Part shown: piece after piece, positions 1 to 64,000 of the stretch
How positions within the stretch are numbered: the stretch's first letter is position 1
How the letters are laid out: every line of letters begins with the position of its first letter
IMG/VR virus record: IMGVR_UViG_3300043178_000025
Direction: 5' to 3' (one strand)
Length of the DNA: 64,000 nt
Source of the DNA: a virus
Position numbers and translations under genes: made by a program
The notes under the pieces: model-generated
Database searches by the model: none
Seen by the model: only the letters and a program-made list of their open reading frames with translations
Told to the model about the DNA's origin: nothing

Positions 1-329
1 ATGAGGCGAAGGGTGATCCGGGAGCGTTCGGATTCACCGAGGCGGAAGCTCGGACGTGGGAGTTCCGAAGGGACCGCGAGAAGGTCCTCGTCTCGATCAT
101 GCGGAAGGGGTACATCCGCGTGCGCGGCCACAAGAACTACACCACGTTCGAGTTGTGGAAGATGACGGAGTCGCTGCTCTCGCACATGAAGCGGTTCGTG
201 GACAAGTTCGCGTTCTGGCCCGAGGAGGAGGTCTCGATCCACGAACTGTCCAGCCACAAGGCGTGGACGCGGGACATGCGGAAGCTCAAGTTCCTCAGCG
301 TGGACCGCTTCAACGAAGACAAGGCGTGA
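1..329 (+). CDS. hypothetical protein, probably 5'-truncated
   Basis: Frame open from position 3; stop overlaps the next GTG start (GTGA). Confidence 0.6.
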   Translation, partial: EAKGDPGAFGFTEAEARTWEFRRDREKVLVSIMRKGYIRVRGHKNYTTFELWKMTESLLSHMKRFVDKFAFWPEEEVSIHELSSHKAWTRDMRKLKFLSVDRFNEDKA

Positions 330-568
330 TCTCGAAGAGGGACGGTGAGTGGTGGGTGACGACGCCGCTCTATGTCGGAGAGAAGGCCGACATCCTGCGG
401 ATGTCGCTCTGTGAGCATCCGTCGTATCGCACGGAGCGGCCCGCAGAACTTCACACCGTTCCGGAGACAGGGGATAAAATCGAGATGGGTCTGGAGAAGT
501 GCGTGACGTGCGGGGCCACGCGATCCCGCTACCGCTATCCGGACCCGGAAAGGAACAAGCTGCCATGA
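326..568 (+). CDS. hypothetical protein with CxxC
   Basis: GTGA/ATGA overlaps with neighbours. Confidence 0.55.
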   Translation: MISKRDGEWWVTTPLYVGEKADILRMSLCEHPSYRTERPAELHTVPETGDKIEMGLEKCVTCGATRSRYRYPDPERNKLP

Positions 569-756
569 CGAAATACGAAGGTCAGTATCTGGTGTTCAAC
601 CGGAGGTCGAAGCGGCTCTGGTTCAAGGAGCAGGCCATCGACGACGCCACGCACTTCACCGTTGGCAAGGTCGTGAAGGGCGCGGTGGCGGGGAAGCCCG
701 TCGAATACTGGCTGGAGAGGATGGAGGGTCAGAAGAGGATGGAGGCCCGTACATGA
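565..756 (+). CDS. hypothetical protein
   Basis: ATGA overlaps on both sides. Confidence 0.6.
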   Translation: MTKYEGQYLVFNRRSKRLWFKEQAIDDATHFTVGKVVKGAVAGKPVEYWLERMEGQKRMEART

Positions 757-1244
757 GGACGGCGCACGGTGGGACGTGGGTTCCGAAAGGGCCCCGCGTC
801 GTGATCGGGCACAGGCCCAACCCCGTCGAGTGGCGAAGCTGGGGGAAGCCGTCCAAGGCGGTCCTCTTCGTCGGGCTGACGGCGGGCCGGGCGACGAAGT
901 ATTTCCCCAAGGGGAGGAAGTTCCCGCCCCGGTTCATCTACGGCGCGGTCTTCGCCACTCGCGTCGATCAGGTCGGGACCAAGTACGGGTCGAGCTTCGT
1001 TCGTCAGGAGGGGCACTACATCCCGAGGTACGCGAAGAAGCCCGGGGAGGAGCCGAGGCGTCGGGAGAAGTCGCTCCAGATCGTTCTCTATCCGGCGCAG
1101 CAGGAGTCGTGGAGCCTGTTCCGCCGCCACGTCAAGAGTCTGGCGAACGTGCTGGCGCGGGACTTCGGGCAGGAGACGATCATCGCCGAGTTCGTCAAGG
1201 ACGGCGTCGTGGAAGAAGTCGGCGAGTACGGCTGGAAACGGTAG
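753..1244 (+). CDS. hypothetical protein
   Basis: 163-aa ORF, translationally coupled to upstream gene. Confidence 0.7.
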   Translation: MRTAHGGTWVPKGPRVVIGHRPNPVEWRSWGKPSKAVLFVGLTAGRATKYFPKGRKFPPRFIYGAVFATRVDQVGTKYGSSFVRQEGHYIPRYAKKPGEEPRRREKSLQIVLYPAQQESWSLFRRHVKSLANVLARDFGQETIIAEFVKDGVVEEVGEYGWKR

Positions 1245-1252
1245 GAGGCATC

Positions 1253-1504
1253 ATGCCGAGACTGATCGAACAGAGGAGTGAGAAGAAGCCTGTCGGGGCG
1301 TTCGAGGCGTTCGTGGACGAAAAGGACTTCAGCTTCCGCGAACTGTCGCGAAAGAGCGGCGTGAGCGAGGTCACGCTGCGCCGGATCAAGAACGGCCAGA
1401 GCGTGAAGCGTGGAACCGTTCGCAAGCTCCAGAAGTTCTTCCGCGTCGAGAAGCAGGTCATCCTCGACCTGTTCAAGCAGGACGGCGTCGTCGTCGTCAA
1501 GTAG
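1253..1504 (+). CDS. XRE/Cro-type helix-turn-helix regulator
   Basis: GGAGG RBS; FSFRELSRKSGVSEVTLRRIKNG HTH pattern. Confidence 0.8.
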   Translation: MPRLIEQRSEKKPVGAFEAFVDEKDFSFRELSRKSGVSEVTLRRIKNGQSVKRGTVRKLQKFFRVEKQVILDLFKQDGVVVVK

Positions 1505-1598
1505 CCTTCGCTCCCGGCATCCCCTCTTTATAGGGGGTCACAGTATGCCCGCAGTCCTCTTGCGCGGGCCTTTCGGACGGGACTTCCGGAAAGGGACC

Positions 1599-2129
1599 AT
1601 GAACGTCATCATCAACGCGGCCCGGCTCGCAGAACGGGCGCATCGCGACCAGAAGCGGCGTGACGGATCGCCGTACATCGTGCATCCCATGAGGGTCGCT
1701 GGCATGGTGACGCTCTGGGTGGCGAAGCAGCCGTTACCGATGCCGATGCACGAGAACATGATCGCGGCGGCGTGGCTTCACGACGTTCTCGAAGACACGA
1801 AGCTCACGGACGGAGACGTTCATGCCGCTCTAGGCGGGAGCGTGACGGACCTCGTCGTTGAACTGACGAATGCCTCGAAGGGCTCGAAGGAGCCTCGGGC
1901 GGTCCGTAAGTCCATGGACAGGGCGAAGATCGCACAGGCGAGTCCCGAGGCGAAGCTCATCAAAATGTTCGACCGCATCGACAATCTCAAGGACCTACCC
2001 GAGGGTGACGACTTCGGTGCGAAGTACGCGCACGAGTCGCTACTCCTCTTGGATGTCGTGAAGGACGCCGACGTGGGCGTGGCCGAGGAGCTTCGGGAAG
2101 CGGCGTCGAGGCTTCTCGCGTGTCCTTGA
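1599..2129 (+). CDS. HD-domain small alarmone hydrolase (Mesh1/SpoT-HD-like)
   Basis: AHRDQKR..PYIVHP, AAAWLHDVLEDT and KLIKMFDRIDNL motifs; alternative start 1545. Confidence 0.85.
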   Translation: MNVIINAARLAERAHRDQKRRDGSPYIVHPMRVAGMVTLWVAKQPLPMPMHENMIAAAWLHDVLEDTKLTDGDVHAALGGSVTDLVVELTNASKGSKEPRAVRKSMDRAKIAQASPEAKLIKMFDRIDNLKDLPEGDDFGAKYAHESLLLLDVVKDADVGVAEELREAASRLLACP

Positions 2130-2900
2130 GTGACACAGGCATCGGATAGCATGGACAGCGTGAAGGTCCTCCACTTCAGCGTGACCGGAGAGTTCATCAC
2201 GGGCATCTCCCGGAACCTCTGGGCCGAAGGTGAGCACGCGAAGGCCATCAAGCTCCTCGTCGATGGCGTGCGAGGGTTCAGCGAGTGCATGGCGCTCGAA
2301 GTCGTTACGGGGCAGAAGAAGCTCGTGGGGACGAATCTCCTGAAGCTCGTGAAGGACAACGCCACGAAAGACGATAGGGGTCTCGATCTACCCAAATCGG
2401 CTGCGGCTGCGTTCACGAAGAACAGGGAGGCGCTCGACGAGGCGACGAAGGAAGCCGCCGAGGTCGCTCGGGCGGCGTCGGAGACGTTCGCGGACATCGA
2501 GGACGCCGTTCTTGCCGACGCGGACAAGCGGTCTCAGGCGAGGGCCGTCGAGAACAGGATCGACGCCCATTGGGATCGGATCGGGAAAGTGCTCGGGTAC
2601 GTGCCGAAGCCGGAACCGACGACGGAGTACGAGAAGTGGGATGCGGGCTGGATGGCTCCGAACGGGAAGTTCTACGGCTGCAAGTACCACGGCCACATCG
2701 CTCTTGCGGAAGAGCTTGACATTACGGAGCCGGACTGCGAGAGAGAGGGCTGGCTCAAGCTCCAAAACGACATCTGGGTACGTCCGTGGCTCTACATGGA
2801 GCGGTACGGCGGGCACATCACGCAGCTTCAACTCGACGCCCTCTTCGACTGGCACCAGAAGAAGGGGAAGAAGCTCTCGGACTGGATGACGGCGGAATGA
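2130..2900 (+). CDS. hypothetical protein with C-terminal GWMAPNGKFY..C..H motif
   Basis: 256-aa ORF with typical codon usage; start uncertain. Confidence 0.7.
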   Translation: MTQASDSMDSVKVLHFSVTGEFITGISRNLWAEGEHAKAIKLLVDGVRGFSECMALEVVTGQKKLVGTNLLKLVKDNATKDDRGLDLPKSAAAAFTKNREALDEATKEAAEVARAASETFADIEDAVLADADKRSQARAVENRIDAHWDRIGKVLGYVPKPEPTTEYEKWDAGWMAPNGKFYGCKYHGHIALAEELDITEPDCEREGWLKLQNDIWVRPWLYMERYGGHITQLQLDALFDWHQKKGKKLSDWMTAE

Positions 2901-3394
2901 AGCACAGGCACAAGTGGCGGGCGGGTTCCTATGGCGGCGACACGGTCGAGTACCGCTGTCAGGCCAAGGACTGCAAGGCGACGTACAAGCGCAAGGATCG
3001 GAAGATGGTCCGGCGGAAGCACGCCGCGATGATGCGGGACTCGGACAGGATTCATCGGGTCTGGCACGCCTTCGTGAAGCACATGAAGCTCGGGACGGTT
3101 CAGCAGTCCGACTACGCTCTCATGGAGAAGGCGCGGCGCTGGTCGGAGAAGCATCCGAAGGATGTGGTCGTGACGGGATGCGACGACGGCCACCACAGCA
3201 GCAGCGAACTAGTGATCGTCGCCCATCGCAACGGCAGGAAAAGCTGGATGGGCTTGACCGTAGTCGGGCTCATGCAGAACGACGGGCAGGAGCCTTTCGA
3301 GTTCTTCCTGTACCCGAACCACGTCAAGAGGCTCATCGAGGCGCTCAAGCATTTCGAGCGACTCAGGAAAACGTGCCAACGGAGGGGGCTATGA
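2897..3394 (+). CDS. hypothetical protein
   Basis: ATGA overlaps on both sides. Confidence 0.65.
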   Translation: MKHRHKWRAGSYGGDTVEYRCQAKDCKATYKRKDRKMVRRKHAAMMRDSDRIHRVWHAFVKHMKLGTVQQSDYALMEKARRWSEKHPKDVVVTGCDDGHHSSSELVIVAHRNGRKSWMGLTVVGLMQNDGQEPFEFFLYPNHVKRLIEALKHFERLRKTCQRRGL

Positions 3395-3567
3395 AAATCA
3401 CGTTGACGCTCATGATCCAGACCGTGATCGACGCGAAGGACGAGGAAGAGTACGAAAAGAAACGGGACGCTCTCATCAAGGCGTTCGAGCAGAAGGGGTA
3501 CACGGTCGATGTAGAGAGCGAGGACGGCGACGATGAAGGCGACGAGGAAGGCGACGAGGAAGAGTAG
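3391..3567 (+). CDS. small protein with acidic tail
   Basis: GGAGG RBS; ends EDGDDEGDEEGDEEE. Confidence 0.65.
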   Translation: MKITLTLMIQTVIDAKDEEEYEKKRDALIKAFEQKGYTVDVESEDGDDEGDEEGDEEE

Positions 3568-3733
3568 GGCACAACGGCGCTGCCGTCCGGGATGCGGGCA
3601 TCTTCCCAAGACGGCGCACGTCGCGAAGGAGAGGGACTGGAAATGCGGATGTCCGTGTCACACCGGGCGCGTTCCCGTCTGGTATCCGTGCGATTGAATG
3701 CGGAGGTCATCCGGCATGAAAGGAGCAACGGAC

Positions 3734-4042
3734 ATGGGTAGCAGTCTTGCCGCCCGCGCCGCGCAGCTTCACCAGCAGGGCTTGAAGGTCAGGGAGATCG
3801 CGGCGAAGCTCAAGCGTTCGCGGTGGAACATCTACTACATGCTGAAGCGTGCTGGCATCCGGCTCTACAAGAAGGATCGGGCGGGTCTCGTTGACGAGCA
3901 GCCGGACGCGGAGAGGAAGTCCGTGCCGATGCTTGTCGATGCGATCCGGCTTCTGGAGGAGCGGGTCGAGGCGCTCTACGACGAGGCGCACAGGATCGAG
4001 GCCGTGCTCGACACGCTGAGGCCGCTCGTGCGGAAGGCGTGA
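3734..4042 (+). CDS. HTH DNA-binding protein with coiled-coil C-terminus
   Basis: AGGAG RBS; GLKVREIAAKLKRSRWNIYYMLKRAG. Confidence 0.75.
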   Translation: MGSSLAARAAQLHQQGLKVREIAAKLKRSRWNIYYMLKRAGIRLYKKDRAGLVDEQPDAERKSVPMLVDAIRLLEERVEALYDEAHRIEAVLDTLRPLVRKA

Positions 4043-4094
4043 GATTCGTGTTTACCGTGTCACGCGGACGACAAGAGTTCGTAGGAAGAGGAAA

Positions 4095-4110
4095 GGTGTC
4101 GGCAGAATTC
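4095..4110 (-). repeat. isolated inverted copy of the 16-bp core GAATTCTGCCGACACC
   Basis: Plus strand GGTGTCGGCAGAATTC is the exact reverse complement of the core repeated at 53,329-53,505. Confidence 0.9.
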
Positions 4111-4157
4111 TGTGCAGTCCGGCGCGGTACGAAGTCTAGTAACAGGATAGAGGGTAC

Positions 4158-5837
4158 ATGCACGTAGACCTGTGCGACGGCGTCTTCGTCCTCAAGACCG
4201 ACTACGAGGAGCGTGTCCGCGCCCGGAGTATCGGGGCGAAGTGGAACGCGAAGATTCATCGGTGGGTCGTGCCCGCCAACGTCTTCGCCGCCGAGAAGCT
4301 CCTGCGGCTCCCTAATGTAGGGGGCATCGAGAAGGTCAGGTCCTTTCTCGAAGGGTTCGACTCCGGGGTCTCCTGTACGACGCCGAAGACGAAGCTGCCG
4401 CTCAAACCGCATCAGGTCGAGATGGTCATGCGGTGGCTCACGTTCAAGCGGTTCATGTACTTCCCCGAGATGGGCACGGGCAAGACGCCCGCCGTGATCG
4501 GGGCCGTTCAGAACCTCTTCGAGGAAGGGACCCTCGATCTGGCCCTCGTCGTGGCCCCTCTTTCGGTCCTCAACAGTTGGACGCGGCAGATCGAGAAGTT
4601 CTGCGCCGTCCGGCACCGCGTCATCATGCTCACGGGCAACGCTAAGGTGAGGACGGACAAGATCGAGGACGTGAAGTATCTCCGGAAGAGCCTCACGGGA
4701 AAGGTCCTCATCTGGGTGCTGGTGAACTACGAGGCCCTGCGGCGGTTCGAGGAGAAGCTCTCCATGCTGCGGCCCAAGGCCGTGTGCTTCGACGAAACGA
4801 CGAAGATCAAGAACCACTCCGCTCAGGTCACGAAGTCCGCGATCCGGCTCGGGGACATCGCCGAGTACGTCGTCGGGCTCAACGGCACGCCGATCTCGAA
4901 CGACGTGAGCGAACTGTGGAGTCAATGCCGGGCTGTCTCGCGCACGTTCCTCGGCGAGGGAAGCACCAGCTTCTACGAGTTCATGTACGAGTTCTGCGTC
5001 ATGGGCGGGTGGAAGGGGAAGCAGGTCGTCGGGACGAAGAATCTGGAGCGCCTCGAAGGGCTCCTCAAGAAGTTCAGCTACCGCGTCCGCAAGGAGGACG
5101 TGCTCGATCTTCCCGACCGGACGTGGACCACTCGCGAGGTCCAGTTGGAAGGGGAGCAACTGGCGGCATACAAGTCGGCTGAGAAGGAGTTCTATTTCGC
5201 CGTGAACGCCGTGAAGAAGCACACGGGCGAACGCCGCCAGTACGCGATCCTCGTGAAGAACGCCCTCGGCAGGCTTCTCCGGTGCCAGCAGATTGCGGCG
5301 GGCTTCTGCAAGGACGAGAAGGGCGAGATGATCCGCTGGCCGGACAACCCGAAGACGAAGGAACTGGTGGAGATCGTGAAGGAGGCCGGAAGGCAGCGCG
5401 TGGTGATCTTCAGCCGCTTCGTCGAGGACATTGAGATGGCCCACGAAGCCTTCACGAAGGCGGGCATCGTTAGCGCGGTGTACTACGGAGGCGTGAAGCA
5501 GGAGGTCCGCTCCAACATCGAGAACGCCTTTCTGGACCGTTCGAGCAACCTGCAAGTGGTCCTCGCTCAGGTCCAGACGGGAGGTCTCGGCATTGACTTC
5601 AGCACGGCTCCGATCTGCGTCTTCAACACGAACTGGTTCAGTTGGGGCGTGCGCGATCAGGCCGAGAGCAGGGTGCATCGCCCGGGGCAGACCTCGAACG
5701 TGCTTTACATCGACAACATCGGGCTGGAGACCGTGGACGAGACCGTGCTCATGACGATCATGGACAAGAAGAGCATCTCCGAGGTCCTCTTCGGCGCGAA
5801 AGTTCCGGAGGCGGAAGAGGTCGAGGTCGGCGCGTGA
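4158..5837 (+). CDS. SNF2-family (SF2) helicase
   Basis: EMGTGKT Walker A, FDETTKIKN DExx, LNGTPISN, GGLGIDF and QAESRVHRPGQ motifs. Confidence 0.93.
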   Translation: MHVDLCDGVFVLKTDYEERVRARSIGAKWNAKIHRWVVPANVFAAEKLLRLPNVGGIEKVRSFLEGFDSGVSCTTPKTKLPLKPHQVEMVMRWLTFKRFMYFPEMGTGKTPAVIGAVQNLFEEGTLDLALVVAPLSVLNSWTRQIEKFCAVRHRVIMLTGNAKVRTDKIEDVKYLRKSLTGKVLIWVLVNYEALRRFEEKLSMLRPKAVCFDETTKIKNHSAQVTKSAIRLGDIAEYVVGLNGTPISNDVSELWSQCRAVSRTFLGEGSTSFYEFMYEFCVMGGWKGKQVVGTKNLERLEGLLKKFSYRVRKEDVLDLPDRTWTTREVQLEGEQLAAYKSAEKEFYFAVNAVKKHTGERRQYAILVKNALGRLLRCQQIAAGFCKDEKGEMIRWPDNPKTKELVEIVKEAGRQRVVIFSRFVEDIEMAHEAFTKAGIVSAVYYGGVKQEVRSNIENAFLDRSSNLQVVLAQVQTGGLGIDFSTAPICVFNTNWFSWGVRDQAESRVHRPGQTSNVLYIDNIGLETVDETVLMTIMDKKSISEVLFGAKVPEAEEVEVGA

Positions 5838-6046
5838 GGTTTGAGCTTTCCCTTCGCATGGAACAGCAGCTTGTCCGGAAGGGCTGGGTTGTGGTGCTGC
5901 ACAGTCCTCCTCTGCCGCCGATGAAGAGTCAGGTCTATCGGTCGAAGAGGGCTGCGGAGCAGGCTGCGACGGAACGGATCATGACGCATCCGGAACTCAT
6001 CGGACGGATCACGGTGGAGCGTGACGAGGAGAAGATTCTTCGATGA
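5834..6046 (+). CDS. small protein, paralog family A
   Basis: YRSKRAAEQAA..THPELIGRITV. Confidence 0.65.
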   Translation: MRFELSLRMEQQLVRKGWVVVLHSPPLPPMKSQVYRSKRAAEQAATERIMTHPELIGRITVERDEEKILR

Positions 6047-6276
6047 GCAAGGCGTCGCGACAGGTGCTTCTCATCACGGTCGTCTGTGAGATCGACGGGC
6101 AAAGAAGCAGGCTGTACATGAGTCGTCACGCATTGGAGTGGCTCGATGCTCCGTTCTACAGCGACATGCGTAGGTTTGGCTCTCGCCAAGCTGCGGAAGA
6201 TTGGATCGCGGAGTACGTCCTTACGCATCCGCAGCATCTCGGGCGTGTTCACGTAGAGGAGAAACTCCTCGGATGA
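6043..6276 (+). CDS. small protein, paralog family A
   Basis: FGSRQAAEDW..THPQHLGRVHV. Confidence 0.7.
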   Translation: MSKASRQVLLITVVCEIDGQRSRLYMSRHALEWLDAPFYSDMRRFGSRQAAEDWIAEYVLTHPQHLGRVHVEEKLLG

Positions 6277-6533
6277 GCAAGGCGTCGCGGCTTCGGCTGC
6301 GAAATGAGCGCCGACGGAAGGTCTGGCTCGTTGCCATGGAGCCGGGCCCTTCCGGGGTCCACTACCTTCATACCGACGGGTGGGGACTCTACAAGGGCTG
6401 GAAGCTGATGCGCTTTGCGAAGCGCCGCACGGCAGAGAAGGCTCTCGCTGAAGAAGTGCTCAAGGACCCGTCCTTGATCGGAAGGGTCTGGGTCACGAAC
6501 AGGCAGTCGATCTTTCAGGTCGGAGCACGATGA
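6273..6533 (+). CDS. small protein, paralog family A
   Basis: FAKRRTAEKA..KDPSLIGRVWV. Confidence 0.7.
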   Translation: MSKASRLRLRNERRRKVWLVAMEPGPSGVHYLHTDGWGLYKGWKLMRFAKRRTAEKALAEEVLKDPSLIGRVWVTNRQSIFQVGAR

Positions 6534-6859
6534 ACGGACTTCTCGGCTTCGCCGTTGGGTTCGGCGTAGGCGCTATCTTCAGCAAGAAGCGCAGGTCAAA
6601 GCGGAAGGCTCCGTTCTGGGTCAGTCAATGGCTGATCGCGACAACCCGCTACCACAATCAGGTCCTCTACCACGACGAACAGCATCACGGCTGGTCGAAG
6701 TGGGGCACGGTCTTTGCATCCCGTGAAGAGGCCGAAGCGCGGCTGCTATGGCTCTGCGCGAAGGACCCGACGCTGCTTTGCGAAGCGGAGATCGAGGAGA
6801 AGAAGGTCCTGAAGTTCCGTAGGAAGAAAGCTGTGTCACCGTCTGACACAGCCCTGTGA
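6530..6859 (+). CDS. paralog family A protein with N-terminal hydrophobic segment
   Basis: GLLGFAVGFGVGAIF then FASREEAEARL..KDP. Confidence 0.65.
   Translation: MNGLLGFAVGFGVGAIFSKKRRSKRKAPFWVSQWLIATTRYHNQVLYHDEQHHGWSKWGTVFASREEAEARLLWLCAKDPTLLCEAEIEEKKVLKFRRKKAVSPSDTAL
6830..6852. promoter_or_regulatory. 9-bp inverted repeat upstream of the parB-like pair
   Basis: GCTGTGTCA-CCGTC-TGACACAGC. Confidence 0.35.
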
Positions 6860-6875
6860 TAGAACGGAGGTCGGA

Positions 6876-7697
6876 ATGGACAGCACCAAGGACATCTGCG
6901 TGGCGCACATCGCGCCGTTCCGGGATCGCGACCGGGACCCGGAGCGTTTCCGGATGCTTGTCGAGAGCATCGACAAGTACGGACTCATCGAGCCCATCAT
7001 CGTCGCCCCGAACGACGACGCGAAGAAGCCCTACCGTCTGGTGGCCGGGCACGGACGGCTCAGGGCCGTGAAGAAGCTCGGCTGGCAGAAGGTCCCCGCC
7101 GTGATCCGGGAGAAGTTCGAGCTTCGGGACTACGTCGTCGAGAACTGGCGTCGGGACCTCACGAGCTACGAGACGGCGATCCTTATGGAGCACCAGATTC
7201 AGATGGGGCGCTCCGTGGAGGACGTGGCGAAGACGTTCTGCGTGACGGAGCCCGTCGTGCGGCAGTACGCGACCATCGTGAAGAACCTTCATCCGGAACT
7301 GGCGAAGCTCGCGAAGAAGCAGGCGCTCACGATGAAGGACGCGCATCGCATCGTGAGGAAGCTGCCGGAACAGAAGGTGCAGGAGGTCCTAATCGAGACG
7401 ATCAAGAGGGCCGAGAAGGTCGAGCCGACGCCCTATGTCGTCAAGCGGGCCGTCGAAGACGTGCTCGGCGCTGTCCGCGTGCGCGGCTCGACGGCTTCCA
7501 TCGACACGGTCGAGAAGCTGGAGAAGGTCCGCGAGGAGGTCTTCACGCAGACGCAGGACACCCGCGAGACCATGAGCGTGATTCGGAGCCATTGGCTCCG
7601 GTCCGTGGGAGAGCTTCGCATCCTGCTCAAGGACGTGACGTACAGGAAGCTCTTCGACAAGCACGGGATCGACTACAAGCACATCGTCAAGGCGTAG
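6876..7697 (+). CDS. ParB/Srx-like N-terminal domain protein with HTH
   Basis: LVESIDKYGLIEPIIV, LVAGHGRLRAVKKLG, VVENWRRDLT. Confidence 0.88.
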   Translation: MDSTKDICVAHIAPFRDRDRDPERFRMLVESIDKYGLIEPIIVAPNDDAKKPYRLVAGHGRLRAVKKLGWQKVPAVIREKFELRDYVVENWRRDLTSYETAILMEHQIQMGRSVEDVAKTFCVTEPVVRQYATIVKNLHPELAKLAKKQALTMKDAHRIVRKLPEQKVQEVLIETIKRAEKVEPTPYVVKRAVEDVLGAVRVRGSTASIDTVEKLEKVREEVFTQTQDTRETMSVIRSHWLRSVGELRILLKDVTYRKLFDKHGIDYKHIVKA

Positions 7698-7706
7698 GAG
7701 GAAGCC

Positions 7707-8585
7707 ATGCACACCGACAACATCCGTCTCGACAGGATCGAGATTCCCGAGAAGTACCGCCGCGAGAAGTCGGACGACTTCACGCGGGAGCAGAGTTTCC
7801 TGACGAAGTCGATCAGGGCGATGGGGCTCAGGTTCCCCATCACGGTCAAGGAGCGCGGGCGCGGCTACGTGCTCGTGGACGGCGTCCGTCGCTACAACGC
7901 CTTCCGCGCCATGCGGAGCGAGGCGATCCCGGCGCGGGTGATCGCGGAGGGCGACAAGCGCGACCTCGACGTGCTCCGGTTCCAGTTGAACGTCCACCGC
8001 GAGAACCTGAAGCCGATGGACGAGGCCCGACTCTTCCGCCAGATGGTCGCCGAAGGCTGGTCGAAGCAGGAGGTCGCCGACGCCATGGGCCGGAAGATCG
8101 GGACGCTCAACCGCTACTTCGACTGCCTGCGCGTGAACGCGAAGTGGCAGCATCTCGTGAACACGCGCACGATCACGCTCTTCGACGTGCAGCCCGTCGC
8201 GGCGCTGTCCTCGGCGGGGCAGAAGTACCTCTACGACCAGATCAAGACCCGCGAGCTTCCGTTCAACGGTCCGACCATCGAGAGCGTGACGCGGACGATG
8301 GACCCCGTGAAGAAGCCCGAGTATTTCAACCTCCCCAAGCAGGTCGCCGCCCAGCGCATCAACGAGCGGCACGGCCATCCGTTCGCGATGCAGAAGGTCG
8401 AGAGCGTGGCGAAGATGAAGCTCATCACGGAGCATCGCCAGAAGCTCATCGAGAAGTGGGAGGAGGAGATCAGCGCCGTCATCCCCGTCATCAAGAAGGC
8501 GATGGGGACCCCGGAGGTCTGGGATGTGCTGCCGACGCGCACGAAGAACGCCTTCAAGGACTTCAGCGATGAATACATAAAATGA
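7707..8585 (+). CDS. second ParB-like protein
   Basis: LTKSIRAMGLRFPITV, LVDGVRRYNA, NVHRENLKPMDEA. Confidence 0.88.
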   Translation: MHTDNIRLDRIEIPEKYRREKSDDFTREQSFLTKSIRAMGLRFPITVKERGRGYVLVDGVRRYNAFRAMRSEAIPARVIAEGDKRDLDVLRFQLNVHRENLKPMDEARLFRQMVAEGWSKQEVADAMGRKIGTLNRYFDCLRVNAKWQHLVNTRTITLFDVQPVAALSSAGQKYLYDQIKTRELPFNGPTIESVTRTMDPVKKPEYFNLPKQVAAQRINERHGHPFAMQKVESVAKMKLITEHRQKLIEKWEEEISAVIPVIKKAMGTPEVWDVLPTRTKNAFKDFSDEYIK

Positions 8586-9031
8586 GAAAGAAGGCGTGGA
8601 AGGGGCCGCGTACTCAGAAGGAGATCGAGGCGACTTTCTGGGGTAGGGTGCAGAGGCGCAGCAAGAAGAAGTGCTGGCGCTGGAACGGCGGTTTCTTCAC
8701 GAACGGCTACGGAGCGTTCTGCGTTTACCGACAGAATGTACGTGCTCATCGCTACGCCTACAGGCTGATGCGCGGACGACCACCGCGACTTCTGGATCAT
8801 GGGTGTAATCACAAGTGGTGCGTCAATCCGTGGCATCTTGAACGGTCAACGAATCGCGCCAATGTGCTCCGTGGCCGAGGTCCAAGCGCGATCAACGCCC
8901 GAAAGACGCGGTGTGTGCGTGGGCATCCGTTGGTGACTGGCAACATTTATGTCTACGGTCGGAAGCGGACCTGTGTGAAGTGCTTGAACGAAAGAACGAG
9001 GCGTTATAGGGCCGCTAGGAGGAGATCGTGA
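8582..9031 (+). CDS. HNH endonuclease
   Basis: CWRWNG..GYGAF, AHRYAY, LDHGCNHKWCVNPWHL. Confidence 0.88.
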   Translation: MRKKAWKGPRTQKEIEATFWGRVQRRSKKKCWRWNGGFFTNGYGAFCVYRQNVRAHRYAYRLMRGRPPRLLDHGCNHKWCVNPWHLERSTNRANVLRGRGPSAINARKTRCVRGHPLVTGNIYVYGRKRTCVKCLNERTRRYRAARRRS

Positions 9032-9261
9032 AGGTCTACGTGCTCTGGTATCAGGAGTACGACGACTGCGAGATCATCGGCGTGTTCAAGACCAAGCGCC
9101 GGGCGCAGCAGATGATTCCGTGGGCGTCCCGGTGCGGGTCCACGTCCAACGTCAACCTGCGTCCGCGCAAGCACTTCGAGGTCATCGAGCAGAAAGTGGA
9201 CGCTTGGCCGTTCCGTCCGGAGCAGAAGAAGGACCTCAAACTGCCTCGGTGGGTGAGGTGA
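9028..9261 (+). CDS. hypothetical protein
   Basis: GGAGG RBS; KVYVLW..IIGVFKT pattern common in phage small proteins. Confidence 0.65.
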   Translation: MKVYVLWYQEYDDCEIIGVFKTKRRAQQMIPWASRCGSTSNVNLRPRKHFEVIEQKVDAWPFRPEQKKDLKLPRWVR

Positions 9262-9264
9262 CAC

Positions 9265-9483
9265 ATGGGAATGCGTGAAGACGTTCGCAACGGTCGGCTC
9301 AATCCCGAGAAGGCCATTGAGAAGCTGAGACGGACACCCGGGCACTCGAAGGCCATGATGGACTGGCTCGTGAACAACGGTCGCCGCCTCTACGAGAAGG
9401 CCATCGAGGACAAGGTCGCGGCTGAAGAGGCGGCGAAGCTCGCACTTGCGGAAGGGAGAGCGAAGCGTGGCAAAGAAGAGTGA
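9265..9483 (+). CDS. hypothetical protein
   Basis: 72-aa ORF in operon. Confidence 0.6.
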   Translation: MGMREDVRNGRLNPEKAIEKLRRTPGHSKAMMDWLVNNGRRLYEKAIEDKVAAEEAAKLALAEGRAKRGKEE

Positions 9484-10033
9484 CAAACCCGAAGGGCCCG
9501 TCGAAAAGGCCGACGCCGACCCGTTCATCGACCACCTCAAGGACGCCTTCGTCGATGCGGCCCTTGCGAAGGATGACGACAAGGAGCTTCAGGAGGCGAA
9601 GCAGCGGTTCGGCATCACGGATCGCGGGTCCGCTGCGTGGGCCGCTGGGAAGCTCGCTGAGGCGATGAACGAGATCGAGCGGAGGAAGAAGCAGGTCTCG
9701 GCCTACTTGCTCGACGCGCAGCGTCGGCTGGAACGGCTCGAATGGATGTTCAAGGAGCCTCTCCGGGAGTGGGCCCGCTCGAACCTCGACTACGGGAAGA
9801 GGTCCGTCCGGTTGCCCACGGCCACGCTCTCGTTCAGGGACGTTCCGGCGAAGCTCGAAGTCGTGGACGAGGATGCGCTCAAGAAGTGGGCCATCGTGGA
9901 GTGTCCCGACGCGATCACGACGGTCGAGAAGCTCCTCATGGACCCGCTCAAGGACTTCTGGACGAAGAACAGCATGGTCCCGCCCGGAGCGAAGGAGATT
10001 CCGGCGGGGGAGAGCTTCAGCATCAAGGGATAA
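9467..10033 (+). CDS. Gam-like host-nuclease inhibitor / DNA end-binding protein
   Basis: FGITDRGSAAWAAGKL, coiled coil, KRSVRLPTATLSFRDVP. Confidence 0.7.
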   Translation: MAKKSDKPEGPVEKADADPFIDHLKDAFVDAALAKDDDKELQEAKQRFGITDRGSAAWAAGKLAEAMNEIERRKKQVSAYLLDAQRRLERLEWMFKEPLREWARSNLDYGKRSVRLPTATLSFRDVPAKLEVVDEDALKKWAIVECPDAITTVEKLLMDPLKDFWTKNSMVPPGAKEIPAGESFSIKG

Positions 10034-10037
10034 GCCC

Positions 10038-10655
10038 ATGGGACGTGGAAAGGTGAGGGCGCGGGCTAGTCTCGTCTTTGGTCGCGAGGTGGATGCGACA
10101 ACGATTAAGGCTCAAAGTGAATTCATTCAGGACCTGAAGAGGCGCGATGAATTCGACCTTGTAGCTCCGTATCCGTTTCGAGTTCCACGGATCGAAGACC
10201 GCTCTTATTGGGGAACGCCATCGGATGAGTACGATTGGAGGGCCCGGTTCACGGCGGGCCATTGTCCCCGTTGGATCAATCGCACAGATGGACCGATGGC
10301 GTGGGAGGAGATCGCGTTGGTGCTCGGCGTCTATGAGACGGATGCGATCAAGATGTTCGTGACGTTTCACGAAGAGCTTGCGTTGGCTCACAGGGACCCG
10401 ATGGCGCGACTGATTCTGCGGTGGTACGAGTACGTCGATACTCATGCTCCGGGACTGCCGCGCCGTCTGGTCATGGTGAAGCTGAGGAAGTTGGTGAAGC
10501 AGGTGTGCCATGCGCGGTTCGATAAACTGAATAAGGATCAGATCAAGGATGTCATGGCCTACTTGGACGAAGAGGCTGTGGAGATTGTGTTGCCGCGTGG
10601 GAAGGCATGGGCTCCGCTCAGGGCTTTTCCTACGGGTGATAACGTGGGCGGGTAG
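10038..10655 (+). CDS. hypothetical protein
   Basis: 205-aa ORF with more AT-rich codon usage than neighbours. Confidence 0.6.
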   Translation: MGRGKVRARASLVFGREVDATTIKAQSEFIQDLKRRDEFDLVAPYPFRVPRIEDRSYWGTPSDEYDWRARFTAGHCPRWINRTDGPMAWEEIALVLGVYETDAIKMFVTFHEELALAHRDPMARLILRWYEYVDTHAPGLPRRLVMVKLRKLVKQVCHARFDKLNKDQIKDVMAYLDEEAVEIVLPRGKAWAPLRAFPTGDNVGG

Positions 10656-10664
10656 CTCGGGCAC

Positions 10665-11024
10665 ATGTCATACAAATTGCACCGCCAGCAGATCGCGTAC
10701 CAGCTTCGGTGGGTCGAGAGGCGACGGAAGAAGTTCCTCAAGGGAAAGAAGTGCGAACGGTGTGGCTCAAGGGACCACCTGACCTACAGCAAGAGGGACT
10801 CAAAGGCGAAGCTCGCCAAGATCAGTTGGTCGTGGTCCGAGGAGCGGCTCAGGAAGGAACTTCGGAACCGGCGGGTCCTGTGCTTCCTGTGCATGACGCG
10901 AAACAGGAAGCCGTTCACGCACGGAGGTAACGGGTTCTCGCGTGGGTGCAGGTGTAGGGTGTGCCGTTGGGCGGCTTCCATCCGGGAAAGGTGGCAGCGG
11001 CTCGTCCATGGCAGAAGATCGTGA
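10665..11024 (+). CDS. degenerate HNH-fold zinc-binding protein
   Basis: CERCG..ISWSWS..LCFLC..GCRCRVC scaffold; catalytic DH replaced by YS. Confidence 0.6.
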   Translation: MSYKLHRQQIAYQLRWVERRRKKFLKGKKCERCGSRDHLTYSKRDSKAKLAKISWSWSEERLRKELRNRRVLCFLCMTRNRKPFTHGGNGFSRGCRCRVCRWAASIRERWQRLVHGRRS

Positions 11025-11032
11025 GGTGAATC

Positions 11033-12085
11033 ATGGGTAGCGCGACCATCGTCTACACGCGGCGCGAATTGGAGATGCGCCAGATCAAGAGCGACGTGAG
11101 CATCGGGGACACGGAGTACCAGTTCCTGTGCGAACTCGCAGAGAAGTGGGGCGTCAGCGTCTACGCCATCGCGTGGCTCGGCGGGAAGCCGTACCCCACG
11201 CAGGCGGCGCTCTTCAAGATGTTCGACGACAAGCGCGAGAAGGAGAAGCTCATCGTCGCCGGGTGGGAGACGAAGCCGATCCAGAGGGCGACGAAGGAGG
11301 ACATCCGGGCCGGGTACGAGTGCTTCATCAGGCTCTTCGACAAGGGCTGCTTCGACGAGGCCACGAAGAAGATCGCGAAGGAGCAGATGACGGTCGAGAT
11401 GGTGGAGAAGCTCAGGGGCACCTACACCTACGTCTTCAAGGAGGAGGGCTGGGCTTCGATCCAGACCGTGCGGATGCCTGCCATGCAGAACATCGACTAC
11501 ATCAACCACATGGCGCAGACGCGGGCCATCGACCGAACGCTCCGGATCATCGTGCGCTGCCCGTACACAGCCGCAAGCGAGCTTCCGGACGGCACGCCGG
11601 ACGGCAGCGTGAGCATCCAGCAGGCGGGCCAGCAGGGTCCGGCTCCGCAGCCGCCCACGGATGAGAGCGGCGGCGTCATGCTCAGTCGTCCGAAGAGGCA
11701 GGAGCCCGTGAAGGACAACGTGAACGTCGAGATCAAGGTGGGCGCTCCTATCACGCCGCCGCCGGACGCGGCGAAGCCGTCGGAGATCAGCCCGCCCGTG
11801 AGCGTGCCTGCCGAGAAGAAGGACGAGAAGATCAATGAGAAGCAGATCGGCGCTCTCATGGGTCGCTGGGGCGAGTACGTGAAGCGCCGCATGTCCGGGC
11901 TCAAGGGACCGCAGATCGAGGCGAAGATCGACCGTCTCGTGAAGGCCCTCTACGGGCACACGTCGAAGAAGGACATCACGGTCGGCCAGCTTGCGGAACT
12001 CATGGATTTCATGGAGAAGGGCGAAATCGAGATCACGGAGGAAGAGGCCCCGAAGGAGGAGCCGAAGGTCGAGGCGAAGTCGTGA
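11033..12085 (+). CDS. putative single-strand annealing protein (RecT/Red-beta-like)
   Basis: HMAQTRAIDRTLR..TAASEL motif, proline-rich linker, helical C-terminal domain; near the Gam-like gene. Confidence 0.55.
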   Translation: MGSATIVYTRRELEMRQIKSDVSIGDTEYQFLCELAEKWGVSVYAIAWLGGKPYPTQAALFKMFDDKREKEKLIVAGWETKPIQRATKEDIRAGYECFIRLFDKGCFDEATKKIAKEQMTVEMVEKLRGTYTYVFKEEGWASIQTVRMPAMQNIDYINHMAQTRAIDRTLRIIVRCPYTAASELPDGTPDGSVSIQQAGQQGPAPQPPTDESGGVMLSRPKRQEPVKDNVNVEIKVGAPITPPPDAAKPSEISPPVSVPAEKKDEKINEKQIGALMGRWGEYVKRRMSGLKGPQIEAKIDRLVKALYGHTSKKDITVGQLAELMDFMEKGEIEITEEEAPKEEPKVEAKS

Positions 12086-12297
12086 CGCACGACTACATCA
12101 AGGCGCTCCGTCCCATCCGGGAACCGCTCTACGACACGGCCCCGATAAAGGTCCCGAAGAAGCTCGACTTCTTCGAGTTCAGGATGACGCGGAAGGTCTG
12201 GAGGACGTGGGCAAAGCGGCTTCACATTCCGCCGCTCATGGTCAGGTGTGGCATGACGGCGTTCGCCGCCGTCATTCGCTGTCGGAGAACGAAGTGA
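12082..12297 (+). CDS. hypothetical protein
   Basis: GTGA overlaps on both sides. Confidence 0.5.
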   Translation: MTHDYIKALRPIREPLYDTAPIKVPKKLDFFEFRMTRKVWRTWAKRLHIPPLMVRCGMTAFAAVIRCRRTK

Positions 12298-12737
12298 AAC
12301 GCTGGTACATCACGCAGGTACGGACCCGGAAGGCCGACGGGGACGAGCGCGAAGAGATGGGCCTTCCAAGGTATTCGTCCAAGCGCAGCCCCGAGGTCTT
12401 CATTGAGTGGACGGAGTACATGAACGTCCTCTCGCATCTCTGGCATCTGGAGCATCTCTTCGCGACCGCGTTTCGGTCCAAGAAGGACGCGCTGCGCGGA
12501 CTGGATAGGGTTCGCAACGTCATCGAGAACGAGTGCGTCACGCTGACTCTCATGGGGAAGAGCGACGAGGCATACAGGGTGAAGCTCGTTCCCGAGGACG
12601 CGACGCCGATGCGGGTTCCGAAGGACTGGCCGAAGAACCGGAGGAAAATCCCGGAGCGGCGATTCTTCAAGCCGAACCGCTGGCCGTACAGCAAGGACAA
12701 GGCGAAGGGGCGGCGTGAAGCCGTCGATGCAGAGTGA
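12294..12737 (+). CDS. hypothetical protein, weak family A similarity
   Basis: WYITQV..ATAFRSKKDAL. Confidence 0.6.
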   Translation: MKRWYITQVRTRKADGDEREEMGLPRYSSKRSPEVFIEWTEYMNVLSHLWHLEHLFATAFRSKKDALRGLDRVRNVIENECVTLTLMGKSDEAYRVKLVPEDATPMRVPKDWPKNRRKIPERRFFKPNRWPYSKDKAKGRREAVDAE

Positions 12738-13453
12738 AGGACTGGTCCAAGGCCGACGTGAAGGGCTTCTTCGACGAGTACCGCTTCCTGAGCAACTTCT
12801 GGCCCTGTGAGGTGGACTTGGACGGGGTGAAGTACCCATCAACGGAGCACGCTTATCAGGCCGCGAAGACCCTGAATCCAACCGAGCGCGAAGCGATCCG
12901 TGTCGCGGAGAAGCCGGGTAAGGCGAAGCGTCTCGGCAAGGCCGTGAAAGTACGCGACGACTGGGACCTCGTGAAGGTCCGCGTCATGAAGGACCTCGTC
13001 ACGCAGAAGTTCCAGACGTTCCCGCTCAAGGAACAGCTTCTGGGGACGGGAATAAAGGTCCTTGTCGAAGCGAACTCGTGGGGCGACCGCTTCTGGGGTG
13101 CGACGTGGGATCGTGACGGGAAGGTCCTTGTAGGCACGAATGCCCTTGGCGTGATTCTGATGCAAGTGCGTGACGACCTGCGACGCGCTCTTCCGATGCC
13201 GCAGGGCTGGCGTATTCGGAGGAGCCAGAAGGTCGTCAGCGATGAATCCTTCGCTGCCCTGTTCGCGAAGGCGGGCAGCGAGACTGAGGAGGACGTGCGG
13301 TCCTTCGTTACGTTCTGGCGACGCGAGGATACGACGTGGGCGATGCAGGGAATGGATGCGACCTGCTACGAGACCAAGGAGGAGGCAGAGAAGGACGCCT
13401 TTCTCCTTGCGACACAGCATCCGGAGTCGAACATCGACGTGGTGAGGTGGTGA
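12734..13453 (+). CDS. NADAR (YbiA-like) protein fused to a family A domain
   Basis: FLSNFWP..YPSTEHAYQAAK, LVEANSWGDRFWG, NALGVILMQVR; C-terminal CYETKEEAEKDAFLLA..HP. Confidence 0.92.
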   Translation: MKDWSKADVKGFFDEYRFLSNFWPCEVDLDGVKYPSTEHAYQAAKTLNPTEREAIRVAEKPGKAKRLGKAVKVRDDWDLVKVRVMKDLVTQKFQTFPLKEQLLGTGIKVLVEANSWGDRFWGATWDRDGKVLVGTNALGVILMQVRDDLRRALPMPQGWRIRRSQKVVSDESFAALFAKAGSETEEDVRSFVTFWRREDTTWAMQGMDATCYETKEEAEKDAFLLATQHPESNIDVVRW

Positions 13454-13791
13454 TGCCTGCGACGCGGGAGGAACTGGAGCGCAAAATCGCCGCACAGCAG
13501 GACGCTCTGGAGTTCGCGATCAACGCGGCGCAGGCAGCGAGGAGGATCATCGACCTCTACGTGCCGCACGAGATGAGAAAGCTCCGGGAGTTCACGCAAC
13601 TCTACGTCATCGTCGAGTCCGTGGCAAAACAGGACGGGTTCACGGGGCCCCGTATCGCGGCCTACGCGCATCGTTGCGGAATGCTTGAGGCTGCGGAGAT
13701 CGCGGAGCAGGTCGCGAAACGTAGTGGTCACGAAGAATGGAGAGCGGGAGCTAAAGCGGCAGCGGAAGAGATCGCAGGTAAGGTTATGTAG
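13453..13791 (+). CDS. hypothetical protein
   Basis: TGATG coupling; helical 112-aa ORF. Confidence 0.65.
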   Translation: MPATREELERKIAAQQDALEFAINAAQAARRIIDLYVPHEMRKLREFTQLYVIVESVAKQDGFTGPRIAAYAHRCGMLEAAEIAEQVAKRSGHEEWRAGAKAAAEEIAGKVM

Positions 13792-13925
13792 GCTACGCTA
13801 TCTTTATTTCGATTTAGGTAGTGTCAGCTTAGGTTGTTTTAGCTCATGTTCCGTTCGGTTCGGTTCGGTTCCATTCGGTTCGGTCCGTTAGAGTGTCCTT
13901 CGCTAAGGTTCACTTCTATTTTTTT
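13776..13925 (+). ncRNA. period-5 array upstream of the Cas7-like gene (candidate guide RNA)
   Basis: T at every 5th base from 13779 to 13924 (30/30); 10 of the 30 triplets ending on that T are GGT; includes (TTCGG)n. Confidence 0.75.
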
Positions 13926-13937
13926 TTAGGAGGTCGC

Positions 13938-14549
13938 ATGTCTACGGCAGTTGCATCGAGTCGTGTCGTGAACCGTCTGCTTCGCGTGAACGTCACCATC
14001 AAGGGTGTGACGCCCATGCTGCTCAATCGTCCGACACAGGAGCAGCTTCTGAAGATTCGGGAGAAGGAGAGATCGCCGAAGGGTGCGCCGAACGTGACGC
14101 CCCGTGAGGAGTGCGATGGAAAGGTCTACAAGGACGCAGATGGGAAGCTCTATCTTCCCGCTCACATGCTCTACGCCTGTCTCGTGAAGGCGGGACAGTT
14201 CGTGCGTCTCGATGGAAAGCGTCAGATCAGCACGGCCACGTCTACGGTGCTCCCGGCTTTCATGACCATCGACGACAAGGTCATGAAGCTGACGACGCCG
14301 GGATGGGAAGTGGACATCGCGCCCGGCAAGAACAAGGCTGGGGAGATGATTCCGCTGGTGCGGCCTCGCTTCGACGAGTGGAGCTTCAACGTGCGTGTCA
14401 CCATCGACACGCGGGAAATCGCGGAGCAGAAGATGAGGGAACTCTTCGACATCGCTGGAAAGCGGTGTGGGATGGGGTCGAATCGCCCGAACTGCAAAGG
14501 CTTTTACGGGCAGTTCGTGGTGGACTGCTGGGAGCATCTGACGGACTAG
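13938..14549 (+). CDS. stand-alone Cas7/RAMP-superfamily protein
   Basis: AGGAGG RBS; VTIKGVTPMLLNR, YLPAHMLYACLVKAG, RPRFDEWSF, and C-terminal Gly-rich loop AGKRCGMGSNRP..GFYGQFVV. Confidence 0.8.
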   Translation: MSTAVASSRVVNRLLRVNVTIKGVTPMLLNRPTQEQLLKIREKERSPKGAPNVTPREECDGKVYKDADGKLYLPAHMLYACLVKAGQFVRLDGKRQISTATSTVLPAFMTIDDKVMKLTTPGWEVDIAPGKNKAGEMIPLVRPRFDEWSFNVRVTIDTREIAEQKMRELFDIAGKRCGMGSNRPNCKGFYGQFVVDCWEHLTD

Positions 14550-14553
14550 CAGG

Positions 14554-14766
14554 TGTAAGCTCAGGTCACGTTACCTAGAGTTACGTACTGCGCTGCGAGG
14601 TAGGGTGCATTTGCATCAGGTACGTTCGGCTGACCTCGATTCTCGTCGCGTGTGCTGCTTTGGCGTTGAGTTGTGTAGTTTCAACTGACATCCCTTCGAC
14701 TGGCGTTTCGTCGCGTGTGCTGCTTTGGCGTTGAGTTGCGTAATTTTAAGTTACCTAGGTCGGTCT
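14554..14766 (+). ncRNA. period-5 array downstream of the Cas7-like gene (candidate guide RNA)
   Basis: Pyrimidine at every 5th base from 14556 to 14766 (43/43: 40 T, 3 C); 31-bp internal duplication offset by 65 bp. Confidence 0.78.
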
Positions 14767-15492
14767 ATGGGAAAAGGTAAAAGACCCGACGATCTAACCA
14801 TTAAGATCGTTGAGAAGGCCATCGGGATTCCGGCGCAAAAGTGGCATGGAAAGTGTTTCGAGATTTCCTGCCGGATCGTTCGGGCGAAGCTCGTCAACGG
14901 CGTCGCCGTGTACGGGCACTACAGGGGTTCCGTGGCGACGACGGGTTTCTGGGCTGAGAGGCGGGGGCAACTCTTCCAGCGCCACGGATGGATCGTGCTT
15001 GACGAAGCGAACGACGGACGCTACCTCGACCCGACGCTCTGGAGTTTCGAGGACAAGGAGCCGTACCTTCACATCCACGACTGTTCGCTGCACGAGTACC
15101 TCTGCACCTGCGATCACGTTACGGACGAGCATGAGTCCGGGTTCCTGTCGGCCTGTACGATCTGTGGGTGCTGCTCCTACGAGAACAAGAAGTGCGACTA
15201 CGACGAGGGCGGCAACATGCTCCGCGAGACCATGCTCATGCCCCCGCCGCCGTTCAGCAAGGAGGACCCTGTCGAGGAACTTCCCGTGCGCGGCGACGCG
15301 AAAGGCTTCGTCATGACTGCGCTCGGAAATCCGAAGGCGATTACGAGACCGATGCTCTTCTGGCTGGCGAACCTGCCCGTGAGGAAGCTCGGGCCTTACG
15401 CGCCGGACGTGTACAAGGCCCTCATCGAGCATGGAGACGACGCTCTCATCCCCATCGACAACAGGCGCATGGTTCTGGGGACCTATGGCTAA
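14767..15492 (+). CDS. hypothetical protein, possible transglutaminase/papain-like Cys-His-Asp fold
   Basis: KCFEIS..RHGWIV..YLDPT; start moved to ATG 14767 because the upstream TTG lies inside the array. Confidence 0.55.
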   Translation: MGKGKRPDDLTIKIVEKAIGIPAQKWHGKCFEISCRIVRAKLVNGVAVYGHYRGSVATTGFWAERRGQLFQRHGWIVLDEANDGRYLDPTLWSFEDKEPYLHIHDCSLHEYLCTCDHVTDEHESGFLSACTICGCCSYENKKCDYDEGGNMLRETMLMPPPPFSKEDPVEELPVRGDAKGFVMTALGNPKAITRPMLFWLANLPVRKLGPYAPDVYKALIEHGDDALIPIDNRRMVLGTYG

Positions 15493-15940
15493 GACCACCT
15501 ATCCCTACGTCATTGTCTGGGCTGCTCCGCACAGCACGCCGGGCCGTGATGACGTGTGGACGAAGAAGGGGGCGTGGGGTGCTCACTTCCGTTTCGACAT
15601 CATGAAGCTCTTCCGCACGTTGGAGAGTGCAGAGCGGGAGGCGTTCAAGTTCGCGTCGATGCGCGGCATGGTGGGAGAGGTTCGTGTCCGGCGATTCGAC
15701 GAGTTCGTGCGAGACTCCAATCTCGACGACCATATCAAGGCGTTTCAGATGCGTGTCGCCCGTAAGTGGATGCGTCGGCGTCCATTGCCGAAGTATCACG
15801 AACGCCCCGGTGATCCGATGGCTCACGGACATAACTCGGCGACGAAGGTGATCGTGACGGCGCGTGGTGGCAGGGAATACAGGTGTACGTGGTGCGACGT
15901 GAAGCTCGGCGTTCGGCGAATACCGAGGGCAGACGTATGA
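15485..15940 (+). CDS. family A domain protein with C-terminal CxxC
   Basis: YVIVW..LFRTLESAEREAFKF..GEVRV. Confidence 0.65.
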   Translation: MAKTTYPYVIVWAAPHSTPGRDDVWTKKGAWGAHFRFDIMKLFRTLESAEREAFKFASMRGMVGEVRVRRFDEFVRDSNLDDHIKAFQMRVARKWMRRRPLPKYHERPGDPMAHGHNSATKVIVTARGGREYRCTWCDVKLGVRRIPRADV

Positions 15941-16470
15941 TCGGCGCGTTCTTCGTTGACGGCGCGAGCATCTCGATCAGCCTGACGCAGCAGGGCAGGC
16001 CGCTTCTGCCGAAACGTATCGACTACGACCGCCTGCCCATTGTCGTGCGTGCGATCATCCGGGAGAGGGAGAAGCTGCCGCAGCCCATTGAGTGGCGCTT
16101 CAAGAACTACTACGTCGCCTACAAGGGCGTCGAGGACGTGGGCAAAGACACGTTCATTGAGAAGATCAAGCGGTGGGGCTGGTCCGTGCAGGAATTCATG
16201 GCGAAGCAGTACCGCGACGGCCATTGGCGCGACAAGCAGGTGGACATCGCTCTGGCTCTGGACGCCTACGATGTGATCCGGTCGGGCAGCGCGGGCGTGA
16301 TCGTCATGGGCACGCACGACAGCGACTTCGCCGCGCTCATGAAGAAGCTGCCGGGGAACGTCGTGAAGTACGTGATCGGCTGGTCGGACATGATGGCCCG
16401 GGAGCTTCGAGAGGTAGCGAAGCCGATCTACCTCGACGAGATATACCAGAAGATCAAGTACGAGCCGTGA
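15937..16470 (+). CDS. NYN-domain (LabA/DUF88 PIN-like) ribonuclease
   Basis: FFVDGAS, KQVDIALALD, THDSDFAAL. Confidence 0.85.
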   Translation: MIGAFFVDGASISISLTQQGRPLLPKRIDYDRLPIVVRAIIREREKLPQPIEWRFKNYYVAYKGVEDVGKDTFIEKIKRWGWSVQEFMAKQYRDGHWRDKQVDIALALDAYDVIRSGSAGVIVMGTHDSDFAALMKKLPGNVVKYVIGWSDMMARELREVAKPIYLDEIYQKIKYEP

Positions 16471-16754
16471 AGTACGTCATCGTCATCAATAGGTGGGGTT
16501 GCCGCTGGTACTTCACAGGCTCTACGCTCAACGAGATGTGGAAGCAGAAGGACGGCGTGCTTCCGACGTTTAGCAGAGCGAAGCGGTATGGCACGAAGGA
16601 GTTCGCGGAGCGGGCTGCGTTCAAGCTCTCCGTTCAGTTGCTCTCGGAAACTGGAGCGACAACGTGCTGGATCGAAACGGTTGCCGACGCGGAGAAGTAC
16701 GAGCGGCGTGAAGCTCGGACATTCCGTGAGGACTTGAAGAAGGGTCTGCGATGA
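16467..16754 (+). CDS. small protein, paralog family A
   Basis: KYVIVI..AKRYGTKEFAERAAFKL. Confidence 0.65.
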   Translation: MKYVIVINRWGCRWYFTGSTLNEMWKQKDGVLPTFSRAKRYGTKEFAERAAFKLSVQLLSETGATTCWIETVADAEKYERREARTFREDLKKGLR

Positions 16755-16837
16755 CCACTACGCATAGTGTTTTTGGGCGAGCACCGCCTCAACAGGTCGT
16801 GGGCCAAAAGTTTTTGCGCGACGACCTCGAAAGGTGC

Positions 16838-16865
16838 TTGACTCCGTGAGATCGCCGCGTAGAAT
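16838..16865 (+). promoter_or_regulatory. sigma70-type promoter
   Basis: TTGACT-16 nt-TAGAAT in an intergenic gap. Confidence 0.65.
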
Positions 16866-16985
16866 TCGGATCGCCTCGTCGTCGGACGACTGGAGACCGT
16901 TCGGCGTGTCCCAAACATTCGTGTCCCGGTCCTGCGGTGCCGCATCGACATCTCCACGTACCGCTGGGCCGCGTCGGAGGGAGCC

Positions 16986-17501
16986 ATGTCTGAGTTTCAG
17001 GTAGACTTCAAGGGTGTCGTAGACCGTTCGGACTTCGAGGGCGGAACCTACAGCTTCGAGGTCTCGAAGACCGAGGGTGACAGCGGGCCGAACGGCCCGT
17101 ACATCCGGATCACGCTGACCTTCATCGACGGGAAGTACGCGGGCCTGCACACCGAGGACATCGTGAGCCTCGCGCCGAAGGCGCTCTGGCGGGCGAAAGC
17201 GTTTCTCAAGGCCCTCGGCTACGAAGTGCCGGACGGTCCGTTCCGCTTCAAGAGCGAGGACCTCGTCGGCCTGCGCTTCAAGGCCGTGTGCAACCGCGAG
17301 GTCGATCCGGCGGGGAAGTATCCGCCGAAGCTGCGCGTCAATGAGTACCACCTGATCGACTGGGTCGAACCGCCTTCGCAGAGCCCGGCCCCGGAGGGAG
17401 GGTCTGCTGCGCCCAGCGCGGGAGGGAACGGGGAGGCCGTTGCGCCGCCCCCGCCGCCCCAGCCGCCTGTGGCGGTGAGCCGCCCCAAGCTCAAGGTGTA
17501 G
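16986..17501 (+). CDS. DUF669-like OB-fold ssDNA-binding protein
   Basis: GGAGG RBS; EGGTYSFEV..GPYIRITLTF..ALWRAKAFLKALG..EDLVG; Pro-rich tail. Confidence 0.7.
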   Translation: MSEFQVDFKGVVDRSDFEGGTYSFEVSKTEGDSGPNGPYIRITLTFIDGKYAGLHTEDIVSLAPKALWRAKAFLKALGYEVPDGPFRFKSEDLVGLRFKAVCNREVDPAGKYPPKLRVNEYHLIDWVEPPSQSPAPEGGSAAPSAGGNGEAVAPPPPPQPPVAVSRPKLKV

Positions 17502-17506
17502 GGGCG

Positions 17507-17540
17507 GGGCCCTTGGAAGGTCCTCTTCCAAGGTCCCTTT
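17507..17540 (+). terminator. putative intrinsic terminator
   Basis: CCTTGGAAG/CTTCCAAGG stem followed by a short T run. Confidence 0.45.
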
Positions 17541-17645
17541 CCGGAGGGGCTGTGCTCGTCGGACACGACTAACTCTCTCGACCGGATGAGCGTGGTCCCT
17601 TCGGAAAAGGACCTTTGAAGTACCCGATGGAGAGCCGAGGGGGAA

Positions 17646-18911
17646 ATGAGTTGGTTGGACGACTACGCGGAGAGAGCCTCTCAGTACATTGACGCGCCGA
17701 CGGTGTTTCAGAAGGCGCTCGCGTACTGGACGCTCGGGTCGGCCATCGGCAAGAGGGTCTACTACCAGTTCGGATCGGGCCCCGTGTTCCCCAACATGTT
17801 CCTCGTTCTCGTGGGGCGGTCCGGCATGATCCGGAAGTCCACCACAAAGAACTTCGCCCTCGACGTGCTCGACAAGGTCTGCCCTGAGATCGACCTTCCG
17901 GGCCGGGGATCGCCGGAAGCGTTCCGTGACGCTCTCGACGAGAAGGGATGGTACGGCGTCCTGCACTACGACGAGTTCTACGAGTTCCTTGCGAAGCGCA
18001 AGAAGGACTACAACGCGGACATGGACACGACGATCATGGAACTCTTCAGCCACGGCAGGAAGAGCCCGATCCGGACGAAGACCTCGGGAGAAATCCGGAT
18101 TCCTGCGGACGCGGTGATCTCGTTCATCGCGCCGACGACGCTCGACCTCTTCGTGGCCGGGCTTGCGAAGGACGATCTCCTGTCCGGGCTCATGGCCCGC
18201 TTCATGCTCATCGAGGCCGAGAAGGACATCCAGTACGCGGTGCCGCCGCCGATGCCGGACAGCGTGAAGACGTGGCTCGCGACGAAGATGAAGGAACTCA
18301 TCCCGAACGTGCAGAATGCCGTCGAGATCAAGGAGACGCCCGAAGCTCGCGGGATGCTGGAAGCCATGTACGACGCGATCAACGAGCGCGTGAAGGAGAC
18401 GAAGAACTCGCTCTTCGGCGAGGCGTTCAACCGTGGGCAGGTGTACGCGCTGAAGCTCGCCATGATTCACGCGATTGCAGAGAAGCGCCTCGTTCTTGAG
18501 CAGAGGGACTACGAGGCGGTGATGCCCTTCATCACGAACTGGGCCGAGGCTCTCAAGAACGTCGTCGAGCGCGTGTCCGTCGAAGATCGGTTCCAAGAGC
18601 AGATTGCGGAAGCCGAGCGGTTCCTGCGGGACCATCCGAAGACGACCTCGAAGGCGCTTCAGGGCTACATGCGGCTGCGGAAGTACGAGATGCAGGACCT
18701 CGTCCACCACCTCACCGAGGCCGGACTCTGTGAGGTCATGGACTCGGTCGATGCGTCCGGGAAGACGACGCGCATCATCAAGTATTCGGCGAACGGCGTG
18801 CTGCCGGACGCCGAGGAGCCCGTCGTCATGCTGTCGAGGCCGACGCCGAAAGTATCCACGGCGACGGTGCCCGCCCCTTCCCCCGCTCCTCCTCCGGAAC
18901 AGAAGCCGTGA
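17646..18911 (+). CDS. DUF3987/YfjI-like P-loop helicase
   Basis: PNMFLVLVGRSGMIRKSTT, HYDEFYEFL, GLMARFML. Confidence 0.8.
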   Translation: MSWLDDYAERASQYIDAPTVFQKALAYWTLGSAIGKRVYYQFGSGPVFPNMFLVLVGRSGMIRKSTTKNFALDVLDKVCPEIDLPGRGSPEAFRDALDEKGWYGVLHYDEFYEFLAKRKKDYNADMDTTIMELFSHGRKSPIRTKTSGEIRIPADAVISFIAPTTLDLFVAGLAKDDLLSGLMARFMLIEAEKDIQYAVPPPMPDSVKTWLATKMKELIPNVQNAVEIKETPEARGMLEAMYDAINERVKETKNSLFGEAFNRGQVYALKLAMIHAIAEKRLVLEQRDYEAVMPFITNWAEALKNVVERVSVEDRFQEQIAEAERFLRDHPKTTSKALQGYMRLRKYEMQDLVHHLTEAGLCEVMDSVDASGKTTRIIKYSANGVLPDAEEPVVMLSRPTPKVSTATVPAPSPAPPPEQKP

Positions 18912-19057
18912 ACGAACCGCCGCCTGTGAACAGGACTCCGAACAAGTGCCCCGTGTGCGGCGGCACGGCTGCGGAGGGGGAGTTCGTCGGGGAGAACACG
19001 GTCGAGGTCGAGTGTAACGAGTGCGGCCACAAGTGGCGGCAGTACATTCCGGATTGA
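18908..19057 (+). CDS. small zinc-ribbon protein
   Basis: CPVCGG..CNECGHKW; read by hand, GTGA overlap. Confidence 0.6.
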   Translation: MNEPPPVNRTPNKCPVCGGTAAEGEFVGENTVEVECNECGHKWRQYIPD

Positions 19058-19075
19058 GAAAGTCGAGGTGATGGC

Positions 19076-19291
19076 GTGGCGAAGACGGTCGTGTTCACGG
19101 TCATCTACGCGGTCGAGCCCGGGCAACTGCTCGAAGGCGTCGAAGAGCCGCTGGAGCGCCTGCGTGAGTACGGCGCGGCGGAAGTGGTTGACGTGAGGGT
19201 CTTCGATGGGCCGCTGGAGAAGCTCAAGATCGCCAGCATGGGCGAAGAGGCGATTGCGAAAGCGGTGAAGCTGGACGTTCGCAAGGCGTAG
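19076..19291 (+). CDS. hypothetical protein
   Basis: 71-aa ORF with GAGG RBS. Confidence 0.6.
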   Translation: MAKTVVFTVIYAVEPGQLLEGVEEPLERLREYGAAEVVDVRVFDGPLEKLKIASMGEEAIAKAVKLDVRKA

Positions 19292-19292
19292 C

Positions 19293-19829
19293 ATGAGCGG
19301 GCGTAACGGCGGCTGGATGGTGACGGTGAGCGGTCGTCAGTTCTGGCCGCTCGATCCGAAGGAAGAAGAGGTCGAGATCGGGGACATCGCTCACGCGCTC
19401 TCGAACATCTGCCGCTTCGGAGGCCACGTCAAGGAGTTCTACAGCGTCGCGCAACATTGTCTCCTCGTGGCCGCGTGCGTGCCGAAGGAGGATCAACGAT
19501 GGGCGCTTCTTCACGACGCAGCGGAAGCGTACATGGGCGACATGGTGAGGCCGATCAAGAGGTTCATGCCGAACTTCAAAGAGGCCGAGGAAAGGCTCCT
19601 GCGCGTCATCGGGGTTCGGTTCGGCCTGACGTGGCCGATGCCGGAAAGCATCCACGTCGCGGACAATCTGGTCCTCGGCGCGGAAGCGCGTGATCTCATG
19701 CCCGCTTTGTGCGAGCGCGAGCGCAGGAACGAGGCCCCGCTGGGGCTGGTCGTGGACCCTCTGGAGCCGGACATGGCGCGTAGCGTGTACCTCGATACGT
19801 TCCACAGACTCTTCGGGAGGAAGGGATGA
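19293..19829 (+). CDS. HD-domain nucleotide phosphohydrolase (YfbR/YfdR-like)
   Basis: DIAHALSNICRFGGH..YSVAQHC..LLHDAAEAYMGDMVRPIK. Confidence 0.88.
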   Translation: MSGRNGGWMVTVSGRQFWPLDPKEEEVEIGDIAHALSNICRFGGHVKEFYSVAQHCLLVAACVPKEDQRWALLHDAAEAYMGDMVRPIKRFMPNFKEAEERLLRVIGVRFGLTWPMPESIHVADNLVLGAEARDLMPALCERERRNEAPLGLVVDPLEPDMARSVYLDTFHRLFGRKG

Positions 19830-19882
19830 AGAAGCTCGCGTGGGTCATCATCATCGTGCCGTGGGTCCTGCTCGGATAATTC

Positions 19883-20620
19883 ATGTTCGAGCGGTGTAAT
19901 AAGTGCGACGCCTTCGGCAAGCACCCGTTCTGCCCCCTGTGCTCGAACAAGATGCACTCCATCGGGCATGTCGTGGACAAAGGCATGGACTCGGAGGAGC
20001 TTGACAGGAGTGCGCCGACTCGGGTCCTGACGCAGCAGCGGGACGGGATCACGATGGCGTTCATGATCCCGTACCTCGCGGCGAAGGGGAAAATCCCTGA
20101 AGAGCGGGCACCCGAGGTCGTCCGGCGGATTCTGGGCCTTCTGCACCCCACCCTCGTCCTCGAAGCGGTGTGGCACTTCGCGTACAGCAGGATGCCGTAC
20201 CTCTTCGAGGTCGTGGACGCGGACCTGACGGGCGACACCATGCCGTTCATGAAGGTCCGCTACGGGTACTGGGAGTGTCGCGATCACAAGGGGATGCTGC
20301 CCGGGGACGTTCCGGCCCGGGCCATTGAGCGCGACGGCGGGCGCTGCATCATCTGTGGTGCGGCGCAGAACGTCGTCGTCGGCTACATGATCCCGTTGGG
20401 GTGGCACGGCAAGAAGGTCGGGACGTACAAGACGAAGGTGACGAGCCGGACGGAGATCGGGAACGTCGCGACCTTCTGTACGGCCTGCCAGAAGGAACGC
20501 GGGGACCGGGACTACTGGCAGTTCGTGAAGGCGAAGGGCTTTCCCATGGACGATTACGTCGTGGACTTCAAGAGCGGATTCGTCAGGAACTTCATCGTGG
20601 GCGGGAAGGTGAGGCTGTGA
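19883..20620 (+). CDS. protein with N-terminal zinc ribbon and degenerate C-terminal HNH fold
   Basis: RDGGRCIICG..GYMIP..NVATFCTACQKERG. Confidence 0.6.
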   Translation: MFERCNKCDAFGKHPFCPLCSNKMHSIGHVVDKGMDSEELDRSAPTRVLTQQRDGITMAFMIPYLAAKGKIPEERAPEVVRRILGLLHPTLVLEAVWHFAYSRMPYLFEVVDADLTGDTMPFMKVRYGYWECRDHKGMLPGDVPARAIERDGGRCIICGAAQNVVVGYMIPLGWHGKKVGTYKTKVTSRTEIGNVATFCTACQKERGDRDYWQFVKAKGFPMDDYVVDFKSGFVRNFIVGGKVRL

Positions 20621-21114
20621 AGAAGGCGAAGGCTGCGACGGTGCAGACGCTGATGCAAGAAGCTCGCGAGGCTGCTTACAAGGCCGTCGTTGGCATCTAC
20701 GAAAAGGCTGAGGGCCTGAAGCTCATCTTCGGCAACGGCCATCACATGGCGCAGAGGATCGGCGAGAGCGCCGCTGCGCTCCTTCACGAGCGGTCGTGGA
20801 GGGAAGAGGGGCTCCTGAACATGTGTCAGCTTGAGGTTCGCATGTCGAGAGCCGACCTTGACTGGATCGAGGCGACGTTCGGAGCCGACCTGAGCGAAGG
20901 AGCCTACGTCGTGAACTGCAAGTCCGGTAGCGATGTGAACTGCAACGACCTGCGGGACATATGGGGGAGGCTGCCGGACGAGGCTGACGGGCAGTTCAGC
21001 ATCATCGTAGCCCGGGCGTTCGAGCAGTCGGCGATTGAGTTCGCCTACGAGCATGAGGACGTGGTACTCTGCACGGAGAAGGGCGGGAAGTGGAAGGTCG
21101 TGAAGGACATCTAG
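20617..21114 (+). CDS. hypothetical protein
   Basis: GTGA overlap, 165 aa. Confidence 0.6.
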   Translation: MKKAKAATVQTLMQEAREAAYKAVVGIYEKAEGLKLIFGNGHHMAQRIGESAAALLHERSWREEGLLNMCQLEVRMSRADLDWIEATFGADLSEGAYVVNCKSGSDVNCNDLRDIWGRLPDEADGQFSIIVARAFEQSAIEFAYEHEDVVLCTEKGGKWKVVKDI

Positions 21115-21123
21115 GAGGGGGCC

Positions 21124-21291
21124 ATGCAGTTCTGGGTCGGCGCGACGATGAGCGCGGCGGGCCTCTTCGCCGTCGGACTCATGATGGGATGGTGGCTGCG
21201 CGGTAAGTTCGTCAAGGATGAGCTTCGCTCCGTAGCTGAGGAAATGATGGGAGACCTGCCGGACATCTGGCCCGACGAGCGTCACAGTTGA
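21124..21291 (+). CDS. small membrane protein
   Basis: GGAGG RBS; N-terminal hydrophobic helix. Confidence 0.6.
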   Translation: MQFWVGATMSAAGLFAVGLMMGWWLRGKFVKDELRSVAEEMMGDLPDIWPDERHS

Positions 21292-21316
21292 CGCGGACCG
21301 GATCAGGGTCTACGCT
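21288..21316 (+). promoter_or_regulatory. sigma70-type promoter
   Basis: TTGACG-17 nt-TACGCT. Confidence 0.45.
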
Positions 21317-21322
21317 AACGAC

Positions 21323-21634
21323 ATGGCACGTCGGAAAGACGAGGAGAATTCGCGGTTGGTCGATCCCTACGAGGAGGTCTACAACGACTTCCGCACCGTG
21401 GTCGAGTCAGCCGTGGACCGCTTCGGATCGTACTCGGACATCGTCATGGTCGTGGGTCACGCGCAGGCGGAAGCTCTCGTCCGGACGCTGAGGAGCTTCA
21501 CATTCAAGCGCATGACGAAGCGGCGGAAGGCCGAACATCTCCATTGGCTCTTCAACCAGATGCTCGGCGACATCCTGCATGGCGAAAAGGGCATCGTCGC
21601 AAAGCTGTTCGTGAGGGAGGTCAAGCACAAATGA
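21323..21634 (+). CDS. hypothetical protein
   Basis: 103-aa ORF after promoter. Confidence 0.65.
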   Translation: MARRKDEENSRLVDPYEEVYNDFRTVVESAVDRFGSYSDIVMVVGHAQAEALVRTLRSFTFKRMTKRRKAEHLHWLFNQMLGDILHGEKGIVAKLFVREVKHK

Positions 21635-21647
21635 CGACGGCTCAATA

Positions 21648-22361
21648 GTGAGTGCAGCACTCGACCTTCACGGGAAGACATTCGGTCGCCTGACTGCTCT
21701 ACGTCTGATGGGTCAGAGAGATAGGCATGGCGTTCGTTACTGGCTGTGCAGGTGTGGTTGCGGGAACCAGAAGAGTGTATCGGCTGGAAATCTTCGTTCG
21801 GGCGCTGTAGCGTCCTGCGGTTGCAGCAGGAAGACGCACGGAGCGTCCGATACTCGAACGTACCGTGTCTGGTGGGCTATGATTGCCCGTTGTCGCTACA
21901 AGAGGATGCCGTTCTGGGTGCGCTACGGAGGTCGTGGCATCCGCGTCTGTTGGCGCTGGAAAAAATTCGAGAACTTCCTTGCTGACATGGGTGAAGCGCC
22001 CCCGGGCCTGACGTTGGATCGAAAGAACAACGATGGGAACTATTCTCCATCGAATTGTTGGTGGGCAACGCAGGCAGAGCAGGAAAGAAACAAGGATCAC
22101 ACGCGCTACATTGACCATAAGGGCCAGAGAATGTGCGTGACTGATTGGGCTGCCGTGAAGGGGTTGAAGATCAACCTCATCTGTACCCGCCTGTCGCGTG
22201 GCTGGTCGGTAGAACGGGCTCTTGAGACTGAGCCTATTCCACGTAGTAAGCCACCTTCACCTTGCCGTACCTGTTCTAAGATGTGTAGGATTCGTCGTAA
22301 TGGGCTGTGTAATGCCTGCTATCTTCGACTTTGGAGGCGCAACCATGCCGCAACCGTGTAA
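21648..22361 (+). CDS. HNH homing-type endonuclease
   Basis: WLCRCGCG, YGGRGIRVC, FENFLADMGEAPPGLTLDRKNNDGNYSPSNC. Confidence 0.88.
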   Translation: MSAALDLHGKTFGRLTALRLMGQRDRHGVRYWLCRCGCGNQKSVSAGNLRSGAVASCGCSRKTHGASDTRTYRVWWAMIARCRYKRMPFWVRYGGRGIRVCWRWKKFENFLADMGEAPPGLTLDRKNNDGNYSPSNCWWATQAEQERNKDHTRYIDHKGQRMCVTDWAAVKGLKINLICTRLSRGWSVERALETEPIPRSKPPSPCRTCSKMCRIRRNGLCNACYLRLWRRNHAATV

Positions 22362-22728
22362 GCACGAGCATACATTCGAGACGACCGATAAAGACCTCAA
22401 GCTGCACGTTTCGGTCTGTACTGATTGCCAGACCTTGAGGCATTCCTGCTTCGAGCCTCTGCCCGATGGTATCGAGCAGGGCATGGAGGAAGTCCGGCGC
22501 TGGGCACAGCACTACGCGAAGTCGGCGCGGACGGTGTCGGACGGGGCCGTGATCGCACAGAAGAACGAGAAGGTGCTCGTCGATCTCCGCAAGGCCATGA
22601 TGCAGCATCGCATGGTGAAGAACGAGGCGCTCGAAACCGTCGCGGAGGCTCTCGAAGAGAAGGGCATGACGGACGCGGCGGTGGTGGCGCGTTCCCTCAA
22701 GCTCGAAGTGAGTCTCAAGGAAGCGTGA
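22345..22728 (+). CDS. hypothetical protein
   Basis: GGAGG RBS. Confidence 0.65.
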   Translation: MPQPCKHEHTFETTDKDLKLHVSVCTDCQTLRHSCFEPLPDGIEQGMEEVRRWAQHYAKSARTVSDGAVIAQKNEKVLVDLRKAMMQHRMVKNEALETVAEALEEKGMTDAAVVARSLKLEVSLKEA

Positions 22729-22747
22729 CGGCTGTCCTTTCCTTTCG

Positions 22748-22779
22748 GGTCCCCGCCGGATAGCCCTCCGACGGGGACC
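22748..22779 (+). terminator. GC-rich intergenic hairpin
   Basis: GGTCCCCG/CGGGGACC outer stem plus CGGA/TCCG inner stem. Confidence 0.4.
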
Positions 22780-22808
22780 TAAATTTCGGGGGTGGATGGC
22801 TGGCCCGT

Positions 22809-23120
22809 ATGGTGGCGGGCCAGCTTCTTATGAAACCCCTTCTTCTCAGAAAATCTGAAGCGGTCGATCAGACCATCCAGTTGTGGATGGAGTACGATCC
22901 GGCCTGCAACATGGACCCCGAGTCCATGCTCATCGAGAAGGACCTGCTTGCGCCGCTCTTCGACAGCACGGTCCATCCGCTCTATCGCGTGCAGGCTGCC
23001 CGCATCGAGGCTATGTTCGAGAGCTTCACGGACGCTCTGGATCGGTACAGGGAACTCGCGAAGAACTGGAATGCGAATGAGACCTTCAAGCACGAGAAGA
23101 TATTCCGCTGGATCGAGTAG
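22809..23120 (+). CDS. hypothetical protein
   Basis: 103-aa ORF; start uncertain. Confidence 0.6.
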   Translation: MVAGQLLMKPLLLRKSEAVDQTIQLWMEYDPACNMDPESMLIEKDLLAPLFDSTVHPLYRVQAARIEAMFESFTDALDRYRELAKNWNANETFKHEKIFRWIE

Positions 23121-23145
23121 GGTCCGGCGGGACATTCGTCCGGGC

Positions 23146-23346
23146 GTGGAGGCGTGGTACGTGTACTCCACGAAAGAGGTCCCCTACGTCTACTGGTCGT
23201 GCTCGAAGCAGGACTGGGTGCCGTGGATCGCGGGCGACGAGGCCGAGGCGTTCTATACGAAGACCTCTGCGGAAGAAGTGGCATTCAGTCTCGCCATGCA
23301 GATGCCTCTTCTCGCGCAGGAGATCGGCGTCTTGAGGCGGGCATGA
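23146..23346 (+). CDS. small protein, paralog family A
   Basis: WYVY..YW..W..AFYTKTSAEEVAFSLA..MP. Confidence 0.6.
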   Translation: MEAWYVYSTKEVPYVYWSCSKQDWVPWIAGDEAEAFYTKTSAEEVAFSLAMQMPLLAQEIGVLRRA

Positions 23347-23756
23347 AACGCTTTTGGAAGTACGTTCGTAAGACTCGTAAGTGTTGGCTGTGGACTGGAG
23401 CTAGATCGAAGGAAGGTTACGGCGTCTTCACGCTTGATGGCAAGGCGCAGCTAGCCCATCGTCTGTCATATCAATGGAAGATTGGGCCCGTTCCTCATGG
23501 GAAGGAACTGGACCACGATTGTAGGAAGACGGCCTGCGTGAGACCAAGCCATCTTGATCCAGTAAGTCATCGTGTGAACTGTCTCCGTGGGCGATCTAAT
23601 AATGCGCGTAACGCTAGAAAGCGTCGGTGTAAACGCGGACATCCGTTTACCTTAGCGAATACCTACTGGAGAAAAGATCGTCCACGACACAGGCATTGTA
23701 AGCGGTGCGCGTATCTTTATTTGAGGCGGTGGCGTCGTGGCATGGCTCGTGTTTAG
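23343..23756 (+). CDS. HNH endonuclease (paralog of 8582-9031)
   Basis: CWLWTG..GYGVF, AHRLSY, LDHDC..CVRPSHL. Confidence 0.88.
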   Translation: MKRFWKYVRKTRKCWLWTGARSKEGYGVFTLDGKAQLAHRLSYQWKIGPVPHGKELDHDCRKTACVRPSHLDPVSHRVNCLRGRSNNARNARKRRCKRGHPFTLANTYWRKDRPRHRHCKRCAYLYLRRWRRGMARV

Positions 23757-23976
23757 CGACAAGGAGGGCGTGGGCCGTCACTACTGGTCTGAGGCGAAGA
23801 AGGACTGGGTGAAGCTCTACGACGGCCCGACGCTCTATGATACCGAGGACGCCGCGCAGGACGTGGCGGCGAGTTTTCTCATGAAGGACCCGGACCTTGC
23901 GATGTGGAGATTCTCCGGGATCGGAGTCACGAGCGAGGTCGGTCAGCCGTGGAACAGGAGTCTGGACAAGCCATGA
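23737..23976 (+). CDS. small protein, paralog family A
   Basis: WLVF..HYW..W..LYDTEDAAQDVAASFLMKDP. Confidence 0.65.
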   Translation: MAWLVFSDKEGVGRHYWSEAKKDWVKLYDGPTLYDTEDAAQDVAASFLMKDPDLAMWRFSGIGVTSEVGQPWNRSLDKP

Positions 23977-24470
23977 GCGAAGCGAAGGGTCAGAAGCCGT
24001 TTCAGATCGAGCCGACGAAGGCCATTGACAGGGACATGCTCGATCCGATCCTGTCGAAGGACATCGAACTGACTCCGGAGCGCATCGCCTTCCTCGAAGG
24101 CCGCGTGACGAAGTGCTTCCTGTGCAAGTGGATTCTCGAAGACTACAAGGCCCACGGGACGCTCAAGGGTCACAAGTCGGGCGACGGGCAGTTCGAGGTC
24201 TTTCCCGTGCGCGGCGAGATCAACCATCTCCATCTCGAATTCCACGGCAAGCCCTACCCGTGGAAGGAGCCCGTGAACCAGTACGAGGAGAAGCCGCACG
24301 GCTTCACGAAGGACGAGAAGCTCGTACCCGTGGAGCCCGTCGTCGCGGCGACGCCGCGTCCGGAGCCCAAGAAGGACGAGGAGAAGGGTCCCGCCATCAC
24401 GATCAAGCCCGACCCGAACGCGGTGCCGCTGTCAAAGCCGAAGCAGCGCCCGAACAACATCAGGCTATGA
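23973..24470 (+). CDS. hypothetical protein
   Basis: ATGA overlaps on both sides. Confidence 0.65.
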   Translation: MSEAKGQKPFQIEPTKAIDRDMLDPILSKDIELTPERIAFLEGRVTKCFLCKWILEDYKAHGTLKGHKSGDGQFEVFPVRGEINHLHLEFHGKPYPWKEPVNQYEEKPHGFTKDEKLVPVEPVVAATPRPEPKKDEEKGPAITIKPDPNAVPLSKPKQRPNNIRL

Positions 24471-24745
24471 GGAAGTGGCTGGTCGTGTACGTCGAGGAAG
24501 GGTCCTCGGAGCCTCTCTACTTCAGCAGCGCAAAGGACAGGGACAACCCCGTGTGGGCGGGCAGCGCCAAGTTCGTGACGGACGACGGGGGCGTCGTCAC
24601 CACGGGGGTCGAACCGATCCACTTCGAGAAGGCCGACGCGGAAACGCTGGCGTTCAACTTCGTCATGTACGATAAGAGGTACTTGGACAGGGTGAACGCG
24701 GTGGAGTGCCCCCTGACGGACTGTCGCGAATGTGGTACGTCGTAG
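24467..24745 (+). CDS. small protein, paralog family A
   Basis: WLVVY..LYF..FEKADAETLAFNF..DRVNAV. Confidence 0.65.
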   Translation: MRKWLVVYVEEGSSEPLYFSSAKDRDNPVWAGSAKFVTDDGGVVTTGVEPIHFEKADAETLAFNFVMYDKRYLDRVNAVECPLTDCRECGTS

Positions 24746-24927
24746 TGTACGGCGGGTTTCTCGATCTCTACTGGACGGACGTGGCCCTTGAGCCCGCGTG
24801 GGGGAGATGGGTGCCAAAGAGTCGAGCGGCGACCTACACGACGAAGGAGGAGGCGGAAGCGGTTGCGGGTACAATTCTACTGTGCTATCCGGAGCTCATA
24901 GGTGTCGTTCAGGTCGTTGAGGGCTAA
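24730..24927 (+). CDS. small protein, paralog family A
   Basis: WYVVV..YW..AATYTTKEEAEAVA..YPELIGVVQVV. Confidence 0.7.
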   Translation: MWYVVVYGGFLDLYWTDVALEPAWGRWVPKSRAATYTTKEEAEAVAGTILLCYPELIGVVQVVEG

Positions 24928-25151
24928 TGCGCTACTTTATAGTCCAATGTGCCAGTGAGAAGCACCCCGATTGCGCTACAACGCACATCTGGTATTATCA
25001 CCAGCCCTCGGACAAGTGGACGATCAAGGAAGGGACCGCGTTCGAGACCCGTGAAGAGGCCGAGCGTGTCGCATTCAGCTTGGCCCTCAAGCACGACAAC
25101 CAGATCAGGTGCATCAGCGTCGTCGGTGAGGAGGATCGGGTATGCAGGTGA
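24927..25151 (+). CDS. small protein, paralog family A
   Basis: YFIV..WYY..AFETREEAERVAFSLA. Confidence 0.7.
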   Translation: MRYFIVQCASEKHPDCATTHIWYYHQPSDKWTIKEGTAFETREEAERVAFSLALKHDNQIRCISVVGEEDRVCR

Positions 25152-25345
25152 ATCTCGGGTACGGAGGGGACTTCGTCGAAGTGACGGATGAGCCCGGCGG
25201 CGGAAAGCAGTCGATCCTCATTCCCATCGCGGAGTGGGACAACCTCGTCCGAGAGTACATCTCGAACCGTCGCGAGGCTTACGTGACCGCCGGGCTCGTG
25301 GAGGGCGTCCTCTTCGATGATCGGACACACGACGCGGAATTCTAG
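25142..25345 (+). CDS. hypothetical protein
   Basis: 67-aa ORF in operon. Confidence 0.55.
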   Translation: MQVNLGYGGDFVEVTDEPGGGKQSILIPIAEWDNLVREYISNRREAYVTAGLVEGVLFDDRTHDAEF

Positions 25346-25586
25346 GCCGAAGGCCGTCCGCTGGATCATCGTTCGCCACGAACGCGATCCGAAGAAGGAC
25401 ATCACGGTCACGTTCTACTACGACGCATGGGAGAAGAAGTGGAGACGGGGGAAGTCGCACGTCGCGAAGGAGTACAAGACGCGGGCGGCAGCGGAAAGGG
25501 CTGCGTTCAAGATCACGGTGACGGACCCGTCTCTGTCGGGGACCGTGCTCGTGAAGAGGCTTGTCCGAGACCTCGAAACGCGGTGA
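25317..25586 (+). CDS. small protein, paralog family A
   Basis: WIIV..AKEYKTRAAAERAAFKI..DPSLSGTVLV; start uncertain. Confidence 0.65.
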   Translation: MIGHTTRNSRPKAVRWIIVRHERDPKKDITVTFYYDAWEKKWRRGKSHVAKEYKTRAAAERAAFKITVTDPSLSGTVLVKRLVRDLETR

Positions 25587-25783
25587 AGTACGTCATCGCG
25601 AGGATGCACGGGAGAGGCGGATACGTCTACTGGATCGGGGGCCTCGATGTCAGCTACAACTGGACCCGGTCTCTTGACGTGGCTGAACACTACGACACGC
25701 TTCTGGACGCTCAGGCTAAGGCCATGTGGCTTTCCGCCCGGTACTCCGAGTACATGGGACATATCGAGGTGCAGAGTCTGTGA
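25583..25783 (+). CDS. small protein, paralog family A
   Basis: YVIA..YW..AEHYDTLLDAQAKAMWL..GHIEV. Confidence 0.65.
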   Translation: MKYVIARMHGRGGYVYWIGGLDVSYNWTRSLDVAEHYDTLLDAQAKAMWLSARYSEYMGHIEVQSL

Positions 25784-26070
25784 TGTACTACGTCGTCATG
25801 CGTGGCGCGTCCGGCCTCAAGCTCTATCTGTCCCGGGAGGGCTTTGCGGTCGCGAAGAAAGAGGCCCTTGCGTTCCATGACAAGGAATGCGCGGACATGG
25901 CCGCGATGAACAAAGTCTGCTCCGACATCGACTTCATCGGACACCTTGAAGTGTCCGAAGAGAATCCGAACGACGAGCAAGACCTCGACAAATTCACGAT
26001 GGAGAACCTCGTGAACATGTTCTTCGACATCGGCGTGAGGATCAACCTGAAAGCGGTGCCGCGTGCCTGA
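25783..26070 (+). CDS. small protein, paralog family A
   Basis: YYVV..ALAFHDKECADMAAM..IGHLEV. Confidence 0.65.
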   Translation: MYYVVMRGASGLKLYLSREGFAVAKKEALAFHDKECADMAAMNKVCSDIDFIGHLEVSEENPNDEQDLDKFTMENLVNMFFDIGVRINLKAVPRA

Positions 26071-26548
26071 CGGTCTGAAGTACGTCAAGGACTATCCGTG
26101 GAAGACCGTGGAGATCATTCCTCCGGGGCGTGAACTGGACGTGATCGTGGCGCAGTTCCTCGGCTACGAAGTGAAGCCGCTCTCTAAGTGGGGCGACGAG
26201 TGGTTTCCGTTCATGGACCGTGCGACGGTAGCGCGTGGCGCTTGGATGGTGCCGGACGACGATGCCGAGCATGAAGAGGTGTACAAGCCCGGCGTTGAAG
26301 GGCGGTGGTCCGTGCATGTCGTCGAGGAGTACAGCGCCGACATCGCGTATGCGTGGAGGGTCTACGAGCGCATCGTGGATCGCTACGACCCGTCGGCGAC
26401 AATCCACAGGAACACGGTCGGGCTCTGGCACGACTACATGGGCGCGAGAGAGATCATCACGGGCCTCAACGCCCCTCACGCGATCAGCCTGAGCGCGAAG
26501 TACCTGTGGGCCAGAGATGTGAAACCCATCGGGCCCGTCGCCCGGTGA
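26063..26548 (+). CDS. hypothetical protein
   Basis: GRELDVIVA..YSADIAYAWRV, resembling small phage ABA-sandwich-type proteins. Confidence 0.6.
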   Translation: MPDGLKYVKDYPWKTVEIIPPGRELDVIVAQFLGYEVKPLSKWGDEWFPFMDRATVARGAWMVPDDDAEHEEVYKPGVEGRWSVHVVEEYSADIAYAWRVYERIVDRYDPSATIHRNTVGLWHDYMGAREIITGLNAPHAISLSAKYLWARDVKPIGPVAR

Positions 26549-26647
26549 TCGTTCTTTCACACGGGGCCGAGAGGGAGAGCGACGTGCTCGGCGGCTGTGT
26601 TTCCTCTCTATCTCCAGCGGCGGCGATTCCCCCCGCCGCCGCCTAAA

Positions 26648-26920
26648 ATGAACTTCACGAACTTGTCAGCGTGGTACATCGTCAAGGAGCGTCGCCAGAA
26701 GCGGTGCGATCACCCGGGAGGTCCCAACGGGCGGTGTACGTGCAACTACGAGATGTACTTCGACGGAAACATCTGGGACATGGCCCGCCACAACGCTCTC
26801 AGGTACAGTACGAAGGAGGAGGCCGAGAGTGCCGCGTTCCTGCTCGTCGTGAAGCAGGGCGAGGACATGGGCAAGGTCACGGTGAAGGAGATGGAGTGGA
26901 ATCCGGACGAAGGGGAATGA
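26648..26920 (+). CDS. small protein, paralog family A
   Basis: WYIVK..ALRYSTKEEAESAAFLLV..GKVTV. Confidence 0.7.
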   Translation: MNFTNLSAWYIVKERRQKRCDHPGGPNGRCTCNYEMYFDGNIWDMARHNALRYSTKEEAESAAFLLVVKQGEDMGKVTVKEMEWNPDEGE

Positions 26921-27210
26921 CGAACGAAGACTGGGTGAAGGGCTGGCTCGCTACCGATACAGGGCGGGCATTCACACGCGATCATGCGGAGGACTGGAAA
27001 AGTCTCCAGCACCATCTGTCCTGCGGGGTCCTTCCTGAAGTGGACCCCGCCGAGGGGATCGCGGGGCCCTGCCCTTGCGGGAAGGCCGCGACGGGGAAGG
27101 ACATCCGGTTCCTCCTGAGCGACTACGAGTTCATGTCGATCTGTCCGGGCTGCGGATCGTGGCAAATCTTCAGGACACGGAAAGGCAACGAGAAGTACGG
27201 GAGGCTGTGA
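26917..27210 (+). CDS. hypothetical zinc-ribbon protein
   Basis: CPCG..CPGCG. Confidence 0.6.
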   Translation: MTNEDWVKGWLATDTGRAFTRDHAEDWKSLQHHLSCGVLPEVDPAEGIAGPCPCGKAATGKDIRFLLSDYEFMSICPGCGSWQIFRTRKGNEKYGRL

Positions 27211-27467
27211 TGCGCGGCAGGCGCGTGTACGGGCGTCGGATGGCGGAAGACGGCAGGGGTCCGAGCGAACGCATGGTCATGATGGAGCACGCCATCCGTC
27301 TCGTCGAGAACTTCTTCCATCGCGGAGAAGACCCGCTCGACAGGGGCGACGCTCCGAAGGTTCGCCCGGACATGACGCCCGAGGAGATGACCTGCTACAA
27401 GCAGGCGCTCCAGTTCTTGCAGCGTGAGTTCGGGCGCGGCTGGAGGGAGGACGGAGCCTCCGGATGA
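27210..27467 (+). CDS. hypothetical protein
   Basis: TGATG coupling. Confidence 0.55.
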   Translation: MRGRRVYGRRMAEDGRGPSERMVMMEHAIRLVENFFHRGEDPLDRGDAPKVRPDMTPEEMTCYKQALQFLQREFGRGWREDGASG

Positions 27468-27681
27468 CAGCATCAAGAAAGTGGAGTGGGAGGAGAGGCT
27501 CGATCTTGCTCCGCGCTGGCACAGTCTCGCGACTAAAGGGCGGGACGGGAACCTTGTGGCCCGGCGAATCGACAGTACAGAGGCATTCCGTGTCGAGATG
27601 GAAGCCTCACGGCACGGCGAGCGCGGGAACGAGCTTGAGGTCTATGTCGCCTTTGAGGGATGGATGTTCACGGGCCTATGA
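27424..27681 (+). CDS. hypothetical protein
   Basis: Stop overlaps the next ATG; start uncertain. Confidence 0.45.
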   Translation: MSSGAAGGRTEPPDDSIKKVEWEERLDLAPRWHSLATKGRDGNLVARRIDSTEAFRVEMEASRHGERGNELEVYVAFEGWMFTGL

Positions 27682-28058
27682 TCCGGCTGCACGTCGTAGA
27701 GAGGGAGATCGCTCAGGAGTGGGTGGACGCCCACGTCAAGAAGCACACGAAGGATTACTGGCTCCGGATTCCTGACACGGCATCCGGAACGAAACCCTTC
27801 GACGGGGTCCTCTACTGCGAGCACGCGAGGAAGGTCGTCGCGATTGAGTTCAAGGTGTGGCGGGAGAAGGGGCCCTTCAAGTGGTCCTGCGTGAGGCCGC
27901 ACCAGCTTCGGGAACTTCTTCTGTGGAAGCGAGCGGGAGGCATGGCGTGGGTATTGGTCTACCACGAGCGGACGGGGAAGTGGACCGTCTACGAACCAAC
28001 GCGAGAAAGGCTGGCCCGGGCCCTTTCACCCCTCCGTTCTCGCGTGGAGAGCCGATGA
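27678..28058 (+). CDS. RecU-like / PD-(D/E)xK Holliday-junction resolvase
   Basis: KPFDGV..AIEFK..VRPHQLRELL..AGGMAWVLV. Confidence 0.7.
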   Translation: MIRLHVVEREIAQEWVDAHVKKHTKDYWLRIPDTASGTKPFDGVLYCEHARKVVAIEFKVWREKGPFKWSCVRPHQLRELLLWKRAGGMAWVLVYHERTGKWTVYEPTRERLARALSPLRSRVESR

Positions 28059-28504
28059 GCTACGAAGAGATGAATTCGCCCGAGCACATGGTCTGCATGG
28101 TGATCTACGATCACGACAAGGCTAAGGCGAAGGGCTACTCCGAGCAGGACCTCTTTGAGTGGATCATGGTCGTCGAAGACTGGCTCTACAGTCTAGGCGC
28201 AGCGCAGATCAGCAAGGGTGTCGGCTACGGCGAACTGTCGCTCGGGATCAGGAACGCGATGAGCATTGTGGCGTACTGGAAAGGCGCGATCCCGAACGAT
28301 ACGCTCTTGGCCGACATCGTCATGAAGGAGTCGATGAAAGCGTCCCACACCATGCGGATCGAGGAGCACGATCCGCTCGTGATGAAGGCGCTGCTTTCGG
28401 CGTGGAAGTACAGGGACATGAACAACCTCTCCCGTTACAAGGCCATCGCGGAGGCGGCGCTCACGATCCAGAAGGTGACAGGTCTTGAGCCTCGGCAGCT
28501 ATGA
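28055..28504 (+). CDS. hypothetical protein
   Basis: ATGA overlaps. Confidence 0.65.
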   Translation: MSYEEMNSPEHMVCMVIYDHDKAKAKGYSEQDLFEWIMVVEDWLYSLGAAQISKGVGYGELSLGIRNAMSIVAYWKGAIPNDTLLADIVMKESMKASHTMRIEEHDPLVMKALLSAWKYRDMNNLSRYKAIAEAALTIQKVTGLEPRQL

Positions 28505-28986
28505 GACGGAGAAGGCTGCGTGAGGAGGCGTTCTTCGTACAACTGAAACGGAAAGGACTTCTCATGGATCAAGGGCAGGCGTTCCTGAGCGCGACGGACC
28601 TCGTCGAGCCGGAAAAGCTCCTCAAAGGCTCGCCCTGCGCGATCACGGTGGCCGTGGACAATGGCTACATCGTGATCTTCCAGCCTGCAAAGGGTCGGCT
28701 CAAGGCTGCGACGTTGTTCCCAAGGGTGCGTCCTCCCGGAGTGGGCAGCCCGATGCTTCCGGAAGACGAGGAGAAGCTCATGAACGCCGGGATCGAACGT
28801 CGGCGTGAGGTGGCTGTTCATACGGAACGGTCGAAGATGCGCGTGCGTGTCTACCCGGCGCTCTCGCAGGCCATGGACGAGATCAAGAAGTTCTACGAGG
28901 GCGGCGGCGTCGTGCCGGGCATCGACTTCGAGAAGCGGGCCGAGGAGTCCGTGGGCGACTACACGGAAGGAGACGTGATCGCGTGA
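28501..28986 (+). CDS. hypothetical protein
   Basis: 161-aa ORF. Confidence 0.65.
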   Translation: MRRRRLREEAFFVQLKRKGLLMDQGQAFLSATDLVEPEKLLKGSPCAITVAVDNGYIVIFQPAKGRLKAATLFPRVRPPGVGSPMLPEDEEKLMNAGIERRREVAVHTERSKMRVRVYPALSQAMDEIKKFYEGGGVVPGIDFEKRAEESVGDYTEGDVIA

Positions 28987-29411
28987 GCGTGTCGCTCTAT
29001 CTGGTCCACCGCGAAGAGGCCCTCGCGAAGGGCTTCGTTCCGGAGGACTTCACGATGTACCTCGACTTTCTGTCGGCGTGGCTGGCGACGCTCGGGGTCA
29101 ACGATTTCAGCTACGGCTCTCTTCCGGACAACGAAAAGCGTCCGCAGTTTCAGGGTGGCATCGTCGCCTACATCGAGCCGCCCAAGGACGCGAGTCCGGA
29201 GCTTGAGAGCTTTCTTGCGTCCATGGCGATGACGCAGGACATGGGCAACTGGGGCCCCTACGCGCTCCAGAATCTCGATCCGAAGCTGATGAAGATGGTC
29301 CTTGCCGCGTGGCGTCTCAGAAACGAATATCACAGGAAGAAGCTGGAGCAGGTGACGAGGAAGATCGGGGGAGCCCTGCGGTCGTTGCAGAACGCCGCCC
29401 TTGAGGAGTAA
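28983..29411 (+). CDS. hypothetical protein
   Basis: GTGA overlap. Confidence 0.65.
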   Translation: MSVSLYLVHREEALAKGFVPEDFTMYLDFLSAWLATLGVNDFSYGSLPDNEKRPQFQGGIVAYIEPPKDASPELESFLASMAMTQDMGNWGPYALQNLDPKLMKMVLAAWRLRNEYHRKKLEQVTRKIGGALRSLQNAALEE

Positions 29412-29415
29412 CGGC

Positions 29416-29853
29416 ATGAGGGGAAATTTCAAGCACGGTCACATACTGAACGGTATCCGGACGAAGACGTATCGTGTGTGGCAGGCGATGATGGAGCGGT
29501 GCCGTTCTCAGAAGAATTATGTAGATCGTGGAATTCGTGTCTGTAAGCGGTGGCTCAAGTTCGAGAACTTCCTTGCCGACATGGGCGAAACGCCTGCTGG
29601 CCTCACGTTGGAGCGGAAGAACAACAGCGGGAACTACAGCCCATCGAACTGTCGGTGGGCAAGCCGCAAGGAGCAGCAGCGTAACCGAAGGGCAAATCAT
29701 TACATGCGTTTTCGCGGAACACGCCTGAGCGTTGCTGAGTGGGCTGAACGGATTCGTATGAATCCGGTTACGCTCGTTCATAGGCTGCGTCGCGGGTGGT
29801 CTGTACGCAGATCGTTGACGGAGCCGACCATGGCTCAGTACAGGAGACGGTGA
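29416..29853 (+). CDS. HNH homing-type endonuclease (paralog of 21648 and 48225)
   Basis: RGIRVCKRWLKFENFLADMGETPAGLTLERKNNSGNYSPSNCRWA. Confidence 0.85.
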   Translation: MRGNFKHGHILNGIRTKTYRVWQAMMERCRSQKNYVDRGIRVCKRWLKFENFLADMGETPAGLTLERKNNSGNYSPSNCRWASRKEQQRNRRANHYMRFRGTRLSVAEWAERIRMNPVTLVHRLRRGWSVRRSLTEPTMAQYRRR

Positions 29854-30233
29854 TGAACGAAGTTCCGAGAACTACGGTTACGATAGTCAAAGTCGATAAT
29901 GGATTCTGCGTGACCTTCCTCGACCCGGGTCCGATCCTCAAGGCCGCGCAGGACGCGATGAAGCCGTCGGGTCCGGCGATCCGGAGCGACGACGACATCG
30001 ACCGGACCATCGAGGCCATGATCGAGTTCAACAAGCACATGCACAGCCAGATCGTCGAAGAGGAAAGCTGGAAGAACGACGAAGCGAAGCGTGCGCTCGT
30101 GCGCGAGGGATTCAAGCTCAGTTTCCCGCAGTTCTTCGAGAAGATGCAGCCGCAGGTGAGCCTGCTTCTTCCGCAGTCCTACGTCTTCACGAAGATCGAG
30201 GACCTCGTCAAGTTCATCAAGGCGAAGCTCTAG
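29853..30233 (+). CDS. hypothetical protein
   Basis: TGATG coupling. Confidence 0.65.
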   Translation: MNEVPRTTVTIVKVDNGFCVTFLDPGPILKAAQDAMKPSGPAIRSDDDIDRTIEAMIEFNKHMHSQIVEEESWKNDEAKRALVREGFKLSFPQFFEKMQPQVSLLLPQSYVFTKIEDLVKFIKAKL

Positions 30234-30241
30234 GAGGTGGC

Positions 30242-30736
30242 ATGAGGCTCAGTCAGTCAGAAAAGGCCCTCATCGTGACGCTCAGGCGTCAGACGGCGTC
30301 GGTGCTCGGGCCGAAGAGGAATCCCGTGGGGCCGGACCGTGCGACGGTGGAGCAGTCCGACGCGGCGGCGATCCTGCGCGTGAACCGCTTCATCCGGCGG
30401 GGCTTCATCGTCTTCGCCAGAAAGCTCACGGGCACGGACCGCAAGATCGCACGGTTCCGTGCGGCGCAGGTCTCGGAGGTCTCGAAGCGGATCAAGCAGA
30501 AGCTCATGGGGTCCAAGCCGATCTCGCGGCTCATCATCACGGGCAACGACGCCGTCTTCTACTTCGGCGCTCTCGAAGCCACGCACAAGCACTTCAGCGC
30601 GGTCGCGAAGAACTACGTCGAGGCATCGAAGGACCCCAAGCAGGCCGAGGTCGAGGCGAAGGAGGCGCTGTGGGCGATCCGGAGCCTCATTCAGGTCGGA
30701 CACATGCCCGTCGAGAAGAGCAGGTTCCTGAAATGA
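30242..30736 (+). CDS. hypothetical protein
   Basis: GGAGG RBS, 164 aa. Confidence 0.7.
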   Translation: MRLSQSEKALIVTLRRQTASVLGPKRNPVGPDRATVEQSDAAAILRVNRFIRRGFIVFARKLTGTDRKIARFRAAQVSEVSKRIKQKLMGSKPISRLIITGNDAVFYFGALEATHKHFSAVAKNYVEASKDPKQAEVEAKEALWAIRSLIQVGHMPVEKSRFLK

Positions 30737-30873
30737 GTTGGAAGCGGAAGAAACCGCGTCGTCGCGTCCGTTGCCATCTCTGCACGGACGCCCGGGCGGG
30801 AAACTCGCTCAAGGCCCTCGGGCGTCATCCACGGAAGTCGAAGAAGTTCTGGCCCAAGGTGGAGGAAGCGTAA
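30733..30873 (+). CDS. small basic protein
   Basis: ATGA overlap; CHLC. Confidence 0.45.
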   Translation: MSWKRKKPRRRVRCHLCTDARAGNSLKALGRHPRKSKKFWPKVEEA

Positions 30874-30874
30874 C

Positions 30875-30979
30875 AGGGGGCCGTGCGGGTGCTGAACCCG
30901 AGGCCGCTCCGCAGGTTTCAGCGGGTGGCCGAGCCGTTCGAGTCGGCTTCAAGGCGGCGGCTTTCAGCCACGGCCCTCT
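30875..30979 (+). ncRNA. candidate structured ncRNA with a T-loop arm
   Basis: 11-bp closing stem enclosing 3-4 hairpins, one being AGCCG-TTCGAGT-CGGCT. Confidence 0.5.
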
Positions 30980-31007
30980 GTTCCACTTCTTCTACATGGA
31001 GGCTCAC

Positions 31008-31271
31008 ATGATTCAGGTGAATGGCGTGATGGTGAAGATCGGTCAGGTCTGGGAGGACTGCGACCGCCGGACGAGGGGTAAGAATCCGCGCCTTCTGACG
31101 GTGGTCGCCATTGAGACGGACGGCCAGATGGTCAAGGTGAAGTCGAGCCGAGGTCCGACGACGTGGATCAAGGCGTCGCGTCTCAAGCCGGGCTCGACGG
31201 GCTACAAGCTCGTCAAGGACGTGGAGCCCGTGGCGACGGGTCTGTCGTCCGGTCCGGCACCGACGCAGTAG
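31008..31271 (+). CDS. small SH3-like protein
   Basis: GGAGG RBS; VKIGQVWED..LTVVAIE..VKV. Confidence 0.65.
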   Translation: MIQVNGVMVKIGQVWEDCDRRTRGKNPRLLTVVAIETDGQMVKVKSSRGPTTWIKASRLKPGSTGYKLVKDVEPVATGLSSGPAPTQ

Positions 31272-31279
31272 GAGGGCTC

Positions 31280-31756
31280 GTGCCCACATACGCGAAGACC
31301 ACAAGCGTTCCCGTAGATCGCTCGAAAGCGGAGATCGAACGGACGCTGTCACGCTTCGGAGCCAGTTCCTTCATGTACGGCTGGGACGGAGAGGCCCGTG
31401 GCGCGGGCATCCAGTTCAAGATGAACGACCGCCTCATCCGGTTCACGATCCCCATGCCGGACCGCGAGGAGTTCCGGGTCACGGACAAGGGACGGAAGCG
31501 TCCGGGTGGCGAGAGCGCCGTGGACAACGCATGGGAGCAGGCGATCCGGCAGCGGTGGCGGGCGCTCGTGCTCGTCATCAAGGCGAAGCTCGAAGCCGTG
31601 GAGAGCCAGATCGTGGCGTTCGAGCAGGAGTTCATGCCCTTCGTTGTGATGCCGGGCGGGAAGACCGTCTATGAAATGGCGAAGGGAGAAGTCGCTCTTG
31701 CCTACGAGAAGGGAAGCCCGCCTGCGATGCTTCTCGGTCTTGCGAGCAAGAAATGA
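31280..31756 (+). CDS. conserved phage hypothetical protein
   Basis: YAKTTSVPVDRSKAEIE..QRWRALVLVIKAKLEAVES..FEQEF. Confidence 0.75.
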   Translation: MPTYAKTTSVPVDRSKAEIERTLSRFGASSFMYGWDGEARGAGIQFKMNDRLIRFTIPMPDREEFRVTDKGRKRPGGESAVDNAWEQAIRQRWRALVLVIKAKLEAVESQIVAFEQEFMPFVVMPGGKTVYEMAKGEVALAYEKGSPPAMLLGLASKK

Positions 31757-31887
31757 TCCTCGCCTACCCGCTCACGATGAACGAGGAACTCTTCGAGAAG
31801 ATGATCCTCATGCACCTCGGTCTCGCCGTGATCGTGGGGGTCATATGGCTGATCTCGGAGTGGCGGGAACGGAGGAAAAGACGGTGA
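31753..31887 (+). CDS. small membrane protein
   Basis: Hydrophobic helix then basic tail; read by hand. Confidence 0.5.
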   Translation: MILAYPLTMNEELFEKMILMHLGLAVIVGVIWLISEWRERRKRR

Positions 31888-32102
31888 TGAACGTGCAAGG
31901 ATATGCGCCTGCGGGCTGGCCTCCGCTTCCGGAGCGGATTCTTGAGGCGGCGGTGCAGGGCCTCACGGCGAACATGACCGTGGACCCGAAGCAGCCGCAG
32001 GTGATCGCGTCCATGGCCGTCGCGATCACGGAGGCGGTGATGAAGCAGGTGACGGGTCAGGAATCCAAGCTCGTCTGGCACGGGGCGGGTTTGAACGTAT
32101 GA
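31887..32102 (+). CDS. hypothetical protein
   Basis: TGATG coupling. Confidence 0.55.
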   Translation: MNVQGYAPAGWPPLPERILEAAVQGLTANMTVDPKQPQVIASMAVAITEAVMKQVTGQESKLVWHGAGLNV

Positions 32103-32122
32103 TTGGAGGGCAGGAGGTCCAC

Positions 32123-32764
32123 ATGAACGGCGTGATGAAGTCCACGACGGCTCCCGATCCGGGGCACTCCGAGATCAGGCCGATCCAGACGGCTCCCCCG
32201 TCAGATGTTGTCGTGCAGCAGCCGCTCTCGATGCCGATGCAGGAAGCGGCTGAGGTCTTCGCGGACGACCGGATCGTGGACCCCATCGACCAGTCCATAC
32301 CGTCGCTGCCGACGCACGCGACGATGCAGGACTTCGAGGTAGGCATGTCGGACGTTCCGTCCCGTGACGACGCCGATCTCGTCTCGATCCTTCAGGGGCT
32401 TCTCTCGAACATGAGCACCGACCCTCTGGCGGTCGAGAAGAACGTGAGCCTCGCCGCGCAGTATCTCGATGCCGCGAAGAAGAGGCTCGCCGAGCGCCGC
32501 GCCGAGGAGATTCGCGAGGAGCAGAGGATGATGGAAGAGGCGATCAAGAGCAAGGGGTTGGGCCCTTACATGCGACCGCTGCGCCCGCCTCTGGCCGACC
32601 TCAACGAGTTTCAGGCGGCGAACCCGTCGCTTTTCAAGGACGACGACGATGCGTTCACGGAAGTTCAGGACCTCGCGGCACCGCAGGCCGCGCCGTCCGA
32701 GGAGGGGAAGGATGTCGAACCTTCCAGCGGCCCCGAAGGGGCCGAACATGCCCAAGGCGCTTGA
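32123..32764 (+). CDS. hypothetical acidic protein
   Basis: AGGAGG RBS. Confidence 0.65.
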   Translation: MNGVMKSTTAPDPGHSEIRPIQTAPPSDVVVQQPLSMPMQEAAEVFADDRIVDPIDQSIPSLPTHATMQDFEVGMSDVPSRDDADLVSILQGLLSNMSTDPLAVEKNVSLAAQYLDAAKKRLAERRAEEIREEQRMMEEAIKSKGLGPYMRPLRPPLADLNEFQAANPSLFKDDDDAFTEVQDLAAPQAAPSEEGKDVEPSSGPEGAEHAQGA

Positions 32765-33230
32765 GAAGGCGCTTCTGGGTGGAGTGACCGGATTCGTGTC
32801 CGGACTCATGGAGGATGTGATGGGCTCAAGCTCCAAGGACTGGGGGGAGGTGAACGTGGCCCACAATAACGCCGTGCGTCGCGAGCAGATCGCGGCTCGC
32901 GTACTGGCGTCGCTGGCCGGGAACGTCGCGGCTCCGCTCGATCAGCCGGATCGTTTGGTGAGCATGGCGATAGACCTCACGTCGAAGCTCATGGTCCGGC
33001 TCGACGAGGAGGCGAAGAAGGACGGCGCGGAACTGGAGGCGTTGAAGAAGGCGGTCCAAGCGTCCGTGGAAGCAGAAATTGGGAGTCAGGGTGCGTCGCC
33101 CTACATGACGGGGTTGCCTCCGAAGGCGGTGGGCCCGCTTACGCTCAAGACGAACACGCCTCCAGTTCCGGGTCCGTTTACGCAGTTCTCCAGCGGTTTC
33201 GAGAACGCGGGAGACCCCGCGATCCTGTGA
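32712..33230 (+). CDS. hypothetical protein
   Basis: EQIAARVLASLAG..VSMAIDLTSKLMVRL resembles the ERILEAAVQGL..MAVAITEAVMKQV segment of 31887. Confidence 0.6.
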   Translation: MSNLPAAPKGPNMPKALEKALLGGVTGFVSGLMEDVMGSSSKDWGEVNVAHNNAVRREQIAARVLASLAGNVAAPLDQPDRLVSMAIDLTSKLMVRLDEEAKKDGAELEALKKAVQASVEAEIGSQGASPYMTGLPPKAVGPLTLKTNTPPVPGPFTQFSSGFENAGDPAIL

Positions 33231-33433
33231 AGATCGTCTGCTACGGCTGCGGCAAGGGCATGGGGGATACCGACGTGGACCCCACGGACGAGATCAAGGT
33301 CTGGTACGGGATGCACGAAGGCTGCGAGACGGCGATGATCTTCCAGATGGACTGGCACGTCTTCAACGAGCACGTTCGTAAGCAGAATCTCTTGCCGAGG
33401 AAGGGCGATGCAGGAATGGCTCCTTCGGTGTAG
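33227..33433 (+). CDS. hypothetical protein
   Basis: CYGC..HEGC; GTGA overlap. Confidence 0.55.
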   Translation: MKIVCYGCGKGMGDTDVDPTDEIKVWYGMHEGCETAMIFQMDWHVFNEHVRKQNLLPRKGDAGMAPSV

Positions 33434-33686
33434 GAGTTGCAAGAGGCTCTACGCATCCGTGGCCGCTCTCGAAGGCCACCCGATCATCTGGGAGAGTCCG
33501 GCGGTGCTTCCATGGTGTCATCGGCTGCCGTCCGGATGTCCGGATGCTGAAGTCGTCCTGAAGGAGGATGCCTTCGCTGCGATCTGTCGCATGTTGAGCG
33601 ACGAAGAGAAGCCGATGGTTCACACGAGCGTCTGCTTCACGTTCTACGATGGCACTACGAAGTGGTGGTTTCCCGGAGAATCATGA
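33408..33686 (+). CDS. hypothetical protein
   Basis: 92-aa ORF. Confidence 0.5.
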   Translation: MQEWLLRCRSCKRLYASVAALEGHPIIWESPAVLPWCHRLPSGCPDAEVVLKEDAFAAICRMLSDEEKPMVHTSVCFTFYDGTTKWWFPGES

Positions 33687-34000
33687 TGGGCTGGAACTAT
33701 CGCGTGATCCGGAACCGGGAAAGGGACCGGATGGACCCGAAGAAGTGGGTCTACTGGTTCGCGATCCACGAAGCCTACTACGACGACTACGGGCGCATCT
33801 GGGCCATCTCGAAGGACGGCATGGGTCCTCACGGCGAGACCTTCGCGGAACTGAAGAGCGACTTCACGGGCTTCATGGCCGCGTTCCAGAAGCCCGTTCT
33901 CGACTACTGGAAGCTCCCGGAAAAGGGCGCTCAAGGGCCGTGCAGGGGTACGGATTGTCAACGTGTGAAGGAGAGGAAACGTGGGAAACGAGTTCGGTGA
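33683..34000 (+). CDS. conserved phage hypothetical protein
   Basis: WNYRVI..FAIHEAYYDD motif. Confidence 0.7.
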   Translation: MMGWNYRVIRNRERDRMDPKKWVYWFAIHEAYYDDYGRIWAISKDGMGPHGETFAELKSDFTGFMAAFQKPVLDYWKLPEKGAQGPCRGTDCQRVKERKRGKRVR

Positions 34001-34199
34001 CACTCTGGTCGCGTGCGTGGAGTGCGGCGTCGTTCTCGTGGCTGAGAAGGTGACGACGGACGAGAACCTCGTCGAGACCGCTGCGAAGACGGGCAGGCCG
34101 TTCGTAGGCCGCGTGTGCTTCGTGTGCCGTCTTTCGGAGGGCGCGGTCTCCGCGTCGTGGCGTCTCCTCAAGGGACCTCTGCGGGTGCCGAGGAAATGA
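33981..34199 (+). CDS. hypothetical zinc-binding protein
   Basis: CVEC..CFVC. Confidence 0.5.
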   Translation: MGNEFGDTLVACVECGVVLVAEKVTTDENLVETAAKTGRPFVGRVCFVCRLSEGAVSASWRLLKGPLRVPRK

Positions 34200-34948
34200 C
34201 ACGGACCGCTCTGAAGGTTCCCGTCAATACGGTCCTGCTCGGGGACTGCCTGTCGATCATGAGGGAGTGGCCGGACGAGAGCATCGACCTCGTCCTGACG
34301 AGCCCGCCCTACAACCTGCGGAACTCGTCCGGCAACGGCATGAAGGACGGGCGCGGCGGCAAGTGGTCCACGGCGCAGCTTCTCAAGGGCTACGCATCGA
34401 CGGACGACGCCATGCCCCACGGCCAGTACGTGTCGTGGCAGCGCGACGTGCTCTGGGAGTTGTGGCGGCTCCTCAAGCCGGACGGCGCGATCTTCTACAA
34501 CCACAAGTGGCGGGTCCAGAACGGACTTCTTCAGGACCGGGCCGACATCGTGAGCGTGATCTCGGACAAGGGCCTGCGGCAGATCATCGTGTGGAAGAGG
34601 AAGGGCGGGATCAACTTCAATCCCGGGTACTTCCTGCCGACCTATGAGGTGATCTACGTGTTCGCGAAGCCGGACTTCACGCTCTCGCCGAAAGCGAACG
34701 CGCATGGCGACGTGTGGGACATTCCGCAGGAACGGGACAATCCGCATCCGGCCCCGTTCCCGCTCGCGCTTGCGGAGCGCGTCGTCGGCTCGACGAAGGC
34801 GAAGATCGTGCTCGACCCTTTCGTCGGGTCAGGGACGACCTGCGTGGCGGCGAAGAAGCTCGGCAGGAAGTACATCGGTCTGGACAACAGCCCGGAGTAC
34901 GTGGAGCTTGCGGAACGAAGACTGCGAGGTGAAAAATGGCAAGGGTGA
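34196..34948 (+). CDS. beta-class amino DNA methyltransferase (SPPY, probably N4-C)
   Basis: SIDLVLTSPPYN, HPAPFPLAL, VLDPFVGSGTT. Confidence 0.93.
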   Translation: MTRTALKVPVNTVLLGDCLSIMREWPDESIDLVLTSPPYNLRNSSGNGMKDGRGGKWSTAQLLKGYASTDDAMPHGQYVSWQRDVLWELWRLLKPDGAIFYNHKWRVQNGLLQDRADIVSVISDKGLRQIIVWKRKGGINFNPGYFLPTYEVIYVFAKPDFTLSPKANAHGDVWDIPQERDNPHPAPFPLALAERVVGSTKAKIVLDPFVGSGTTCVAAKKLGRKYIGLDNSPEYVELAERRLRGEKWQG

Positions 34949-35232
34949 AGAAAGAGGTCCCGAACGTGATGTCGCGGCAGGGTGCCAACGAATGTCCACA
35001 GGTCGGATCGGTCGCGATCCGCAGGGCCGATGACAAGATGTGGCTCAGGCAGGCGGGCGGGACGTTCGAGCAGGACGACATCAAGGGGGAGTTCTCGTCC
35101 TGCGTCGGCATCAGCGGTGGCCCCGTCGCCATCGTCAACCTGACGCGGGGCGAGGAGCGCAGGCAGTACATCATCGACGTGCGCGAGTTCGTCGAGGCCG
35201 TGCTCGACGCCGAGGCGAAGCTGAAGGGGTAG
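34936..35232 (+). CDS. hypothetical protein
   Basis: GAGG RBS. Confidence 0.65.
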   Translation: MARVKKEVPNVMSRQGANECPQVGSVAIRRADDKMWLRQAGGTFEQDDIKGEFSSCVGISGGPVAIVNLTRGEERRQYIIDVREFVEAVLDAEAKLKG

Positions 35233-35239
35233 AGGTACG

Positions 35240-35770
35240 ATGGCAAGGGTGAAAGGGTCGCAGGCAGCGAAGGCTGCGGCGGCGAAGAAAGTCGCGGCCA
35301 CGACGGGTGGGGGCGGCACGGCAAGGGTGCATCCCAAGGGCTGCAAGTGCCACAGGTGCTCGAAACATCCCGCTGGATGCAAGTGTCGGTACTGCCACTT
35401 CCAGACTCGTCGGAAACTCTGGTCGCGGCGACGCAGTTACCGTCGGCGTCACATGCTGCTGAATCCTCGTCGTGCGTGGTCTCCAGAGAACGAGAACAAG
35501 GTGACGGAGGACATCTTCGACAAGGTCTACAAGTATTTCGAGGTCGGGACCTACGAAGCTGTCGCCCGGGAATGCAGGAAGCTCGTGCAGTCCTGCGACC
35601 TCTGCAAGGGAACGGGCATCGACAAAGGCAGGCAGGACCCTGCGAATCCAGAAGACCCGCGTCTCTGCCCGAGATGCAGCGACGCCCGGTACGCGCTCAA
35701 GGTCCTTGACGGCCTTCGTGACAGCGCCGCCGACGTGAAGCCGAAGGCGGTCTACAAGGAGGAGCCGTGA
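35240..35770 (+). CDS. basic Cys-rich hypothetical protein
   Basis: HPKGCKC repeats, CDLCKGTG..CPRC. Confidence 0.6.
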   Translation: MARVKGSQAAKAAAAKKVAATTGGGGTARVHPKGCKCHRCSKHPAGCKCRYCHFQTRRKLWSRRRSYRRRHMLLNPRRAWSPENENKVTEDIFDKVYKYFEVGTYEAVARECRKLVQSCDLCKGTGIDKGRQDPANPEDPRLCPRCSDARYALKVLDGLRDSAADVKPKAVYKEEP

Positions 35771-36207
35771 AGCGGAACTCGTGGTTTGTAGTGAAGTGGG
35801 AAGACAGCGTGGACTTCGAGAGGACGGAGTGGTTTCCTGCTCTCGGGAAGAAGTTCGAGCGTACCTTTCGGAAGGCCGCTCAGGTTGCGGCTGAAGTTGG
35901 GCAGGGACCCGAAGTCATCGCAGCGAAGCTCAACATCGAACTCGTCACGAGCAGGAAGCGTATGTACTGGCGCGAGGACTGGGAGAAGGTGGACGAACTC
36001 GAAGGCGACTCCGTGTGGACCGCGTACCGTCGCGAGGCGCTCAAATTCCAGAAGCGGGCTGACGCTGATGCGTTCGCGTTCGAGAGAGCGAAGCTCTTCC
36101 CACCGTTCATCGGGCTCATCGCCGTGGAGCGTCTGCGCTGGAATCCCAATCCGAAAGGCCCCATCACGTATCCCGGCCCGAAGGTGAGCATGGCTCTGGC
36201 GACATGA
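35767..36207 (+). CDS. paralog family A protein
   Basis: ALKFQKRADADAFAF..FPPFIGLIAV. Confidence 0.65.
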   Translation: MKRNSWFVVKWEDSVDFERTEWFPALGKKFERTFRKAAQVAAEVGQGPEVIAAKLNIELVTSRKRMYWREDWEKVDELEGDSVWTAYRREALKFQKRADADAFAFERAKLFPPFIGLIAVERLRWNPNPKGPITYPGPKVSMALAT

Positions 36208-36728
36208 GCAACCTCGGCCTGCGCTTCGTCGGCTGGTGCATCCTCGGCCCGAAAGGTCTCTTCCTACACGGCCTCGGGGAGGAATACTTCGGCGGGGCGA
36301 AGTGGGTCAGTATCGGGGACGAGCCGACGTTCTATGTGGAGAAGGAAGGGGCTGAAGACATGATCGCGCAGCTTGTCCTGCTCGACGCCTCGCTGATGGA
36401 TCGCCTTCAGATTCAGGAGGCGTACAGGCTGGCCGACGGGCAGTACGTCATCAAGGCTCAAGTGAACAGGACGGCGTGGCTGATCGTCATGGCTCCGGAC
36501 GGTCCCGACCAATGGGACATTGAGAAGTGGACCTACTGGACCGGAGGCGGATGGACGGAACGGAACTGGAAGGCGAAGGCATACTCTACCGAGGGGGAAG
36601 CGGACACCGTTGCCTTCGGCATGACCATGCACGACCACTCTCTTGTCAACAAGATTCACGTCTGGCGTTTCGAGCAGCCCGTTGGAGACTTCGCCGGAAT
36701 CAGGCCGTGGAGACGAGTCGATGGGTAG
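36204..36728 (+). CDS. protein with two tandem family A domains
   Basis: FYVEKEGAEDMIAQL..DRLQI and AKAYSTEGEADTVAF..NKIHV. Confidence 0.7.
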   Translation: MSNLGLRFVGWCILGPKGLFLHGLGEEYFGGAKWVSIGDEPTFYVEKEGAEDMIAQLVLLDASLMDRLQIQEAYRLADGQYVIKAQVNRTAWLIVMAPDGPDQWDIEKWTYWTGGGWTERNWKAKAYSTEGEADTVAFGMTMHDHSLVNKIHVWRFEQPVGDFAGIRPWRRVDG

Positions 36729-37170
36729 CTGGCGGGATCGGTGGCGCGAGGAACTCGAAGAGCGGCTTCGACATCGCGGGGGGATTCCGGGCGTCAGCGT
36801 AGGCGAAGGTTGGAAGGACCTGATCTGTGATCTCGTGGAGAAGCTCGACGCGACGGGCGTGGAGTGGAGGCCCAAGCAGATCAAGGAGAAGCTCGGGACG
36901 CTGCGGTTCTACGTGGACATCGAAGAGGAGCCGTCGCTCCAGCATGTCTTGACCTTCACGGACTACAGGACCAAGATCGCGGAGGCGACGAAGCTCATCG
37001 ACGAGGCCACGAACAAGAGCGTGACGATCTGCGAGCGATGCGGGAAGCCGGGCGGGATGACAAGCGTTGGGCATCTGCTTCAGGTGTTCTGTAAGGGCTG
37101 CGCTATCGAGGCCGACATCGAGCAGCGCGAGAAGAAGCGGCGAGAGAAAGAGCGTCAGTATGAGGAATAA
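36721..37170 (+). CDS. conserved phage hypothetical protein
   Basis: EGWKDLI..QIKEKLGTLRFYV..ICERCGKPG. Confidence 0.75.
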   Translation: MGSWRDRWREELEERLRHRGGIPGVSVGEGWKDLICDLVEKLDATGVEWRPKQIKEKLGTLRFYVDIEEEPSLQHVLTFTDYRTKIAEATKLIDEATNKSVTICERCGKPGGMTSVGHLLQVFCKGCAIEADIEQREKKRREKERQYEE

Positions 37171-37512
37171 ATGAACAAGCCGACAATCGTGTGCCTGTGC
37201 GGTTCGACGCGCTTCTACGAGGCGTTCCAAGAGGCAAACTACCGTGAGACCATGGCGGGCAGGATCGTACTCTCCGTTGGGTTCTACCCGCACGCAGCCA
37301 AGGAGATGCACGGAGAAGAGCGCGGCTGCACGCCCGAGCAGAAGATCGCCCTCGACGAACTGCACAAGCGCAAGATCGACCTCGCTGACGAAGTGCTCGT
37401 TCTGAACGTCGGCGACTACATCGGGAACTCGACGAAGAGCGAGGTCCGGTACGCTGTCGAGAAGGGCAAGAAGGTCCGGTGGTTGGAGCCTCATGTGGAG
37501 AAGCGTGTATGA
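37171..37512 (+). CDS. DUF4406 / nucleoside 2'-deoxyribosyltransferase-like protein
   Basis: IVCLCGSTRF..LDELHKRKIDLADEVLVLNVGDYIGNSTKSE. Confidence 0.7.
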   Translation: MNKPTIVCLCGSTRFYEAFQEANYRETMAGRIVLSVGFYPHAAKEMHGEERGCTPEQKIALDELHKRKIDLADEVLVLNVGDYIGNSTKSEVRYAVEKGKKVRWLEPHVEKRV

Positions 37513-37820
37513 AGCACGGCGACGACAAGAAGAAGCGGGGCGGGTTCGAGGACATTCCTCTGCCGGAACGGTGCAGGCATCCTCAGCACGAGCCGCCGAT
37601 GCACATGGTCATCCCTCCGGGCAAGCAGTACCGTCACATCTGCCCGGGCTGCGGACGCGAGGTGCTCCTGCGGCCTCCGCACATCACATGGTCCTGCAAG
37701 CCGTCCGCTCAGGTTCATGACGCGGCGAAGCGGCTCGTGCAGCTTCTGGACGAGCCCGAACCCGGTCTCTTTACGTGGCATGAACTCTGCCAGAGCGCGT
37801 GGAAGGAGATGCACGCATGA
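37509..37820 (+). CDS. hypothetical protein
   Basis: ATGA overlaps. Confidence 0.6.
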   Translation: MKHGDDKKKRGGFEDIPLPERCRHPQHEPPMHMVIPPGKQYRHICPGCGREVLLRPPHITWSCKPSAQVHDAAKRLVQLLDEPEPGLFTWHELCQSAWKEMHA

Positions 37821-38359
37821 AGACGGCGATGTTGGACGTGCCCGTCGAAAAAGCCGTGAAGGAATACGCCCGCTGGCGTCCGGGCCGGACCGTGCAGGAC
37901 CAGATCATCGCAAGAGCCTTTCGAGTGATCGCCCGGGGCGGTAAGGTGCTGGACCTTCACCAGTCCATGCGGGTCGCGGGGGTGGACTCGGCGGGCAGGC
38001 CGAAGCTGGCGATCTGCCGCGCTGACGCGGCGACGGTCCGCTGCTTCCGTGCGAAGAACTGGTGGCGCGTCTCGTTCAGGGCCGACAAGGGCTACAAGAA
38101 CAACGAGATCGACGTGCCGACGGGCTTCTTCAACGGATGGCTCTCCGAAGAGGTGGACGCCCGGGCCAAGGTGCCGATCATTCCGCCGGACATCAGGGGC
38201 AAGCGGGACCTCTCGCGCTACTGCGTGCTCTTCGAGGCGAAGTGGGAAGGCGTGACGACGGACCCGATCCTTCTGGAGCCCATCGGCGCGGCGCTCTATC
38301 GCGTGATCGCGACGTGGGACCTGACCGCTGTGGAGCAGGCGGTTCTTCGTGGACGGTAG
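37817..38359 (+). CDS. conserved hypothetical protein
   Basis: PKLAICRAD..AKVPIIPP..DPILL..LYRVIATWDLT. Confidence 0.7.
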   Translation: MKTAMLDVPVEKAVKEYARWRPGRTVQDQIIARAFRVIARGGKVLDLHQSMRVAGVDSAGRPKLAICRADAATVRCFRAKNWWRVSFRADKGYKNNEIDVPTGFFNGWLSEEVDARAKVPIIPPDIRGKRDLSRYCVLFEAKWEGVTTDPILLEPIGAALYRVIATWDLTAVEQAVLRGR

Positions 38360-38365
38360 CTGAAC

Positions 38366-38443
38366 GCTCCCGTAGCTCAGTTGGTAGAGCGGCGCTCTCT
38401 AAAAGCGCGTCAGTCGTGGGTTCGAGCCCCATCGGGAGCACCA
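38366..38443 (+). tRNA. tRNA with anticodon CUA (amber suppressor)
   Basis: Acceptor GCTCCCG/CGGGAGC, D arm GCTC-AGTTGGTA-GAGC, anticodon stem GCGCT/AGCGC with loop CT-CTA-AA, T loop TTCGAGC, encoded CCA. Confidence 0.92.
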
Positions 38444-38450
38444 CATTCGC

Positions 38451-38478
38451 TTGACACGTTTCGGTCCCGTGGTAGTCT
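38451..38478 (+). promoter_or_regulatory. sigma70-type promoter for the pth2-like gene
   Basis: TTGACA-16 nt-TAGTCT with extended TG. Confidence 0.7.
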
Positions 38479-38499
38479 TACGAGTGAAAGGAGAACATC

Positions 38500-38847
38500 A
38501 TGGCAGACACGTAGGAAGCGCGGAAGTACGTCTACGTCATCGTCCGGTCCGATCTCACGCCCGTCCACCAACTGGTCCAGTCCGTTCACGCAGCCCACGA
38601 AGCAGGAATCCGCTTCGGCAATCGCGACGACATCTCCTCGATGGTCGTCTGCACCGTTCCCGATGAAGGGGCGCTGCGTCTCCTCGCCGCGAACCTGTCG
38701 CTCTGCGGCGTGAAGCACTACCTCTTCGTAGAGGACGACTTCGGGAACCAAGCGACGGCGCTCGCTACGGAGCCGATCAACGGCGACGCCCGCCGCACGT
38801 TCAAGAAGCTCCCGCTGTGGAGCCCGGAGCACGCGGAGTCCGCATGA
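38500..38847 (+). CDS. Pth2-like peptidyl-tRNA hydrolase with in-frame TAG at codon 5
   Basis: AAAGGAGA RBS; ATG GCA GAC ACG TAG GAA..; YVYVIVRSDL..QLVQSVHAA and TALATEP match the Pth2 family. Confidence 0.82.
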
Positions 38848-38853
38848 AAACAC

Positions 38854-38926
38854 GCGGGGAGGGTGTGAAGCGCACACGCGGTTGATAGCCGCGAGGTCCA
38901 CAGGTCGCGCTGTGGTCCCCGCTCCA
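38854..38926 (+). ncRNA. atypical tRNA-like cloverleaf (apparent anticodon GAU)
   Basis: GCGGGGA/TCCCCGC acceptor + T + CCA; CGCGG-TTGATAG-CCGCG arm; non-canonical D and T loops. Confidence 0.6.
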
Positions 38927-38927
38927 C

Positions 38928-39007
38928 GGGCAGGTAGCTCAGAGAAAGAGTGACCGCCAGTCCGGACTGGCGGGAGGTCGGAGGTTTAAGTCCTCCCCTG
39001 CCCACCA
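38928..39007 (+). tRNA. atypical tRNA (Pro-like 3' half) with palindromic enlarged anticodon arm
   Basis: GGGCAGG/CCTGCCC acceptor + A + CCA; T arm GGAGG-TTTAAGT-CCTCC; anticodon arm CCGCCAGTCCGGACTGGCGG. Confidence 0.65.
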
Positions 39008-39028
39008 CTCGACCTGTATGCTGAGGCG

Positions 39029-39733
39029 ATGAAAAGCAGAGTGGCCGTCGGCTACATCCGCGTCTCGACGACCAAGCAGGACGAGAGCGGGCTCTCCCTT
39101 GAAGAGCAGAAGCGCCGGATCGAGGCGTGGGCCGTAGCGCAGGACCTCAAGCTCGAACAGGTCTACGAGGACGGCGCTGAGAGTGCGAAAAACCTCGACC
39201 GTCCGGAAGTGCAGGAGCTTCTGCGGCGTGTCGTGGCGGGCGAGATCAGCCACGTCATCGTGTACAAGCTGGACCGCCTGACGCGCTCGGTCAGGGACCT
39301 CTACGAACTCATCACGGTGTTCCAGAGGCACAATGTCGCCTTCTGTTCCGTGACGGAGTCCCTCGACACGTCCTCTGCCATCGGCAGGGCCATGGTGGGG
39401 CTCATCGGTGTCTTCGCTCAATGGGAGCGGGAGACCATCGCGGAGCGGACGATCATGGCGCTCTCGGCGAAGCGGCGGCGGGGCGAGCGCCTCGGCGGGC
39501 ATCGGCCCTTCGGGTGGAAGACGAAGGGGAAGAAGCTCGTGCCCGATGAGGAGGAGCAGGCGGTCCTCAAGGCCATCCTGAAGGGTGTGGCCGAGGGCAG
39601 GGGGTACTCCGAGATCGCGGGCATCCTGAACCGCAAGGGAATACAGCCAGCACGGGGGAAGAAATGGTACGCCAGCAGCGTCCGCAGCGTGGTTCTGCGT
39701 GCGAAAAAGGCACCGCCGCCCACGGGGGAGTAG
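39029..39733 (+). CDS. serine recombinase (resolvase domain plus partial recombinase domain)
   Basis: VGYIRVSTTKQ, DRPEVQELL, VYKLDRLTRS, FAQWERETIAERT, PFGW. Confidence 0.93.
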   Translation: MKSRVAVGYIRVSTTKQDESGLSLEEQKRRIEAWAVAQDLKLEQVYEDGAESAKNLDRPEVQELLRRVVAGEISHVIVYKLDRLTRSVRDLYELITVFQRHNVAFCSVTESLDTSSAIGRAMVGLIGVFAQWERETIAERTIMALSAKRRRGERLGGHRPFGWKTKGKKLVPDEEEQAVLKAILKGVAEGRGYSEIAGILNRKGIQPARGKKWYASSVRSVVLRAKKAPPPTGE

Positions 39734-39818
39734 CGGTTTTGTACACGAACGCCCTTTGGTGTTGAGCATCACGATACATATTGTATTTTATAACGCGGCG
39801 ATGTACTGTAAGTGAGCC

Positions 39819-40151
39819 ATGGCGAAGGGCAAAAAACGCGGCGTACCCGGGGTGAATCCGTTCGATCTGGGCTCCGCGATCCCCGAGCCGAAGCTGCGTA
39901 CAGCGGACGTGCTCGTGTGGCTCTACAGGAACCGCCCTGACCGGTTCACGGTGCGGGACGTGGCGAATCACTTCAAGATCGCCCACGGGGAGGCCCAGAG
40001 GCGGGTCCAGTACATCGTGAAGCTCTGGCACGCCGCACGTTCCATCGGGCGCGTAGAGGCCCACCGCAGAGGCCGTAAGGAGGTCGAGTACGAACTCAAC
40101 GACTGGGGCCGGAAGTACGGGGCGAAGCGTGTCAAAGACGGGCGGAAGTGA
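39819..40151 (+). CDS. putative winged-helix DNA-binding protein
   Basis: FTVRDVANHFKI..EAQRRVQYI..EVEYELNDWGR; preceded by an AT-rich gap. Confidence 0.55.
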   Translation: MAKGKKRGVPGVNPFDLGSAIPEPKLRTADVLVWLYRNRPDRFTVRDVANHFKIAHGEAQRRVQYIVKLWHAARSIGRVEAHRRGRKEVEYELNDWGRKYGAKRVKDGRK

Positions 40152-40173
40152 TCGTAGGAGGCGGGTGCGGTAC

Positions 40174-40341
40174 ATGGTCGCGCTGTACCTGCCGGGCATG
40201 AAGACGATGTCGCTCACGGAGAACCTGAAGCGGTTTGCGGAGACGCTCAAGAAGGTCGCGACGTACCGCTTCAACAACAAGACCGTCATGAAGAGCGACT
40301 GGGACGACGGGAACTGGGGCCCGTTCGGGGGTCCTCCATGA
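40174..40341 (+). CDS. hypothetical protein
   Basis: Short ORF; ATGA overlap with next gene. Confidence 0.45.
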   Translation: MVALYLPGMKTMSLTENLKRFAETLKKVATYRFNNKTVMKSDWDDGNWGPFGGPP

Positions 40342-40817
40342 AGAAACGCAGGAAGGAGAAGCCTGTGACGCCGATGCCGACGGCTGAGATGAACGACTGC
40401 TGCAAGGTCGTCGCTCAGATCAAGGACCGCGACATGGAGCGTGCCGTGGCCGCAGCGGTGCAGGGCTCCAGCGCCGAGATCGAGAAGCTCATGGACCGCA
40501 TCGAGGAACTGGAGAAGCTCGCGTTCGAGAAGGCCAAGGCCGTGTCCGGGCTCGAAGGCGAGATCGCTGGACTCAAGCACAAGCTCGCGGAGGCGCTGAA
40601 GCGCATTCCGGTTCCCGCGCCGAGTCCGGCGAAGCCTGCTGCCCCGCCTCCGCAGCAGGCTGCGCCGCCTCCGTCGCCGAAGAAGCGCACGGAGAACTGT
40701 CTCGTGTGCGGTCGTGAGTGCATCAGCATGTGCCCGGAGTGCAAGGCTCCGATCTGCGGCAGGCAGGACTGTGGACGGACGCACGGTCACGGCAGCATGT
40801 ACGGATCGTCTACGTAG
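40338..40817 (+). CDS. coiled-coil protein with C-terminal zinc finger
   Basis: Heptad region, Pro linker, CLVCG..CPECKAPICG..C..H. Confidence 0.7.
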   Translation: MKKRRKEKPVTPMPTAEMNDCCKVVAQIKDRDMERAVAAAVQGSSAEIEKLMDRIEELEKLAFEKAKAVSGLEGEIAGLKHKLAEALKRIPVPAPSPAKPAAPPPQQAAPPPSPKKRTENCLVCGRECISMCPECKAPICGRQDCGRTHGHGSMYGSST

Positions 40818-40829
40818 CGGAGGGCGGCG

Positions 40830-41003
40830 ATGGAGCGCGTGAGGGTTGTGCGTGCTGTGCCCGGCGTTCATCCGCGCTATCTCGTTCTGGTGTACTCGAA
40901 GCGTGGCTGGCATGTCGTTGCAGAAGCGGAGCGGTGGCAGGACGCGCATCGGGTCAAGAACTACATCGTCGCGTTGATGCGGGAGATTGCGCCGTGTTCA
41001 TGA
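40830..41003 (+). CDS. hypothetical protein
   Basis: GGAGG RBS; read by hand. Confidence 0.5.
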   Translation: MERVRVVRAVPGVHPRYLVLVYSKRGWHVVAEAERWQDAHRVKNYIVALMREIAPCS

Positions 41004-41353
41004 TCGTACTTCGTGTTGCAGGCGTCGTGCTGGCCGCTCTTCTCGGCGTCAAGCTGATCCAATGGCGACGCACGCGCCCGTGCTGGCTCTACGGGCACGA
41101 CAGGAGGTGGCTGGCGATCAGGGCGGCGGGCGTGTGTAAGCCCGGGGAGTCAGGGGGCATGTGGCCCGCGAATCACTACGTTGAAGAGCACAAGCATGTG
41201 CATGGCGACACCGTGTATATCGGTAGGTGGGCGTGTCGCCGTTGTCCGAAGATGGGCGAGACCTGCCTTGGTGCCGATCAGGACTGGACCATCGAGCACG
41301 AGGCGCTCGTGCCGGATACCAAGAAATGGGCGAACTGGAGCAAGCCGACGTAG
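41000..41353 (+). CDS. membrane-anchored hypothetical protein
   Basis: N-terminal hydrophobic helix; CWLYGH..WACRRC. Confidence 0.55.
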   Translation: MIVLRVAGVVLAALLGVKLIQWRRTRPCWLYGHDRRWLAIRAAGVCKPGESGGMWPANHYVEEHKHVHGDTVYIGRWACRRCPKMGETCLGADQDWTIEHEALVPDTKKWANWSKPT

Positions 41354-41566
41354 ATGCGGTACATGGTCATGCGGGAGCGGTGGGTCAGGAAGTACAGTAC
41401 GAATGAGGCTGTGATCCAGCGTTCGTACATTGGCAGGGATCAGAAGCTCGTGGACGAGCGCCACGCGAAGAAGTACGCCACGGTCGAGCGTGCCGAGACC
41501 GCTCTGGCCGACTTCGTCCTGCGGCACCCGAAGTTCTTCGGGGAACTCAGGATCGTACTCGCGTGA
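41354..41566 (+). CDS. small protein, paralog family A
   Basis: YMVM..AKKYATVERAETALA..RHPKFFGELRIV. Confidence 0.7.
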   Translation: MRYMVMRERWVRKYSTNEAVIQRSYIGRDQKLVDERHAKKYATVERAETALADFVLRHPKFFGELRIVLA

Positions 41567-42009
41567 TGTGGTTCATCGCGTCCGACGTGGGCTGGCTCGT
41601 GCCCAAGAACGACAAGGACGTGTGGGGCAAGGAGTGGCCCGCTTACGTGTCGAAGTGGGAAGACGCATGGGGCTTCAAGACGAAGGCCGAAGCGGAAGCG
41701 GCGGCGTTTCTCGTAGCGGCACTCGTGCCCGAGGCCATGCAGAAGCTCACGCTGCATGAGATCGACCGCTGGCTTGTAACGACATCGACGGGGGTGACGG
41801 TCCACGGTCTGAAGTGGGCATTCGGTGAGCACTTGAATCGCTTGTTCTGGAGCGAGGGCATGAAGACGTGGTACTACGGGTGGCGCAACGGCACCAAGTT
41901 CGAGACCGTGGATCAGGCGGTCCGGGCCCGGGACGTTGCGATCAGGACCGTTCAGGGGCTGGAACAGGTGGCTATCGTGCGGACGATGGACGACTGCTAT
42001 GGGCTCTAA
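41563..42009 (+). CDS. paralog family A protein (probably two domains)
   Basis: AWGFKTKAEAEAAAFLVA..P and KFETVDQAVRARD. Confidence 0.65.
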   Translation: MMWFIASDVGWLVPKNDKDVWGKEWPAYVSKWEDAWGFKTKAEAEAAAFLVAALVPEAMQKLTLHEIDRWLVTTSTGVTVHGLKWAFGEHLNRLFWSEGMKTWYYGWRNGTKFETVDQAVRARDVAIRTVQGLEQVAIVRTMDDCYGL

Positions 42010-42196
42010 CCTGAAGCCGTGCGACTGCGAGACGTGAGAAGAGCGTGACAGCATCGCGAAGGTGCTCCGCGACGAGATCGACTACCAGATGAAGAAGAAG
42101 CCGTTACCCATCGTGGCCTACGCTATCACGATCCTGCGGCAGGTCCTCGACGGCATCAAGAACATCGGGCCAGCGGGGAAGTCTGAGGCGCTATGA
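41999..42196 (+). pseudogene. small ORF interrupted by in-frame TGA at 42035-42037
   Basis: MGSNLKPCDCET*EERDSIAKVLRDEIDYQMKKK..; ends in an ATGA overlap with the next gene. Confidence 0.4.
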
Positions 42197-42510
42197 CCAT
42201 GACCAAGGGGGACAATCCGAATAAAGAGAGGCGGATTACAACTTCACTCCCTCAACAGATTGCGGCATGGGCGGTTTTCGACTGGGAGAAGGAGGGCAAG
42301 GCGCATGTGTATGAAGTTCATCCGGTTAGAATTCAGGCTGTTAGCGCAACGGCATTTGATGAGGACGACCTAGAAAACGCCATGGAAGAGTATCTCGTGC
42401 ATATTCTCACGGCTGGATGGGTTGCTCCTGTACGGTGGATTTCCTCCGATAACGTCTATGACAGCAAAGATGCGGCTGAGGAGGAAGCTCGTCGAAGGGC
42501 TTGCCGTTGA
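42193..42510 (+). CDS. hypothetical protein, AT-richer than neighbours
   Basis: 105-aa ORF. Confidence 0.6.
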   Translation: MTMTKGDNPNKERRITTSLPQQIAAWAVFDWEKEGKAHVYEVHPVRIQAVSATAFDEDDLENAMEEYLVHILTAGWVAPVRWISSDNVYDSKDAAEEEARRRACR

Positions 42511-42791
42511 ACCGTGTCCTTCGCGAGAAGATCGGCGACCGCGTCTGGGCCGTGGTCGTGGACAACCTCGTCATCGAGGAGTACAAGTATCTGAACGGTC
42601 AGGTCTACGATACGGTCCGGCGCTTCACGGGGGAGCGCAGGTATCTGACCAAGAACGGGCTCGCCGTGGAGTTCGCCGGGCCCGAGGACCTGTACGCGAC
42701 GCGGGGCGAAGCGGACTCCGTGGCGATGCTGCTTGTGATGGCTCATCCGGACTACATCGGACACATTGAGGTCGTGAACGTCCGTGGCTAA
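42501..42791 (+). CDS. small protein, paralog family A
   Basis: WAVVV..LYATRGEADSVAMLL..HPDYIGHIEVV. Confidence 0.7.
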   Translation: MPLNRVLREKIGDRVWAVVVDNLVIEEYKYLNGQVYDTVRRFTGERRYLTKNGLAVEFAGPEDLYATRGEADSVAMLLVMAHPDYIGHIEVVNVRG

Positions 42792-43002
42792 GGCGGTTAA
42801 GGTGTATCACCTGCGATGCAGGGAATGTGACATGGTACTCTTCGGCGCGGACCACATATTCTGCGCCGTCGGTTGTCGTTGGAATGGTACGTATCCACGT
42901 CTACGCGACCGGGATTCCTTTCGGGAAGAGGAGTACGTACTCAAGCGTGTGCGAAAGGTCGAACGCGCAGTTTGCGACTGGCATCTGGGAAGAAGGAAAT
43001 GA
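42784..43002 (+). CDS. hypothetical zinc-binding protein
   Basis: CREC..CAVGC. Confidence 0.5.
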   Translation: MAKAVKVYHLRCRECDMVLFGADHIFCAVGCRWNGTYPRLRDRDSFREEEYVLKRVRKVERAVCDWHLGRRK

Positions 43003-43769
43003 CGACAGCTATCGTCGAGGCGCTCCGGAAGCGGTATCCGGAGCCCGCCTACGCGCTCATCACCGAGGTCCGCAACGGCACAGGGTATCAGCGTGTCCGG
43101 ACGGGCTACGCCGACGCTCTCGCCATGGGGTGCTGGCCGTCGCGGGGACTCGACGTTCAGGGCTTCGAGTTCAAGGTCAGCCGTAGCGACTGGCTCAGGG
43201 AGTGGAAAAACCCCGTCAAGGCCGAAACGTTTGTGAAGTTCTGCGACTACTGGTATGTCGTTGCGGGCGACGATGAGATCGTCAAGCGCGAGGAGCTTCC
43301 GAAGTCGTGGGGCCTTCTCGTCGTGAACGGGAAGAGCCTCAAGACCGTCGTGGACGCGCCGAAGCTCGAACCGCAGCCGCTCGACAGGCTCTTCGTAGCG
43401 AGTATCCTCCGGTCGCTTTGCGATCAGGTGCTTCCGCAGAAGAAGCTCGATGACGCTCGCCGGGCCGGACTCGACGAGGGCTTCAAGAATGGCGCGGAGT
43501 CGGAGAAGCGTGACGCGGAGTATCTCCGGAAGGAGATCGCTGAGATCAAGCAGGCGCACGAGAAGATGATCCGGGACTTCGAGCGGAAGTCCGGACTTAC
43601 CCTGAACAACTGGAGCGCGGGGAATATCGGGGACGCCGTACAGCGCGTCATGAACTCGGAGCACCTGCGGATCGAAGAGCGGCTCTTGGCGCTCAAGGGC
43701 ACGGCACAGAACATCCTCGCCGCCATCGACGTTGCTCTGGAGCACGAGAAGATCAAGGCGCAGCGGTGA
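42999..43769 (+). CDS. MmcB-like PD-(D/E)xK nuclease with coiled-coil tail
   Basis: EVRNGTG..ADALAM..GFEFKVSRSDWLRE..CDYWYVVA. Confidence 0.75.
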   Translation: MTTAIVEALRKRYPEPAYALITEVRNGTGYQRVRTGYADALAMGCWPSRGLDVQGFEFKVSRSDWLREWKNPVKAETFVKFCDYWYVVAGDDEIVKREELPKSWGLLVVNGKSLKTVVDAPKLEPQPLDRLFVASILRSLCDQVLPQKKLDDARRAGLDEGFKNGAESEKRDAEYLRKEIAEIKQAHEKMIRDFERKSGLTLNNWSAGNIGDAVQRVMNSEHLRIEERLLALKGTAQNILAAIDVALEHEKIKAQR

Positions 43770-43924
43770 GCTACTTCATCGGGAAGTTGTGGACGGGTGG
43801 TCACGAGGGATGTACGGGCCGTGGACCTCTGTACGGATCGGCCCAGTCGCGGCAAGTGGAACCGCAAGGCGAAGACCGGGCGCTGCGTCGGGTGCGAGCG
43901 CATCCTTGAGATCGGTCGAAAAGC

Positions 43925-44155
43925 GTGGGGCGCAAAGCGGTGAACTACGTTCTCAAGCTCGTCGTCGGGCCGTGGTCGAAGACCATAAAATGCCTGCGCG
44001 ACGAGTCCGTGCGTGGGGCCCTTGCGTTCGGGACCCATGAAGAGGCCCTCACGTTCGGGAAGTGGATCGCGGACAACGCCGAGCGTCTGAAGAGCGAGAT
44101 GCAACGTGAAGCCGAAGCGGTGGAGAAAACGTCGAAGCGGTCTGATCGTTCCTGA
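43925..44155 (+). CDS. hypothetical protein
   Basis: 76-aa ORF; start uncertain. Confidence 0.45.
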   Translation: MGRKAVNYVLKLVVGPWSKTIKCLRDESVRGALAFGTHEEALTFGKWIADNAERLKSEMQREAEAVEKTSKRSDRS

Positions 44156-44456
44156 GCCGCTCTGGTTTGTGCGGGTCTACCTGCCGCGTGTGCGGGACCC
44201 GGACATCATGTCTGCGGAGTGCGTGTACCCGCACTACTGGAGCGAGGAGACGAAGTCGTTCACGGAGGACCTTGAGTACGTCACGGCGTTTCCAACGAAG
44301 AAGGACGCCGAAGTCGCGCTCTTCTGGGTCACGGCTCAGTACGCGAAGAGCATCATGGGGCAGGGCATGAAGGTCGAAGTCGTGAAAAAGCAGCCGGGCG
44401 AGGTATTCGCAGAGGAGCGCATCGAGCCGTCCGTGGAGAAGGAGGAGCGGCTGTGA
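44106..44456 (+). CDS. paralog family A protein
   Basis: WFVRV..HYW..VTAFPTKKDAEVALFW..MKVEVV. Confidence 0.65.
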   Translation: MKPKRWRKRRSGLIVPEPLWFVRVYLPRVRDPDIMSAECVYPHYWSEETKSFTEDLEYVTAFPTKKDAEVALFWVTAQYAKSIMGQGMKVEVVKKQPGEVFAEERIEPSVEKEERL

Positions 44457-44521
44457 TCTTCGCTGGGACCGTTCGACCGCTCTACCACCAGCAAACGGCG
44501 ACCTGAGCGGGCAACACGATC

Positions 44522-44725
44522 ATGCAGGGCCCGTGGGGTCTGCTGTGCGCTTCCTGCGGGCAGAAGATGGACCGTGGCGTCGTAACTGTCACGGTCGCGC
44601 CTGAAGAAGAACGGCTTCCGACTCCATGGGAAAGGAAGTACGCGGCGTACATTCCGAAAACTAGAGAGGGATTCCGTGTCGTCCAAAGACCCGAGTTCCA
44701 CGCCCGCAGCAACCCCCGGCGGTAA
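44522..44725 (+). CDS. hypothetical protein
   Basis: 67-aa ORF with CASC. Confidence 0.45.
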   Translation: MQGPWGLLCASCGQKMDRGVVTVTVAPEEERLPTPWERKYAAYIPKTREGFRVVQRPEFHARSNPRR

Positions 44726-44945
44726 CGGCTTCGAGATCGTCTGCGCTCTGGCCGGGCACAAGGTCTGGCTCGACCCGTTTCCACTGGATGAGAACGAGCA
44801 GGTACTCGTGGCGACGCTTGTTGATGTAGCGAGTCCACGTCAGATCGTATGTGAACGCTGCCAAGCCGTGCTGACGGTACGGGTCGTTCACCATCCCATG
44901 CGAGGACTGTTCATGGTCCTGAAGGAGAAAGAATGCACCGCGTAA
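44676..44945 (+). CDS. hypothetical protein
   Basis: 89-aa ORF. Confidence 0.5.
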   Translation: MSSKDPSSTPAATPGGNGFEIVCALAGHKVWLDPFPLDENEQVLVATLVDVASPRQIVCERCQAVLTVRVVHHPMRGLFMVLKEKECTA

Positions 44946-45721
44946 CGCCGAGAGTGTTCCTGATCGGAGAGACTCAGGTTCTCCATGACGGACTGGCTGC
45001 GTATCTCGACAGCATCGGGACGGTCTGGAAGCCGTTCAAGACGACGCCTCCGTCAATCCCGCCGTCGCACCCGGAGCAGATGATCGAGGTCATGGGGCGG
45101 CTCTGCTACAGGTCGTGGGAAGTGGGGATGAATCCCAACGTGACCAAGGTCCGCGAGGGGAACGACATCTACATCGCCAACATCGTGAAGTCCAAGCACG
45201 GGTCCGTTCTGGAGCACGCCGTCGCGAACTTCGTGATCGCCGACTGCTCCCGCGTGTTCACGCACGAACTCGTCCGGCACAGGGCGGGTACGGCGTTCTC
45301 TCAGGAGTCCCTGCGTTACGTCCGGCTGGAGGACCTCGGCCTGTGGCTGCCGCCCGAGGTCGAGAACGATCCGCACCTGCGGTCCCTGTTCGAGAGGACC
45401 TTCCGCGACATGGAGGAGCTTCAGATCGAGATGGCCGAGCACCTGAAGCTCGACTCGAAGCCGTTCGAGGAGAAGAAGATGTGGACCAGTACGATGCGTC
45501 GGCTGGCTCCCCACGGACTCGCCACGACCATCGGCTTCAGCGCGAACATGCGGGCGCTCAGGCACATTCTGGAGATGCGGACGGCGGGCAGCGCCGAGGT
45601 CGAAATCCGGATCATCGTGGACCAGATCGGGAAGATTGCCAAGGAGCGGTGGCCGAACGTCTTCGCCGACTTCACGCAGAACGAGAAGGGCGAGTGGGTG
45701 ACGGAACACTCGAAGGTATGA
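44933..45721 (+). CDS. thyX: FAD-dependent thymidylate synthase
   Basis: HGSVLEHA, SRVFTHELVRHR..SQESLRY signature. Confidence 0.95.
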   Translation: MHRVTPRVFLIGETQVLHDGLAAYLDSIGTVWKPFKTTPPSIPPSHPEQMIEVMGRLCYRSWEVGMNPNVTKVREGNDIYIANIVKSKHGSVLEHAVANFVIADCSRVFTHELVRHRAGTAFSQESLRYVRLEDLGLWLPPEVENDPHLRSLFERTFRDMEELQIEMAEHLKLDSKPFEEKKMWTSTMRRLAPHGLATTIGFSANMRALRHILEMRTAGSAEVEIRIIVDQIGKIAKERWPNVFADFTQNEKGEWVTEHSKV

Positions 45722-45942
45722 CTTACGATCCCGCAGTCGGCCTCGGACGTGACAAGCAGGGCCACCGATGGGCGGGCTGGCCCAGCGCGTACTGTCTGTA
45801 CTGCATGATCGAAGATCAGGACGAGATCGCGATGGCCGACGGTGCGGAACCGCCGTTCCCGACGAAGAATCCGCCCTGTCCGGCCACGCTGGAGCAGAAG
45901 GAGAAGGTGGATCGGAGGATGAATCCGGAGGCTTTCAAGTGA
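45718..45942 (+). CDS. hypothetical protein
   Basis: ATGA overlap; GWPSAYCLYC. Confidence 0.55.
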   Translation: MTYDPAVGLGRDKQGHRWAGWPSAYCLYCMIEDQDEIAMADGAEPPFPTKNPPCPATLEQKEKVDRRMNPEAFK

Positions 45943-45964
45943 AGAAGAAAGGGGCTGTGGACGG

Positions 45965-46405
45965 ATGATCGACTACGGCAAGGTGCCTGTGACGCAGGCG
46001 ATCCTCGACGCCGAGGCAACGTGGGCGGGTGAGGTGTCCGATCTCAGGGACCCGGAGCTTGCCCTGCGCGTGCAGACGATGATGTACTACGACAAGTACA
46101 TCGAGGGCGTGCGTGAAGCCGTTCGCAAGGCCGTCGGCAGGCGATTCGTGATGTACGGGGCCGTGTCCGACGTGAACTTCGCGCTCTGGCGGGACGGAGA
46201 GGCTCTTCGCCCCATGGGGCTGACGTTCAAGAAGGACCTCGCGAAGGCGGCGAAGAAGGGCGTGCCTCTGGAGGGGAAGAAGTTCGTGATCTTCCAGACC
46301 TACGTGGAGCTTCCGTGGATTGTCATGCGTGGTAAGATCGACGACGAGGAACTTGTCGTGGACGTGACGCAAGTGAGCTACCACACGCTCTCGGTGATCG
46401 GGTAG
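45965..46405 (+). CDS. hypothetical protein
   Basis: 146-aa ORF. Confidence 0.65.
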   Translation: MIDYGKVPVTQAILDAEATWAGEVSDLRDPELALRVQTMMYYDKYIEGVREAVRKAVGRRFVMYGAVSDVNFALWRDGEALRPMGLTFKKDLAKAAKKGVPLEGKKFVIFQTYVELPWIVMRGKIDDEELVVDVTQVSYHTLSVIG

Positions 46406-46408
46406 GAC

Positions 46409-46912
46409 GTGCATACTTCTCGCTTCGCCCGCTACATGTGGCACGGCGTCAGCGGTGCGGAATCGTGGAAGCGCATCTGCGAAGGCGAGGGCCTGCGCCT
46501 TCCCACGGTCCACGCTCATGACGTGGGTGACTACGGACGCGGCGTCTACTTCACGTCCAGCCTTGTTCGGGCCCGCATCTACAGCCGCCGTCTCGACGGG
46601 CACTACCCCATTGTCAGGGCCTACGTCCGGCTCAAGAACGCGATCATCCTCGACTGGAGCAAGGGACAGGCGATGCACCCGGAGTCCCCCGCCTTCCAGA
46701 CTGTCGAGGCGCTCAGGCGCGAGTACGGTGATCCCTTGCACGGCTCCGATGAGGCCCGCGCTCAGGCTGCCTCGCGCTGGCGTGGAGGGCTTCTCGCTCA
46801 CGGGATCGACGGGATCGTGGCCCTTCACTCTCAGGACATCGAAGCGGTCACGTACAAGCCGGAAGACGCGATCCGTAGCTACGCCTGCCTCTTGAAGAAG
46901 GCGAAGGGCTAG
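46409..46912 (+). CDS. putative ADP-ribosyltransferase-fold protein
   Basis: MWHG..DYGRGVYFTSS..ARIYS..RAYVRLKN..IDGIV..EAVTY. Confidence 0.6.
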   Translation: MHTSRFARYMWHGVSGAESWKRICEGEGLRLPTVHAHDVGDYGRGVYFTSSLVRARIYSRRLDGHYPIVRAYVRLKNAIILDWSKGQAMHPESPAFQTVEALRREYGDPLHGSDEARAQAASRWRGGLLAHGIDGIVALHSQDIEAVTYKPEDAIRSYACLLKKAKG

Positions 46913-47490
46913 ACCTGTAGCAGCTTCTCCGGATTCCGTGGCTTCGTGACGAGCGTTCGGAAGAGGAAGTCCCCGAGCGGGCACACCACGTTCAGGTTCG
47001 AGAAGTTGTGCTCGTGGTGGAGCAGGTGGTGGCGCTTCAGGAACTTGAAGACCCACGACCGTTGGAACCACGTATCGCTGGGGACGTGCATCCTCCAATG
47101 GATGCTGTTGAAGGCTTGCAGGTAGAAGAGGCACGACAGGACGCATCCGACGAGGATCGGCTTGCTCGTGAGAAGTTCGACGCCGACGTAGACGGGCAGG
47201 TTGAGCAGGGTCAGGAAAATGTAGTCGCGAGCCTCGAAGGTGATGTGCGAGCGCATGTTCTCGTCCTGCGCGTGGTACGTGTGGTCGGCCCCGAAGAGGC
47301 CGTGATGGGTCACGGCATGAAGCTCGTAGGGCAGCTTGAACCACCGAAGCCGCTTGTGCATGACCCAGCGGTGGAAGCTCCACTCGAAGATCGAGTGGTA
47401 CGGGACGACGGCGACGAGAGCCAGAAGATTCCAGAGGCACCACGACAGGGGGTGATCGAAATGGAAGCTGGGCATGTCGTAGGGTATCAT
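46909..47490 (-). CDS. fatty acid hydroxylase / sterol desaturase family membrane protein
   Basis: His boxes EWSFHRWVMH, HAVTHH, HWRMH, HHLLHH; alternative start 47475. Confidence 0.85.
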   Translation of the reverse strand: MIPYDMPSFHFDHPLSWCLWNLLALVAVVPYHSIFEWSFHRWVMHKRLRWFKLPYELHAVTHHGLFGADHTYHAQDENMRSHITFEARDYIFLTLLNLPVYVGVELLTSKPILVGCVLSCLFYLQAFNSIHWRMHVPSDTWFQRSWVFKFLKRHHLLHHEHNFSNLNVVCPLGDFLFRTLVTKPRNPEKLLQV

Positions 47491-47523
47491 GCTCTGTGGC
47501 TGACGCGCAAGAAGGGGGTCGCC

Positions 47524-47787
47524 ATGGAGAACCTCGACGCGAAGATGAGCGACGTAATGGGCCCCGTCGCGGACGCGCTCAAGACCGAGGGGCTGGCCCG
47601 CTGCATCTACCCGTACTGGGAGAAGCCCGGCGTCGCCCGCTGCGACCTCTACATCGGCAGTCTCGACCAGACCACGTTGGAGAGGTTCATCAACGTCTGC
47701 AAGACCACGGGGTCGAAGCTGGAGATCAGCGTGGACACGGTCCGGGTTCAACTCCGTGTCTCTCTGACGAGGTCCGCGTGCCTATAG
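47524..47787 (+). CDS. hypothetical protein
   Basis: GGGG/AAGG RBS, 87 aa. Confidence 0.6.
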   Translation: MENLDAKMSDVMGPVADALKTEGLARCIYPYWEKPGVARCDLYIGSLDQTTLERFINVCKTTGSKLEISVDTVRVQLRVSLTRSACL

Positions 47788-48224
47788 ATCGTGAGAAGGC
47801 GGGGAAGGCACTCGACGAACTGGTGAAGAGGGGGATGCCTCGCGAAGAGGCGGTCTCCCACGCCAACGGCGTCGAAAGGGACCTTTCCTTCGCCCTTTTT
47901 TGCGTCCAGACCCTAGGTCCCGTGGTCGGAAACAGGTACGTTTCGGAGCAGTTCGTCGAGTATCTGGAGTACGGGGCGAAGATCGAGTTCGACAAGGTCA
48001 GCGTGCCCGAAGTGCTGCTCACGGAACTTCTGACGAGGCAGGAGTGGCATAAGCCGGACCATGTCGCCAGCATGGAGACGTTCTTCCGGGCCGAAGCTGC
48101 CGAGCCGTGGCATCCGTCGCTCCGGGACAAGTACCAGCCCGTGTCGGACGCGGCGGCGTGGTTCAACGACAGGCCGTACAGCTTCAAGCTGGCGGTACGC
48201 ATCCTAACGAGTGTGTATAAGTAG
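47778..48224 (+). CDS. hypothetical protein
   Basis: 148-aa ORF with typical codon usage. Confidence 0.6.
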   Translation: MPIDREKAGKALDELVKRGMPREEAVSHANGVERDLSFALFCVQTLGPVVGNRYVSEQFVEYLEYGAKIEFDKVSVPEVLLTELLTRQEWHKPDHVASMETFFRAEAAEPWHPSLRDKYQPVSDAAAWFNDRPYSFKLAVRILTSVYK

Positions 48225-48704
48225 ATGCCATACGGTATTCCAGAAACGCGAAGTCTGAAAGGAACCAGAATCGGAAATCTGGTTGCCGTGCGAGTCCTTC
48301 GCGAAGGAAGAAGAGGCGGGAAGCTCTGGCTGGTACGATGCGATTGTGGGCGAACAGTTCGTGTCGCCAGCGGGAGATTCTTGAGTCGCAACGCAAAATC
48401 TTGTGGGTGTAAGAAGTACCGCGTGAAGCATGGGAAGCGGAAAAGCAAGACGTATCGGGCATGGGTCAATATGAAAGCGAGATGCTTTAACCCGCGCCTG
48501 CCTGTGTATCGCTATTACGGAGCGCGGGGCATTACGGTCTGCAAGCGATGGGTGAAGTTCGAGAACTTCCTCAAGGACATGGGCGAGGTTCCGCACGGCC
48601 TGACTCTGGACCGTAAGGATAACGATGGCAACTACACTCCGGACAACTGTCGATGGGCAACCTGTACTCAGCAGCAGAACAATCGTAGACGTGTAGCTTT
48701 ATGA
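48225..48704 (+). CDS. HNH homing-type endonuclease
   Basis: WLVRCDCG, YGARGITVCKRW..FENFLKDMGE..LTLDRKDNDGNYTPDNCRWA. Confidence 0.88.
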   Translation: MPYGIPETRSLKGTRIGNLVAVRVLREGRRGGKLWLVRCDCGRTVRVASGRFLSRNAKSCGCKKYRVKHGKRKSKTYRAWVNMKARCFNPRLPVYRYYGARGITVCKRWVKFENFLKDMGEVPHGLTLDRKDNDGNYTPDNCRWATCTQQQNNRRRVAL

Positions 48705-49165
48705 CCCGCCCAAACCTTTATGTGGACCTCGACAGCACGCTCATCCATCCCGTGGGCGAGGAGGGAGACCTCGTCTACGTGAAGGTCCGGCCCGGGATCG
48801 AGTGGTTCTTCCGGCATCTGGCCCAGATCGGGAAGGTGAACATACTGACACACGGCGTTCGTGAGCACGCACAGAGGGCTCTGCATCTTCTTCCGATGCA
48901 GTACATCAACCTTGTGGTGGCCCGCGAGGACATGCAGCCCATCGCGAACGCTTTGGAGTACGGGCAGAAGCCCAGACCGATCTTGCCGCCCGGCCCCATC
49001 TTCGACGACTACCCGTGGGGATCGTGGCTGGCGAAGCTCAAGAGCGCAACCGTGGGTATCAAGGAGCCGCGCTTCTGGATTCAGGTCGAGCGGTTCGACT
49101 TCGACAGTCCGGACCGGGGCGGGCTCAAGAAGGCGTTCGGTGAGTTCGTCCGGAGGTTCGCGTAG
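48701..49165 (+). CDS. HAD-superfamily (FCP1/NIF-like) phosphatase
   Basis: LYVDLDSTLIH..VKVRPGI..IFDD. Confidence 0.8.
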   Translation: MTRPNLYVDLDSTLIHPVGEEGDLVYVKVRPGIEWFFRHLAQIGKVNILTHGVREHAQRALHLLPMQYINLVVAREDMQPIANALEYGQKPRPILPPGPIFDDYPWGSWLAKLKSATVGIKEPRFWIQVERFDFDSPDRGGLKKAFGEFVRRFA

Positions 49166-49386
49166 TGGCCGACCCCAAGGCGCTGTTCGGTCGAGTTCCA
49201 CAAGGTCCGTTCGTCGAGGAGATCGGGGACCTCAAGGTCGGGATCGTCATGGACCACAACGGCTCGAAGATCGTGGTCACGCATCTACAGAGATGCGATG
49301 ATGGGAACCTCATCGCGTACTACGACTACGCTGGCGGGGCGCAGGGCTGCACGTACCTTCATCCGAACGGGAGGTTCAGGCTATGA
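49165..49386 (+). CDS. hypothetical protein
   Basis: 73-aa ORF. Confidence 0.55.
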   Translation: MADPKALFGRVPQGPFVEEIGDLKVGIVMDHNGSKIVVTHLQRCDDGNLIAYYDYAGGAQGCTYLHPNGRFRL

Positions 49387-49769
49387 GCGACTTCATCACG
49401 GTGGCGAGCGACTACGTCTACGATGCCGTGGTCCTGAACGTCGTGGACGGCGACACCATCGACGTTGACGTGGACCTCGGCTTTCACGTTCACCAGAACA
49501 TGCGGCTTCGCCTGTCCGGGATCGACACGCCGGAACTCAACTCCCCGGACCCGGAGAAGCGTGCTGCCGCGCTCAAGGCCAAGGAGTACCTGACGACGCT
49601 CGTGGCGGGGAAGAAGGTCGTCATCGAGACGTTCCGGGACAAGACGGAGAAGTTCGGCAGGTTTCTCGCGAAGGTCACGGTGTTCACGTCTCAGGGCTCC
49701 GCGCTCAACGTGAACGACCACATGATTCAGGTGGGCTACGCAAAGCCCTACGACGGAGGGAAGCGATGA
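49383..49769 (+). CDS. staphylococcal-nuclease-like (thermonuclease) protein
   Basis: VVDGDTIDV..RLSGIDTPE..KFGRFLA..GYAKPYDG. Confidence 0.92.
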   Translation: MSDFITVASDYVYDAVVLNVVDGDTIDVDVDLGFHVHQNMRLRLSGIDTPELNSPDPEKRAAALKAKEYLTTLVAGKKVVIETFRDKTEKFGRFLAKVTVFTSQGSALNVNDHMIQVGYAKPYDGGKR

Positions 49770-50017
49770 AGGCTGCTGGCTGGACCTGCGTCGCCTTCGG
49801 CGTCATGGCTCTCATCGGCTGCATCGCGAAAGCCTTTGAGAAGGACTGGATGGTCTCTGGTATCAGGGAGATCGCTGGCATCCTCTGGTTCATGCTTGGC
49901 GTGATGTTCTTCAAGTGGGACGAGGGAAGGAAAAGCACAAAGGAGTTCGAGGCCCGAATCACGAAACGGGAACAGTCGTTGAGGGAACTTGAGGAAGATG
50001 ACGATGCCCGAATCTGA
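49766..50017 (+). CDS. small two-helix membrane protein
   Basis: Two hydrophobic segments then coiled coil. Confidence 0.6.
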   Translation: MKAAGWTCVAFGVMALIGCIAKAFEKDWMVSGIREIAGILWFMLGVMFFKWDEGRKSTKEFEARITKREQSLRELEEDDDARI

Positions 50018-50198
50018 GTGCTGCAAGACGGCGGCGAAGGAAGCGACCAAGGCCGAGCGCAGGCGTGTGCGTGAAATCCTCGCGACCCTTCCGGAAGCCG
50101 TCCGGAATGTCGCGTCCGAGGCCATATTTGGCCCACAAGCCCCACCCCCGGGCGCGTCGAAACCGAAGTGGGTTGACCTTTCCGTGGAGAACCGATGA
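50004..50198 (+). CDS. hypothetical protein
   Basis: GAGG RBS. Confidence 0.5.
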   Translation: MPESECCKTAAKEATKAERRRVREILATLPEAVRNVASEAIFGPQAPPPGASKPKWVDLSVENR

Positions 50199-50491
50199 TC
50201 TACAAGAAGCAGGTCGAGGAGATCGTCCGGGCGTACTCGGCGAAGCTGGCCCTCAAGCCGAAGAAGGAGTGGAACGCCGAGGAGCTTGCCAAGCTCATGC
50301 AGCAATTCGCGAACGACGTGGCCGTCGTCGTCCGGGATGCGACGCTCCGGTTCTACGAGGCCAAGGCGAAGAACGAGCCGCCGCCGCCCGAGATCGCGGC
50401 GCTTCCCATCTTCATCAACCTGCCGCCGTACATCCCGCCCGCGCCGACGGGGATGCCCCCGTCTCCCCGGGCCGTGATCGGGAGTCCCTGA
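50195..50491 (+). CDS. hypothetical protein
   Basis: ATGA overlap; Pro-rich tail. Confidence 0.6.
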   Translation: MIYKKQVEEIVRAYSAKLALKPKKEWNAEELAKLMQQFANDVAVVVRDATLRFYEAKAKNEPPPPEIAALPIFINLPPYIPPAPTGMPPSPRAVIGSP

Positions 50492-50715
50492 TGGATCGCG
50501 TCGAAATCTACGCGGAACTGTCCAAGCGCATCCGTTACATGCGCCTCTCCGACGAGCACGCCATCTTCGCCGCCTACGAATTGGCGCTCTACGAGAAGCT
50601 CTCGGCCTTGACGGACGCGGTCTACGGTGAGATGCTGACGCTGGACGAGGCGAAGCACAGGCTCGATGCCTACATCCGCAGCCTTCATCCAAAGGAAGGG
50701 ACGATCAGGATTTGA
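50491..50715 (+). CDS. hypothetical protein
   Basis: TGATG coupling. Confidence 0.55.
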   Translation: MDRVEIYAELSKRIRYMRLSDEHAIFAAYELALYEKLSALTDAVYGEMLTLDEAKHRLDAYIRSLHPKEGTIRI

Positions 50716-50717
50716 GC

Positions 50718-51320
50718 ATGAAAGACGAGAAGGACTTCACGATCCCGAGCCGCGAAGAGCACACGCGGTTCATCCGGAAAATCTGGAAGGGCTGCCTTCT
50801 CGCCGCACTCTTCTGCTTCCTCTCCATGGCGACGGTCGTCGTCATCATGGCCTTCATGGGCTACGACCCCCAGAAGATCGTCTCCGTCATGCTCATCGCC
50901 GTCTACATCGTCGTGCCCGTGTACGGCGTCGGCTACATCGGCCCCGCGTTCGCCACGTCCCTCATCAAGATGGCTCTCGCCGTGGACATGTCGCGACAGG
51001 GACTCGTCATCGGAAAGGACACCGCCGACATCCTGACGAACCTCAAGAAGGACGTGGAGCCCCTCGTCGAGGACGCGAAGAAGATGATGAGCGACCTCAA
51101 GCCCATGATCGAGGAGTTCCGCAAGCAGGACCTCGGGAAGGTCCACAAGGTCCTCGAACGGTTCGAGGGGGAGATGAACGGCGGGGGCAAGCTCGACCGA
51201 CTCGTCACCGCTCTGGAGAAGATCGCGAAGCGCACCGACCAGAAGGCTGACGACGCCCTCGGAGACCTCCTCGAAGAGGCTTGGAGGGACCCCAAGAAGG
51301 ACAATCCCGAAGGGACCTAA
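50718..51320 (+). CDS. membrane protein with coiled-coil C-terminus
   Basis: Two to three hydrophobic helices followed by heptad repeats. Confidence 0.7.
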   Translation: MKDEKDFTIPSREEHTRFIRKIWKGCLLAALFCFLSMATVVVIMAFMGYDPQKIVSVMLIAVYIVVPVYGVGYIGPAFATSLIKMALAVDMSRQGLVIGKDTADILTNLKKDVEPLVEDAKKMMSDLKPMIEEFRKQDLGKVHKVLERFEGEMNGGGKLDRLVTALEKIAKRTDQKADDALGDLLEEAWRDPKKDNPEGT

Positions 51321-51593
51321 GTGGTCCTTTACAGTAGGCCCTTCGTTGGGTATCCTTCAACCGTGACCCCAGAGGTCGTCGAGACTCACGCGACGTTCAG
51401 CCAGAACGCTCACGACACGGGGATCATCTTCAAGGTCGGCCTCTTCGTCAGCCCGGAGGACCACGTCGCGGGCGTGAAACTCGACGGGGGAAAAAGGACA
51501 TGGACGGTTCCTCTCCAGACCGTGCTGGACGCGCTGAAGGCAGCGGGGTACAAGGTCACGGCTCCAAGCGGTACGTCGAAGGTCTCCCGGTAA
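51321..51593 (+). CDS. hypothetical protein
   Basis: 90-aa ORF. Confidence 0.55.
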   Translation: MVLYSRPFVGYPSTVTPEVVETHATFSQNAHDTGIIFKVGLFVSPEDHVAGVKLDGGKRTWTVPLQTVLDALKAAGYKVTAPSGTSKVSR

Positions 51594-51955
51594 CGACCTA
51601 CGTCAAGAGGAAGCAGTCGAGCTTCTTGTACACGCCCACGTCGGACTACCATCCGACGGCACTCCTCGTCATCTGCTCCTGCAAGGGCTGTCGCGTCATC
51701 GGAACCGTGGACTTCCCCAACGGCTTCGACTTCTCGAAGGGCGATGGGCTCATGGCGGGCAAGAAGATCAAGGGGACCTGCGACAAGTGCAGGGTGGAGT
51801 ACCCGACGCACCGCGTTTACGACGCAGCGGGCAGGCTCGTGAAGTCCGAAGCCTGTGAGGGCCCCGAGGTCGAGTTCATCCCCTACGGAAAGTCGTCGGA
51901 GTGGATGATTCAGAGGCAGCGGGAGGTCATCAAGAACATGCTGGGGATCGCATGA
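51500..51955 (+). CDS. hypothetical zinc-binding protein; true start probably near 51590
   Basis: CSCKGC..CDKC; ATGA overlap at end. Confidence 0.5.
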   Translation: MDGSSPDRAGRAEGSGVQGHGSKRYVEGLPVTTYVKRKQSSFLYTPTSDYHPTALLVICSCKGCRVIGTVDFPNGFDFSKGDGLMAGKKIKGTCDKCRVEYPTHRVYDAAGRLVKSEACEGPEVEFIPYGKSSEWMIQRQREVIKNMLGIA

Positions 51956-52221
51956 CGAACAGCGCGGGTCTCACGCCGACGCCGATCCAGCCACCTCCCT
52001 CGATCCGTCCGATCAAGACGCTCGACTCGAAGGACTTCGGCAAGGGCGCTGAACTGAAGGAGCGCCTCATGGCGATCCTTCGCGACGTGCCCGCGCTCCA
52101 CGAGCGGCTCAAGAAGGCCATCGAGAGCGTCGAGAAGGCCAACGAGGAGCTTCGGGCCGCGACCGACAAGGCGACGGCCATCGTGAACGAGTGGGAGAAG
52201 ATCAACAAGGAGAAAGCATGA
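51952..52221 (+). CDS. coiled-coil hypothetical protein
   Basis: ATGA overlaps. Confidence 0.65.
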   Translation: MTNSAGLTPTPIQPPPSIRPIKTLDSKDFGKGAELKERLMAILRDVPALHERLKKAIESVEKANEELRAATDKATAIVNEWEKINKEKA

Positions 52222-52640
52222 CCGTGCCGATCCTGAATCCGAACGAAGGGGTGAGCGAAGAGGAGAGCGTCGCGACCATGGACGCCGTGATCGTCCCGCT
52301 CGTGAACTTCCACGCCCGCGTCATGGACTACTGCGTGGGCGCGGCTCAGGCCATCGTCAAGGAGAAGCTCGTCGAGCAGTCGGCCATCGTTCAGGGCCCG
52401 GACCCGGGTCCCGCCGCAGGGGAGCACCCCATGACGGGCGTGATGGCGACGGCGATGTACAACCAGATCATCGAGGACCTGCGCCGGGCCAAGGACAGGA
52501 TGCCCGTGGCCGCTCCGGGCCATGCCGAGGACGAGACGGAGCCGGACCCGTTCAACCCGAAGCCCGTCCGGACCACGGTCGCGGCTGGCATCGACAACCC
52601 GGGAGGCGAACAGCCCGATGTCTCCGAAGACCATCCGTAG
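52218..52640 (+). CDS. hypothetical acidic protein
   Basis: AGGAG RBS. Confidence 0.65.
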   Translation: MTVPILNPNEGVSEEESVATMDAVIVPLVNFHARVMDYCVGAAQAIVKEKLVEQSAIVQGPDPGPAAGEHPMTGVMATAMYNQIIEDLRRAKDRMPVAAPGHAEDETEPDPFNPKPVRTTVAAGIDNPGGEQPDVSEDHP

Positions 52641-53127
52641 GTCCAGCTTCAACCCCTGAGCACCCGGCGTCCTCATCAACCGTGGCCGTGCGCCACGGAC
52701 GATCCGACTGAAGCCGCAGGCGGCTCTGGCTCGCATCAGGAAGGCCGCACACGAGGTCTACGACTTCCTGCGGGCTTCCGGGGCTCCTGTGCCCGCCCGG
52801 GCGCGTCTTTTCATCGACTGCGAGGTCGTTCGCAAGCATCGGGCGGGTGGCGACTTGCGTGCGTTCTTCCACGTCGGCCACCGCTCGGCGTGGACGATCT
52901 GCGCCGCTCACGAAGCCGGATACCTGCCGGACAATCATCTCTATGGTCTTGTCCTGCATGAGTTTGGGCATCCTCTCGCCTACAAGTTCTGGGGGCGCTC
53001 CAGACAGCAGGACGCGGACCGCGCCATCTTCGAGACCACGGAGGTCCCGATCCTCTACAAGAGCGGGCTCATCCTCCAATGGATCACCTCGGGCGACGTG
53101 CAGGCGATCAAAAGCTGCCGCGTGTAA
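52618..53127 (+). CDS. HExxH zinc-metallopeptidase-like protein; frame extends to ATG 52618 across an in-frame TGA (52657-52659), otherwise starts at GTG 52789
   Basis: GLVLHEFGHPL motif. Confidence 0.55.
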
Positions 53128-53155
53128 CGACGCAAGTCGCCGGAACAACCAAACT

Positions 53156-53204
53156 TGGTCCCTTACTTTGGTCCTTTACTCAAGGGACCATAACAAAGGG
53201 ACCA
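53156..53204. repeat. nested inverted repeats of TGGTCCYTT
   Basis: TGGTCCCTT 53156, TGGTCCTTT 53169, AAGGGACCA 53182 and 53196. Confidence 0.8.
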
Positions 53205-53274
53205 TCATGAGAAAATCCCGCAGCCCCCGGCCCGCACGACGTTTTTGAAACTCTCGGCTCGCGCAAAGTGGGGA

Positions 53275-53559
53275 GATTTCTAGGCGCACCCCCGAGACTG
53301 TACCTGCCGTCGCAGCGATCTGCTGGGCGAATTCTGCCGACACCTCTACCTGTAGAGACGCGGGCGTCGCAAGAGCTTACACGAATTCTGCCGACACCCC
53401 CATCTATAGAGTCGGACCGTCACGAAAAGATGACGCGAATTCTGCCGACACCTCTCAAGACGTTCCAGCGTTACACCGCGAGTTCGACAGAATTCTGCCG
53501 ACACCCCACCCTGTACTCGCAACAGACGGGCCATGCGAACCACGAATTCCGGCTGGAAA
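53275..53559 (+). repeat. 54-bp-period array with 16-bp core GAATTCTGCCGACACC
   Basis: Exact cores at 53329, 53383, 53437, 53490; degenerate in-phase copies at 53275 and 53544. Confidence 0.9.
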
Positions 53560-53934
53560 CGAAAGAACCCCGGCTATGGGGGCCGAGGTTCTCATCGTAA
53601 CACCACGGGTAGTCGAGCTATCCGTGGGAGGAATTTGGTAGCGGGACTACGAGTTGCACGTAGCTTACCAGTTTATGAGGCTGGTGAGGCGACTGCGCCT
53701 ACCCTCCCGCAGTATGGTCCCCTCACTCGGAGTCGCACCGAGCCCGGCGCGTTAGGACCGCGCCATGCGTCTGCTACACCATGAGGGAACGGCTGGGTCC
53801 CACTCTACTTGCCCCCGAGGACCCTTCGGTGTTACTTCGAGGCCACCCTACCTTCCGCCCGGCCCGCCGTCAAGATTTTGGTCGCACCCCCAAGCTACTA
53901 CGTTAGACACTTGAACAGGTGACACGGGTGACAC

Positions 53935-54054
53935 GATTCTGCCGACACCCCTCCGTGATGCGGTTTTCCGGGCTCCCGATTAACAGAATTCCGCCGGGGC
54001 CCCTATATAAAGTCTGCGAAGTCGGCCCTTGGTGGCGCGAATTCCGGAAGAAAT
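53935..54054 (+). repeat. second, degenerate cluster of the same core
   Basis: GATTCTGCCGACACC at 53935, GAATTCCGCCG at 53986, GAATTCCGG at 54039 (51-53 bp spacing). Confidence 0.65.
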
Positions 54055-54225
54055 CTGGCGACGCCCTCTACAGGATAATGTCGCCGGAAGGTCAGTTCGC
54101 TGCACGAATCCGCTGCCGAACCGAAAAAAAATGAGGGCACCCCACCTACTTATGCCGAGCCCTCTCCAACTCTGGACAACTTTCGATGGGGTGCCACTCA
54201 ACGGCACCCCCCTCTCTCGATGCGA

Positions 54226-54498
54226 TCACCGTCTGCGGATGTAGCGCGGGTTGTCCGGCATCTCGCCGTTCCCGCCGATCTGCTGCTCTGCACGCCTCCG
54301 GGGTTTCAACTGCCCGAGGGCCTTGAGGTGCTCGAACGCCTGATTGAGTACGTCGCCCACCATGAAGAGTTCGTTCGCCTCAATCTTCATCCAGACCATG
54401 CCCACGAGCGGGATGCCCGTCTGAATGCCGATCTCGATGTGCCCGTCGTCGTACCCGATGCGGGCCGTGACCTTCTCGCTCATCTTCTTCTCGATCAC
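54226..54498 (-). CDS. hypothetical protein
   Basis: 90-aa ORF, GTGA overlap with upstream gene. Confidence 0.6.
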   Translation of the reverse strand: MIEKKMSEKVTARIGYDDGHIEIGIQTGIPLVGMVWMKIEANELFMVGDVLNQAFEHLKALGQLKPRRRAEQQIGGNGEMPDNPRYIRRR

Positions 54499-55433
54499 AG
54501 GCCCTCCATCGCGACTTCGGCGGGCACCACGAGCCCGTAGAAGAGGTCCTCCCGCATGGGACGAATGTGGGAGATGGAATCATACCGGATCGGAGCCATG
54601 TGGAAAAGCACCGTCTTCATCAACGTGAACCAGACGCTCTTCACGGGGAGGTCTGGCTCCTCCTTCGTGAGGAGCTTGTGGTACGCCCTCAAGAGGCCCG
54701 CCATCGACTTCAGGGGCTGTGGCTCCGCGAACTCCATCATGTGCATCCGCCCGTACTTCTTCCGCCGGGCCGGGGGCATCTTGATCCCCAGCTTGTAGAG
54801 CTTCTTGTAGCCGTCGAAGGGCATGAAGTAGGCGTCCTTCGAGATGTGGCTCGGGTGGACCGCCGTGAGGTCGATCAGGTCCTCGATGTCGATGAACGTC
54901 ATCGGCTCCGGGAACCAGACGAGCATGGAGCGGTCCCTGCCGAGGCTCTTCACGAACCGGACGGCGTGATCGCGCCCCTTCGTATCGACGAGTTCGATGG
55001 GCTGGCCCTTCTTGAGCGACGACTGCGGGACCTCCAGCCTGCTCCACGAGACCTGAGTGGTGGTGACGTAGTATTTTCCACCGCGCTCGACGAGGCTGTC
55101 GTCGCGCCTCAGCTTCTCCAGAGCGAAGTCCTTCACGGGGTCGCCTGTCCGTGCGGGCGCTTTCCACGGCCAGTCGTACCGCTTCATCACTTCTTCCCAC
55201 CCCGAGGGCCTGTAGAAGTCCTCGAACGGGATGGGGCTCGCGAGCTTCACGCGGAACTGGGCCTGTACGCCACCGAAGACTTGCTTCTCAATGACGCCCG
55301 CGCCGAGTTCCGGGATCGTGACCTTCACACCCTTGGCCGTGTAGCCCTTCGGAGCCCGCGTCGGATTCCTGCGATGCCCGAGCCGCCGACGGATGGCGGG
55401 GTGCTTGAGCGACAGGGGTCGGTAGAGCCTCAT
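54495..55433 (-). CDS. hypothetical protein with basic N-terminal peptide ending in RRNP
   Basis: 312-aa ORF, ATGA coupling. Confidence 0.75.
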   Translation of the reverse strand: MRLYRPLSLKHPAIRRRLGHRRNPTRAPKGYTAKGVKVTIPELGAGVIEKQVFGGVQAQFRVKLASPIPFEDFYRPSGWEEVMKRYDWPWKAPARTGDPVKDFALEKLRRDDSLVERGGKYYVTTTQVSWSRLEVPQSSLKKGQPIELVDTKGRDHAVRFVKSLGRDRSMLVWFPEPMTFIDIEDLIDLTAVHPSHISKDAYFMPFDGYKKLYKLGIKMPPARRKKYGRMHMMEFAEPQPLKSMAGLLRAYHKLLTKEEPDLPVKSVWFTLMKTVLFHMAPIRYDSISHIRPMREDLFYGLVVPAEVAMEGL

Positions 55434-55678
55434 TTCCTTCCGCCCCCCAGAGCGGCAAGGATGAGACCGCCGAGAGCGATCCCCGCCGCCAGACCGAGGG
55501 CGCTGTAGATCGCCTTCCTGCGCTCGAAGTTGTCACGCAGGCATTCGAGAGCGCACTCCTCGACGGACCTCTGAAGCGCCCGCTTGAACGCCACCTCTTC
55601 CTCCTCGGGAGTGAGCGAGATGACCCGGCCCGAGGGGGTCTTCACGGACAGCGGTACGTCGAGTACGGCAAGCGGCAT
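55430..55678 (-). CDS. small C-terminally membrane-anchored protein
   Basis: GAGG RBS; AIYSALGLAAGIALGGLILAALGGGRK. Confidence 0.7.
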   Translation of the reverse strand: MPLAVLDVPLSVKTPSGRVISLTPEEEEVAFKRALQRSVEECALECLRDNFERRKAIYSALGLAAGIALGGLILAALGGGRK

Positions 55679-55685
55679 AGAACCC

Positions 55686-56027
55686 TCAGAAGAGGAACGT
55701 CCTGTGCAGCGGCCCCGGTTGAAGGGCAGGTGTCCTATAGTATACATGGCCCACCTCGCGCCCGTCCACATAGAGCCGTGCGCCGTGGAGATTCCTCCAG
55801 TTCCGAAGCGTATCCTTCAAGACCTCGAAGCTGGCGAAGTCCGTTCGGAAGCGATTGCCATTCTCGAACTCGATGTAGAGGTCGCCCTCATGATGCGGAC
55901 GACGCTCAATGGCGACGAACTTCACGCGATCCTTTCCAACGGCCTGCCGGATTCCACGAAGATTCCGGCTCTGGCTCACGATGTTGCCGTGACGGTCCCA
56001 GATCGAGAGCATCCGTGGCCGGGCCAT
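55686..56027 (-). CDS. hypothetical protein
   Basis: 113 aa; ends RTFLF. Confidence 0.7.
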   Translation of the reverse strand: MARPRMLSIWDRHGNIVSQSRNLRGIRQAVGKDRVKFVAIERRPHHEGDLYIEFENGNRFRTDFASFEVLKDTLRNWRNLHGARLYVDGREVGHVYYRTPALQPGPLHRTFLF

Positions 56028-56798
56028 CTACCGCCTCGTCCAGAAATCCGGAGCGCCCGCTCCTTTTGCGACACGGATGATTTCCTCGATGGCCGCGTAC
56101 CACGACCGCACGAGCCGCGTGAGCGGTGGCCGTTCGATCCTCGCGGCGTGGACGAGACCCCACATGATCCCTGAGCTTTTGGCCGCGCCAATCCAGTCTC
56201 GACGCTGAAGCTGCCTGTACGCGATGCCGTACACACGACGGAAGAGCTTCGACGCCTCTTTCCGTTCCGCAGGGGTGTGAAGGTTGTAGCGATGCTTCGG
56301 ATTGAAGAGCGTCCTCTGTCCCGCGAGCCCGGGCTTCGGCGGCGGGGGCGGCGGGGGTGGACGCCAGCGACGGCGGCGCTCATACCCGGGGAAGACGATT
56401 CCGGGCCGTCCACGCTCGCGCAGCAGCCGGACTCGACCGCCCGCAACGACGGCACCGCCCGGCCAGTCCTGCTCCAGCTTGGTCTCGTAGTTCCAGATAC
56501 GCCACTTCCCGCGCTTGCTGTAGATGCGCGTCGCCACGCCCATCTGTTCGAGAACCTCGTTGAGGACGTTCTTCGTGAGCATGGTCAGCCAGCCCGCGTC
56601 CGTGATGTAGACGCCCCTTCCCCGGCGCTCCGCGACGAGATTGCCCCACACGTAGAGGCTCTGCCCGTCCGTCGAGTAGCGATGGCGGCGTGTCCCGCCG
56701 TGCATGGGAGTCGTCAGGGCCAGACGCTTCGACTTCCCCGCGAGAAAGGCGCGAACGATCTGCCCCTGATGTCCGCTCTGGCCGTAGCTCCCGATCAT
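56028..56798 (-). CDS. basic modular protein with QRTLFNP motif
   Basis: 256 aa; poly-Pro linker before the motif. Confidence 0.75.
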   Translation of the reverse strand: MIGSYGQSGHQGQIVRAFLAGKSKRLALTTPMHGGTRRHRYSTDGQSLYVWGNLVAERRGRGVYITDAGWLTMLTKNVLNEVLEQMGVATRIYSKRGKWRIWNYETKLEQDWPGGAVVAGGRVRLLRERGRPGIVFPGYERRRRWRPPPPPPPPKPGLAGQRTLFNPKHRYNLHTPAERKEASKLFRRVYGIAYRQLQRRDWIGAAKSSGIMWGLVHAARIERPPLTRLVRSWYAAIEEIIRVAKGAGAPDFWTRR

Positions 56799-58807
56799 CT
56801 GCCCCTCGCGTGCGCGGCCTTCGCCTGCGCGAGCGCCGTGACCCTGTTCGCGGCGCTGATCTTGTAGACGCCTCCGACCACCGTCGCAGGAAGCGTGTCG
56901 ATGGACTCACTCGCCGTCCAGAACTCGCCACGCTGCGGGTACGGAGGCCGGAAGCGGGCGACGAAGTAGGTCTTCGACCGCCGGACGCGGCGAGGGTTGA
57001 CGCGAGAAGCCGACTGAAGCAACGCTAGAATTTCCGTAGCCGGGTGACCGAAGAGCCGTGCACGCTCCGAATGAGAAAGGCTATCCCATCGAATAAGGAG
57101 CGTCCTTGACACGACCGGAGTAAGCCCATCGACGACTCTTCCGTAATGCACGGAATCCCGCAGCTTTTGAACGATCCGAGGCTCCTTGTACAGAGGTCCG
57201 ATGTGTACGCCGTAGAGCGACCTGTAACGCGCACGGTGAGCTTCGGCAGCTTCCTGAAGCAGCCGTTTGTCGTCGCCAATCAACGTCCGCAGATACTTGT
57301 ACAGTTGCGCGAACCCAACATGGGGATTCATAAGCCTGACGGCATCTTTCGGAGAAATGGGATTCATCTTCGCCTTGACCTTCTTCACGCACCGCTCGTA
57401 CTTAGCGGTGCCGCGCCCGAGTCCCACGGCAGCGCAGATCGCCCACGGGTTACGGGGCTTCGGGTTGTTCTTCGTTTTCATAGCCTCCCTCGACCAAGCC
57501 TCGGGCCCCTGTTCCAGAAGATACTTGAGAGCGTAGAGCCTGTCCACGGCATCCTTGAAGCGCCACTCCCCGACAGCGATGGCCGCATCACGAGCGATGC
57601 GTTGTACGGCGTTGAAGACAGGCAATCTCCTGTGTTCGGCAGCGTAGAGACGACCGAGACGTTTCAGCCTGCGAAGTGCATCCTCCGGAGACCCGCCGAA
57701 GTGCTTCGCACGAACGTAGGGATCGCCCTTCTCCCTCATGTAGTTCCAGTTCGTGATGACCTGCTCACGCACTTCACGCTCAAACCCGTAGGCGTTCGTG
57801 AGCCAACGCAGAGTCTTCTTGACCTTTTCAAGCACGTACTGGTATCCGGCTTTGTGACGCTCCGCGTGCTCCGGGTACTCGCTCATGCGATGAGTCAGGT
57901 CGCCGACGTGCTCCGCAGTTGTTCCGTACAGTTGACTGATCCCCGCCATCTGGATTCGCAGCATGGCGCTTTCCGGCCTGCCCCGTTGAGCTTCGGCGAG
58001 CTTCGCGAATCTCGGGTCGGCGTTCCTGCGGGCGTTGAAGAGCATCGGCATGGGCAGCTTGAGACGACGGTACGTTTTCAGCGCCTCCTCCTTCGCCTCC
58101 GCGAACGACGCCGCAGACTTCCGAATGCCAACCTGCTTCCCGACCTGTATCCACCAGTACCAGACGTTTCCGTCGAGGCTTTTGATGACGTACAGGTGGT
58201 GTCCGGAGGCCATTCGCCGACGCCACATCCTAGAATAGACCCGCTCCCATGGATCGCCGTTCCGATTGAAGAGCATGGTCTGTCCGCGTCGCACGAACTC
58301 GCGCAGCCGACTCTCGGTCATGCTGATCGCCTCACGCTTCGTATGGAAGACTTTCGCCCACAGGTTCTTGAAGTGCTCGCCCGTCGCCGTCCTCGGATCA
58401 CCCATGATGGTGTAGATGCGGCCCAAGTAACGGTTCCTCCGGAGCGAAGAGTCTACGCTCACGTAGGCGTGGTACTGAGCCGTCGCCATCGTCCATACTG
58501 TTCGGCTCTCGTTGAAAAGAGTCTTCGGCGGATGCTTCACATAACGCCTGTGCGCTGCGAGCGCCTTCTCCCCGGCCTTCTCCATCGAACTCGGCTCCGT
58601 TCCCGTCGCCACGACCATAAAAAGTCGCTCCGGAGGATCAACGCCAAGTTGCTGGTATATCTTACGGCGGGGATTCCGCACAAGCGCACGCCACAGAATC
58701 TCCCGGCCCGGGTACGCGATGACTTCCACGAACCCGTTCTCAAGGTGCATGACCCACTTCTTCAGGGCCTTGCCTTCGAGCTTGTACCAGCGGTTGAGTT
58801 CTGTCAT
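56795..58807 (-). CDS. modular LFN/NP-punctuated protein (putative polyprotein)
   Basis: 670 aa; TLFNE, MLFNR, MLFNA, VFNA and several xNP motifs. Confidence 0.8.
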   Translation of the reverse strand: MTELNRWYKLEGKALKKWVMHLENGFVEVIAYPGREILWRALVRNPRRKIYQQLGVDPPERLFMVVATGTEPSSMEKAGEKALAAHRRYVKHPPKTLFNESRTVWTMATAQYHAYVSVDSSLRRNRYLGRIYTIMGDPRTATGEHFKNLWAKVFHTKREAISMTESRLREFVRRGQTMLFNRNGDPWERVYSRMWRRRMASGHHLYVIKSLDGNVWYWWIQVGKQVGIRKSAASFAEAKEEALKTYRRLKLPMPMLFNARRNADPRFAKLAEAQRGRPESAMLRIQMAGISQLYGTTAEHVGDLTHRMSEYPEHAERHKAGYQYVLEKVKKTLRWLTNAYGFEREVREQVITNWNYMREKGDPYVRAKHFGGSPEDALRRLKRLGRLYAAEHRRLPVFNAVQRIARDAAIAVGEWRFKDAVDRLYALKYLLEQGPEAWSREAMKTKNNPKPRNPWAICAAVGLGRGTAKYERCVKKVKAKMNPISPKDAVRLMNPHVGFAQLYKYLRTLIGDDKRLLQEAAEAHRARYRSLYGVHIGPLYKEPRIVQKLRDSVHYGRVVDGLTPVVSRTLLIRWDSLSHSERARLFGHPATEILALLQSASRVNPRRVRRSKTYFVARFRPPYPQRGEFWTASESIDTLPATVVGGVYKISAANRVTALAQAKAAHARGR

Positions 58808-60195
58808 CAGAACATCATCCTCGGCGTGCGCCGGACCGCCTCCTCATAGGCTTCCTGTCCGCGCTCGTATGCCTTCATGTGGCTCGCCGAAACTCCTGCT
58901 GCGACCGGAGCTTTCTGCCCGCGAAGGAAGACGTGCCACAGATAGACACAACGACGCCGACCCCTGCGCCCACGCAGAACGCCTTCGACCCGAATCTCTC
59001 CACGCGGCATCGTCATGATGTTCGGGTTGAAAAGCATCCTCGGCTTCTTCCGTACCAGCCGACTGTATGCCTTCTTCGCCTCGGCACGCGCTTGCGCCCG
59101 CGTCCGGGCCAGCCCGGACGCGGCGGGCCCCCAGAAGCCGCGCTGTCCGGCATGTTCGCCGTGGGTGAATGTGGTCAGAAGGTAGACCCGCCATTCGTAG
59201 AGCGCCGGATGCCGGGACGTTGGTGCCCGCCACTCAATGACGATCTTCCCCTGCGGCAGGATCGACTGCTCCGGGTTGAAGAGCATCTCCGGATGCTTTG
59301 GCGGGAGAAAGTGCGGGACTTCCCGCTCTGCATCGCGCTTGGCTTCAGGAATGCTGTTCCCGAAGCCGCGAGCCATGATCTTCTCGTCATGCCTCCTGTA
59401 CAGAAACCACTTCCACCATCGAATGGCGGCACGTCCGCTCGCGCCGGGAGCACGTTCCGGCTCCATCATGATGAAGTAGTCGCCGAGTTCGGCCCAGAAC
59501 CGTCCCTTGCCCGGATACCAGCGGTACTTGTACTTGCGAGCCCTCGGATTGAAAAGCATCCGCAAGAAGCGCGTTTCGTAGTACGCCTGAGCCGTCATCT
59601 TCGCCTGCTCGCGAGTATCGACGATGCCTTCCTTCAGCGTGTCGGCAGTCTCTCTATTCATAACCTTCCAGAGCCATCTGCTCTCGATAGGAACGACCAT
59701 GAGCACGGCCTTCTTCGGGCTCGCATAGATTTCGCTGCGCCCAACCGGATACCAGCGGTACTTCGGATTGAAGAGCATCCGAAACTTCTTCGGTTTGAGG
59801 CGCTCCTTGATGTTCGCCGCCCGCATCGCCCTCTGAGCGACTTTCTTGCTCGGATACGGTCCGACGACGTTGATCCACGGAAACCGCATGGCGCTTCGCG
59901 CCTTCTGAAGCTCCCACGAGCCGTCCTCACGCTGCCCGACCCACCAGCGGGCAGGTTGAAGGCGGGAGTTGAAGAGCGTGCGTTCGCCCGCGAGAGTTGA
60001 CGGACGCCACGCATCGGGCCAACGTCCATCCTTGGCTTCCTCCATGAGGTAATGAAGCCTGTGATACTCGCGGGTCGTCAGGCCGAACTTCTCCGCGAAG
60101 TCGATAGCGTCATGAGCAGGACTGCTCCGTTCAATGGCCGATCCACGCCGTTCAGCCCAAGCTCGAAAGGCTTTTATGTGATCCACGAGCTTCAT
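58807..60195 (-). CDS. modular LFNP-punctuated protein (putative polyprotein)
   Basis: Start corrected to ATG 60195 (ATGA overlap); TLFNS, MLFNP x4, ends RMMF*. Confidence 0.82.
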   Translation of the reverse strand: MKLVDHIKAFRAWAERRGSAIERSSPAHDAIDFAEKFGLTTREYHRLHYLMEEAKDGRWPDAWRPSTLAGERTLFNSRLQPARWWVGQREDGSWELQKARSAMRFPWINVVGPYPSKKVAQRAMRAANIKERLKPKKFRMLFNPKYRWYPVGRSEIYASPKKAVLMVVPIESRWLWKVMNRETADTLKEGIVDTREQAKMTAQAYYETRFLRMLFNPRARKYKYRWYPGKGRFWAELGDYFIMMEPERAPGASGRAAIRWWKWFLYRRHDEKIMARGFGNSIPEAKRDAEREVPHFLPPKHPEMLFNPEQSILPQGKIVIEWRAPTSRHPALYEWRVYLLTTFTHGEHAGQRGFWGPAASGLARTRAQARAEAKKAYSRLVRKKPRMLFNPNIMTMPRGEIRVEGVLRGRRGRRRCVYLWHVFLRGQKAPVAAGVSASHMKAYERGQEAYEEAVRRTPRMMF

Positions 60196-61448
60196 CGCTG
60201 CACCGCGTTGAAGAGCATTCGCGTATCCGTATCGAGGCCCCTGAGCCTCTTCACGTAAGCGACCTCGGCGAAAGCCTGCGCTTTTCTCAGGCTGTTGGCG
60301 CGGCCTTTGAACACGATCTTGTATTTGCTGCCGACAAGGATTCCGTAGTGGAACTTGAAGGGCGGCTCTTCCGTGACGACCATGAGCGTGACGCCAGCCT
60401 TCGGCTTCGCTTCCCACGTCACGGTCGAGGTCTTCTTCCACTTCAGCTTCGGCTTCCAGCGCAGAGGGTTGAAGAGCGTCCTCTGCGCGACACGCATGAG
60501 CATTCGTCCAGCGACGAACTTCACGCTCGACAGCGGCCATGCTCTCCCTTGATCGAGCGAGTAGCCTTCCCCTCCCGGCTTGTACACGGTCCAGTAGTAG
60601 AAGCGTTGGTACGCAGGACTTCTCTGGATTTTCGCCCTGAAGCCTTCGTAGTCCGCGACATAGCCACCCTTGACGCGCTGCCACTTCGGTTCCTTCGGGT
60701 TGAAAAGACTTAGCCCACCCTGCCACCGTTCCACGGCCCGCTGCGCTTCACGGGCGGAACCCTCGTCGCCCGACGCCGCGAGCCCGCCGTCGCTCTTCCT
60801 CCAGATCGACCAGCGGTACGCCTTTCCCCTGTACTCGCTGCCGTCCAGCGTCGCCCTGAACCGGGGATGCTCTCCGTGATGCGTGTACAGGTAGAACGAG
60901 TCCTTCTTCCACGTCCAGCGTGCAGGGTTGAACATCATGCGGGCCCGTGGCGGCGCTTTCCAGAGGTCCCCGATCCCGTGCTTTTTGATCCGGGCCAGAA
61001 TGTCCCGCGCTCTCGCGACGGCCTTCCTCTGCCCGTCTTTGGGGTTGCGAGCGTCGCCTCCAGCGATCCAGCGTCCGGTGTCGCTGAAGAGGATGTAGTA
61101 TCTGAACTCAGCGGTGGGACCGCGCCCGTACTGCTCGACTCTGGCCTTGATGGGCCCGAAGCTCCTCCCCCACCATACGCCCCAGTCCTCGCCCCACCTG
61201 CGCCAGAGCGCAGGATTGAGCTTCGTCGGGTAGACACCGATGGACTGACCGATCAAGCTCTTGAGAGCCGAGCGCCAGTTGCGCTTGAACTCCGACCTGA
61301 TCCGCTCGATCTCGAAGTGGTAGATCGGACGGACATCCCAGCGGTAGCGCCCCCGGTCCGTCTCGATCTCAAGAACGAGCGTGTTCTTCTCGTAGCCGAC
61401 GATCCGTGCAGAGCGCACCGGGTTCTCAAGAGCCCGGAGTGCGCCCAT
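60192..61448 (-). CDS. modular LFNP-punctuated protein (putative polyprotein)
   Basis: 418 aa; MMFNP, SLFNP, TLFNP, MLFNA. Confidence 0.82.
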   Translation of the reverse strand: MGALRALENPVRSARIVGYEKNTLVLEIETDRGRYRWDVRPIYHFEIERIRSEFKRNWRSALKSLIGQSIGVYPTKLNPALWRRWGEDWGVWWGRSFGPIKARVEQYGRGPTAEFRYYILFSDTGRWIAGGDARNPKDGQRKAVARARDILARIKKHGIGDLWKAPPRARMMFNPARWTWKKDSFYLYTHHGEHPRFRATLDGSEYRGKAYRWSIWRKSDGGLAASGDEGSAREAQRAVERWQGGLSLFNPKEPKWQRVKGGYVADYEGFRAKIQRSPAYQRFYYWTVYKPGGEGYSLDQGRAWPLSSVKFVAGRMLMRVAQRTLFNPLRWKPKLKWKKTSTVTWEAKPKAGVTLMVVTEEPPFKFHYGILVGSKYKIVFKGRANSLRKAQAFAEVAYVKRLRGLDTDTRMLFNAVQR

Positions 61449-61450
61449 CG

Positions 61451-62068
61451 CTACATCCCGTAGTTGTTCGCGTCGTCGCCGAGCCGAACGTCCTGCCTCC
61501 TGAGACCCTGCTCCGTCACGAACGTCGTGTCAGGCAGGTCGCCGGGCTTGAGCGGGAACCGGGCCGCGTCGATGGCGCTCCGGAGCATGGGAAGCTGTCC
61601 CATGCCGTCGTCCTCGTCGAAGTCCCCCATGTCGCCCGCGTCGAAATCGTCGTAGTCCCCCATGCCGCCCGGCATCTGGACCTCGTCCTCGTCGTAGTGC
61701 CCCATGCCCGCGCCCGTGATCCGGAACGCGGCCATGAGCGCCTTGTCCCCGGGCCGCGTGTGCTTGAGCGACGTGCCACGGGTCGGCCAGATTTCGACGA
61801 GTTCGAGGATGCGCCTCATGAAGCGGCGCGGATGCTTCTTCCCCGGATGGCGCTTCTTCCACCTGTCGATCTCGGCCTCCGTCATCCTCTCGAACCGCCG
61901 CTTCTCGATGCGTGCGATCTCCCCGTTCGGAGTCACGACGTAGTCGCCCTTGCGGACGAACGCCCTCCTGATCCACCGGACCTTGCAGTTCGCGCCGCAC
62001 TCCGTCCGGATGCGCTCGACTGCCTCGTTGATGGCCGAACTCAGCTTGTAGACGACGCCCATGGTCAT
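61451..62068 (-). CDS. probable virion protein with GMG-repeat acidic tail
   Basis: GGAGG-like RBS, ATGA overlap; GAGMGHY, GGMGDY, GDMGDF, DGMGQL. Confidence 0.7.
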   Translation of the reverse strand: MTMGVVYKLSSAINEAVERIRTECGANCKVRWIRRAFVRKGDYVVTPNGEIARIEKRRFERMTEAEIDRWKKRHPGKKHPRRFMRRILELVEIWPTRGTSLKHTRPGDKALMAAFRITGAGMGHYDEDEVQMPGGMGDYDDFDAGDMGDFDEDDGMGQLPMLRSAIDAARFPLKPGDLPDTTFVTEQGLRRQDVRLGDDANNYGM

Positions 62069-62424
62069 GCCGGAATCCTCCCTTCCTTCACGGCCCTTCG
62101 ACTTTCGCGCCATCCCCCGTAGATGCGGGCGATGCGATGCGTGTTCAGGATCGCCATGCCGAATCCGACCACGCTGAAAATCCAAAGCCACGGCGAAATC
62201 GCTTCGTGGACCTTCTTCACGGGCTCCGGAGTGATCGTCGGCTTCTCCGGAGTCAGGAACGTGAGCGGCTCCTGTCCGAGGCCCGACGACCTCTCCTTCA
62301 CGAGATCACAGAGCGCACGGCACGCAATATCGACGGCCTGCTGCTTGGGCATACCCTGAGCGATGAGGCGATTCGCCTCGTCCCGGGCCACAGCCATCAG
62401 TCCGTGAAGCGTCGCGTCGTCCAT
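62065..62424 (-). CDS. probable virion membrane protein
   Basis: SGLGQ motif; TM segment ISPWLWIFSVVGFGMAILN then basic tail. Confidence 0.7.
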   Translation of the reverse strand: MDDATLHGLMAVARDEANRLIAQGMPKQQAVDIACRALCDLVKERSSGLGQEPLTFLTPEKPTITPEPVKKVHEAISPWLWIFSVVGFGMAILNTHRIARIYGGWRESRRAVKEGRIPA

Positions 62425-63701
62425 TACGCCACCGCCGCCACCACCGCCGCCGCAGGCACGGCCAGAAGCCAGATCGGGAATCCGCCCGTCTTCTTGCCCT
62501 CAGCTTTCGCGACGGAGTCCTTGACCTGATCCGGGGTCATCGCGTTCACCTGCGCGGCCATGTTCGCCGGAACCTCGACCGCTCCCGTGCCCGTCCGGAT
62601 GCGAAGGCCCGTGGACTTCCCGTCCGCGATCACGTCGAAGCGGTCCCCGGGGCTCGTGAGACCGAGAGCGCCTTTCGCCGCATCCTCGACGGTCGCCCAC
62701 GCACCGACTTCCCTGCCTTCGACGACGACCTTGAACTTCCCGTCGGCCACAGGCGGCGGCGGGGGCGGCACTTCACTCGGCGTCGGGACCTCCTGCGTGG
62801 GAGGCTCGACGTTGGCGACAGGCGGGGCGCTCTCCGGAATCTTCATCTCGCCCTTCGCCATCTTGTCCATGACCCCGAGCTTGTCGTCGAGGCTCATCGC
62901 GTTCCACTTGTCCGGGGTGATGCCCACGGAGGCGAACATCTGCTGGTTCTGCGCGAAGAAGTCGTTGACCTGATTGCGGAGACTCATCTCGGACTTCTGC
63001 GCCTCGGCCTCCATCGCCTTCGCTTCCTTCTTCGCGAGCTTCTTCGCCGCCGCAGCCGCCTTCTTCTCCTGAGCGACCTTGATACCCGTGGCGATGACCG
63101 TCGCCGCAGCAAGGCTCGCGCCTCCCGTGAACGGGGCCAACGCCGCGCCCGCGATGGTCACGATGGTCGCGCCGTACTTCTTCGCGACCTTCATGACGGG
63201 CTTCCCGACCTTCTTGATGAACTTCTTGAAGCCGCGCTTCTTCTTCCCGAGGTCTTCGAGTCCGGCAAGTCCGGGCGGCTTGATCCCGGTCTCCTCCATG
63301 AGTTCGACCGTGATCTGCTGCGCGATGGCCTTCGCAGGATCAGGCTGACGCAGCAGGGTCTTGATGACATCGCGAGACTCAGGGTCCTTCATCTCCTCCA
63401 TGAGGAGGGCGGCGACCCTGCGGTCGAGCTTCTTCAGCGCCTCCATCTCGACCGGATCGAGTTGCCCGAGCGTCATGGCGAGCACGTTCGGGTCCGGCAT
63501 CGGTCCGTGAACCCACGGATCGACATACAGCGTGCCAGAACGCCTGTCGTAGTGGCTGAGGATGCCCGGCGTCATCTCTGCGGCGGGCCTGTAGTAGTTC
63601 GCCATTCCGTAGTCGGGTTCGTCGCTCTCATAGTTCCGGATGACGCTCTTCTCCTCGTTCTCGTTCCGGTACGAGAGGCTTCCCACGCTCATGTAGGGCA
63701 T
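62424..63701 (-). CDS. probable virion membrane-active protein
   Basis: LG followed by amphipathic KKKRGFKKFIKKVGK, AALAPFTGGASLAAA, C-terminal TM GFPIWLLAVPAAAVVAAVA. Confidence 0.75.
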   Translation of the reverse strand: MPYMSVGSLSYRNENEEKSVIRNYESDEPDYGMANYYRPAAEMTPGILSHYDRRSGTLYVDPWVHGPMPDPNVLAMTLGQLDPVEMEALKKLDRRVAALLMEEMKDPESRDVIKTLLRQPDPAKAIAQQITVELMEETGIKPPGLAGLEDLGKKKRGFKKFIKKVGKPVMKVAKKYGATIVTIAGAALAPFTGGASLAAATVIATGIKVAQEKKAAAAAKKLAKKEAKAMEAEAQKSEMSLRNQVNDFFAQNQQMFASVGITPDKWNAMSLDDKLGVMDKMAKGEMKIPESAPPVANVEPPTQEVPTPSEVPPPPPPVADGKFKVVVEGREVGAWATVEDAAKGALGLTSPGDRFDVIADGKSTGLRIRTGTGAVEVPANMAAQVNAMTPDQVKDSVAKAEGKKTGGFPIWLLAVPAAAVVAAVA

Positions 63702-63710
63702 GTCGATCCT

Positions 63711-64000
63711 CTACTTTCTCGTCAGGAGCACCACGCCAGCGCCGAGGGCCCCCACGCCGAGAAGAAGCCCCCACCACGGAATGCCCATGATCTCGCCCGG
63801 CTTCGACGGAGCCACGTACCCCGGAGCGCCCGGCGCGGGGGCCATCTGCGCCTGCTGCATCGCCATCTGCGCCTGCGCCATCTTCGTCTGAAGCTCGACC
63901 TGCTTCGTCGCGGCGGTCGCCTGAATCTTCGCGATGTCTTTCGCCGTGCTCGACTGGAGCTTGGCGCTGTAGATACTGCCTGCCGCACCCGCGATGGTCG
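63711..64000 (-). CDS. C-terminal part of a membrane-anchored virion-like protein (runs off the window)
   Basis: Read by hand: ..AKLQSSTAKDIAKIQA..GIPWWGLLLGVGALGAGVVLLTRK*. Confidence 0.75.
   Translation of the reverse strand, partial: TIAGAAGSIYSAKLQSSTAKDIAKIQATAATKQVELQTKMAQAQMAMQQAQMAPAPGAPGYVAPSKPGEIMGIPWWGLLLGVGALGAGVVLLTRK

Follow-up and report, generated by a model that had tools for sequence, protein, structure and literature searches.

The locus described here lies in a 64,000-nt stretch of viral DNA (IMG/VR record IMGVR_UViG_3300043178_000025), which is referred to below as the window. The locus centres on a gene, here called vipr (positions 13938..14549, + strand), which encodes a 203-aa protein and is flanked on both sides by arrays of pentanucleotide units on the same strand. 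The upstream array (13779..13928, + strand) consists of 30 units of the form T-NN-xx and reaches the ribosome-binding site (RBS) of vipr, AGGAGG (13928..13933, + strand), which is contiguous with the last unit. The downstream array (14556..14770, + strand) begins 6 nt past the vipr stop codon and contains 43 units in one register, the final unit including the ATG (14767) of the next gene (14767..15492, + strand). Both arrays had been described as intergenic and abutting the gene. They do abut it, but the upstream array is not wholly intergenic and covers the last 13 nt of ORF 13336-13791. The next gene encodes a 241-aa product without a DNA-binding, nuclease or helicase signature and is not conserved beside vipr in relatives. 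It is probably co-transcribed and probably lies outside the system.

The window contains phage-like genes for an SNF2-type helicase, two ParB-like proteins, a NADAR protein, a primase, an HNH endonuclease, a DNA methyltransferase, a serine recombinase, ThyX and a tRNA, and looks like a phage or phage-like element. The source element is high-GC. A single sequencing run is listed with the locus, a DNA run from a freshwater metagenome; the listing contained none of RNA. Megablast of 25 kb against phages returned no match. A search of the locus and of the whole window against Rfam detected no hammerhead or other family, one tRNA aside. The reported absence of cas genes and of a CRISPR array agrees with our survey: no cas gene was found among about 35 ORFs in a scan that was not exhaustive, and neither a CRISPR repeat family nor a CRISPR-like tandem array was found in the window.

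The described periodicity is confirmed for both arrays. The T expected at each fifth base from 13779 to 13924 is present in 30/30 units, and the pyrimidine expected at each fifth base from 14556 to 14766 in 43/43 (40 T and 3 C), with an uninterrupted stretch of 32 periodic T from 14601 to 14756. For both arrays combined, the periodic base is T in 70/73 units, C in 3/73 and a pyrimidine in 73/73. T makes up 17.9% of the window, about 30% of the other four phases of the upstream array and about 19% of those of the downstream array; with such low values, chance is excluded as the source of the periodic T. Even at the upstream array's own overall T content, 30 periodic T have a probability of 0.44^30, or about 2e-11. 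No period-5 T run of at least 7 occurs in the 64-kb window outside the two arrays. Other period-5 runs of pyrimidines or purines (at 12212, 18971, 24791, 53693 and 62985) lie in coding sequence, are explained by its composition and do not show the T/G pattern, and the run at 18971-19081 (23 purines, period 5) was rejected as an array.

With the periodic T taken as position 0, positions 1 and 2 are unconstrained, in line with the freely varying dinucleotides of the original prediction. Position 3 carries G in 26/73 units, i.e., at background level. At position 4, G accounts for 36/73 units, followed by C (17), T (15) and A (5); the earlier reading of about half of the triplets as xGY was therefore right. 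The upstream array alone has G at position 3 in 15/30 units and at position 4 in 14/30, and includes a low-complexity run, (GTTCG)x7, in which the NN dinucleotide TC is repeated (13848..13884, + strand). The downstream array contains an in-phase 47-nt duplication (14643..14689 and 14708..14754, + strand), whose copies are 89% identical, with the first 31 nt exact. The copies are offset by 65 nt, or 13 units, which may perhaps be the length of one guide unit.

The 203-aa protein has no match in Pfam, and tblastn against GenBank phages gave none either. It matches PHROG 4652 (function unknown) with E 3.7e-18, and 110 homologs were found, all of them unnamed. A profile built from 40 homologs retrieved PDB 36pp chain D, ‘SUSP1 Vipr protein’, with E 5e-8 over residues 18-203, as the only solved protein matched; the single sequence retrieved the same chain with E 0.003, with the thumb and the G-loop aligned. 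The AlphaFold2 model (pLDDT 92, pTM 0.85) corresponds to a minimal RAMP with an RRM core, a thumb hairpin at about residues 124-145 and a G-loop at 178-192. A homo-trimer prediction scored 0.29, below the mark of 0.42, which speaks neither for nor against such an assembly. The Foldseek search of the PDB, a check proposed for 13938-14549 against Cas7 and RAMP proteins, gave Cas7-type backbone subunits of type III/VII CRISPR systems (Csm3/Cas7) as the best matches (E 1e-6, TM about 0.55). Together with the Vipr homology, this confirms that the protein is RAMP/Cas7-like, as had been proposed from its motifs. In the clustered AlphaFold database, X1U2U4 ranked first (E 8e-14, TM 0.76/0.86), and A0A0F9A1L0, A0A661D0E2, A0A1F4YLN4 and A0A2D6XG06 occupied ranks 2, 3, 5 and 6. 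These five proteins are the founding matches named in the VIPR discovery preprint, and models of CRISPR Cmr6/Csm3 rank below all of them. Given the SUSP1 profile match and the founder Viprs as top structural matches, the 203-aa protein is a Vipr by profile homology and modelled fold.

VIPR (Viral Interference Programmable Repeat) is the subject of two 2026 preprints (bioRxiv 10.64898/2026.04.26.720920 and 10.64898/2026.04.26.720927). According to these preprints, Vipr is a minimal RAMP of about 20 kDa. The vrRNAs, about 100 nt long, co-purify with Vipr and comprise 9-16 YNNGG repeats with a tail behind them. One Vipr protomer is bound per repeat, and each GGY is sequestered by two adjacent protomers; in Escherichia phage SUSP1, H17 and D177 read the first G of the scaffold (G1), R138 and W178 read the second (G2), and purines are kept out of the pocket that holds Y. 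The NN dinucleotides pair with dsDNA, one target base being skipped per unit, and the complex silences the transcription of competing phages and satellites. The preprints also describe seven VIPR types (vap accessory genes occur in most of them, though not universally, and other systems are stand-alone), discrete trans-acting vrRNAs from the flanking arrays of SUSP1, and alternative repeats (NNNGG, YNNNG and NNNNG), of which a YNNNG-like form is already in the first preprint. Non-canonical clusters of the kinds WGT/NN, TGH/NN, GAC/NN and CAC/NN are given in a later preprint (bioRxiv 10.64898/2026.10.21.760802). The window locus has no vap accessory gene; since stand-alone vipr genes are described in the discovery preprint, this absence does not exclude membership of the family.

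Transcription signals and RNA folding were analysed along the arrays. No sigma-70-like promoter was found beside them, and they are likely co-transcribed with the surrounding + strand genes. The first 14 or so units of the upstream array form a long imperfect hairpin (13776..13844, + strand; −22.4 kcal/mol, z −4.05, with 0/200 shuffles as good), perhaps a structured 5′ element or else a terminator for the upstream gene. Such a stable hairpin is unlike a protein-coated single strand. Just before the RBS, a weak stem-loop is followed by a run of nine T (13889..13927, + strand; −7.9 kcal/mol, z −1.67, a weak value). The T9 run itself (13919-13927) is real, but it does not separate the upstream array from the RBS, as had been thought, for it falls within the two final array units. 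The stem-loop with T9 was not detected by a consensus terminator scan; it resembles a terminator and may be a leaky one, or the 3′ end of an upstream vrRNA. A non-periodic tail between guides, comparable to the conserved structured 3′ tail of type II, is not present here, and the upstream array ends in the weak hairpin and T9. The downstream array folds worse than its dinucleotide shuffles (z +1.86 over its full length). The two 65-nt duplicated segments behave likewise, at z +1.4 and +1.6, and these values fit a single strand meant for coating by protein.

Arrays of the same kind accompany the homologs. The comparison covered 116 homolog-encoding loci: 20 from IMG/VR, 15 from GTDB MAGs, 80 from metagenomes, and the window. 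The GTDB MAGs are mostly Patescibacteria, and the others belong to Planctomycetaceae, Gammaproteobacteria and Terriglobales. Period-5 flanks, which the original prediction had proposed to look for in homologous loci, are widespread: same-strand pyrimidine runs of at least 12 units flank the gene in 101/116 loci, and runs of at least 14 units in 92/116, while an equal amount of more distant sequence yields chance-level runs only. Among 74 unique loci with enough flanking sequence, a downstream array is present in 57, an upstream array in 33 and both in 25, with median gaps to the gene of 6 nt after the stop codon for downstream arrays and 28 nt for upstream ones. No conserved neighbour of vipr was found among 21 loci; hence, the clade of the window is stand-alone and lacks vap.

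The content of the arrays varies between close relatives. Loci L001 and L002 encode Viprs that are 96% identical and share a conserved leader, and their arrays agree almost solely at the periodic positions. Array content is thus hypervariable between these close relatives, as guides would be expected to be. The downstream array of L001 terminates in a clear intrinsic terminator. The closest relatives of the window locus, L382 and L383 (68–69% identity), possess several arrays each, and every array closes with a TTTTC-TA(C/A)GG motif, after which comes an A/T-rich spacer; in that form the motif is absent from the window locus.

The observations from relatives bear on two other readings of the locus. 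The period-5 pattern could be a feature of the DNA itself, reflecting its shape or a phasing of binding sites, for instance, or the gene could be a stray Cas7 serving a CRISPR system elsewhere, and the resemblance of the fold to Csm3, Cmr4 and Cmr6 would suit the latter. The asymmetry of the pattern (pyrimidine, never purine) lies always on the strand of the gene in about 100 loci, which is at odds with a DNA-level feature, and a 5-bp period differs from the DNA helical repeat. Similarly, a stray Cas7 would hardly have the Vipr founders as its nearest structures, ahead of any CRISPR RAMP, and would sit oddly in a window where no CRISPR array was found and no cas gene was seen among the roughly 35 ORFs of the non-exhaustive scan. 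We consider both versions of this reading scarcely credible.

Alternatively, the arrays may act mainly in cis, with Vipr binding the leader and trailer of its own mRNA and autoregulating its translation or stability, instead of or besides using trans guides. The immediate contact between the last upstream unit and the RBS in the window is in keeping with this, as are the RBSs found within or beside the last array unit in L001, L002 and L037, the short gaps between the gene and the array on either side, and the lack of a separate sigma-70-like promoter beside them. Against it, cis-regulation has no need of array content that is hypervariable in close relatives, and an upstream array occurs in just 33/74 loci. 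Moreover, the flanking arrays of SUSP1 yield discrete trans-acting vrRNAs, according to the preprints. A mainly cis-acting role is very improbable.

The scaffold bases of the arrays were compared with the residues that would read them. Alignment to SUSP1 pairs N30 of the window protein with H17, R142 with R138, S181 with D177, N182 with W178 and R183 with R179. The comparison set consisted of the arrays of 64 unique loci, each with 20 units or more. Median frequencies in this set are 0.48 for G1, 0.71 for G2 and 0.90 for G+C at the G2 position, and these medians place the clade of the window as a whole in the YNNNG kind. The window itself has 0.36, 0.49 and 0.73, respectively, and is the fourth lowest of the 64 loci for both G2 measures; an equally weak G2 is found in L032, L026 and L034. 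The triplet had been called more degenerate, and the locus possibly a distinct variant. The degeneracy is confirmed, but the distinctness is not, as the feature is mostly clade-wide and the window, at rank 4 of 64, stands at its weak end.

The residue equivalent to W178 is aromatic in 63/64 loci, and only the window protein has Asn (N182). At the position equivalent to D177, 52 loci have D or E, with a median G1 of 0.48, and 11 have G, S or A, with a median G1 of 0.22 (Mann-Whitney p 2e-6, uncorrected for phylogeny, the 11 loci representing about five lineages). This covariation supports the view that the G-loop contacts of SUSP1 hold in the distant clade of the window, and also that the window protein may no longer read either G but has retained the pyrimidine pocket. 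The presence of Ser181 and Asn182 at the positions that read G1 and G2 in SUSP1 fits the weak GG of the window repeats, and the pyrimidine pocket appears intact, the periodic base being T in 70 and C in 3 of the 73 units. A further step, which we put forward only tentatively, is that the window Vipr has been re-tuned to read U alone in each pentamer, leaving 3-4 of the 5 RNA bases free; the guide code could then differ from NN with a 1-nt skip, and the G-loop pair would act as a predictable, family-wide switch of vrRNA scaffold specificity. If the reading of U alone were true, each unit could pair through one base more, the skip could be another one, or RNA could be loaded more loosely.

The searches for targets gave no convincing candidate among the sequences covered. 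The NN string, which the original prediction had suggested as a gapped query, matched no better under the 1-nt-skip rule than under other skip rules or by random extension. Self-targets were sought on both strands of the 64-kb window with 12-unit guide windows and skips of 0-3, and the maximum was 17-18/24 under each rule, i.e., background. Across the 121 Vipr loci (about 0.47 Mb), the best score was 19/24, whichever skip rule was applied. IMG/VR was scanned with six seeds under the 1-nt-skip rule, with 7-9 perfect units required before extension. The 9-unit seed returned 0 matches, and the three 7-unit and two 8-unit seeds returned 71, 78, more than 117, 24 and 8; among the matches listed, extension into neighbouring units stayed at the random level of 25%. 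The best candidate, L389 (26/32), was rejected: it belongs to a 64% AT phage, the skipped bases are off the wobble positions, and p is about 0.04-0.4 after multiple testing. Relatives' guides run against the window gave a slight excess at skip 1, due to one low-complexity guide. The absence of targets is weak negative evidence, and the code in this clade may differ.

The same results can be read as signs of a decaying or inactive VIPR relic, in which the weak GG and the Ser/Asn G-loop reflect lost function and the arrays are not loaded as guides. G1 at background level, G2 at just 49%, the replacement of both G-reading G-loop residues, with the Asn unique among 64 loci, and the failure to find a target in the window, in the 121 Vipr loci or, among the matches listed, in the six IMG/VR seed scans would all fit a relic. 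The ORF, on the other hand, is intact and keeps all 14 invariant columns of the family, including R142/P143/R144/F145, G178, R183 and P184. In addition, T is retained in 70/73 units and a pyrimidine in 73/73, and retention across 73 units needs ongoing selection. The downstream array still avoids structure, and the weakness of G2 is matched in the three other loci named above. We therefore rate a relic as improbable.

Taken together, the locus is very probably a stand-alone VIPR locus on a phage-like element, consisting of Vipr and two flanking arrays that give rise to vrRNAs, with the upstream array as a candidate vrRNA region and the downstream array as a candidate vrRNA array. The likeness to phage VIPR loci, pointed out in the original prediction, is upheld by the Vipr homology, the RAMP fold, the flanks of the homologs and the mechanism published in the preprints. 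Both arrays would be transcribed from the + strand, probably on the same transcript as vipr, and yield vrRNAs. Vipr protomers would polymerise along the RNA, one per 5-nt unit, as homology with the SUSP1 complex suggests. The protomers would sequester the scaffold bases, here essentially U alone, the preceding base showing a weak preference for G or C. The two bases that follow each U would be presented as a gapped guide. This guide would pair with dsDNA, every third target base being skipped as the 1-nt-skip rule would have it if it holds in this clade, and the presumed result would be that the transcription of a competing mobile element is silenced.

The locus had been put forward as a candidate non-CRISPR RNA-guided system. 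As a VIPR family member, it belongs to a kind already published and is not a new kind of system (bioRxiv 10.64898/2026.04.26.720920 and 10.64898/2026.04.26.720927). The new points are modest: a degenerate scaffold, Ser and Asn in the G-loop, and covariation between Asp and G1 across the family. VIPR is a very recent case of RNA-guided recognition of dsDNA by a gapped code and a proposed ancestor of CRISPR RAMPs, to which the present locus adds a stand-alone, vap-less example from a high-GC freshwater phage-like element. It also represents a natural extreme, in which the scaffold pyrimidine alone is fixed and both GG-reading residues of the G-loop are substituted. The link between Asp and G1, combined with the window locus, gives a simple, testable rule for how Vipr may specify its RNA scaffold. 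The window Vipr is a candidate for a protein with relaxed scaffold needs, which is relevant to the engineering of VIPR guides.

Compared with the known systems, the window protein shares with Cas7 of CRISPR types III/VII (Csm3, Cmr4) the RAMP fold, in which a thumb and a glycine-rich loop accompany the RRM core (Foldseek E 1e-6 to 1e-5, TM about 0.55), and, by homology, would likewise bind RNA in a fixed register per subunit. This register is 5 nt at the window and 6 nt in Cas7, and the window has no crRNA repeat handle, no Cas10, Cas5, Cas6 or Cas11 partner and no CRISPR array. The published VIPR target, unlike that of these systems, is dsDNA with gapped pairing. Membership of CRISPR-Cas class 1 was rejected on the grounds of this register and because no Cas5, Cas8, Cas10 or Cas6 was found among the roughly 35 ORFs scanned and no CRISPR array in the window. 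The founder Viprs are the top structural matches of the window model and are likewise stand-alone genes or parts of simple operons outside CRISPR loci, although their sequence identity to the window protein is 15-21%.

The VIPR type II system of Escherichia phage SUSP1, composed of Vipr, vap1 and vrRNAs (bioRxiv 10.64898/2026.04.26.720920, 10.64898/2026.04.26.720927 and 10.64898/2026.10.15.759431; PDB 36pp), has a homologous protein, and the window Vipr keeps R142 (R138), R183 (R179) and the RPxF thumb motif. In both cases, the gene is flanked on either side by coding-strand pentanucleotide arrays in which a pyrimidine recurs every 5 nt, in a phage context without a CRISPR array. The two proteins differ in that identity is about 20% or less and that the window Vipr has Ser for D177, Asn for W178 and Asn for H17. 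The window has no vap gene, its scaffold G's reach 36%/49% where GG is invariant in SUSP1, and its arrays are continuous (30 and 43 units), without a recognisable structured tail of about 40 nt between guides. The non-canonical VIPR repeats of the preprints resemble the window in form, being period-5 arrays beside a Vipr-like fold with a partly degenerate GGY, and the clade of the window fits YNNNG. The window differs from them in fixing the pyrimidine (T) alone, with both G's weak, a consensus that the text of neither preprint lists. With a pyrimidine in 73/73 units but a degenerate GG, the window consensus is best described as related to the canonical VIPR repeat.

The first approximately 14 units of the period-5 array upstream of the Vipr gene (vipr) fold into a long G-U-rich hairpin (13776-13844, + strand; −22.4 kcal/mol, z = −4.05), in which the T at every fifth nucleotide is still kept. 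The hairpin is a candidate 5′ handle, terminator of the upstream gene or processing site.

In the closest relatives, the array ends share the motif TTTTC-TA(C/A)GG (L382:715-960, L383:1045-1400 and L002:3159-3280). At these three Vipr loci, the motif, often in the form of a small hairpin, precedes a spacer rich in U or A, and it is a candidate signal for the end of the guide transcript (vrRNA) in this clade. The array ends of the window resemble it only loosely (T9-AGG and TTTTAAG...CCTAGG). A leader of about 45 nt, ending in ...CACGAGTTTTAAGG, is conserved between L001 (529-574) and L002 (2400-2460), two loci with 96%-identical Viprs, and lies immediately 5′ of their hypervariable upstream arrays. 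This leader may represent a promoter, a transcription start or a 5′ handle.

The gene following vipr (14767-15492, + strand) starts on the last unit of the downstream array and encodes a 241-aa protein with no match in Pfam or PHROG. Structure comparison indicated a weak likeness to transglutaminase-like Cys-His-Asp cores (TM 0.30-0.36), and in the sequence a Cys-rich segment comes after the pattern GKCFEIS...HGWIV...LDPT. The position of this gene beside vipr is not kept in relatives. Two genes 5′ of vipr, the window encodes an ADP-ribose-related NADAR-domain protein (12734-13453, + strand; Pfam E = 7.7e-29). Elsewhere, TRF detected a tandem repeat with a 54-nt period and 2.4 copies (53328-53455), located at an apparent change of coding strand.

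Many Vipr homologs are carried by MAG contigs of Patescibacteria (CPR) among the GTDB loci L021-L035. Some of these contigs are long, up to 857 kb. This occurrence points to copies in prophages or in the chromosomes of ultra-small bacteria.

Across lineages, the preference for T versus C at the pyrimidine position of the repeat unit ranges from 0 to 1. The Asp equivalent to D177 of SUSP1 Vipr, the G-loop residue contacting the first scaffold G (G1), is lost in L095, L098 and L100-L103, where the G-loop reads GLGGFRP, as well as in L017-L020, L027, L029 and L032. In the arrays of these Asp-lost lineages, G1 is at or below background (0.06-0.38).

Follow-up and report, generated by a model that had tools for sequence, protein, structure and literature searches.

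The suppressor tRNA and the interrupted gene

The window, i.e. the whole stretch of viral DNA that was analysed (64,000 nucleotides; IMG/VR record IMGVR_UViG_3300043178_000025), carries a tRNA gene with the anticodon CUA, followed on the same strand by a promoter-like element, a Shine-Dalgarno sequence, a leader of four codons, an in-frame TAG and an open frame for the body of a Pth2-fold protein. Two tRNA-like RNAs lie directly downstream.

The amber-suppressor tRNA (38366-38443, plus strand) was detected by ARAGORN and by Rfam (RF00005, 62.2 bits), and its minimum-free-energy fold is a cloverleaf. The alignment to RF00005 is canonical over the full length, with GG in the D loop, TTCGA as the T loop and an encoded CCA; the tRNA belongs to class I and has A73 as discriminator. 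When compared with 322 other phage tRNAs, the closest non-suppressors were 65-78% identical and belonged to many isotypes. ARAGORN assigned the label ‘Pyl’, which is due to the anticodon alone. A tRNA-Pyl has a short D loop without GG, a variable loop of 3 nt and a long anticodon stem. A pyrrolysine tRNA was rejected for the gene found here based on the canonical full-length match to general tRNA and on its D and T loops; pylS and pylBCD had no match among the ~25 window ORFs scanned against Pfam or PHROGs. A role as an initiator tRNA starting at UAG was rejected as well, since the acceptor stem begins with a G1-C72 pair and the anticodon stem lacks three consecutive G-C pairs. Further, the TAG is 17 nt away from the Shine-Dalgarno sequence, compared to 5 nt for the ATG.

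Between the tRNA and the Pth2-like gene, TTGACA (38451-38456) is followed after 16 nt by TAGTCT (38473-38478), which together form a promoter-like element at 38451-38478 on the plus strand. The element had been noted in the preliminary description. It is legible in the sequence and conserved in four related loci, but a promoter consensus scan accepted no site, and the -10 hexamer agrees with the consensus at 3/6 positions only. The window’s clade consists of the window and the loci L001, L002, L070 and L071. In the window, L001, L070 and L071, TTGACA is invariant and a (T/C)AGT(C/A)T hexamer follows after 16-17 nt, whereas the spacer has diverged. Since the hexamers are conserved while the spacer varies, the Pth2-like gene probably has its own promoter downstream of the tRNA-CUA.

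The Shine-Dalgarno sequence AAAGGAGA (38487-38494, plus strand) is located 5 nt 5’ of the ATG, and the AAGGAG within it is invariant across four related loci. The leader ATG at 38500 lies 57 nt downstream of the tRNA-CUA and is the sole in-frame start between the upstream stop codon (38485) and the TAG. It opens the four leader codons ATG GCA GAC ACG (Met-Ala-Asp-Thr; 38500-38511, plus strand), which are followed by the in-frame TAG as codon 5 (38512-38514, plus strand; hereafter the gate) with G as the next base. The body comprises 110 codons plus the TGA stop codon (38845-38847) and extends from 38515 to 38847 on the plus strand; it was delineated by the open frame, homologs, a family profile and the predicted fold. 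In the window, no ribosome-binding site follows the TAG at 38512, and the first ATG, GTG or TTG 3’ of it is found 43 codons on, at 38641. For that reason, only a C-terminal fragment appears in the ORF list and in the public protein collection (P0007, 68 aa). All of these elements had been named before from the sequence, i.e. a canonical tRNA with CTA anticodon, a strong ribosome-binding site, ATG GCA GAC ACG TAG, a frame open to 38847 and a Pth2-like N-terminus missed by the ORF track, and all of them were recovered here.

The base at 38512 had been flagged for confirmation. The probable source run is a freshwater metagenome, and in its Logan assembly, the sequence including the TAG is identical, with a word depth of 28 and no variants; the two contigs are not independent of each other. 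The identity at this depth argues against a low-coverage error.

Homology, predicted fold and conserved residues of the protein

The 110-residue body alone gave no significant sequence match in Pfam or the PDB. PF01981 (PTH2) scored 14.8 bits against the window protein (E-value 0.034), which is below the gathering cutoff of 23. A search for homologs gave 35 proteins of about 100-106 residues, none of which had a Pfam domain or a functional name; ‘hypothetical protein’ was the only label at the source. When a profile of 65 family sequences was compared with solved Pth2 structures, it matched 24bt_A (5.6e-7) and 2zv3 (6.8e-6) as well as 1rzw/3erj, 1rlk and 1q7s. Conversely, PF01981 was matched by 53 of the 65 family members at an E-value ≤ 0.1, the best value being 1.5e-11.

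The AlphaFold (AF2) model of the protein has a pLDDT of 94.3. Its best 15 Foldseek matches in the PDB were Pth2 or close Pth2-fold proteins (probability 0.99-1.0, TM 0.52-0.77), with a TM ≥ 0.62 for the first 14 of them. The significant matches were exclusively of the Pth2 fold and included PH1539, human Bit1, MJ0051, AF2095 and Sulfolobus Pth2, with TM values of 0.7-0.77. According to family profile and model, the window protein is a diverged Pth2-fold protein. The label ‘Pth2-like’, which had been given on inspection of the translated frame, is thus borne out by the family profile and the fold; Pfam does not reach its threshold for the window protein alone (14.8 vs 23 bits).

The known Pth2 proteins (PF01981; 1wn2, 2zv3, 3erj, 1xty and human Bit1/PTRH2, 1q7s) have the same fold as the window protein and have the motifs R-x-D-L, Q-x-x-H-A and T-A-x-A/G-x-x-P in common with it. 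Of the residues invariant in the family (Q22, H25, E73 and T81), three, namely Q22, H25 and T81, are also common to Pth2. In contrast to known Pth2, the window protein is sub-threshold in Pfam, two motifs are replaced, and the gene is stop-gated and linked to a suppressor tRNA. In HMMER alignments, the GK motif of solved Pth2 becomes (Q/H)Q in the family (H18-Q19 in the window) and DAGxTQ becomes E-P-D-x-G-N-Q. Alignments to 24bt and 2zv3 place Q or H at the position of the Lys (H18 in the window), an invariant Glu at that of the Asp (E73) and Gly at that of the Thr of DAGxTQ. Mutagenesis of Sulfolobus Pth2 reportedly identified the Lys of GK and the Asp and Thr of DAGxTQ as catalytic. Because both motifs are replaced, peptidyl-tRNA hydrolase activity of the window protein is uncertain.

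The family is a large one and comprises 2,483 cluster representatives at an E-value ≤ 1e-10. Many of these start at profile positions 6-10, as is expected if gene callers begin after a gate. Pth2 is known from jumbo phages, where it forms part of a set of genes for RNA repair and ribosome rescue (PMC7824862).

TAG usage in the window

Stop codons were counted for the 77 ORFs in the 64-kb window which have a clear coding signature. TGA ends 50 of them, TAG 17 and TAA 10. The preliminary description had taken TAG for a normal stop codon elsewhere in this DNA and had excluded global recoding; both statements agree with the counts. TAG ends the ORFs at 1244, 7697 and 17501, among others, and a further TAG is present at 14547-14549. 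No excess of nearby back-up stops was found after the TAG-terminated ORFs of the window. The frame remains open past the TAG at 7695 and past the one at 63713 (minus strand), and at either site the gene that follows begins at a separate start a few codons further on; after the TAG at 7695, this gene has a visible ribosome-binding site and begins with the ATG at 7707.

Every stop codon in the window was scanned for a gate-like arrangement, i.e. a start at most 10 codons upstream, at least 70 coding-like open codons behind the stop and no early downstream start. The sole fit was the TAG at 38512. Reading TAG as a sense codon increased the ORF coverage of the window by no more than the same treatment of TGA or TAA, whereby this test is too crude to class homologous loci, as removal of any stop codon raises the coverage.

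These data bear on a phage-wide code in which TAG is a sense codon (similar to code 15), so that the Pth2-like gene would be one of many with an in-frame TAG. Such a code would fit the tRNA-CUA, since a phage-encoded tRNA of this kind is a hallmark of code-15 phages (10.1101/2021.08.26.457843; PMC13037316), and it would fit the second in-frame TAG found inside the gene in the homologous loci L033, L036, L037, L042 and L049. It is opposed by the 17 ordinary ORFs ending in TAG, by the separate ribosome-binding site and ATG of genes behind an open-frame TAG, by the occurrence of the gate pattern in no other ORF of the window and by the coverage values. Hence, we consider it highly improbable. Because TAG ends 17 of the 77 ordinary ORFs, the arrangement at 38512 was classified as a gate on a single gene and not as recoding.

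Conservation of the early stop codon

Loci were fetched from IMG/VR (69), other assemblies (4) and cultured phages (4). To determine the state of the gate, each locus was followed in frame from the conserved R-x-D-L strand in the upstream direction. For a strict gate, an ATG had to be located at most 9 codons before the stop codon and the stop codon 8-16 codons before the R-x-D-L strand, with no ATG between stop codon and conserved strand. Such a gate is present in 46 of 63 distinct upstream contexts; L021, L023 and L042 fit a looser definition only and are not included in the 46. Conservation of an early TAG in homologs adjacent to suppressors had been set beforehand as a test, and the stop codon turned out to be kept in about three quarters of the distinct homologs.

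The 46 gated loci use TAG in 44 cases and TGA in two. Before the stop codon, the leader has 1-8 codons, the most common form (22 cases) being the ATG followed by a single codon. The last leader codon encodes Thr in 17/46, more often than any other residue, and the leader ATG is preceded by a good ribosome-binding site in most gated homologs. Directly 3’ of the stop codon, 24 loci have G, 21 have A, one has C and none has T, i.e. a purine in 45/46. A purine 3’ of an amber codon is said to favour suppression, in work attributed to Bossi in 1983 and to Miller and Albertini in 1983. The bias looks like a nucleotide-level one, because the residues after the stop codon are not conserved.

The gate also occurs in cultured phages, with ATG GCA CAA TAG in GAP32 and ATG CTG TAG in Salmonella phage Arash. 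In a second collection, consisting of bacterial-MAG contigs assigned to Nitrospiraceae, Alcaligenaceae, Planctomycetes, Omnitrophota and others, 7/8 loci are gated, with TAG followed by a purine in 7/7. To judge how common such an arrangement is in general, all fetched DNA (~1,300 ORFs) was scanned for ATG codons behind a ribosome-binding site which are followed, after no more than 6 codons, by a stop codon and then by at least 80 open codons without an early start. TAG gave 24 matches, of which 19 belong to the Pth2-like family. TGA gave 6 matches, one of them from this family, and TAA gave 2.

A maximum-likelihood tree of 64 distinct proteins contains 50 gated (looser count) and 14 ungated genes. 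Gated genes are found in every major clade and on both sides of the midpoint root, in loci of 28-64% GC, whereas the ungated ones form several small clades. Parsimony requires about 8 changes of the gate state, at least 2 of which are forced by well-supported branches. From this distribution over the clades and the several changes, the gate appears to be old and to have been lost repeatedly; repeated gains are less likely.

A pseudogene, or a TAG caused by an assembly or sequencing error, would be in line with the 68-aa fragment in the public collection and with the annotations of cultured phages, in which the gene is truncated or skipped. This explanation is hardly credible. The same early stop codon is present in at least 46 distinct loci, down to 30% protein identity and including complete genomes of cultured phages; the body keeps its coding signature (GC3 0.85) and the invariant residues; and the re-assembled contig is identical at a depth of 28.

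Pairing of the gate with a suppressor tRNA

In the fetched loci, ARAGORN detected 150 tRNAs at distances of up to 3 kb from the gene. Of these, 41 have the anticodon CUA, and all 41 are encoded on the strand of the gene. Many of them end 50-150 nt before the leader ATG, similar to the arrangement in the window. Among the MAG loci, 7/8 have a tRNA-CUA on the same strand within 1 kb. Five gated genomes without CUA in the flanks were examined (contigs of 236 kb, 50 kb, 572 kb and 527 kb, and the cultured phage GAP32), and all five encode a tRNA-CUA elsewhere. The genomes of both TGA-gated genes have a tRNA-UCA (2/2): in L044, it immediately precedes the gene, and in L011, it is the only tRNA of the record. 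Since TAG occurs with CUA and TGA with UCA, the type of stop codon tracks the anticodon of the suppressor. A matching suppressor tRNA was thus present in every gated genome examined, usually adjacent to the gene and co-oriented with it.

Ungated genomes give a mixed picture. Three of the five examined have a tRNA-CUA; none was found in RaK2, whose genome is complete, or in one incomplete contig. XacN1 carries a tRNA-CUA (PMC5852040), and its homolog of the Pth2-like protein is an ungated fusion. The existence of ungated homologs, one of them in RaK2 without a suppressor, means that the Pth2-like function can do without the gate. Likewise, the tRNA-CUA is not explained by the Pth2-like gene alone, because several ungated genomes carry it. 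Judged by these genomes, the gate requires the tRNA, while the protein does not require the gate.

The gate might be real and yet be read by the host, through near-cognate readthrough, a host suppressor or a low level of release factor 1 (RF1), and would then report the termination capacity of the host. Early stop codons terminate poorly, and competition between tRNA and RF1 is always present, so that the level of RF1 necessarily affects the output. Nonetheless, host reading as the actual mechanism is quite improbable, as a matching suppressor is encoded by every gated genome examined, in most cases co-oriented and no more than a few hundred bases away from the gene.

Another explanation takes the TAG as the true terminator of a tiny leader ORF, comparable to a bar-like minigene or a regulatory upstream ORF. 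The body would then either owe a translation of its own to reinitiation or a non-canonical start or remain untranslated, and the tRNA-CUA would have another purpose. An ORF of 2-5 codons with a strong Shine-Dalgarno sequence does resemble the lambda bar minigenes, and TAG is a normal stop codon for 17 of the 77 window ORFs. In addition, gene callers make use of a GTG or TTG that follows the stop codon but precedes the conserved strand in some gated loci, and initiation independent of a suppressor may take place there; the corresponding codon in the window is GTC. In about 70% of the gated loci and in the window, however, no ATG, GTG or TTG is present between the stop codon and the conserved strand, and the window has no ribosome-binding site past the TAG. 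Furthermore, leader and body share one frame in all gated loci, stop codon and anticodon correspond (TGA with UCA in 2/2) and a purine follows the stop codon in 45/46, none of which a plain terminator predicts. A separate leader ORF is therefore judged improbable, although less so than reading by the host.

Proposed readthrough mechanism and its purpose

We consider it likely that codon 5, TAG, acts as a programmed gate which has been conserved and which is read by the phage tRNA-CUA. The Pth2-like protein is probably made only when the suppressor tRNA is working. This core of the preliminary description, i.e. a protein obtained only via readthrough by the phage’s own tRNA, gains strong comparative support from the conserved stop codon and the match of stop codon and anticodon, together with the absence of genome-wide recoding in the window. 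According to the proposed mechanism, ribosomes would start at the ATG at 38500 behind the strong Shine-Dalgarno sequence and would then either terminate after four codons or continue if the tRNA-CUA decodes the TAG. The product of readthrough would be a Pth2-fold protein of 115 residues, whose yield would depend on how active the suppressor tRNA 57 nt upstream is. We infer that the tRNA-CUA is made and charged and that readthrough takes place.

In the model, the TAG position falls into an unstructured, variable N-terminal tail, four residues before the first beta-strand. Because this tail is unstructured and not conserved, any inserted residue should be tolerated. In the proposed mechanism, the TAG codon works as a switch and not as a coding position. 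Termination at codon 3-6 costs almost nothing. Since suppression at high efficiency would lengthen one in five of the phage’s own proteins, readthrough would have to be weak, transient or tolerated.

The preliminary description had suggested that the gate could sense RF1 activity, tRNA-targeting defences or drop-off stress, or could feed back on the suppressor. Regarding the purpose of the gate, our tentative first choice is that peptidyl- or aminoacyl-tRNA processing is dosed by suppressor activity or delayed until the phage tRNAs have accumulated. RaK2 keeps an ungated copy without a suppressor, which argues for a general tRNA-related job of the protein, similar to the one proposed for jumbo-phage Pth2 (PMC7824862). 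Ranked below dosing or delay, and rather unlikely, is negative feedback which holds UAG readthrough low; the cost of suppression makes such feedback attractive. It could take the form of a closed homeostat, a loop similar to that of prfB but made of a tRNA and a hydrolase, to which we assign the same low probability: the Pth2-like enzyme would act on the aminoacyl or peptidyl form of the suppressor, so that more readthrough would give more enzyme and, in turn, less readthrough. If this were true, standard-code phages with a fifth of their genes ending in TAG would keep a suppressor at a safe, fixed level, and the arrangement could be a stepping stone to full TAG recoding. The remaining share of probability goes to positive feedback or to something unforeseen.

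Comparison with known systems

The gene of release factor 2, prfB, is similar in that the amount of a protein related to termination or recycling is governed by how a conserved, early in-frame stop codon is decoded and in that termination at this stop gives a short peptide only. In prfB, the escape is a +1 frameshift, the product reads its own stop codon and the feedback is proven. In the window gene, the frame is unchanged, a dedicated suppressor tRNA takes the place of the frameshift and feedback by the product is only putative.

TAG recoding and phage suppressor tRNAs are known from code-15 phages, and it has been proposed that suppression times gene expression (10.1101/2021.08.26.457843, PMC13037316 for the former; 10.1101/2021.08.26.457843 for the latter). 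Code-15 phages, i.e. Lak and crAss-like phages, likewise combine a phage tRNA-CUA with an in-frame TAG in a phage gene. In contrast, one gene of the window is affected, by a single TAG at a fixed position; 22% of the other ORFs are terminated by TAG, and the gate arrangement is found in cultured phages with the standard code.

The lambda bar minigenes also consist of an ORF of 2-5 codons with a strong Shine-Dalgarno sequence and a stop codon, and have a functional connection to Pth: their toxicity depends on peptidyl-tRNA hydrolase (host Pth, rap phenotype). They are stand-alone and act by peptidyl-tRNA drop-off, whereas the mini-ORF in the window is in frame with a hydrolase-like gene and is its sole start.

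A literature search returned no description of a suppressor-linked stop gate on a Pth2-like gene. The parts are known singly (Pth2 in jumbo phages, suppressor tRNAs and the stop-codon sensor of prfB), and a paper joining them was not found. For the suppressor tRNAs of XacN1, the authors identified no target (PMC5852040). The gated gene would be the first concrete client of such ‘orphan’ suppressor tRNAs of large standard-code phages. It points to a compact natural circuit which couples an enzyme of the tRNA-recycling type with stop-codon readthrough, and the pairing with the gate recurs in dozens of unrelated phages. Concerning annotation, GenBank records of cultured phages and gene calls from metagenomes either lack the gene or contain it in truncated form.

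RNAs and genes in the surroundings

Two protein families were found as downstream partners in other loci, and both are absent from the window; the larger one had no match in Pfam, PHROGs or by fold. In the window, the gene is followed by two tRNA-like RNAs on the plus strand. The second one (t2, 38928-39007) has canonical acceptor, D and T arms and a CCA end and reaches 46.5 bits with the Rfam tRNA model. The anticodon arm consists of an 8-bp hairpin with a terminal tetraloop, which is CCGG in the window and GNRA in L070, L071 and L002. Rfam treats this arm as an 11-nt insert in the anticodon loop and ARAGORN as a four-base anticodon ‘ccgg’; the z-score of the fold is -3.5. As the arm is a tetraloop-capped hairpin, t2 has no usable anticodon and cannot decode. 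A covariance model of t2 gave matches confined to the window’s clade, and t2 was rejected as a family-wide RNA partner on this basis.

The first one (t1, 38854-38926) has a 7-bp acceptor stem and a CCA end, and its minimum-free-energy fold is a cloverleaf. Its D and T loops are non-canonical, and the copy in the window was missed by ARAGORN and Rfam. Homologs of t1 are located directly 3’ of the gene in L070 and L071, where a UCCG or UUCG tetraloop caps the anticodon arm.

Further genes around the locus code for an SNF2 helicase, a DUF3987 protein, ThyX, two ParB-like proteins, a DNA methyltransferase and a serine recombinase. These surroundings look like those of a phage or a phage-like replicon.

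Stop codons in the window and gating of homologs

A tandem pair of ParB-like genes in the window (6876-7697 and 7707-8585) shares one reading frame, with TAG and 9 nt between them. This TAG is a genuine terminator, since the downstream gene is equipped with a separate ribosome-binding site and ATG. Among the DNA records fetched for Pth2-like homologs, five (L033, L036, L037, L042 and L049) have two in-frame TAGs: the early stop which is termed gate and another about 38 codons after it. Either these homologs are doubly gated or TAG is read as sense more widely in those phages. In three further records, L013, L040 and L076 (Xanthomonas phage XacN1, ORF364), the Pth2-like domain is ungated and joined at its N-terminus to an extension (about 175 residues), for which no Pfam match was found. 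XacN1 carries two tRNA-CUA genes (PMC5852040), although its Pth2-like domain is ungated.

The gate was missed in the GenBank annotation of two cultured phages. For Cronobacter phage GAP32 (L075), the annotated CDS begins 87 nt inside the Pth2-like gene and, for Salmonella phage Arash (L077), a 50-aa fragment is annotated as 'peptidyl-tRNA hydrolase'. The Arash tRNA at 3807-3881 of L077 is labeled tRNA-Phe in GenBank, yet its anticodon is CUA. In Serratia phage BF, Yersinia phage fHe-Yen9-04 and several Erwinia phages, the corresponding place is without any annotation.

RNA elements 3' of the Pth2-like gene

Two tRNA-like RNAs with a CCA end sit directly 3' of the Pth2-like gene of the window. 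The first (38854-38926) has non-canonical D and T loops; in the second (38928-39007), acceptor, D and T arms are canonical and an 8-bp hairpin capped by a tetraloop forms the anticodon arm, hence, this RNA has no anticodon. Both RNAs are kept in the related records L070 and L071; the second was also found in L001 and is present in two copies in L002. These RNAs might act as decoys, as substrates or as signals for processing. A perfect 20-nt palindrome (38954-38973) makes up the anticodon arm of the second RNA; its end is 56 nt from a downstream serine recombinase gene (39029-39733) encoding 234 aa with Resolvase and Recombinase domains. As a second role, the palindrome could be considered a candidate recombination site.

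Additional translation-related RNAs in related phages

The amber-suppressor tRNA is preceded by a phage tmRNA gene in two loci. The two genes are about 1.1 kb apart in L064 (tmRNA 504-838, tRNA 1953-2028) and 20 nt apart in L067 (580-1005 and 1026-1101). The tmRNA may be a provision for ribosomes which read through TAG and reach the end of the mRNA. In L089, the 527-kb phage contig of L024, tRNA-CUA adjoins tRNA-UUA (11466-11626); thus, amber and ochre suppressors occur together in one phage.

Conserved downstream neighbors

Two conserved protein families, both absent from the window, are encoded just downstream of the Pth2-like gene in other loci, and neither matched an entry in Pfam or PHROG. 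The smaller (about 110 aa, motif K.L...Q...K.ARKT) occurs in the wider clade of the window (L003-L008, L010, L012, L014, L019 and L125), including the closest IMG/VR relative, L001. The other, the WGFHPC family, comprises proteins of 120-165 aa with the motif (R/K)WGFHPC...W.RW.RK.P.NR. It is present in approximately 16 distinct loci (L016, L017, L025, L033, L037, L042, L045, L049, L054, L126 and L128-L132), among them six of the eight loci from bacterial MAGs. A search of the PDB and the AFDB clusters with a confident AF2 model (pLDDT 94) gave no fold match. Ahead of the WGFHPC-family gene of L129 (~2890-2905), an in-frame ATG ACN TAG is followed at once by ATG; this may represent a second small amber-terminated leader within the cassette.

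Follow-up and report, generated by a model that had tools for sequence, protein, structure and literature searches.

The window (the whole 64 kb stretch of viral DNA that was analyzed) carries a run of minus-strand genes, g5 to g1, whose features are listed in Table 1. Chained over four adjacent genes (g5, g4, g3 and g2) are about twenty small, very basic domains. Twelve are modules of 67 to 99 residues consisting of a five-strand sheet plus a helix; the others are helical, Kyano_Gp96-like or of other types. The initial annotation had described the modules as rich in Arg, Lys and Trp, and the proteins indeed have pI values of 10.5 to 11.4 with 18 to 20% Arg+Lys and 2.5 to 4.8% Trp. Scans of g1 to g5 against Pfam, PHROGs and NCBIfam returned only a weak Kyano_Gp96 match and phrog_554. 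The C-terminus of g1 bears a loose resemblance to the half motif described below. Because Shine-Dalgarno sites, ATGA-coupled genes and tRNAs are present, the host is prokaryotic, as is the gene organization.

Two gene boundaries had been placed in or close behind a junction motif and both placements are correct. At 58807 the g4 stop overlaps the g3 start, so that the stop codon sits at the Asn position of the motif. g5 ends at 60192, four residues past its last motif, and g4 truly starts with the ATG at 60195, which overlaps the g5 stop as ATGA. The DNA cassette at this boundary contains a GGTG Shine-Dalgarno-like element together with the overlapping g4 ATG, and the same cassette closes the first gene of the cluster in three related genomes (L001, L002 and L005). 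This conserved ribosome-binding/overlapping-start cassette, and not the needs of a protease, best accounts for the four-residue tails behind the last motif.

Table 1. Features of the gene cluster and of the candidate peptidase gene (positions in the window).
Feature	Position	Strand	Description
HExxH protein	52789..53127	+	112 aa; candidate small zincin metallopeptidase, without link to the motif
g1	55686..56027	-	113 aa; one basic domain with ...TFLF at its end; conserved in L002
g2	56028..56798	-	256 aa; Kyano_Gp96-like domain (residues 43-106), poly-Pro linker, junction peptide, conserved 90-aa C-terminal domain
g2 junction peptide	56298-56318	-	
g3	56795..58807	-	670 aa; three sheet+helix modules, then conserved helical-plus-C-terminal block (residues 259-670)
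g3 sheet+helix modules	58511-58807, 58265-58510, 58034-58264	-	
g3 junction peptides	58508-58528, 58262-58282, 58031-58051	-	
g3 doubtful variant	57608-57628	-	LPVFNA
g4	58807..60195	-	462 aa; helical module (residues 1-76) and five sheet+helix modules; ends in half motif ...PRMMF
g4 sheet+helix modules	59767-59967, 59548-59766, 59275-59547, 59026-59274, 58810-59025	-	
g4 junction peptides	59965-59985, 59764-59784, 59545-59565, 59272-59292, 59023-59043	-	
g5/g4 boundary junction cassette	60192..60206	-	GCG GTG CAG CGA (last four g5 codons) + TGA
g5	60192..61448	-	418 aa; conserved N-terminal domain (residues 1-77), four sheet+helix modules, four-residue tail AVQR
g5 sheet+helix modules	60927-61217, 60699-60926, 60468-60698, 60207-60467	-	
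g5 junction peptides	60924-60944, 60696-60716, 60465-60485, 60204-60224	-	

The junction peptide and the modules around it

Fourteen copies of [LMV]FN had been reported in four genes, and we found the same number in minus-strand genes g5 to g2 (56028-61448; four in g5, five in g4, four in g3 and one in g2). The remaining frames of the 64 kb window together hold only five more, and shuffling of the g5, g4, g3 and g2 proteins (20,000 trials) gave a mean of 0.27 copies and a maximum of four. The reported motif is real but too short. In full it reads [KR]-P-R-[MT]-L-F-N-P, extending from P(-4) through R(-3), [M/T](-2), L(-1), F(0) and N(+1) to P(+2). Thirteen of the 14 window sites fit R/K-[MT]-L-F-N. 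The last one (L-P-V-F-N-A, residues 394-400 of g3) lies within a domain that all relatives keep as a single block and it may therefore not be a junction.

Among 1.84 billion representatives searched, about 20 proteins carry the motif. They belong to a small clade of uncultured phages, and the motif was not seen in the other late proteins available; it offers a simple search handle for this protein family. F and N are invariant across 69 distinct motif sites (59 between modules and 10 ahead of a four-residue tail). Pro follows the Asn at 35 of the 59 internal sites, with A, S, E, R, G, H or D at the other 24. Five natural C-termini keep ...[MTF]-[LM]-F without the Asn, and no protein ends in ...LFN. 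The truncated C-termini noticed earlier in g4 (...RMMF) and g1 (...TFLF) are both real. The Asn pattern is that expected of a residue needed only where a peptide bond follows.

A W-x-W-x-V strand and a G-x-A-x-S-x-x-x-A-x-x-x-A helix had been noticed in the modules, and both appear in the consensus of 31 and of 44 aligned modules. As suggested by the initial annotation, an individual module was modeled by AlphaFold, with both flanks included and a 44-sequence family alignment in which the motif is fully conserved. The module was predicted to fold as a sheet plus helix, the motif being coil between folded units. Mean pLDDT is 83 (84 to 97 in the sheet and helix), with strands at residues 17-20, 23-26, 32-39, 42-49 and 55-61 and a helix at 64-79. 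Both junction peptides lie outside the sheet and helix, in 10-residue blocks with pLDDT of about 61 to 63, a value near 61 being no strong evidence of disorder. The connector from the module helix to the next first strand spans about 12 to 15 residues, and the prolines at -4 and +2 bracket the motif core. At least six module types that are unrelated to one another have this peptide at their flanks (sheet+helix, two helical, KKGYRYKL, Kyano_Gp96-like and the g2 C-terminal domain), and in P0009 two copies stand 11 residues apart with no domain in between. An autonomous motif, placed between independently folding units, is thereby supported.

The best structural matches to the module model are MmoD (Z 7.8), AP2 domains (Z 5.3-6.0) and a DUF1508 cluster (Foldseek E 1.8e-3, TM 0.57), with scores of the size that common small folds and arrangements give. 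Many uncharacterized phage proteins of 65 to 120 aa match equally well. DUF1508/YegP, AP2/GCC-box, integrase arm-binding (DUF4102) and MmoD domains share with the module an antiparallel sheet and, behind it, one C-terminal helix, but Pfam, PHROGs and NCBIfam gave no sequence-level membership in any of them. The charge and the predicted fold, weakly like that of AP2, DUF1508 and integrase-arm domains, suggest that the modules may bind nucleic acid or have other host-directed roles.

Module exchange among relatives

The order of the modules, four to six per protein, differs in each of five genomes. Gain, loss and reordering of modules take place precisely at the junction peptide, and what is a junction in one genome can be the border between two genes in another. 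In L001 the motif joins module H to its neighbor, and in the window and L011 module H begins a new gene directly behind ...R-M-M-F or ...R-T-L-F. Module G is found in g4 in the window and in a g3-like gene in L002. P0013 corresponds to P0008 with whole modules missing, and its joins fall at the motif. The comparison of module order that had been recommended as a check shows separable cassettes joined at the motif.

P0016 is a distant member with three modules, and a 186-aa domain directly follows its last motif. A Cys/His/Asp pattern in this domain is conserved in homologues, and its structural neighbors are transglutaminase-like and lasso-peptide-protease-like families (TM 0.44-0.48). No homologue of the domain was found in the window. 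Packaging in the virion, as proposed in the initial annotation, is a putative role for the family, and P0016 lies among early or regulatory genes. Proteins with an apparent N-terminal leader plus motif were rejected as an artifact of truncated contigs.

Readings of the junction peptide

At the DNA level, GTTGAAGAGCAT is exact at the three positions cited in the initial annotation (58034, 59275 and 60207), and five further copies with one mismatch occur in the cluster against 0.29 expected in the window. A DNA recombination site for cassette shuffling might then be primary and the peptide incidental, in keeping with a 12-nt core found with at most one mismatch at eight places in the cluster and with module indels and reorderings joined precisely at the motif. 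We consider this the least likely of the readings. All codons of the motif (R, T, L, F, N and P) show synonymous variation, both inside a genome and from one genome to the next, in the window as well as in relatives of 55-59% GC: L is written CTC, CTT, CTG or TTG, F is TTC or TTT, N is AAC or AAT, and six Arg codons are used. Since the amino acids remain fixed, selection acts on the protein, as had been deduced from the largely synonymous variation. Favored codons alone explain the near-identical copies (genome GC3 0.74-0.89). Crossover at the motif thus survives as a by-product, visible as module gain and loss, but the DNA is not conserved beyond the need of the protein.

The motif, its conservation at the protein level, its position between folded units and the shuffling of those units are observed; cleavage, an enzyme, a scissile bond and a role for the modules are inferred. 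That g5 to g2 encode polyprotein-like precursors processed at the junction is the best single reading, and we would call it close to, though short of, probable. In the processing model, each of the four proteins would be a string of small, strongly basic domains that fold independently, linked by a short exposed connector with the core P-R-[M/T]-L-F-N-P. The cut, at or beside the Asn, would be made by a site-specific endopeptidase or, with lower likelihood, by the Asn in the style of an Asn-lyase, and it would release about twenty separate small proteins, each probably with a ...P-R-M-L-F C-terminus. Because the genes are translationally coupled by overlapping stop/start codons, fused and split modules would be made in fixed proportion, and because the junction is repeated, recombination between its copies would add, delete or reorder modules in frame. 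The suggested cut between Asn and Pro (LFN/P) is not favored over F/N since the five natural C-termini end in ...LF and none in ...LFN.

The polyprotein proposal is backed by the autonomy of the motif, protein-level selection, inter-domain position, separable cassettes, the Asn pattern and the Cys/His/Asp domain behind the last motif of P0016, and it is weakened in that no protease could be tied to the motif. To our knowledge the motif fits no phage maturation rule (T4 [LI]-x-E, phiKZ [SAG]-x-E). A Pro adjoining the presumed scissile bond or one residue away is unfavorable for many proteases, which counts against processing, and a hydrophobic M-L-F core with basic and Pro flanks is equally typical of a binding peptide. 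There is precedent for processing in phage polyvalent proteins and P1 DdrB/DarA, which are processed before packaging (PMC5512222). The HExxH protein, put forward earlier as a candidate protease, does look zincin-like. HEFGH is invariant in 20 homologues and sits in helix 48-68 of the model, and the named fold matches, weak by Foldseek (E 0.05-0.5, TM 0.40-0.47), are nearly all zincins (SprT-like, M48, DUF45, DUF4157, Tox-MPTase4, selecase and Wss1); Pfam gave no match. The gene is conserved in the clade, but equally so in L007 and L008, genomes without LFN arrays. No prohead protease gene (S77, S78, S80, S14 or S49) was found among the approximately 37 window proteins scanned, the window being 64 kb of a contig of at least 86 kb.

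It is possible, although rather unlikely, that the peptide stays uncut and acts as a short linear motif for docking, present in many copies, the connectors and the ...P-R-M-L-F ends binding the same pocket on a partner. Candidates for such a partner are a capsid-interior or portal protein, a DnaK-type chaperone and a host target, and the chains could be multivalent or recruited whole. DnaK typically binds pentapeptides rich in Leu/Phe with basic flanks, and hydrophobic tails at the C-terminus typically serve as cargo or PDZ-type ligands. The hydrophobic M-L-F core, the basic residue at -3, the prolines at -4 and +2 and the predicted coil between domains agree with docking, as does the failure to link a protease to the motif, and the P-R-M-L-F half kept at five natural C-termini suggests that this half has its own task once the protein is complete. 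It is hard to explain, however, why a docking peptide would hold the Asn invariant where the chain continues and dispense with it at termini. In addition, fused and split modules are freely interchanged, so that covalent linkage seems unimportant, and no partner was identified.

A structural inter-domain connector appears improbable. M-L-F would pack on the module before or behind it, for instance as a hydrophobic plug or an edge strand, the unit would be capped and ended by Asn-Pro, and the full-length protein would function as a semi-rigid chain of beads. The shortness of the connector fits, N-P is a common capping pair, and an ...R-M-L-F end would be natural if the stretch belonged to the last domain. 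NP dipeptides are also enriched in syntenic late proteins: 17 of 48 Asn residues in the window are followed by Pro versus 14 of 197 in the background, with p = 0.008 in L007 and p = 0.002 in L008. Against packing, the same peptide follows unrelated folds, including the poly-Pro linker behind the Kyano_Gp96-like domain; the closely spaced copies in P0009, as well as motifs with nothing after them, are difficult to accommodate; and AlphaFold, with 44 sequences, predicts the motif as coil (pLDDT about 61) and does not appear to dock it.

As a sub-case of processing, protease-free self-cutting at N/P, in which the Asn side chain attacks its own carbonyl as in FlhB/YscU (N/PTH) and reovirus mu1 (N42/P43), is very improbable. 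It would account for the invariant Asn, the frequent Pro behind it and the missing protease, but 24 of the 59 internal sites have no Pro, the motif lies in a flexible connector and not in a strained turn within a fold, and a ...LFN C-terminus is not found. The FlhB-type N-P-T-H was looked for at the junction; T-H does not occur, and the prediction for the motif is inter-domain coil, not a turn of a folded domain. A 2A/StopGo peptide (D-[VI]-E-x-N-P-G-P, eukaryotic ribosomes) was rejected: no G-P follows the N-P, the upstream residues differ and the gene organization is prokaryotic.

Comparison with known systems

Polyvalent proteins combine unrelated domains in one phage polypeptide with mosaic, reshuffled architectures, often beside late genes, and domain release by proteolysis has been proposed for them (PMC5512222). 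Like those described by Iyer, Burroughs, Anand, de Souza and Aravind (2017), the proteins encoded by g5 to g2 carry several unrelated domains per chain in architectures that are mosaic among relatives. Polyvalent proteins are, however, defined by recognizable enzymatic and anti-restriction domains (MuF, ArdC-N, MPTase and others), and no junction peptide is common to them (PMC5512222), whereas here the domains are small, basic and non-enzymatic-looking, with a strict heptapeptide at every joint. No MuF, ArdC-N, MPTase, ParB-like DNase or ART domain was detected in g1 to g5 by Pfam, PHROGs or NCBIfam.

T4 IPI-III/Alt and the phiKZ inner-body proteins are basic and late-gene-linked; the prohead protease processes them at a short motif that recurs, and they are delivered together with the DNA. 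Their sites are [LI]-x-E or [SAG]-x-E and they have an N-terminal capsid-targeting peptide, while P-R-[MT]-L-F-N-P lacks Glu and the N-termini of g5, g4 and g3 share no leader or targeting peptide. No prohead protease, capsid or portal gene was recognizable in the DNA available. Polyproteins of eukaryotic viruses with seven-residue sites, those of potyvirus NIa/TEV (E-N-L-Y-F-Q/S), ASFV pp220/pp62 and adenovirus core precursors, have a long and strictly conserved recognition peptide at each joint between products that fold independently, and the adenovirus and ASFV products are basic core proteins. These viruses are different ones, and so are their proteases and motifs; the window belongs to a virus of a prokaryotic host and spreads the precursor over several coupled genes.

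Processing of polyproteins at many sites typifies eukaryotic viruses, and its known form in phages is mainly the trimming of head proteins at motifs of three residues. It would be unusual to have a strict heptapeptide at every joint in chains of shuffled mini-domains. Somewhat doubtfully, we suggest that a small clade of bacterial viruses has a true polyprotein strategy, with at least a dozen tiny basic domains in each genome, a highly specific endopeptidase acting at P-R-[M/T]-L-F-N-P in a new protease/site pair of TEV-like specificity, and a site that doubles as an in-frame recombination point through which the phage can reshuffle its repertoire. If the chains are cleaved, the new site-specific protease/substrate pair would be a possible tool, and many 'ORFan-sized' small phage proteins could be made and exchanged as cassettes. 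If they stay uncut, the motif would be a new repeated docking peptide with a partner worth seeking.

Gene cluster and basic modules

The window, at 62% GC, appears to be a segment of the genome of an uncultured phage. Its plus strand carries ~52 kb of small genes that converge on a minus-strand block running from 64000 to ~54200. Products of the plus-strand genes include an SNF2 helicase, a DUF3987 primase-helicase-like protein, two ParB-like proteins, a DNA methylase, ThyX, NADAR, an HD protein and a serine recombinase. ARAGORN detected an amber-reading tRNA (anticodon CUA), an unusual tRNA-like gene whose anticodon was called as four bases, and a tRNA-Arg(CCU); a quick check for stop-codon recoding gave no reason to leave translation table 11. 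The five genes g5 to g1 lie at the distal end of the minus-strand block, and every gene abuts its neighbor or overlaps it by 1 to 4 nt. The longest ORF of g4 begins at 60726, which is not its real start. Scans of g1 to g7 and their neighbors against Pfam, PHROGs and NCBIfam yielded only two weak matches, g2 to Kyano_Gp96/phrog_554 and g7, faintly, to an "internal virion protein". A 312-aa protein encoded two genes downstream of the cluster is found in all relatives, including the distant locus L008, at 52 to 76% identity; numerous His, Ser, Asp and Lys positions in it are invariant, and it has no family match. ESM Atlas searches with this neighbor and with g3 residues 259–670 found no usable match.

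Coordinates of the features discussed
Feature	Sequence	Coordinates	Strand	Remark
g5	window	60192–61448	minus	418 aa
g4	window	58807–60195	minus	462 aa; ATG at 60195 overlaps g5 stop
g3	window	56795–58807	minus	670 aa
g2	window	56028–56798	minus	256 aa
g1	window	55686–56027	minus	113 aa
312-aa protein	window	54495–55433		
HExxH protein	window	52789–53127	plus	112 aa
tRNA (CUA)	window	38366–38443		
tRNA-like gene	window	38928–39007		
tRNA-Arg(CCU)	window	53715–53788		
Cys-pair motif	window	57330–57470		g3 residues ~447–492
Cys-pair motif protein	L008	16016–17233		405 aa
DNA tail cassette	window	60192–60206		ends first gene of cluster
DNA tail cassette	L001	11207–11221		ends first gene of cluster
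DNA tail cassette	L002	1604–1618		ends first gene of cluster
DNA tail cassette	L005	6377–6391		ends first gene of cluster
A-H-A-R-G-R tail	window	56795–56830		
A-H-A-R-G-R tail	L012	17930–17963		
Sigma70_r2 gene	L012	17328–17963		
Sigma70_r2 homolog	L003	9276–9977		
P0016 C-terminal domain	L003	10790–11347		residues 264–449, ~186 aa
Late-operon protein	L012	3944–9478		1844 aa
[KR]-[KR]-N-P-rich late proteins	L007	11496–15191		
[KR]-[KR]-N-P-rich late proteins	L008	12384–17233		
K-N-P-L-T-x-x-E-A repeats	L008	15206–16003		

A single profile recognizes twelve units in the window; g5 contains four of them, g4 five and g3 three. Kinship of these modules with ~22 small "family A" early genes was rejected, as the profile matches g5, g4 and g3 only (next best E = 0.33). 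One module with both flanking junction peptides (g4 residues 132–225) was folded from a 44-sequence family alignment. In the model (mean pLDDT 83), five antiparallel strands lead into a C-terminal helix, all at pLDDT 84 to 97. The junction peptides at either end are modeled as coil, within 10-residue blocks that score ~61 to 63. As predicted, the fold is a common small one: its closest structural matches are MmoD (Z 7.8), AP2/GCC-box DNA-binding domains (Z 5.3 to 6.0) and a DUF1508 cluster (E 1.8e-3), along with entries for WGR and DUF4102 and numerous uncharacterized phage proteins of 65 to 120 aa. With a pI of 9.8 to 11.7, the modules could plausibly bind nucleic acid.

The junction peptide also bounds units of other kinds: a helical unit (g4 residues 1–76), a "KKGYRYKL" unit of the relatives, a large helical block in g3, the g2 C-terminal domain and, also in g2, the Kyano_Gp96-like domain with the poly-Pro linker that comes after it. 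In the related protein P0009 two motifs are separated by 11 residues. Because it flanks unlike folds and can recur at such short spacing, the peptide is an autonomous connector element. To the extent that prediction allows, then, the motif is not integral to any one repeat fold; the initial annotation had named such an integral role as evidence against its polyprotein proposal.

Conservation and distribution of the junction peptide

The motif P-R-[M/T]-L-F-N-P is numbered here from P(−4) to P(+2), with Phe as position 0. There are 14 [LMV]FN sites in g5 to g2 versus five in all other frames of the window combined, and shuffled g5 to g2 proteins contain a mean of 0.27 sites (maximum 4 in 20,000 trials). 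These numbers bear out the 14 copies over four genes reported in the initial annotation. Its sequence observations also proved accurate: the truncated C-termini ...RMMF* and ...TFLF*, the location of the 58807 gene boundary within the motif, the g5 tail of four residues, three exact copies of a 12-mer DNA, an aromatic strand and G-x-A-x-S...A...A helix common to the modules, and richness in Arg, Lys and Trp. Among 69 distinct sites, Phe and Asn are invariant, L(−1) is found in 64, R(−3) in 51 and P(−4) in 37; position −2 is M in 39 and T in 20, and position +2 is P in 35 and A in 12. Four Leu, both Phe, both Asn and six Arg codons are in use. Since the codons vary freely, constraint acts on the peptide, which upholds the earlier view of largely synonymous variation and selection on the protein. 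A full-text literature search for the motif string found nothing relevant.

The LFN-module family is rare. A profile built from 31 modules gave 39 matches in 1.84 billion representative proteins, about 20 of them with the motif. The carriers are a handful of metagenomic phage contigs: the window's own, of at least 86 kb; one of 107 kb from Logan; L001 (19 kb), which was binned with a Nitrospira MAG; two from JGI, L002 (24 kb) and L005/L012 (81 kb); short fragments (L010, L011); and L003 (40.7 kb), which is more distant. The INPHARED phage collection (50,697 records) gave no DNA or protein match, and no relatives were found in IMG/VR. Upstream in the late operon of L012 is a large protein with zero N-P dipeptides and no family match.

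The modules were typed by sequence after removal of the motif. Their order and gene assignment are different in every genome. Module type G lies within g4 in the window and beside the g3 core in L002. Type H opens g3 in the window and L011, right after the ...RMMF* or ...RTLF* of the preceding gene, and is fused via a full motif in L001. P0013 equals P0008 minus whole modules, with the joins at the motif. It follows from these arrangements that a junction can take the place of a coupled gene boundary and vice versa, and that insertions and deletions fall exactly at the peptide.

In the distant loci L007 and L008, homologs of g2, g3 and their neighbors are without L-F-N and enriched in x-N-P, often [KR]-[KR]-N-P; one ...T-M-F-N-P-P occurs in L008, at the joint corresponding to that of g2. 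Asn precedes Pro at 15 of 80 positions in late versus 5 of 94 in early proteins of L007 (p = 0.008), and at 22/78 versus 4/57 in L008 (p = 0.002). The window shows 17/48 in g5 to g2 versus 14/197 elsewhere. Given this enrichment, the L-F-N-P peptide may have been refined from an N-P joint that is older, or N-P may simply be a favored capping pair in these proteins. One L008 region repeats K-N-P-L-T-x-x-E-A helix starts, with Pro after six of ten Asn. The pattern N-P-W-A-[IV]-C...E-R-C-V...K-[KM]-N-P, common to g3 and an L008 protein, may be a small Cys-pair structural element.

Gene ends and candidate enzymes

Ten proteins end four residues past the Asn (x-V-R-R, AVQR, VGAR or AGTR), and position +2 is never Pro. 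This tail is conserved as DNA (AAC nnG GTG CGG CGA TGA) in four genomes, independent of the preceding module and the next gene. Within it, a 5-nt spacer separates GGTG from the ATGA or GTGA at which the next gene starts in overlap, and the cassette thus appears to supply a ribosome-binding element and start for translational coupling. A protease P′ requirement was set aside in favor of this DNA cassette. A second tail, ...A-H-A-R-G-R*, closes g3 and its homologs. L005/L012 has an unrelated sigma-70-like protein inserted at this position that ends in the tail as well, which suggests another portable junction cassette before the g2-type gene. Five proteins end in ...[MTF]-[LM]-F and no family protein ends in ...LFN. 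P0005, P0014 and P0015, which appear to start at the motif or at a short leader plus motif, are artifacts of truncated contigs or miscalled starts. The Asn is never substituted where the chain continues and is dropped at true C-termini that retain P-R-M-L-F, which suggests two roles: the Asn would be needed for an event at the junction bond, and P-R-M-L-F may be important in the mature protein.

The HExxH protein, proposed earlier as a candidate protease, has 19 homologs in which HEFGH, two more His, two Cys and D-A-D are invariant. The family (about 20 proteins of 112 to 187 aa; invariant His28, His31, Cys11, Cys38 and D75-A-D77) has no Pfam entry. In every case the gene closes the early block and faces the end of the late operon. 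The model has a pLDDT of 79 and weak structural matches, the named ones nearly all zincins. The protein shares 84 to 85% identity with the L002 and L005 copies. It is not specifically tied to the motif, because the gene occupies the same position in L007 and L008, whose syntenic late proteins have no LFN arrays.

P0016, the distant member in L003, has three modules with [KR]-[FY]-[ML]-F-N directly followed by a C-terminal domain. Its homologs keep a Cys (K-x-C-[YF]-x-N-[AS]-Q), a His (H-[AG]-[WY]) and an Asp (V-D-V-T). The domain has no Pfam match; its structural neighbors are transglutaminase-like and lasso-peptide-protease-like families (TM 0.44 to 0.48), and it lies closest to clusters of unnamed phage proteins, 155 to 177 aa long. 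These predicted similarities are suggestive of a candidate cis-peptidase. No homolog was found in the window by tblastn or by a profile from three homologs. The P0016 gene lies among regulatory genes, adjoining a sigma-70-like gene, so the LFN-module family is not confined to the late/structural operon. That Sigma70_r2 gene, directly upstream, is a 41%-identical homolog of one within the L012 LFN cluster; the window has no homolog.

Possible roles of the junction peptide

We favor the junction peptide as a processing site of polyprotein-like chains, a tentative reading held at somewhat under an even chance (a small share of it allowing for self-cleavage), because this would best account for why the peptide is autonomous, how the Asn behaves, why joints and gene boundaries are equivalent and why P0016 has a Cys/His/Asp domain in cis. 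If the chains are cleaved, F|N would fit the natural ends slightly better than N|P. A docking peptide, which we consider rather unlikely, accounts for the retained half motifs at C-termini and for the lack of a protease linked to the motif. Clamp-binding motifs have the form Q-L-x-L-F, and the junction motif is without the Gln; neither this reading nor a PDZ-ligand one is favored.

A structural connector is improbable given the coil in the predicted model and the variety of flanking folds. The arrays evidently evolve by recombination at the repeat, as a DNA recombination signal would have it, but synonymous codon variation speaks against this as the sole function, and we give a pure DNA signal very little credence.

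Of described systems, phage polyvalent proteins (PMC5512222) and T4 internal protein processing come nearest to the g5 to g2 chains, which fall outside both on defining domains and motifs. New here are this heptapeptide, the tiny basic modules and one "polyprotein" spread over several coupled genes.
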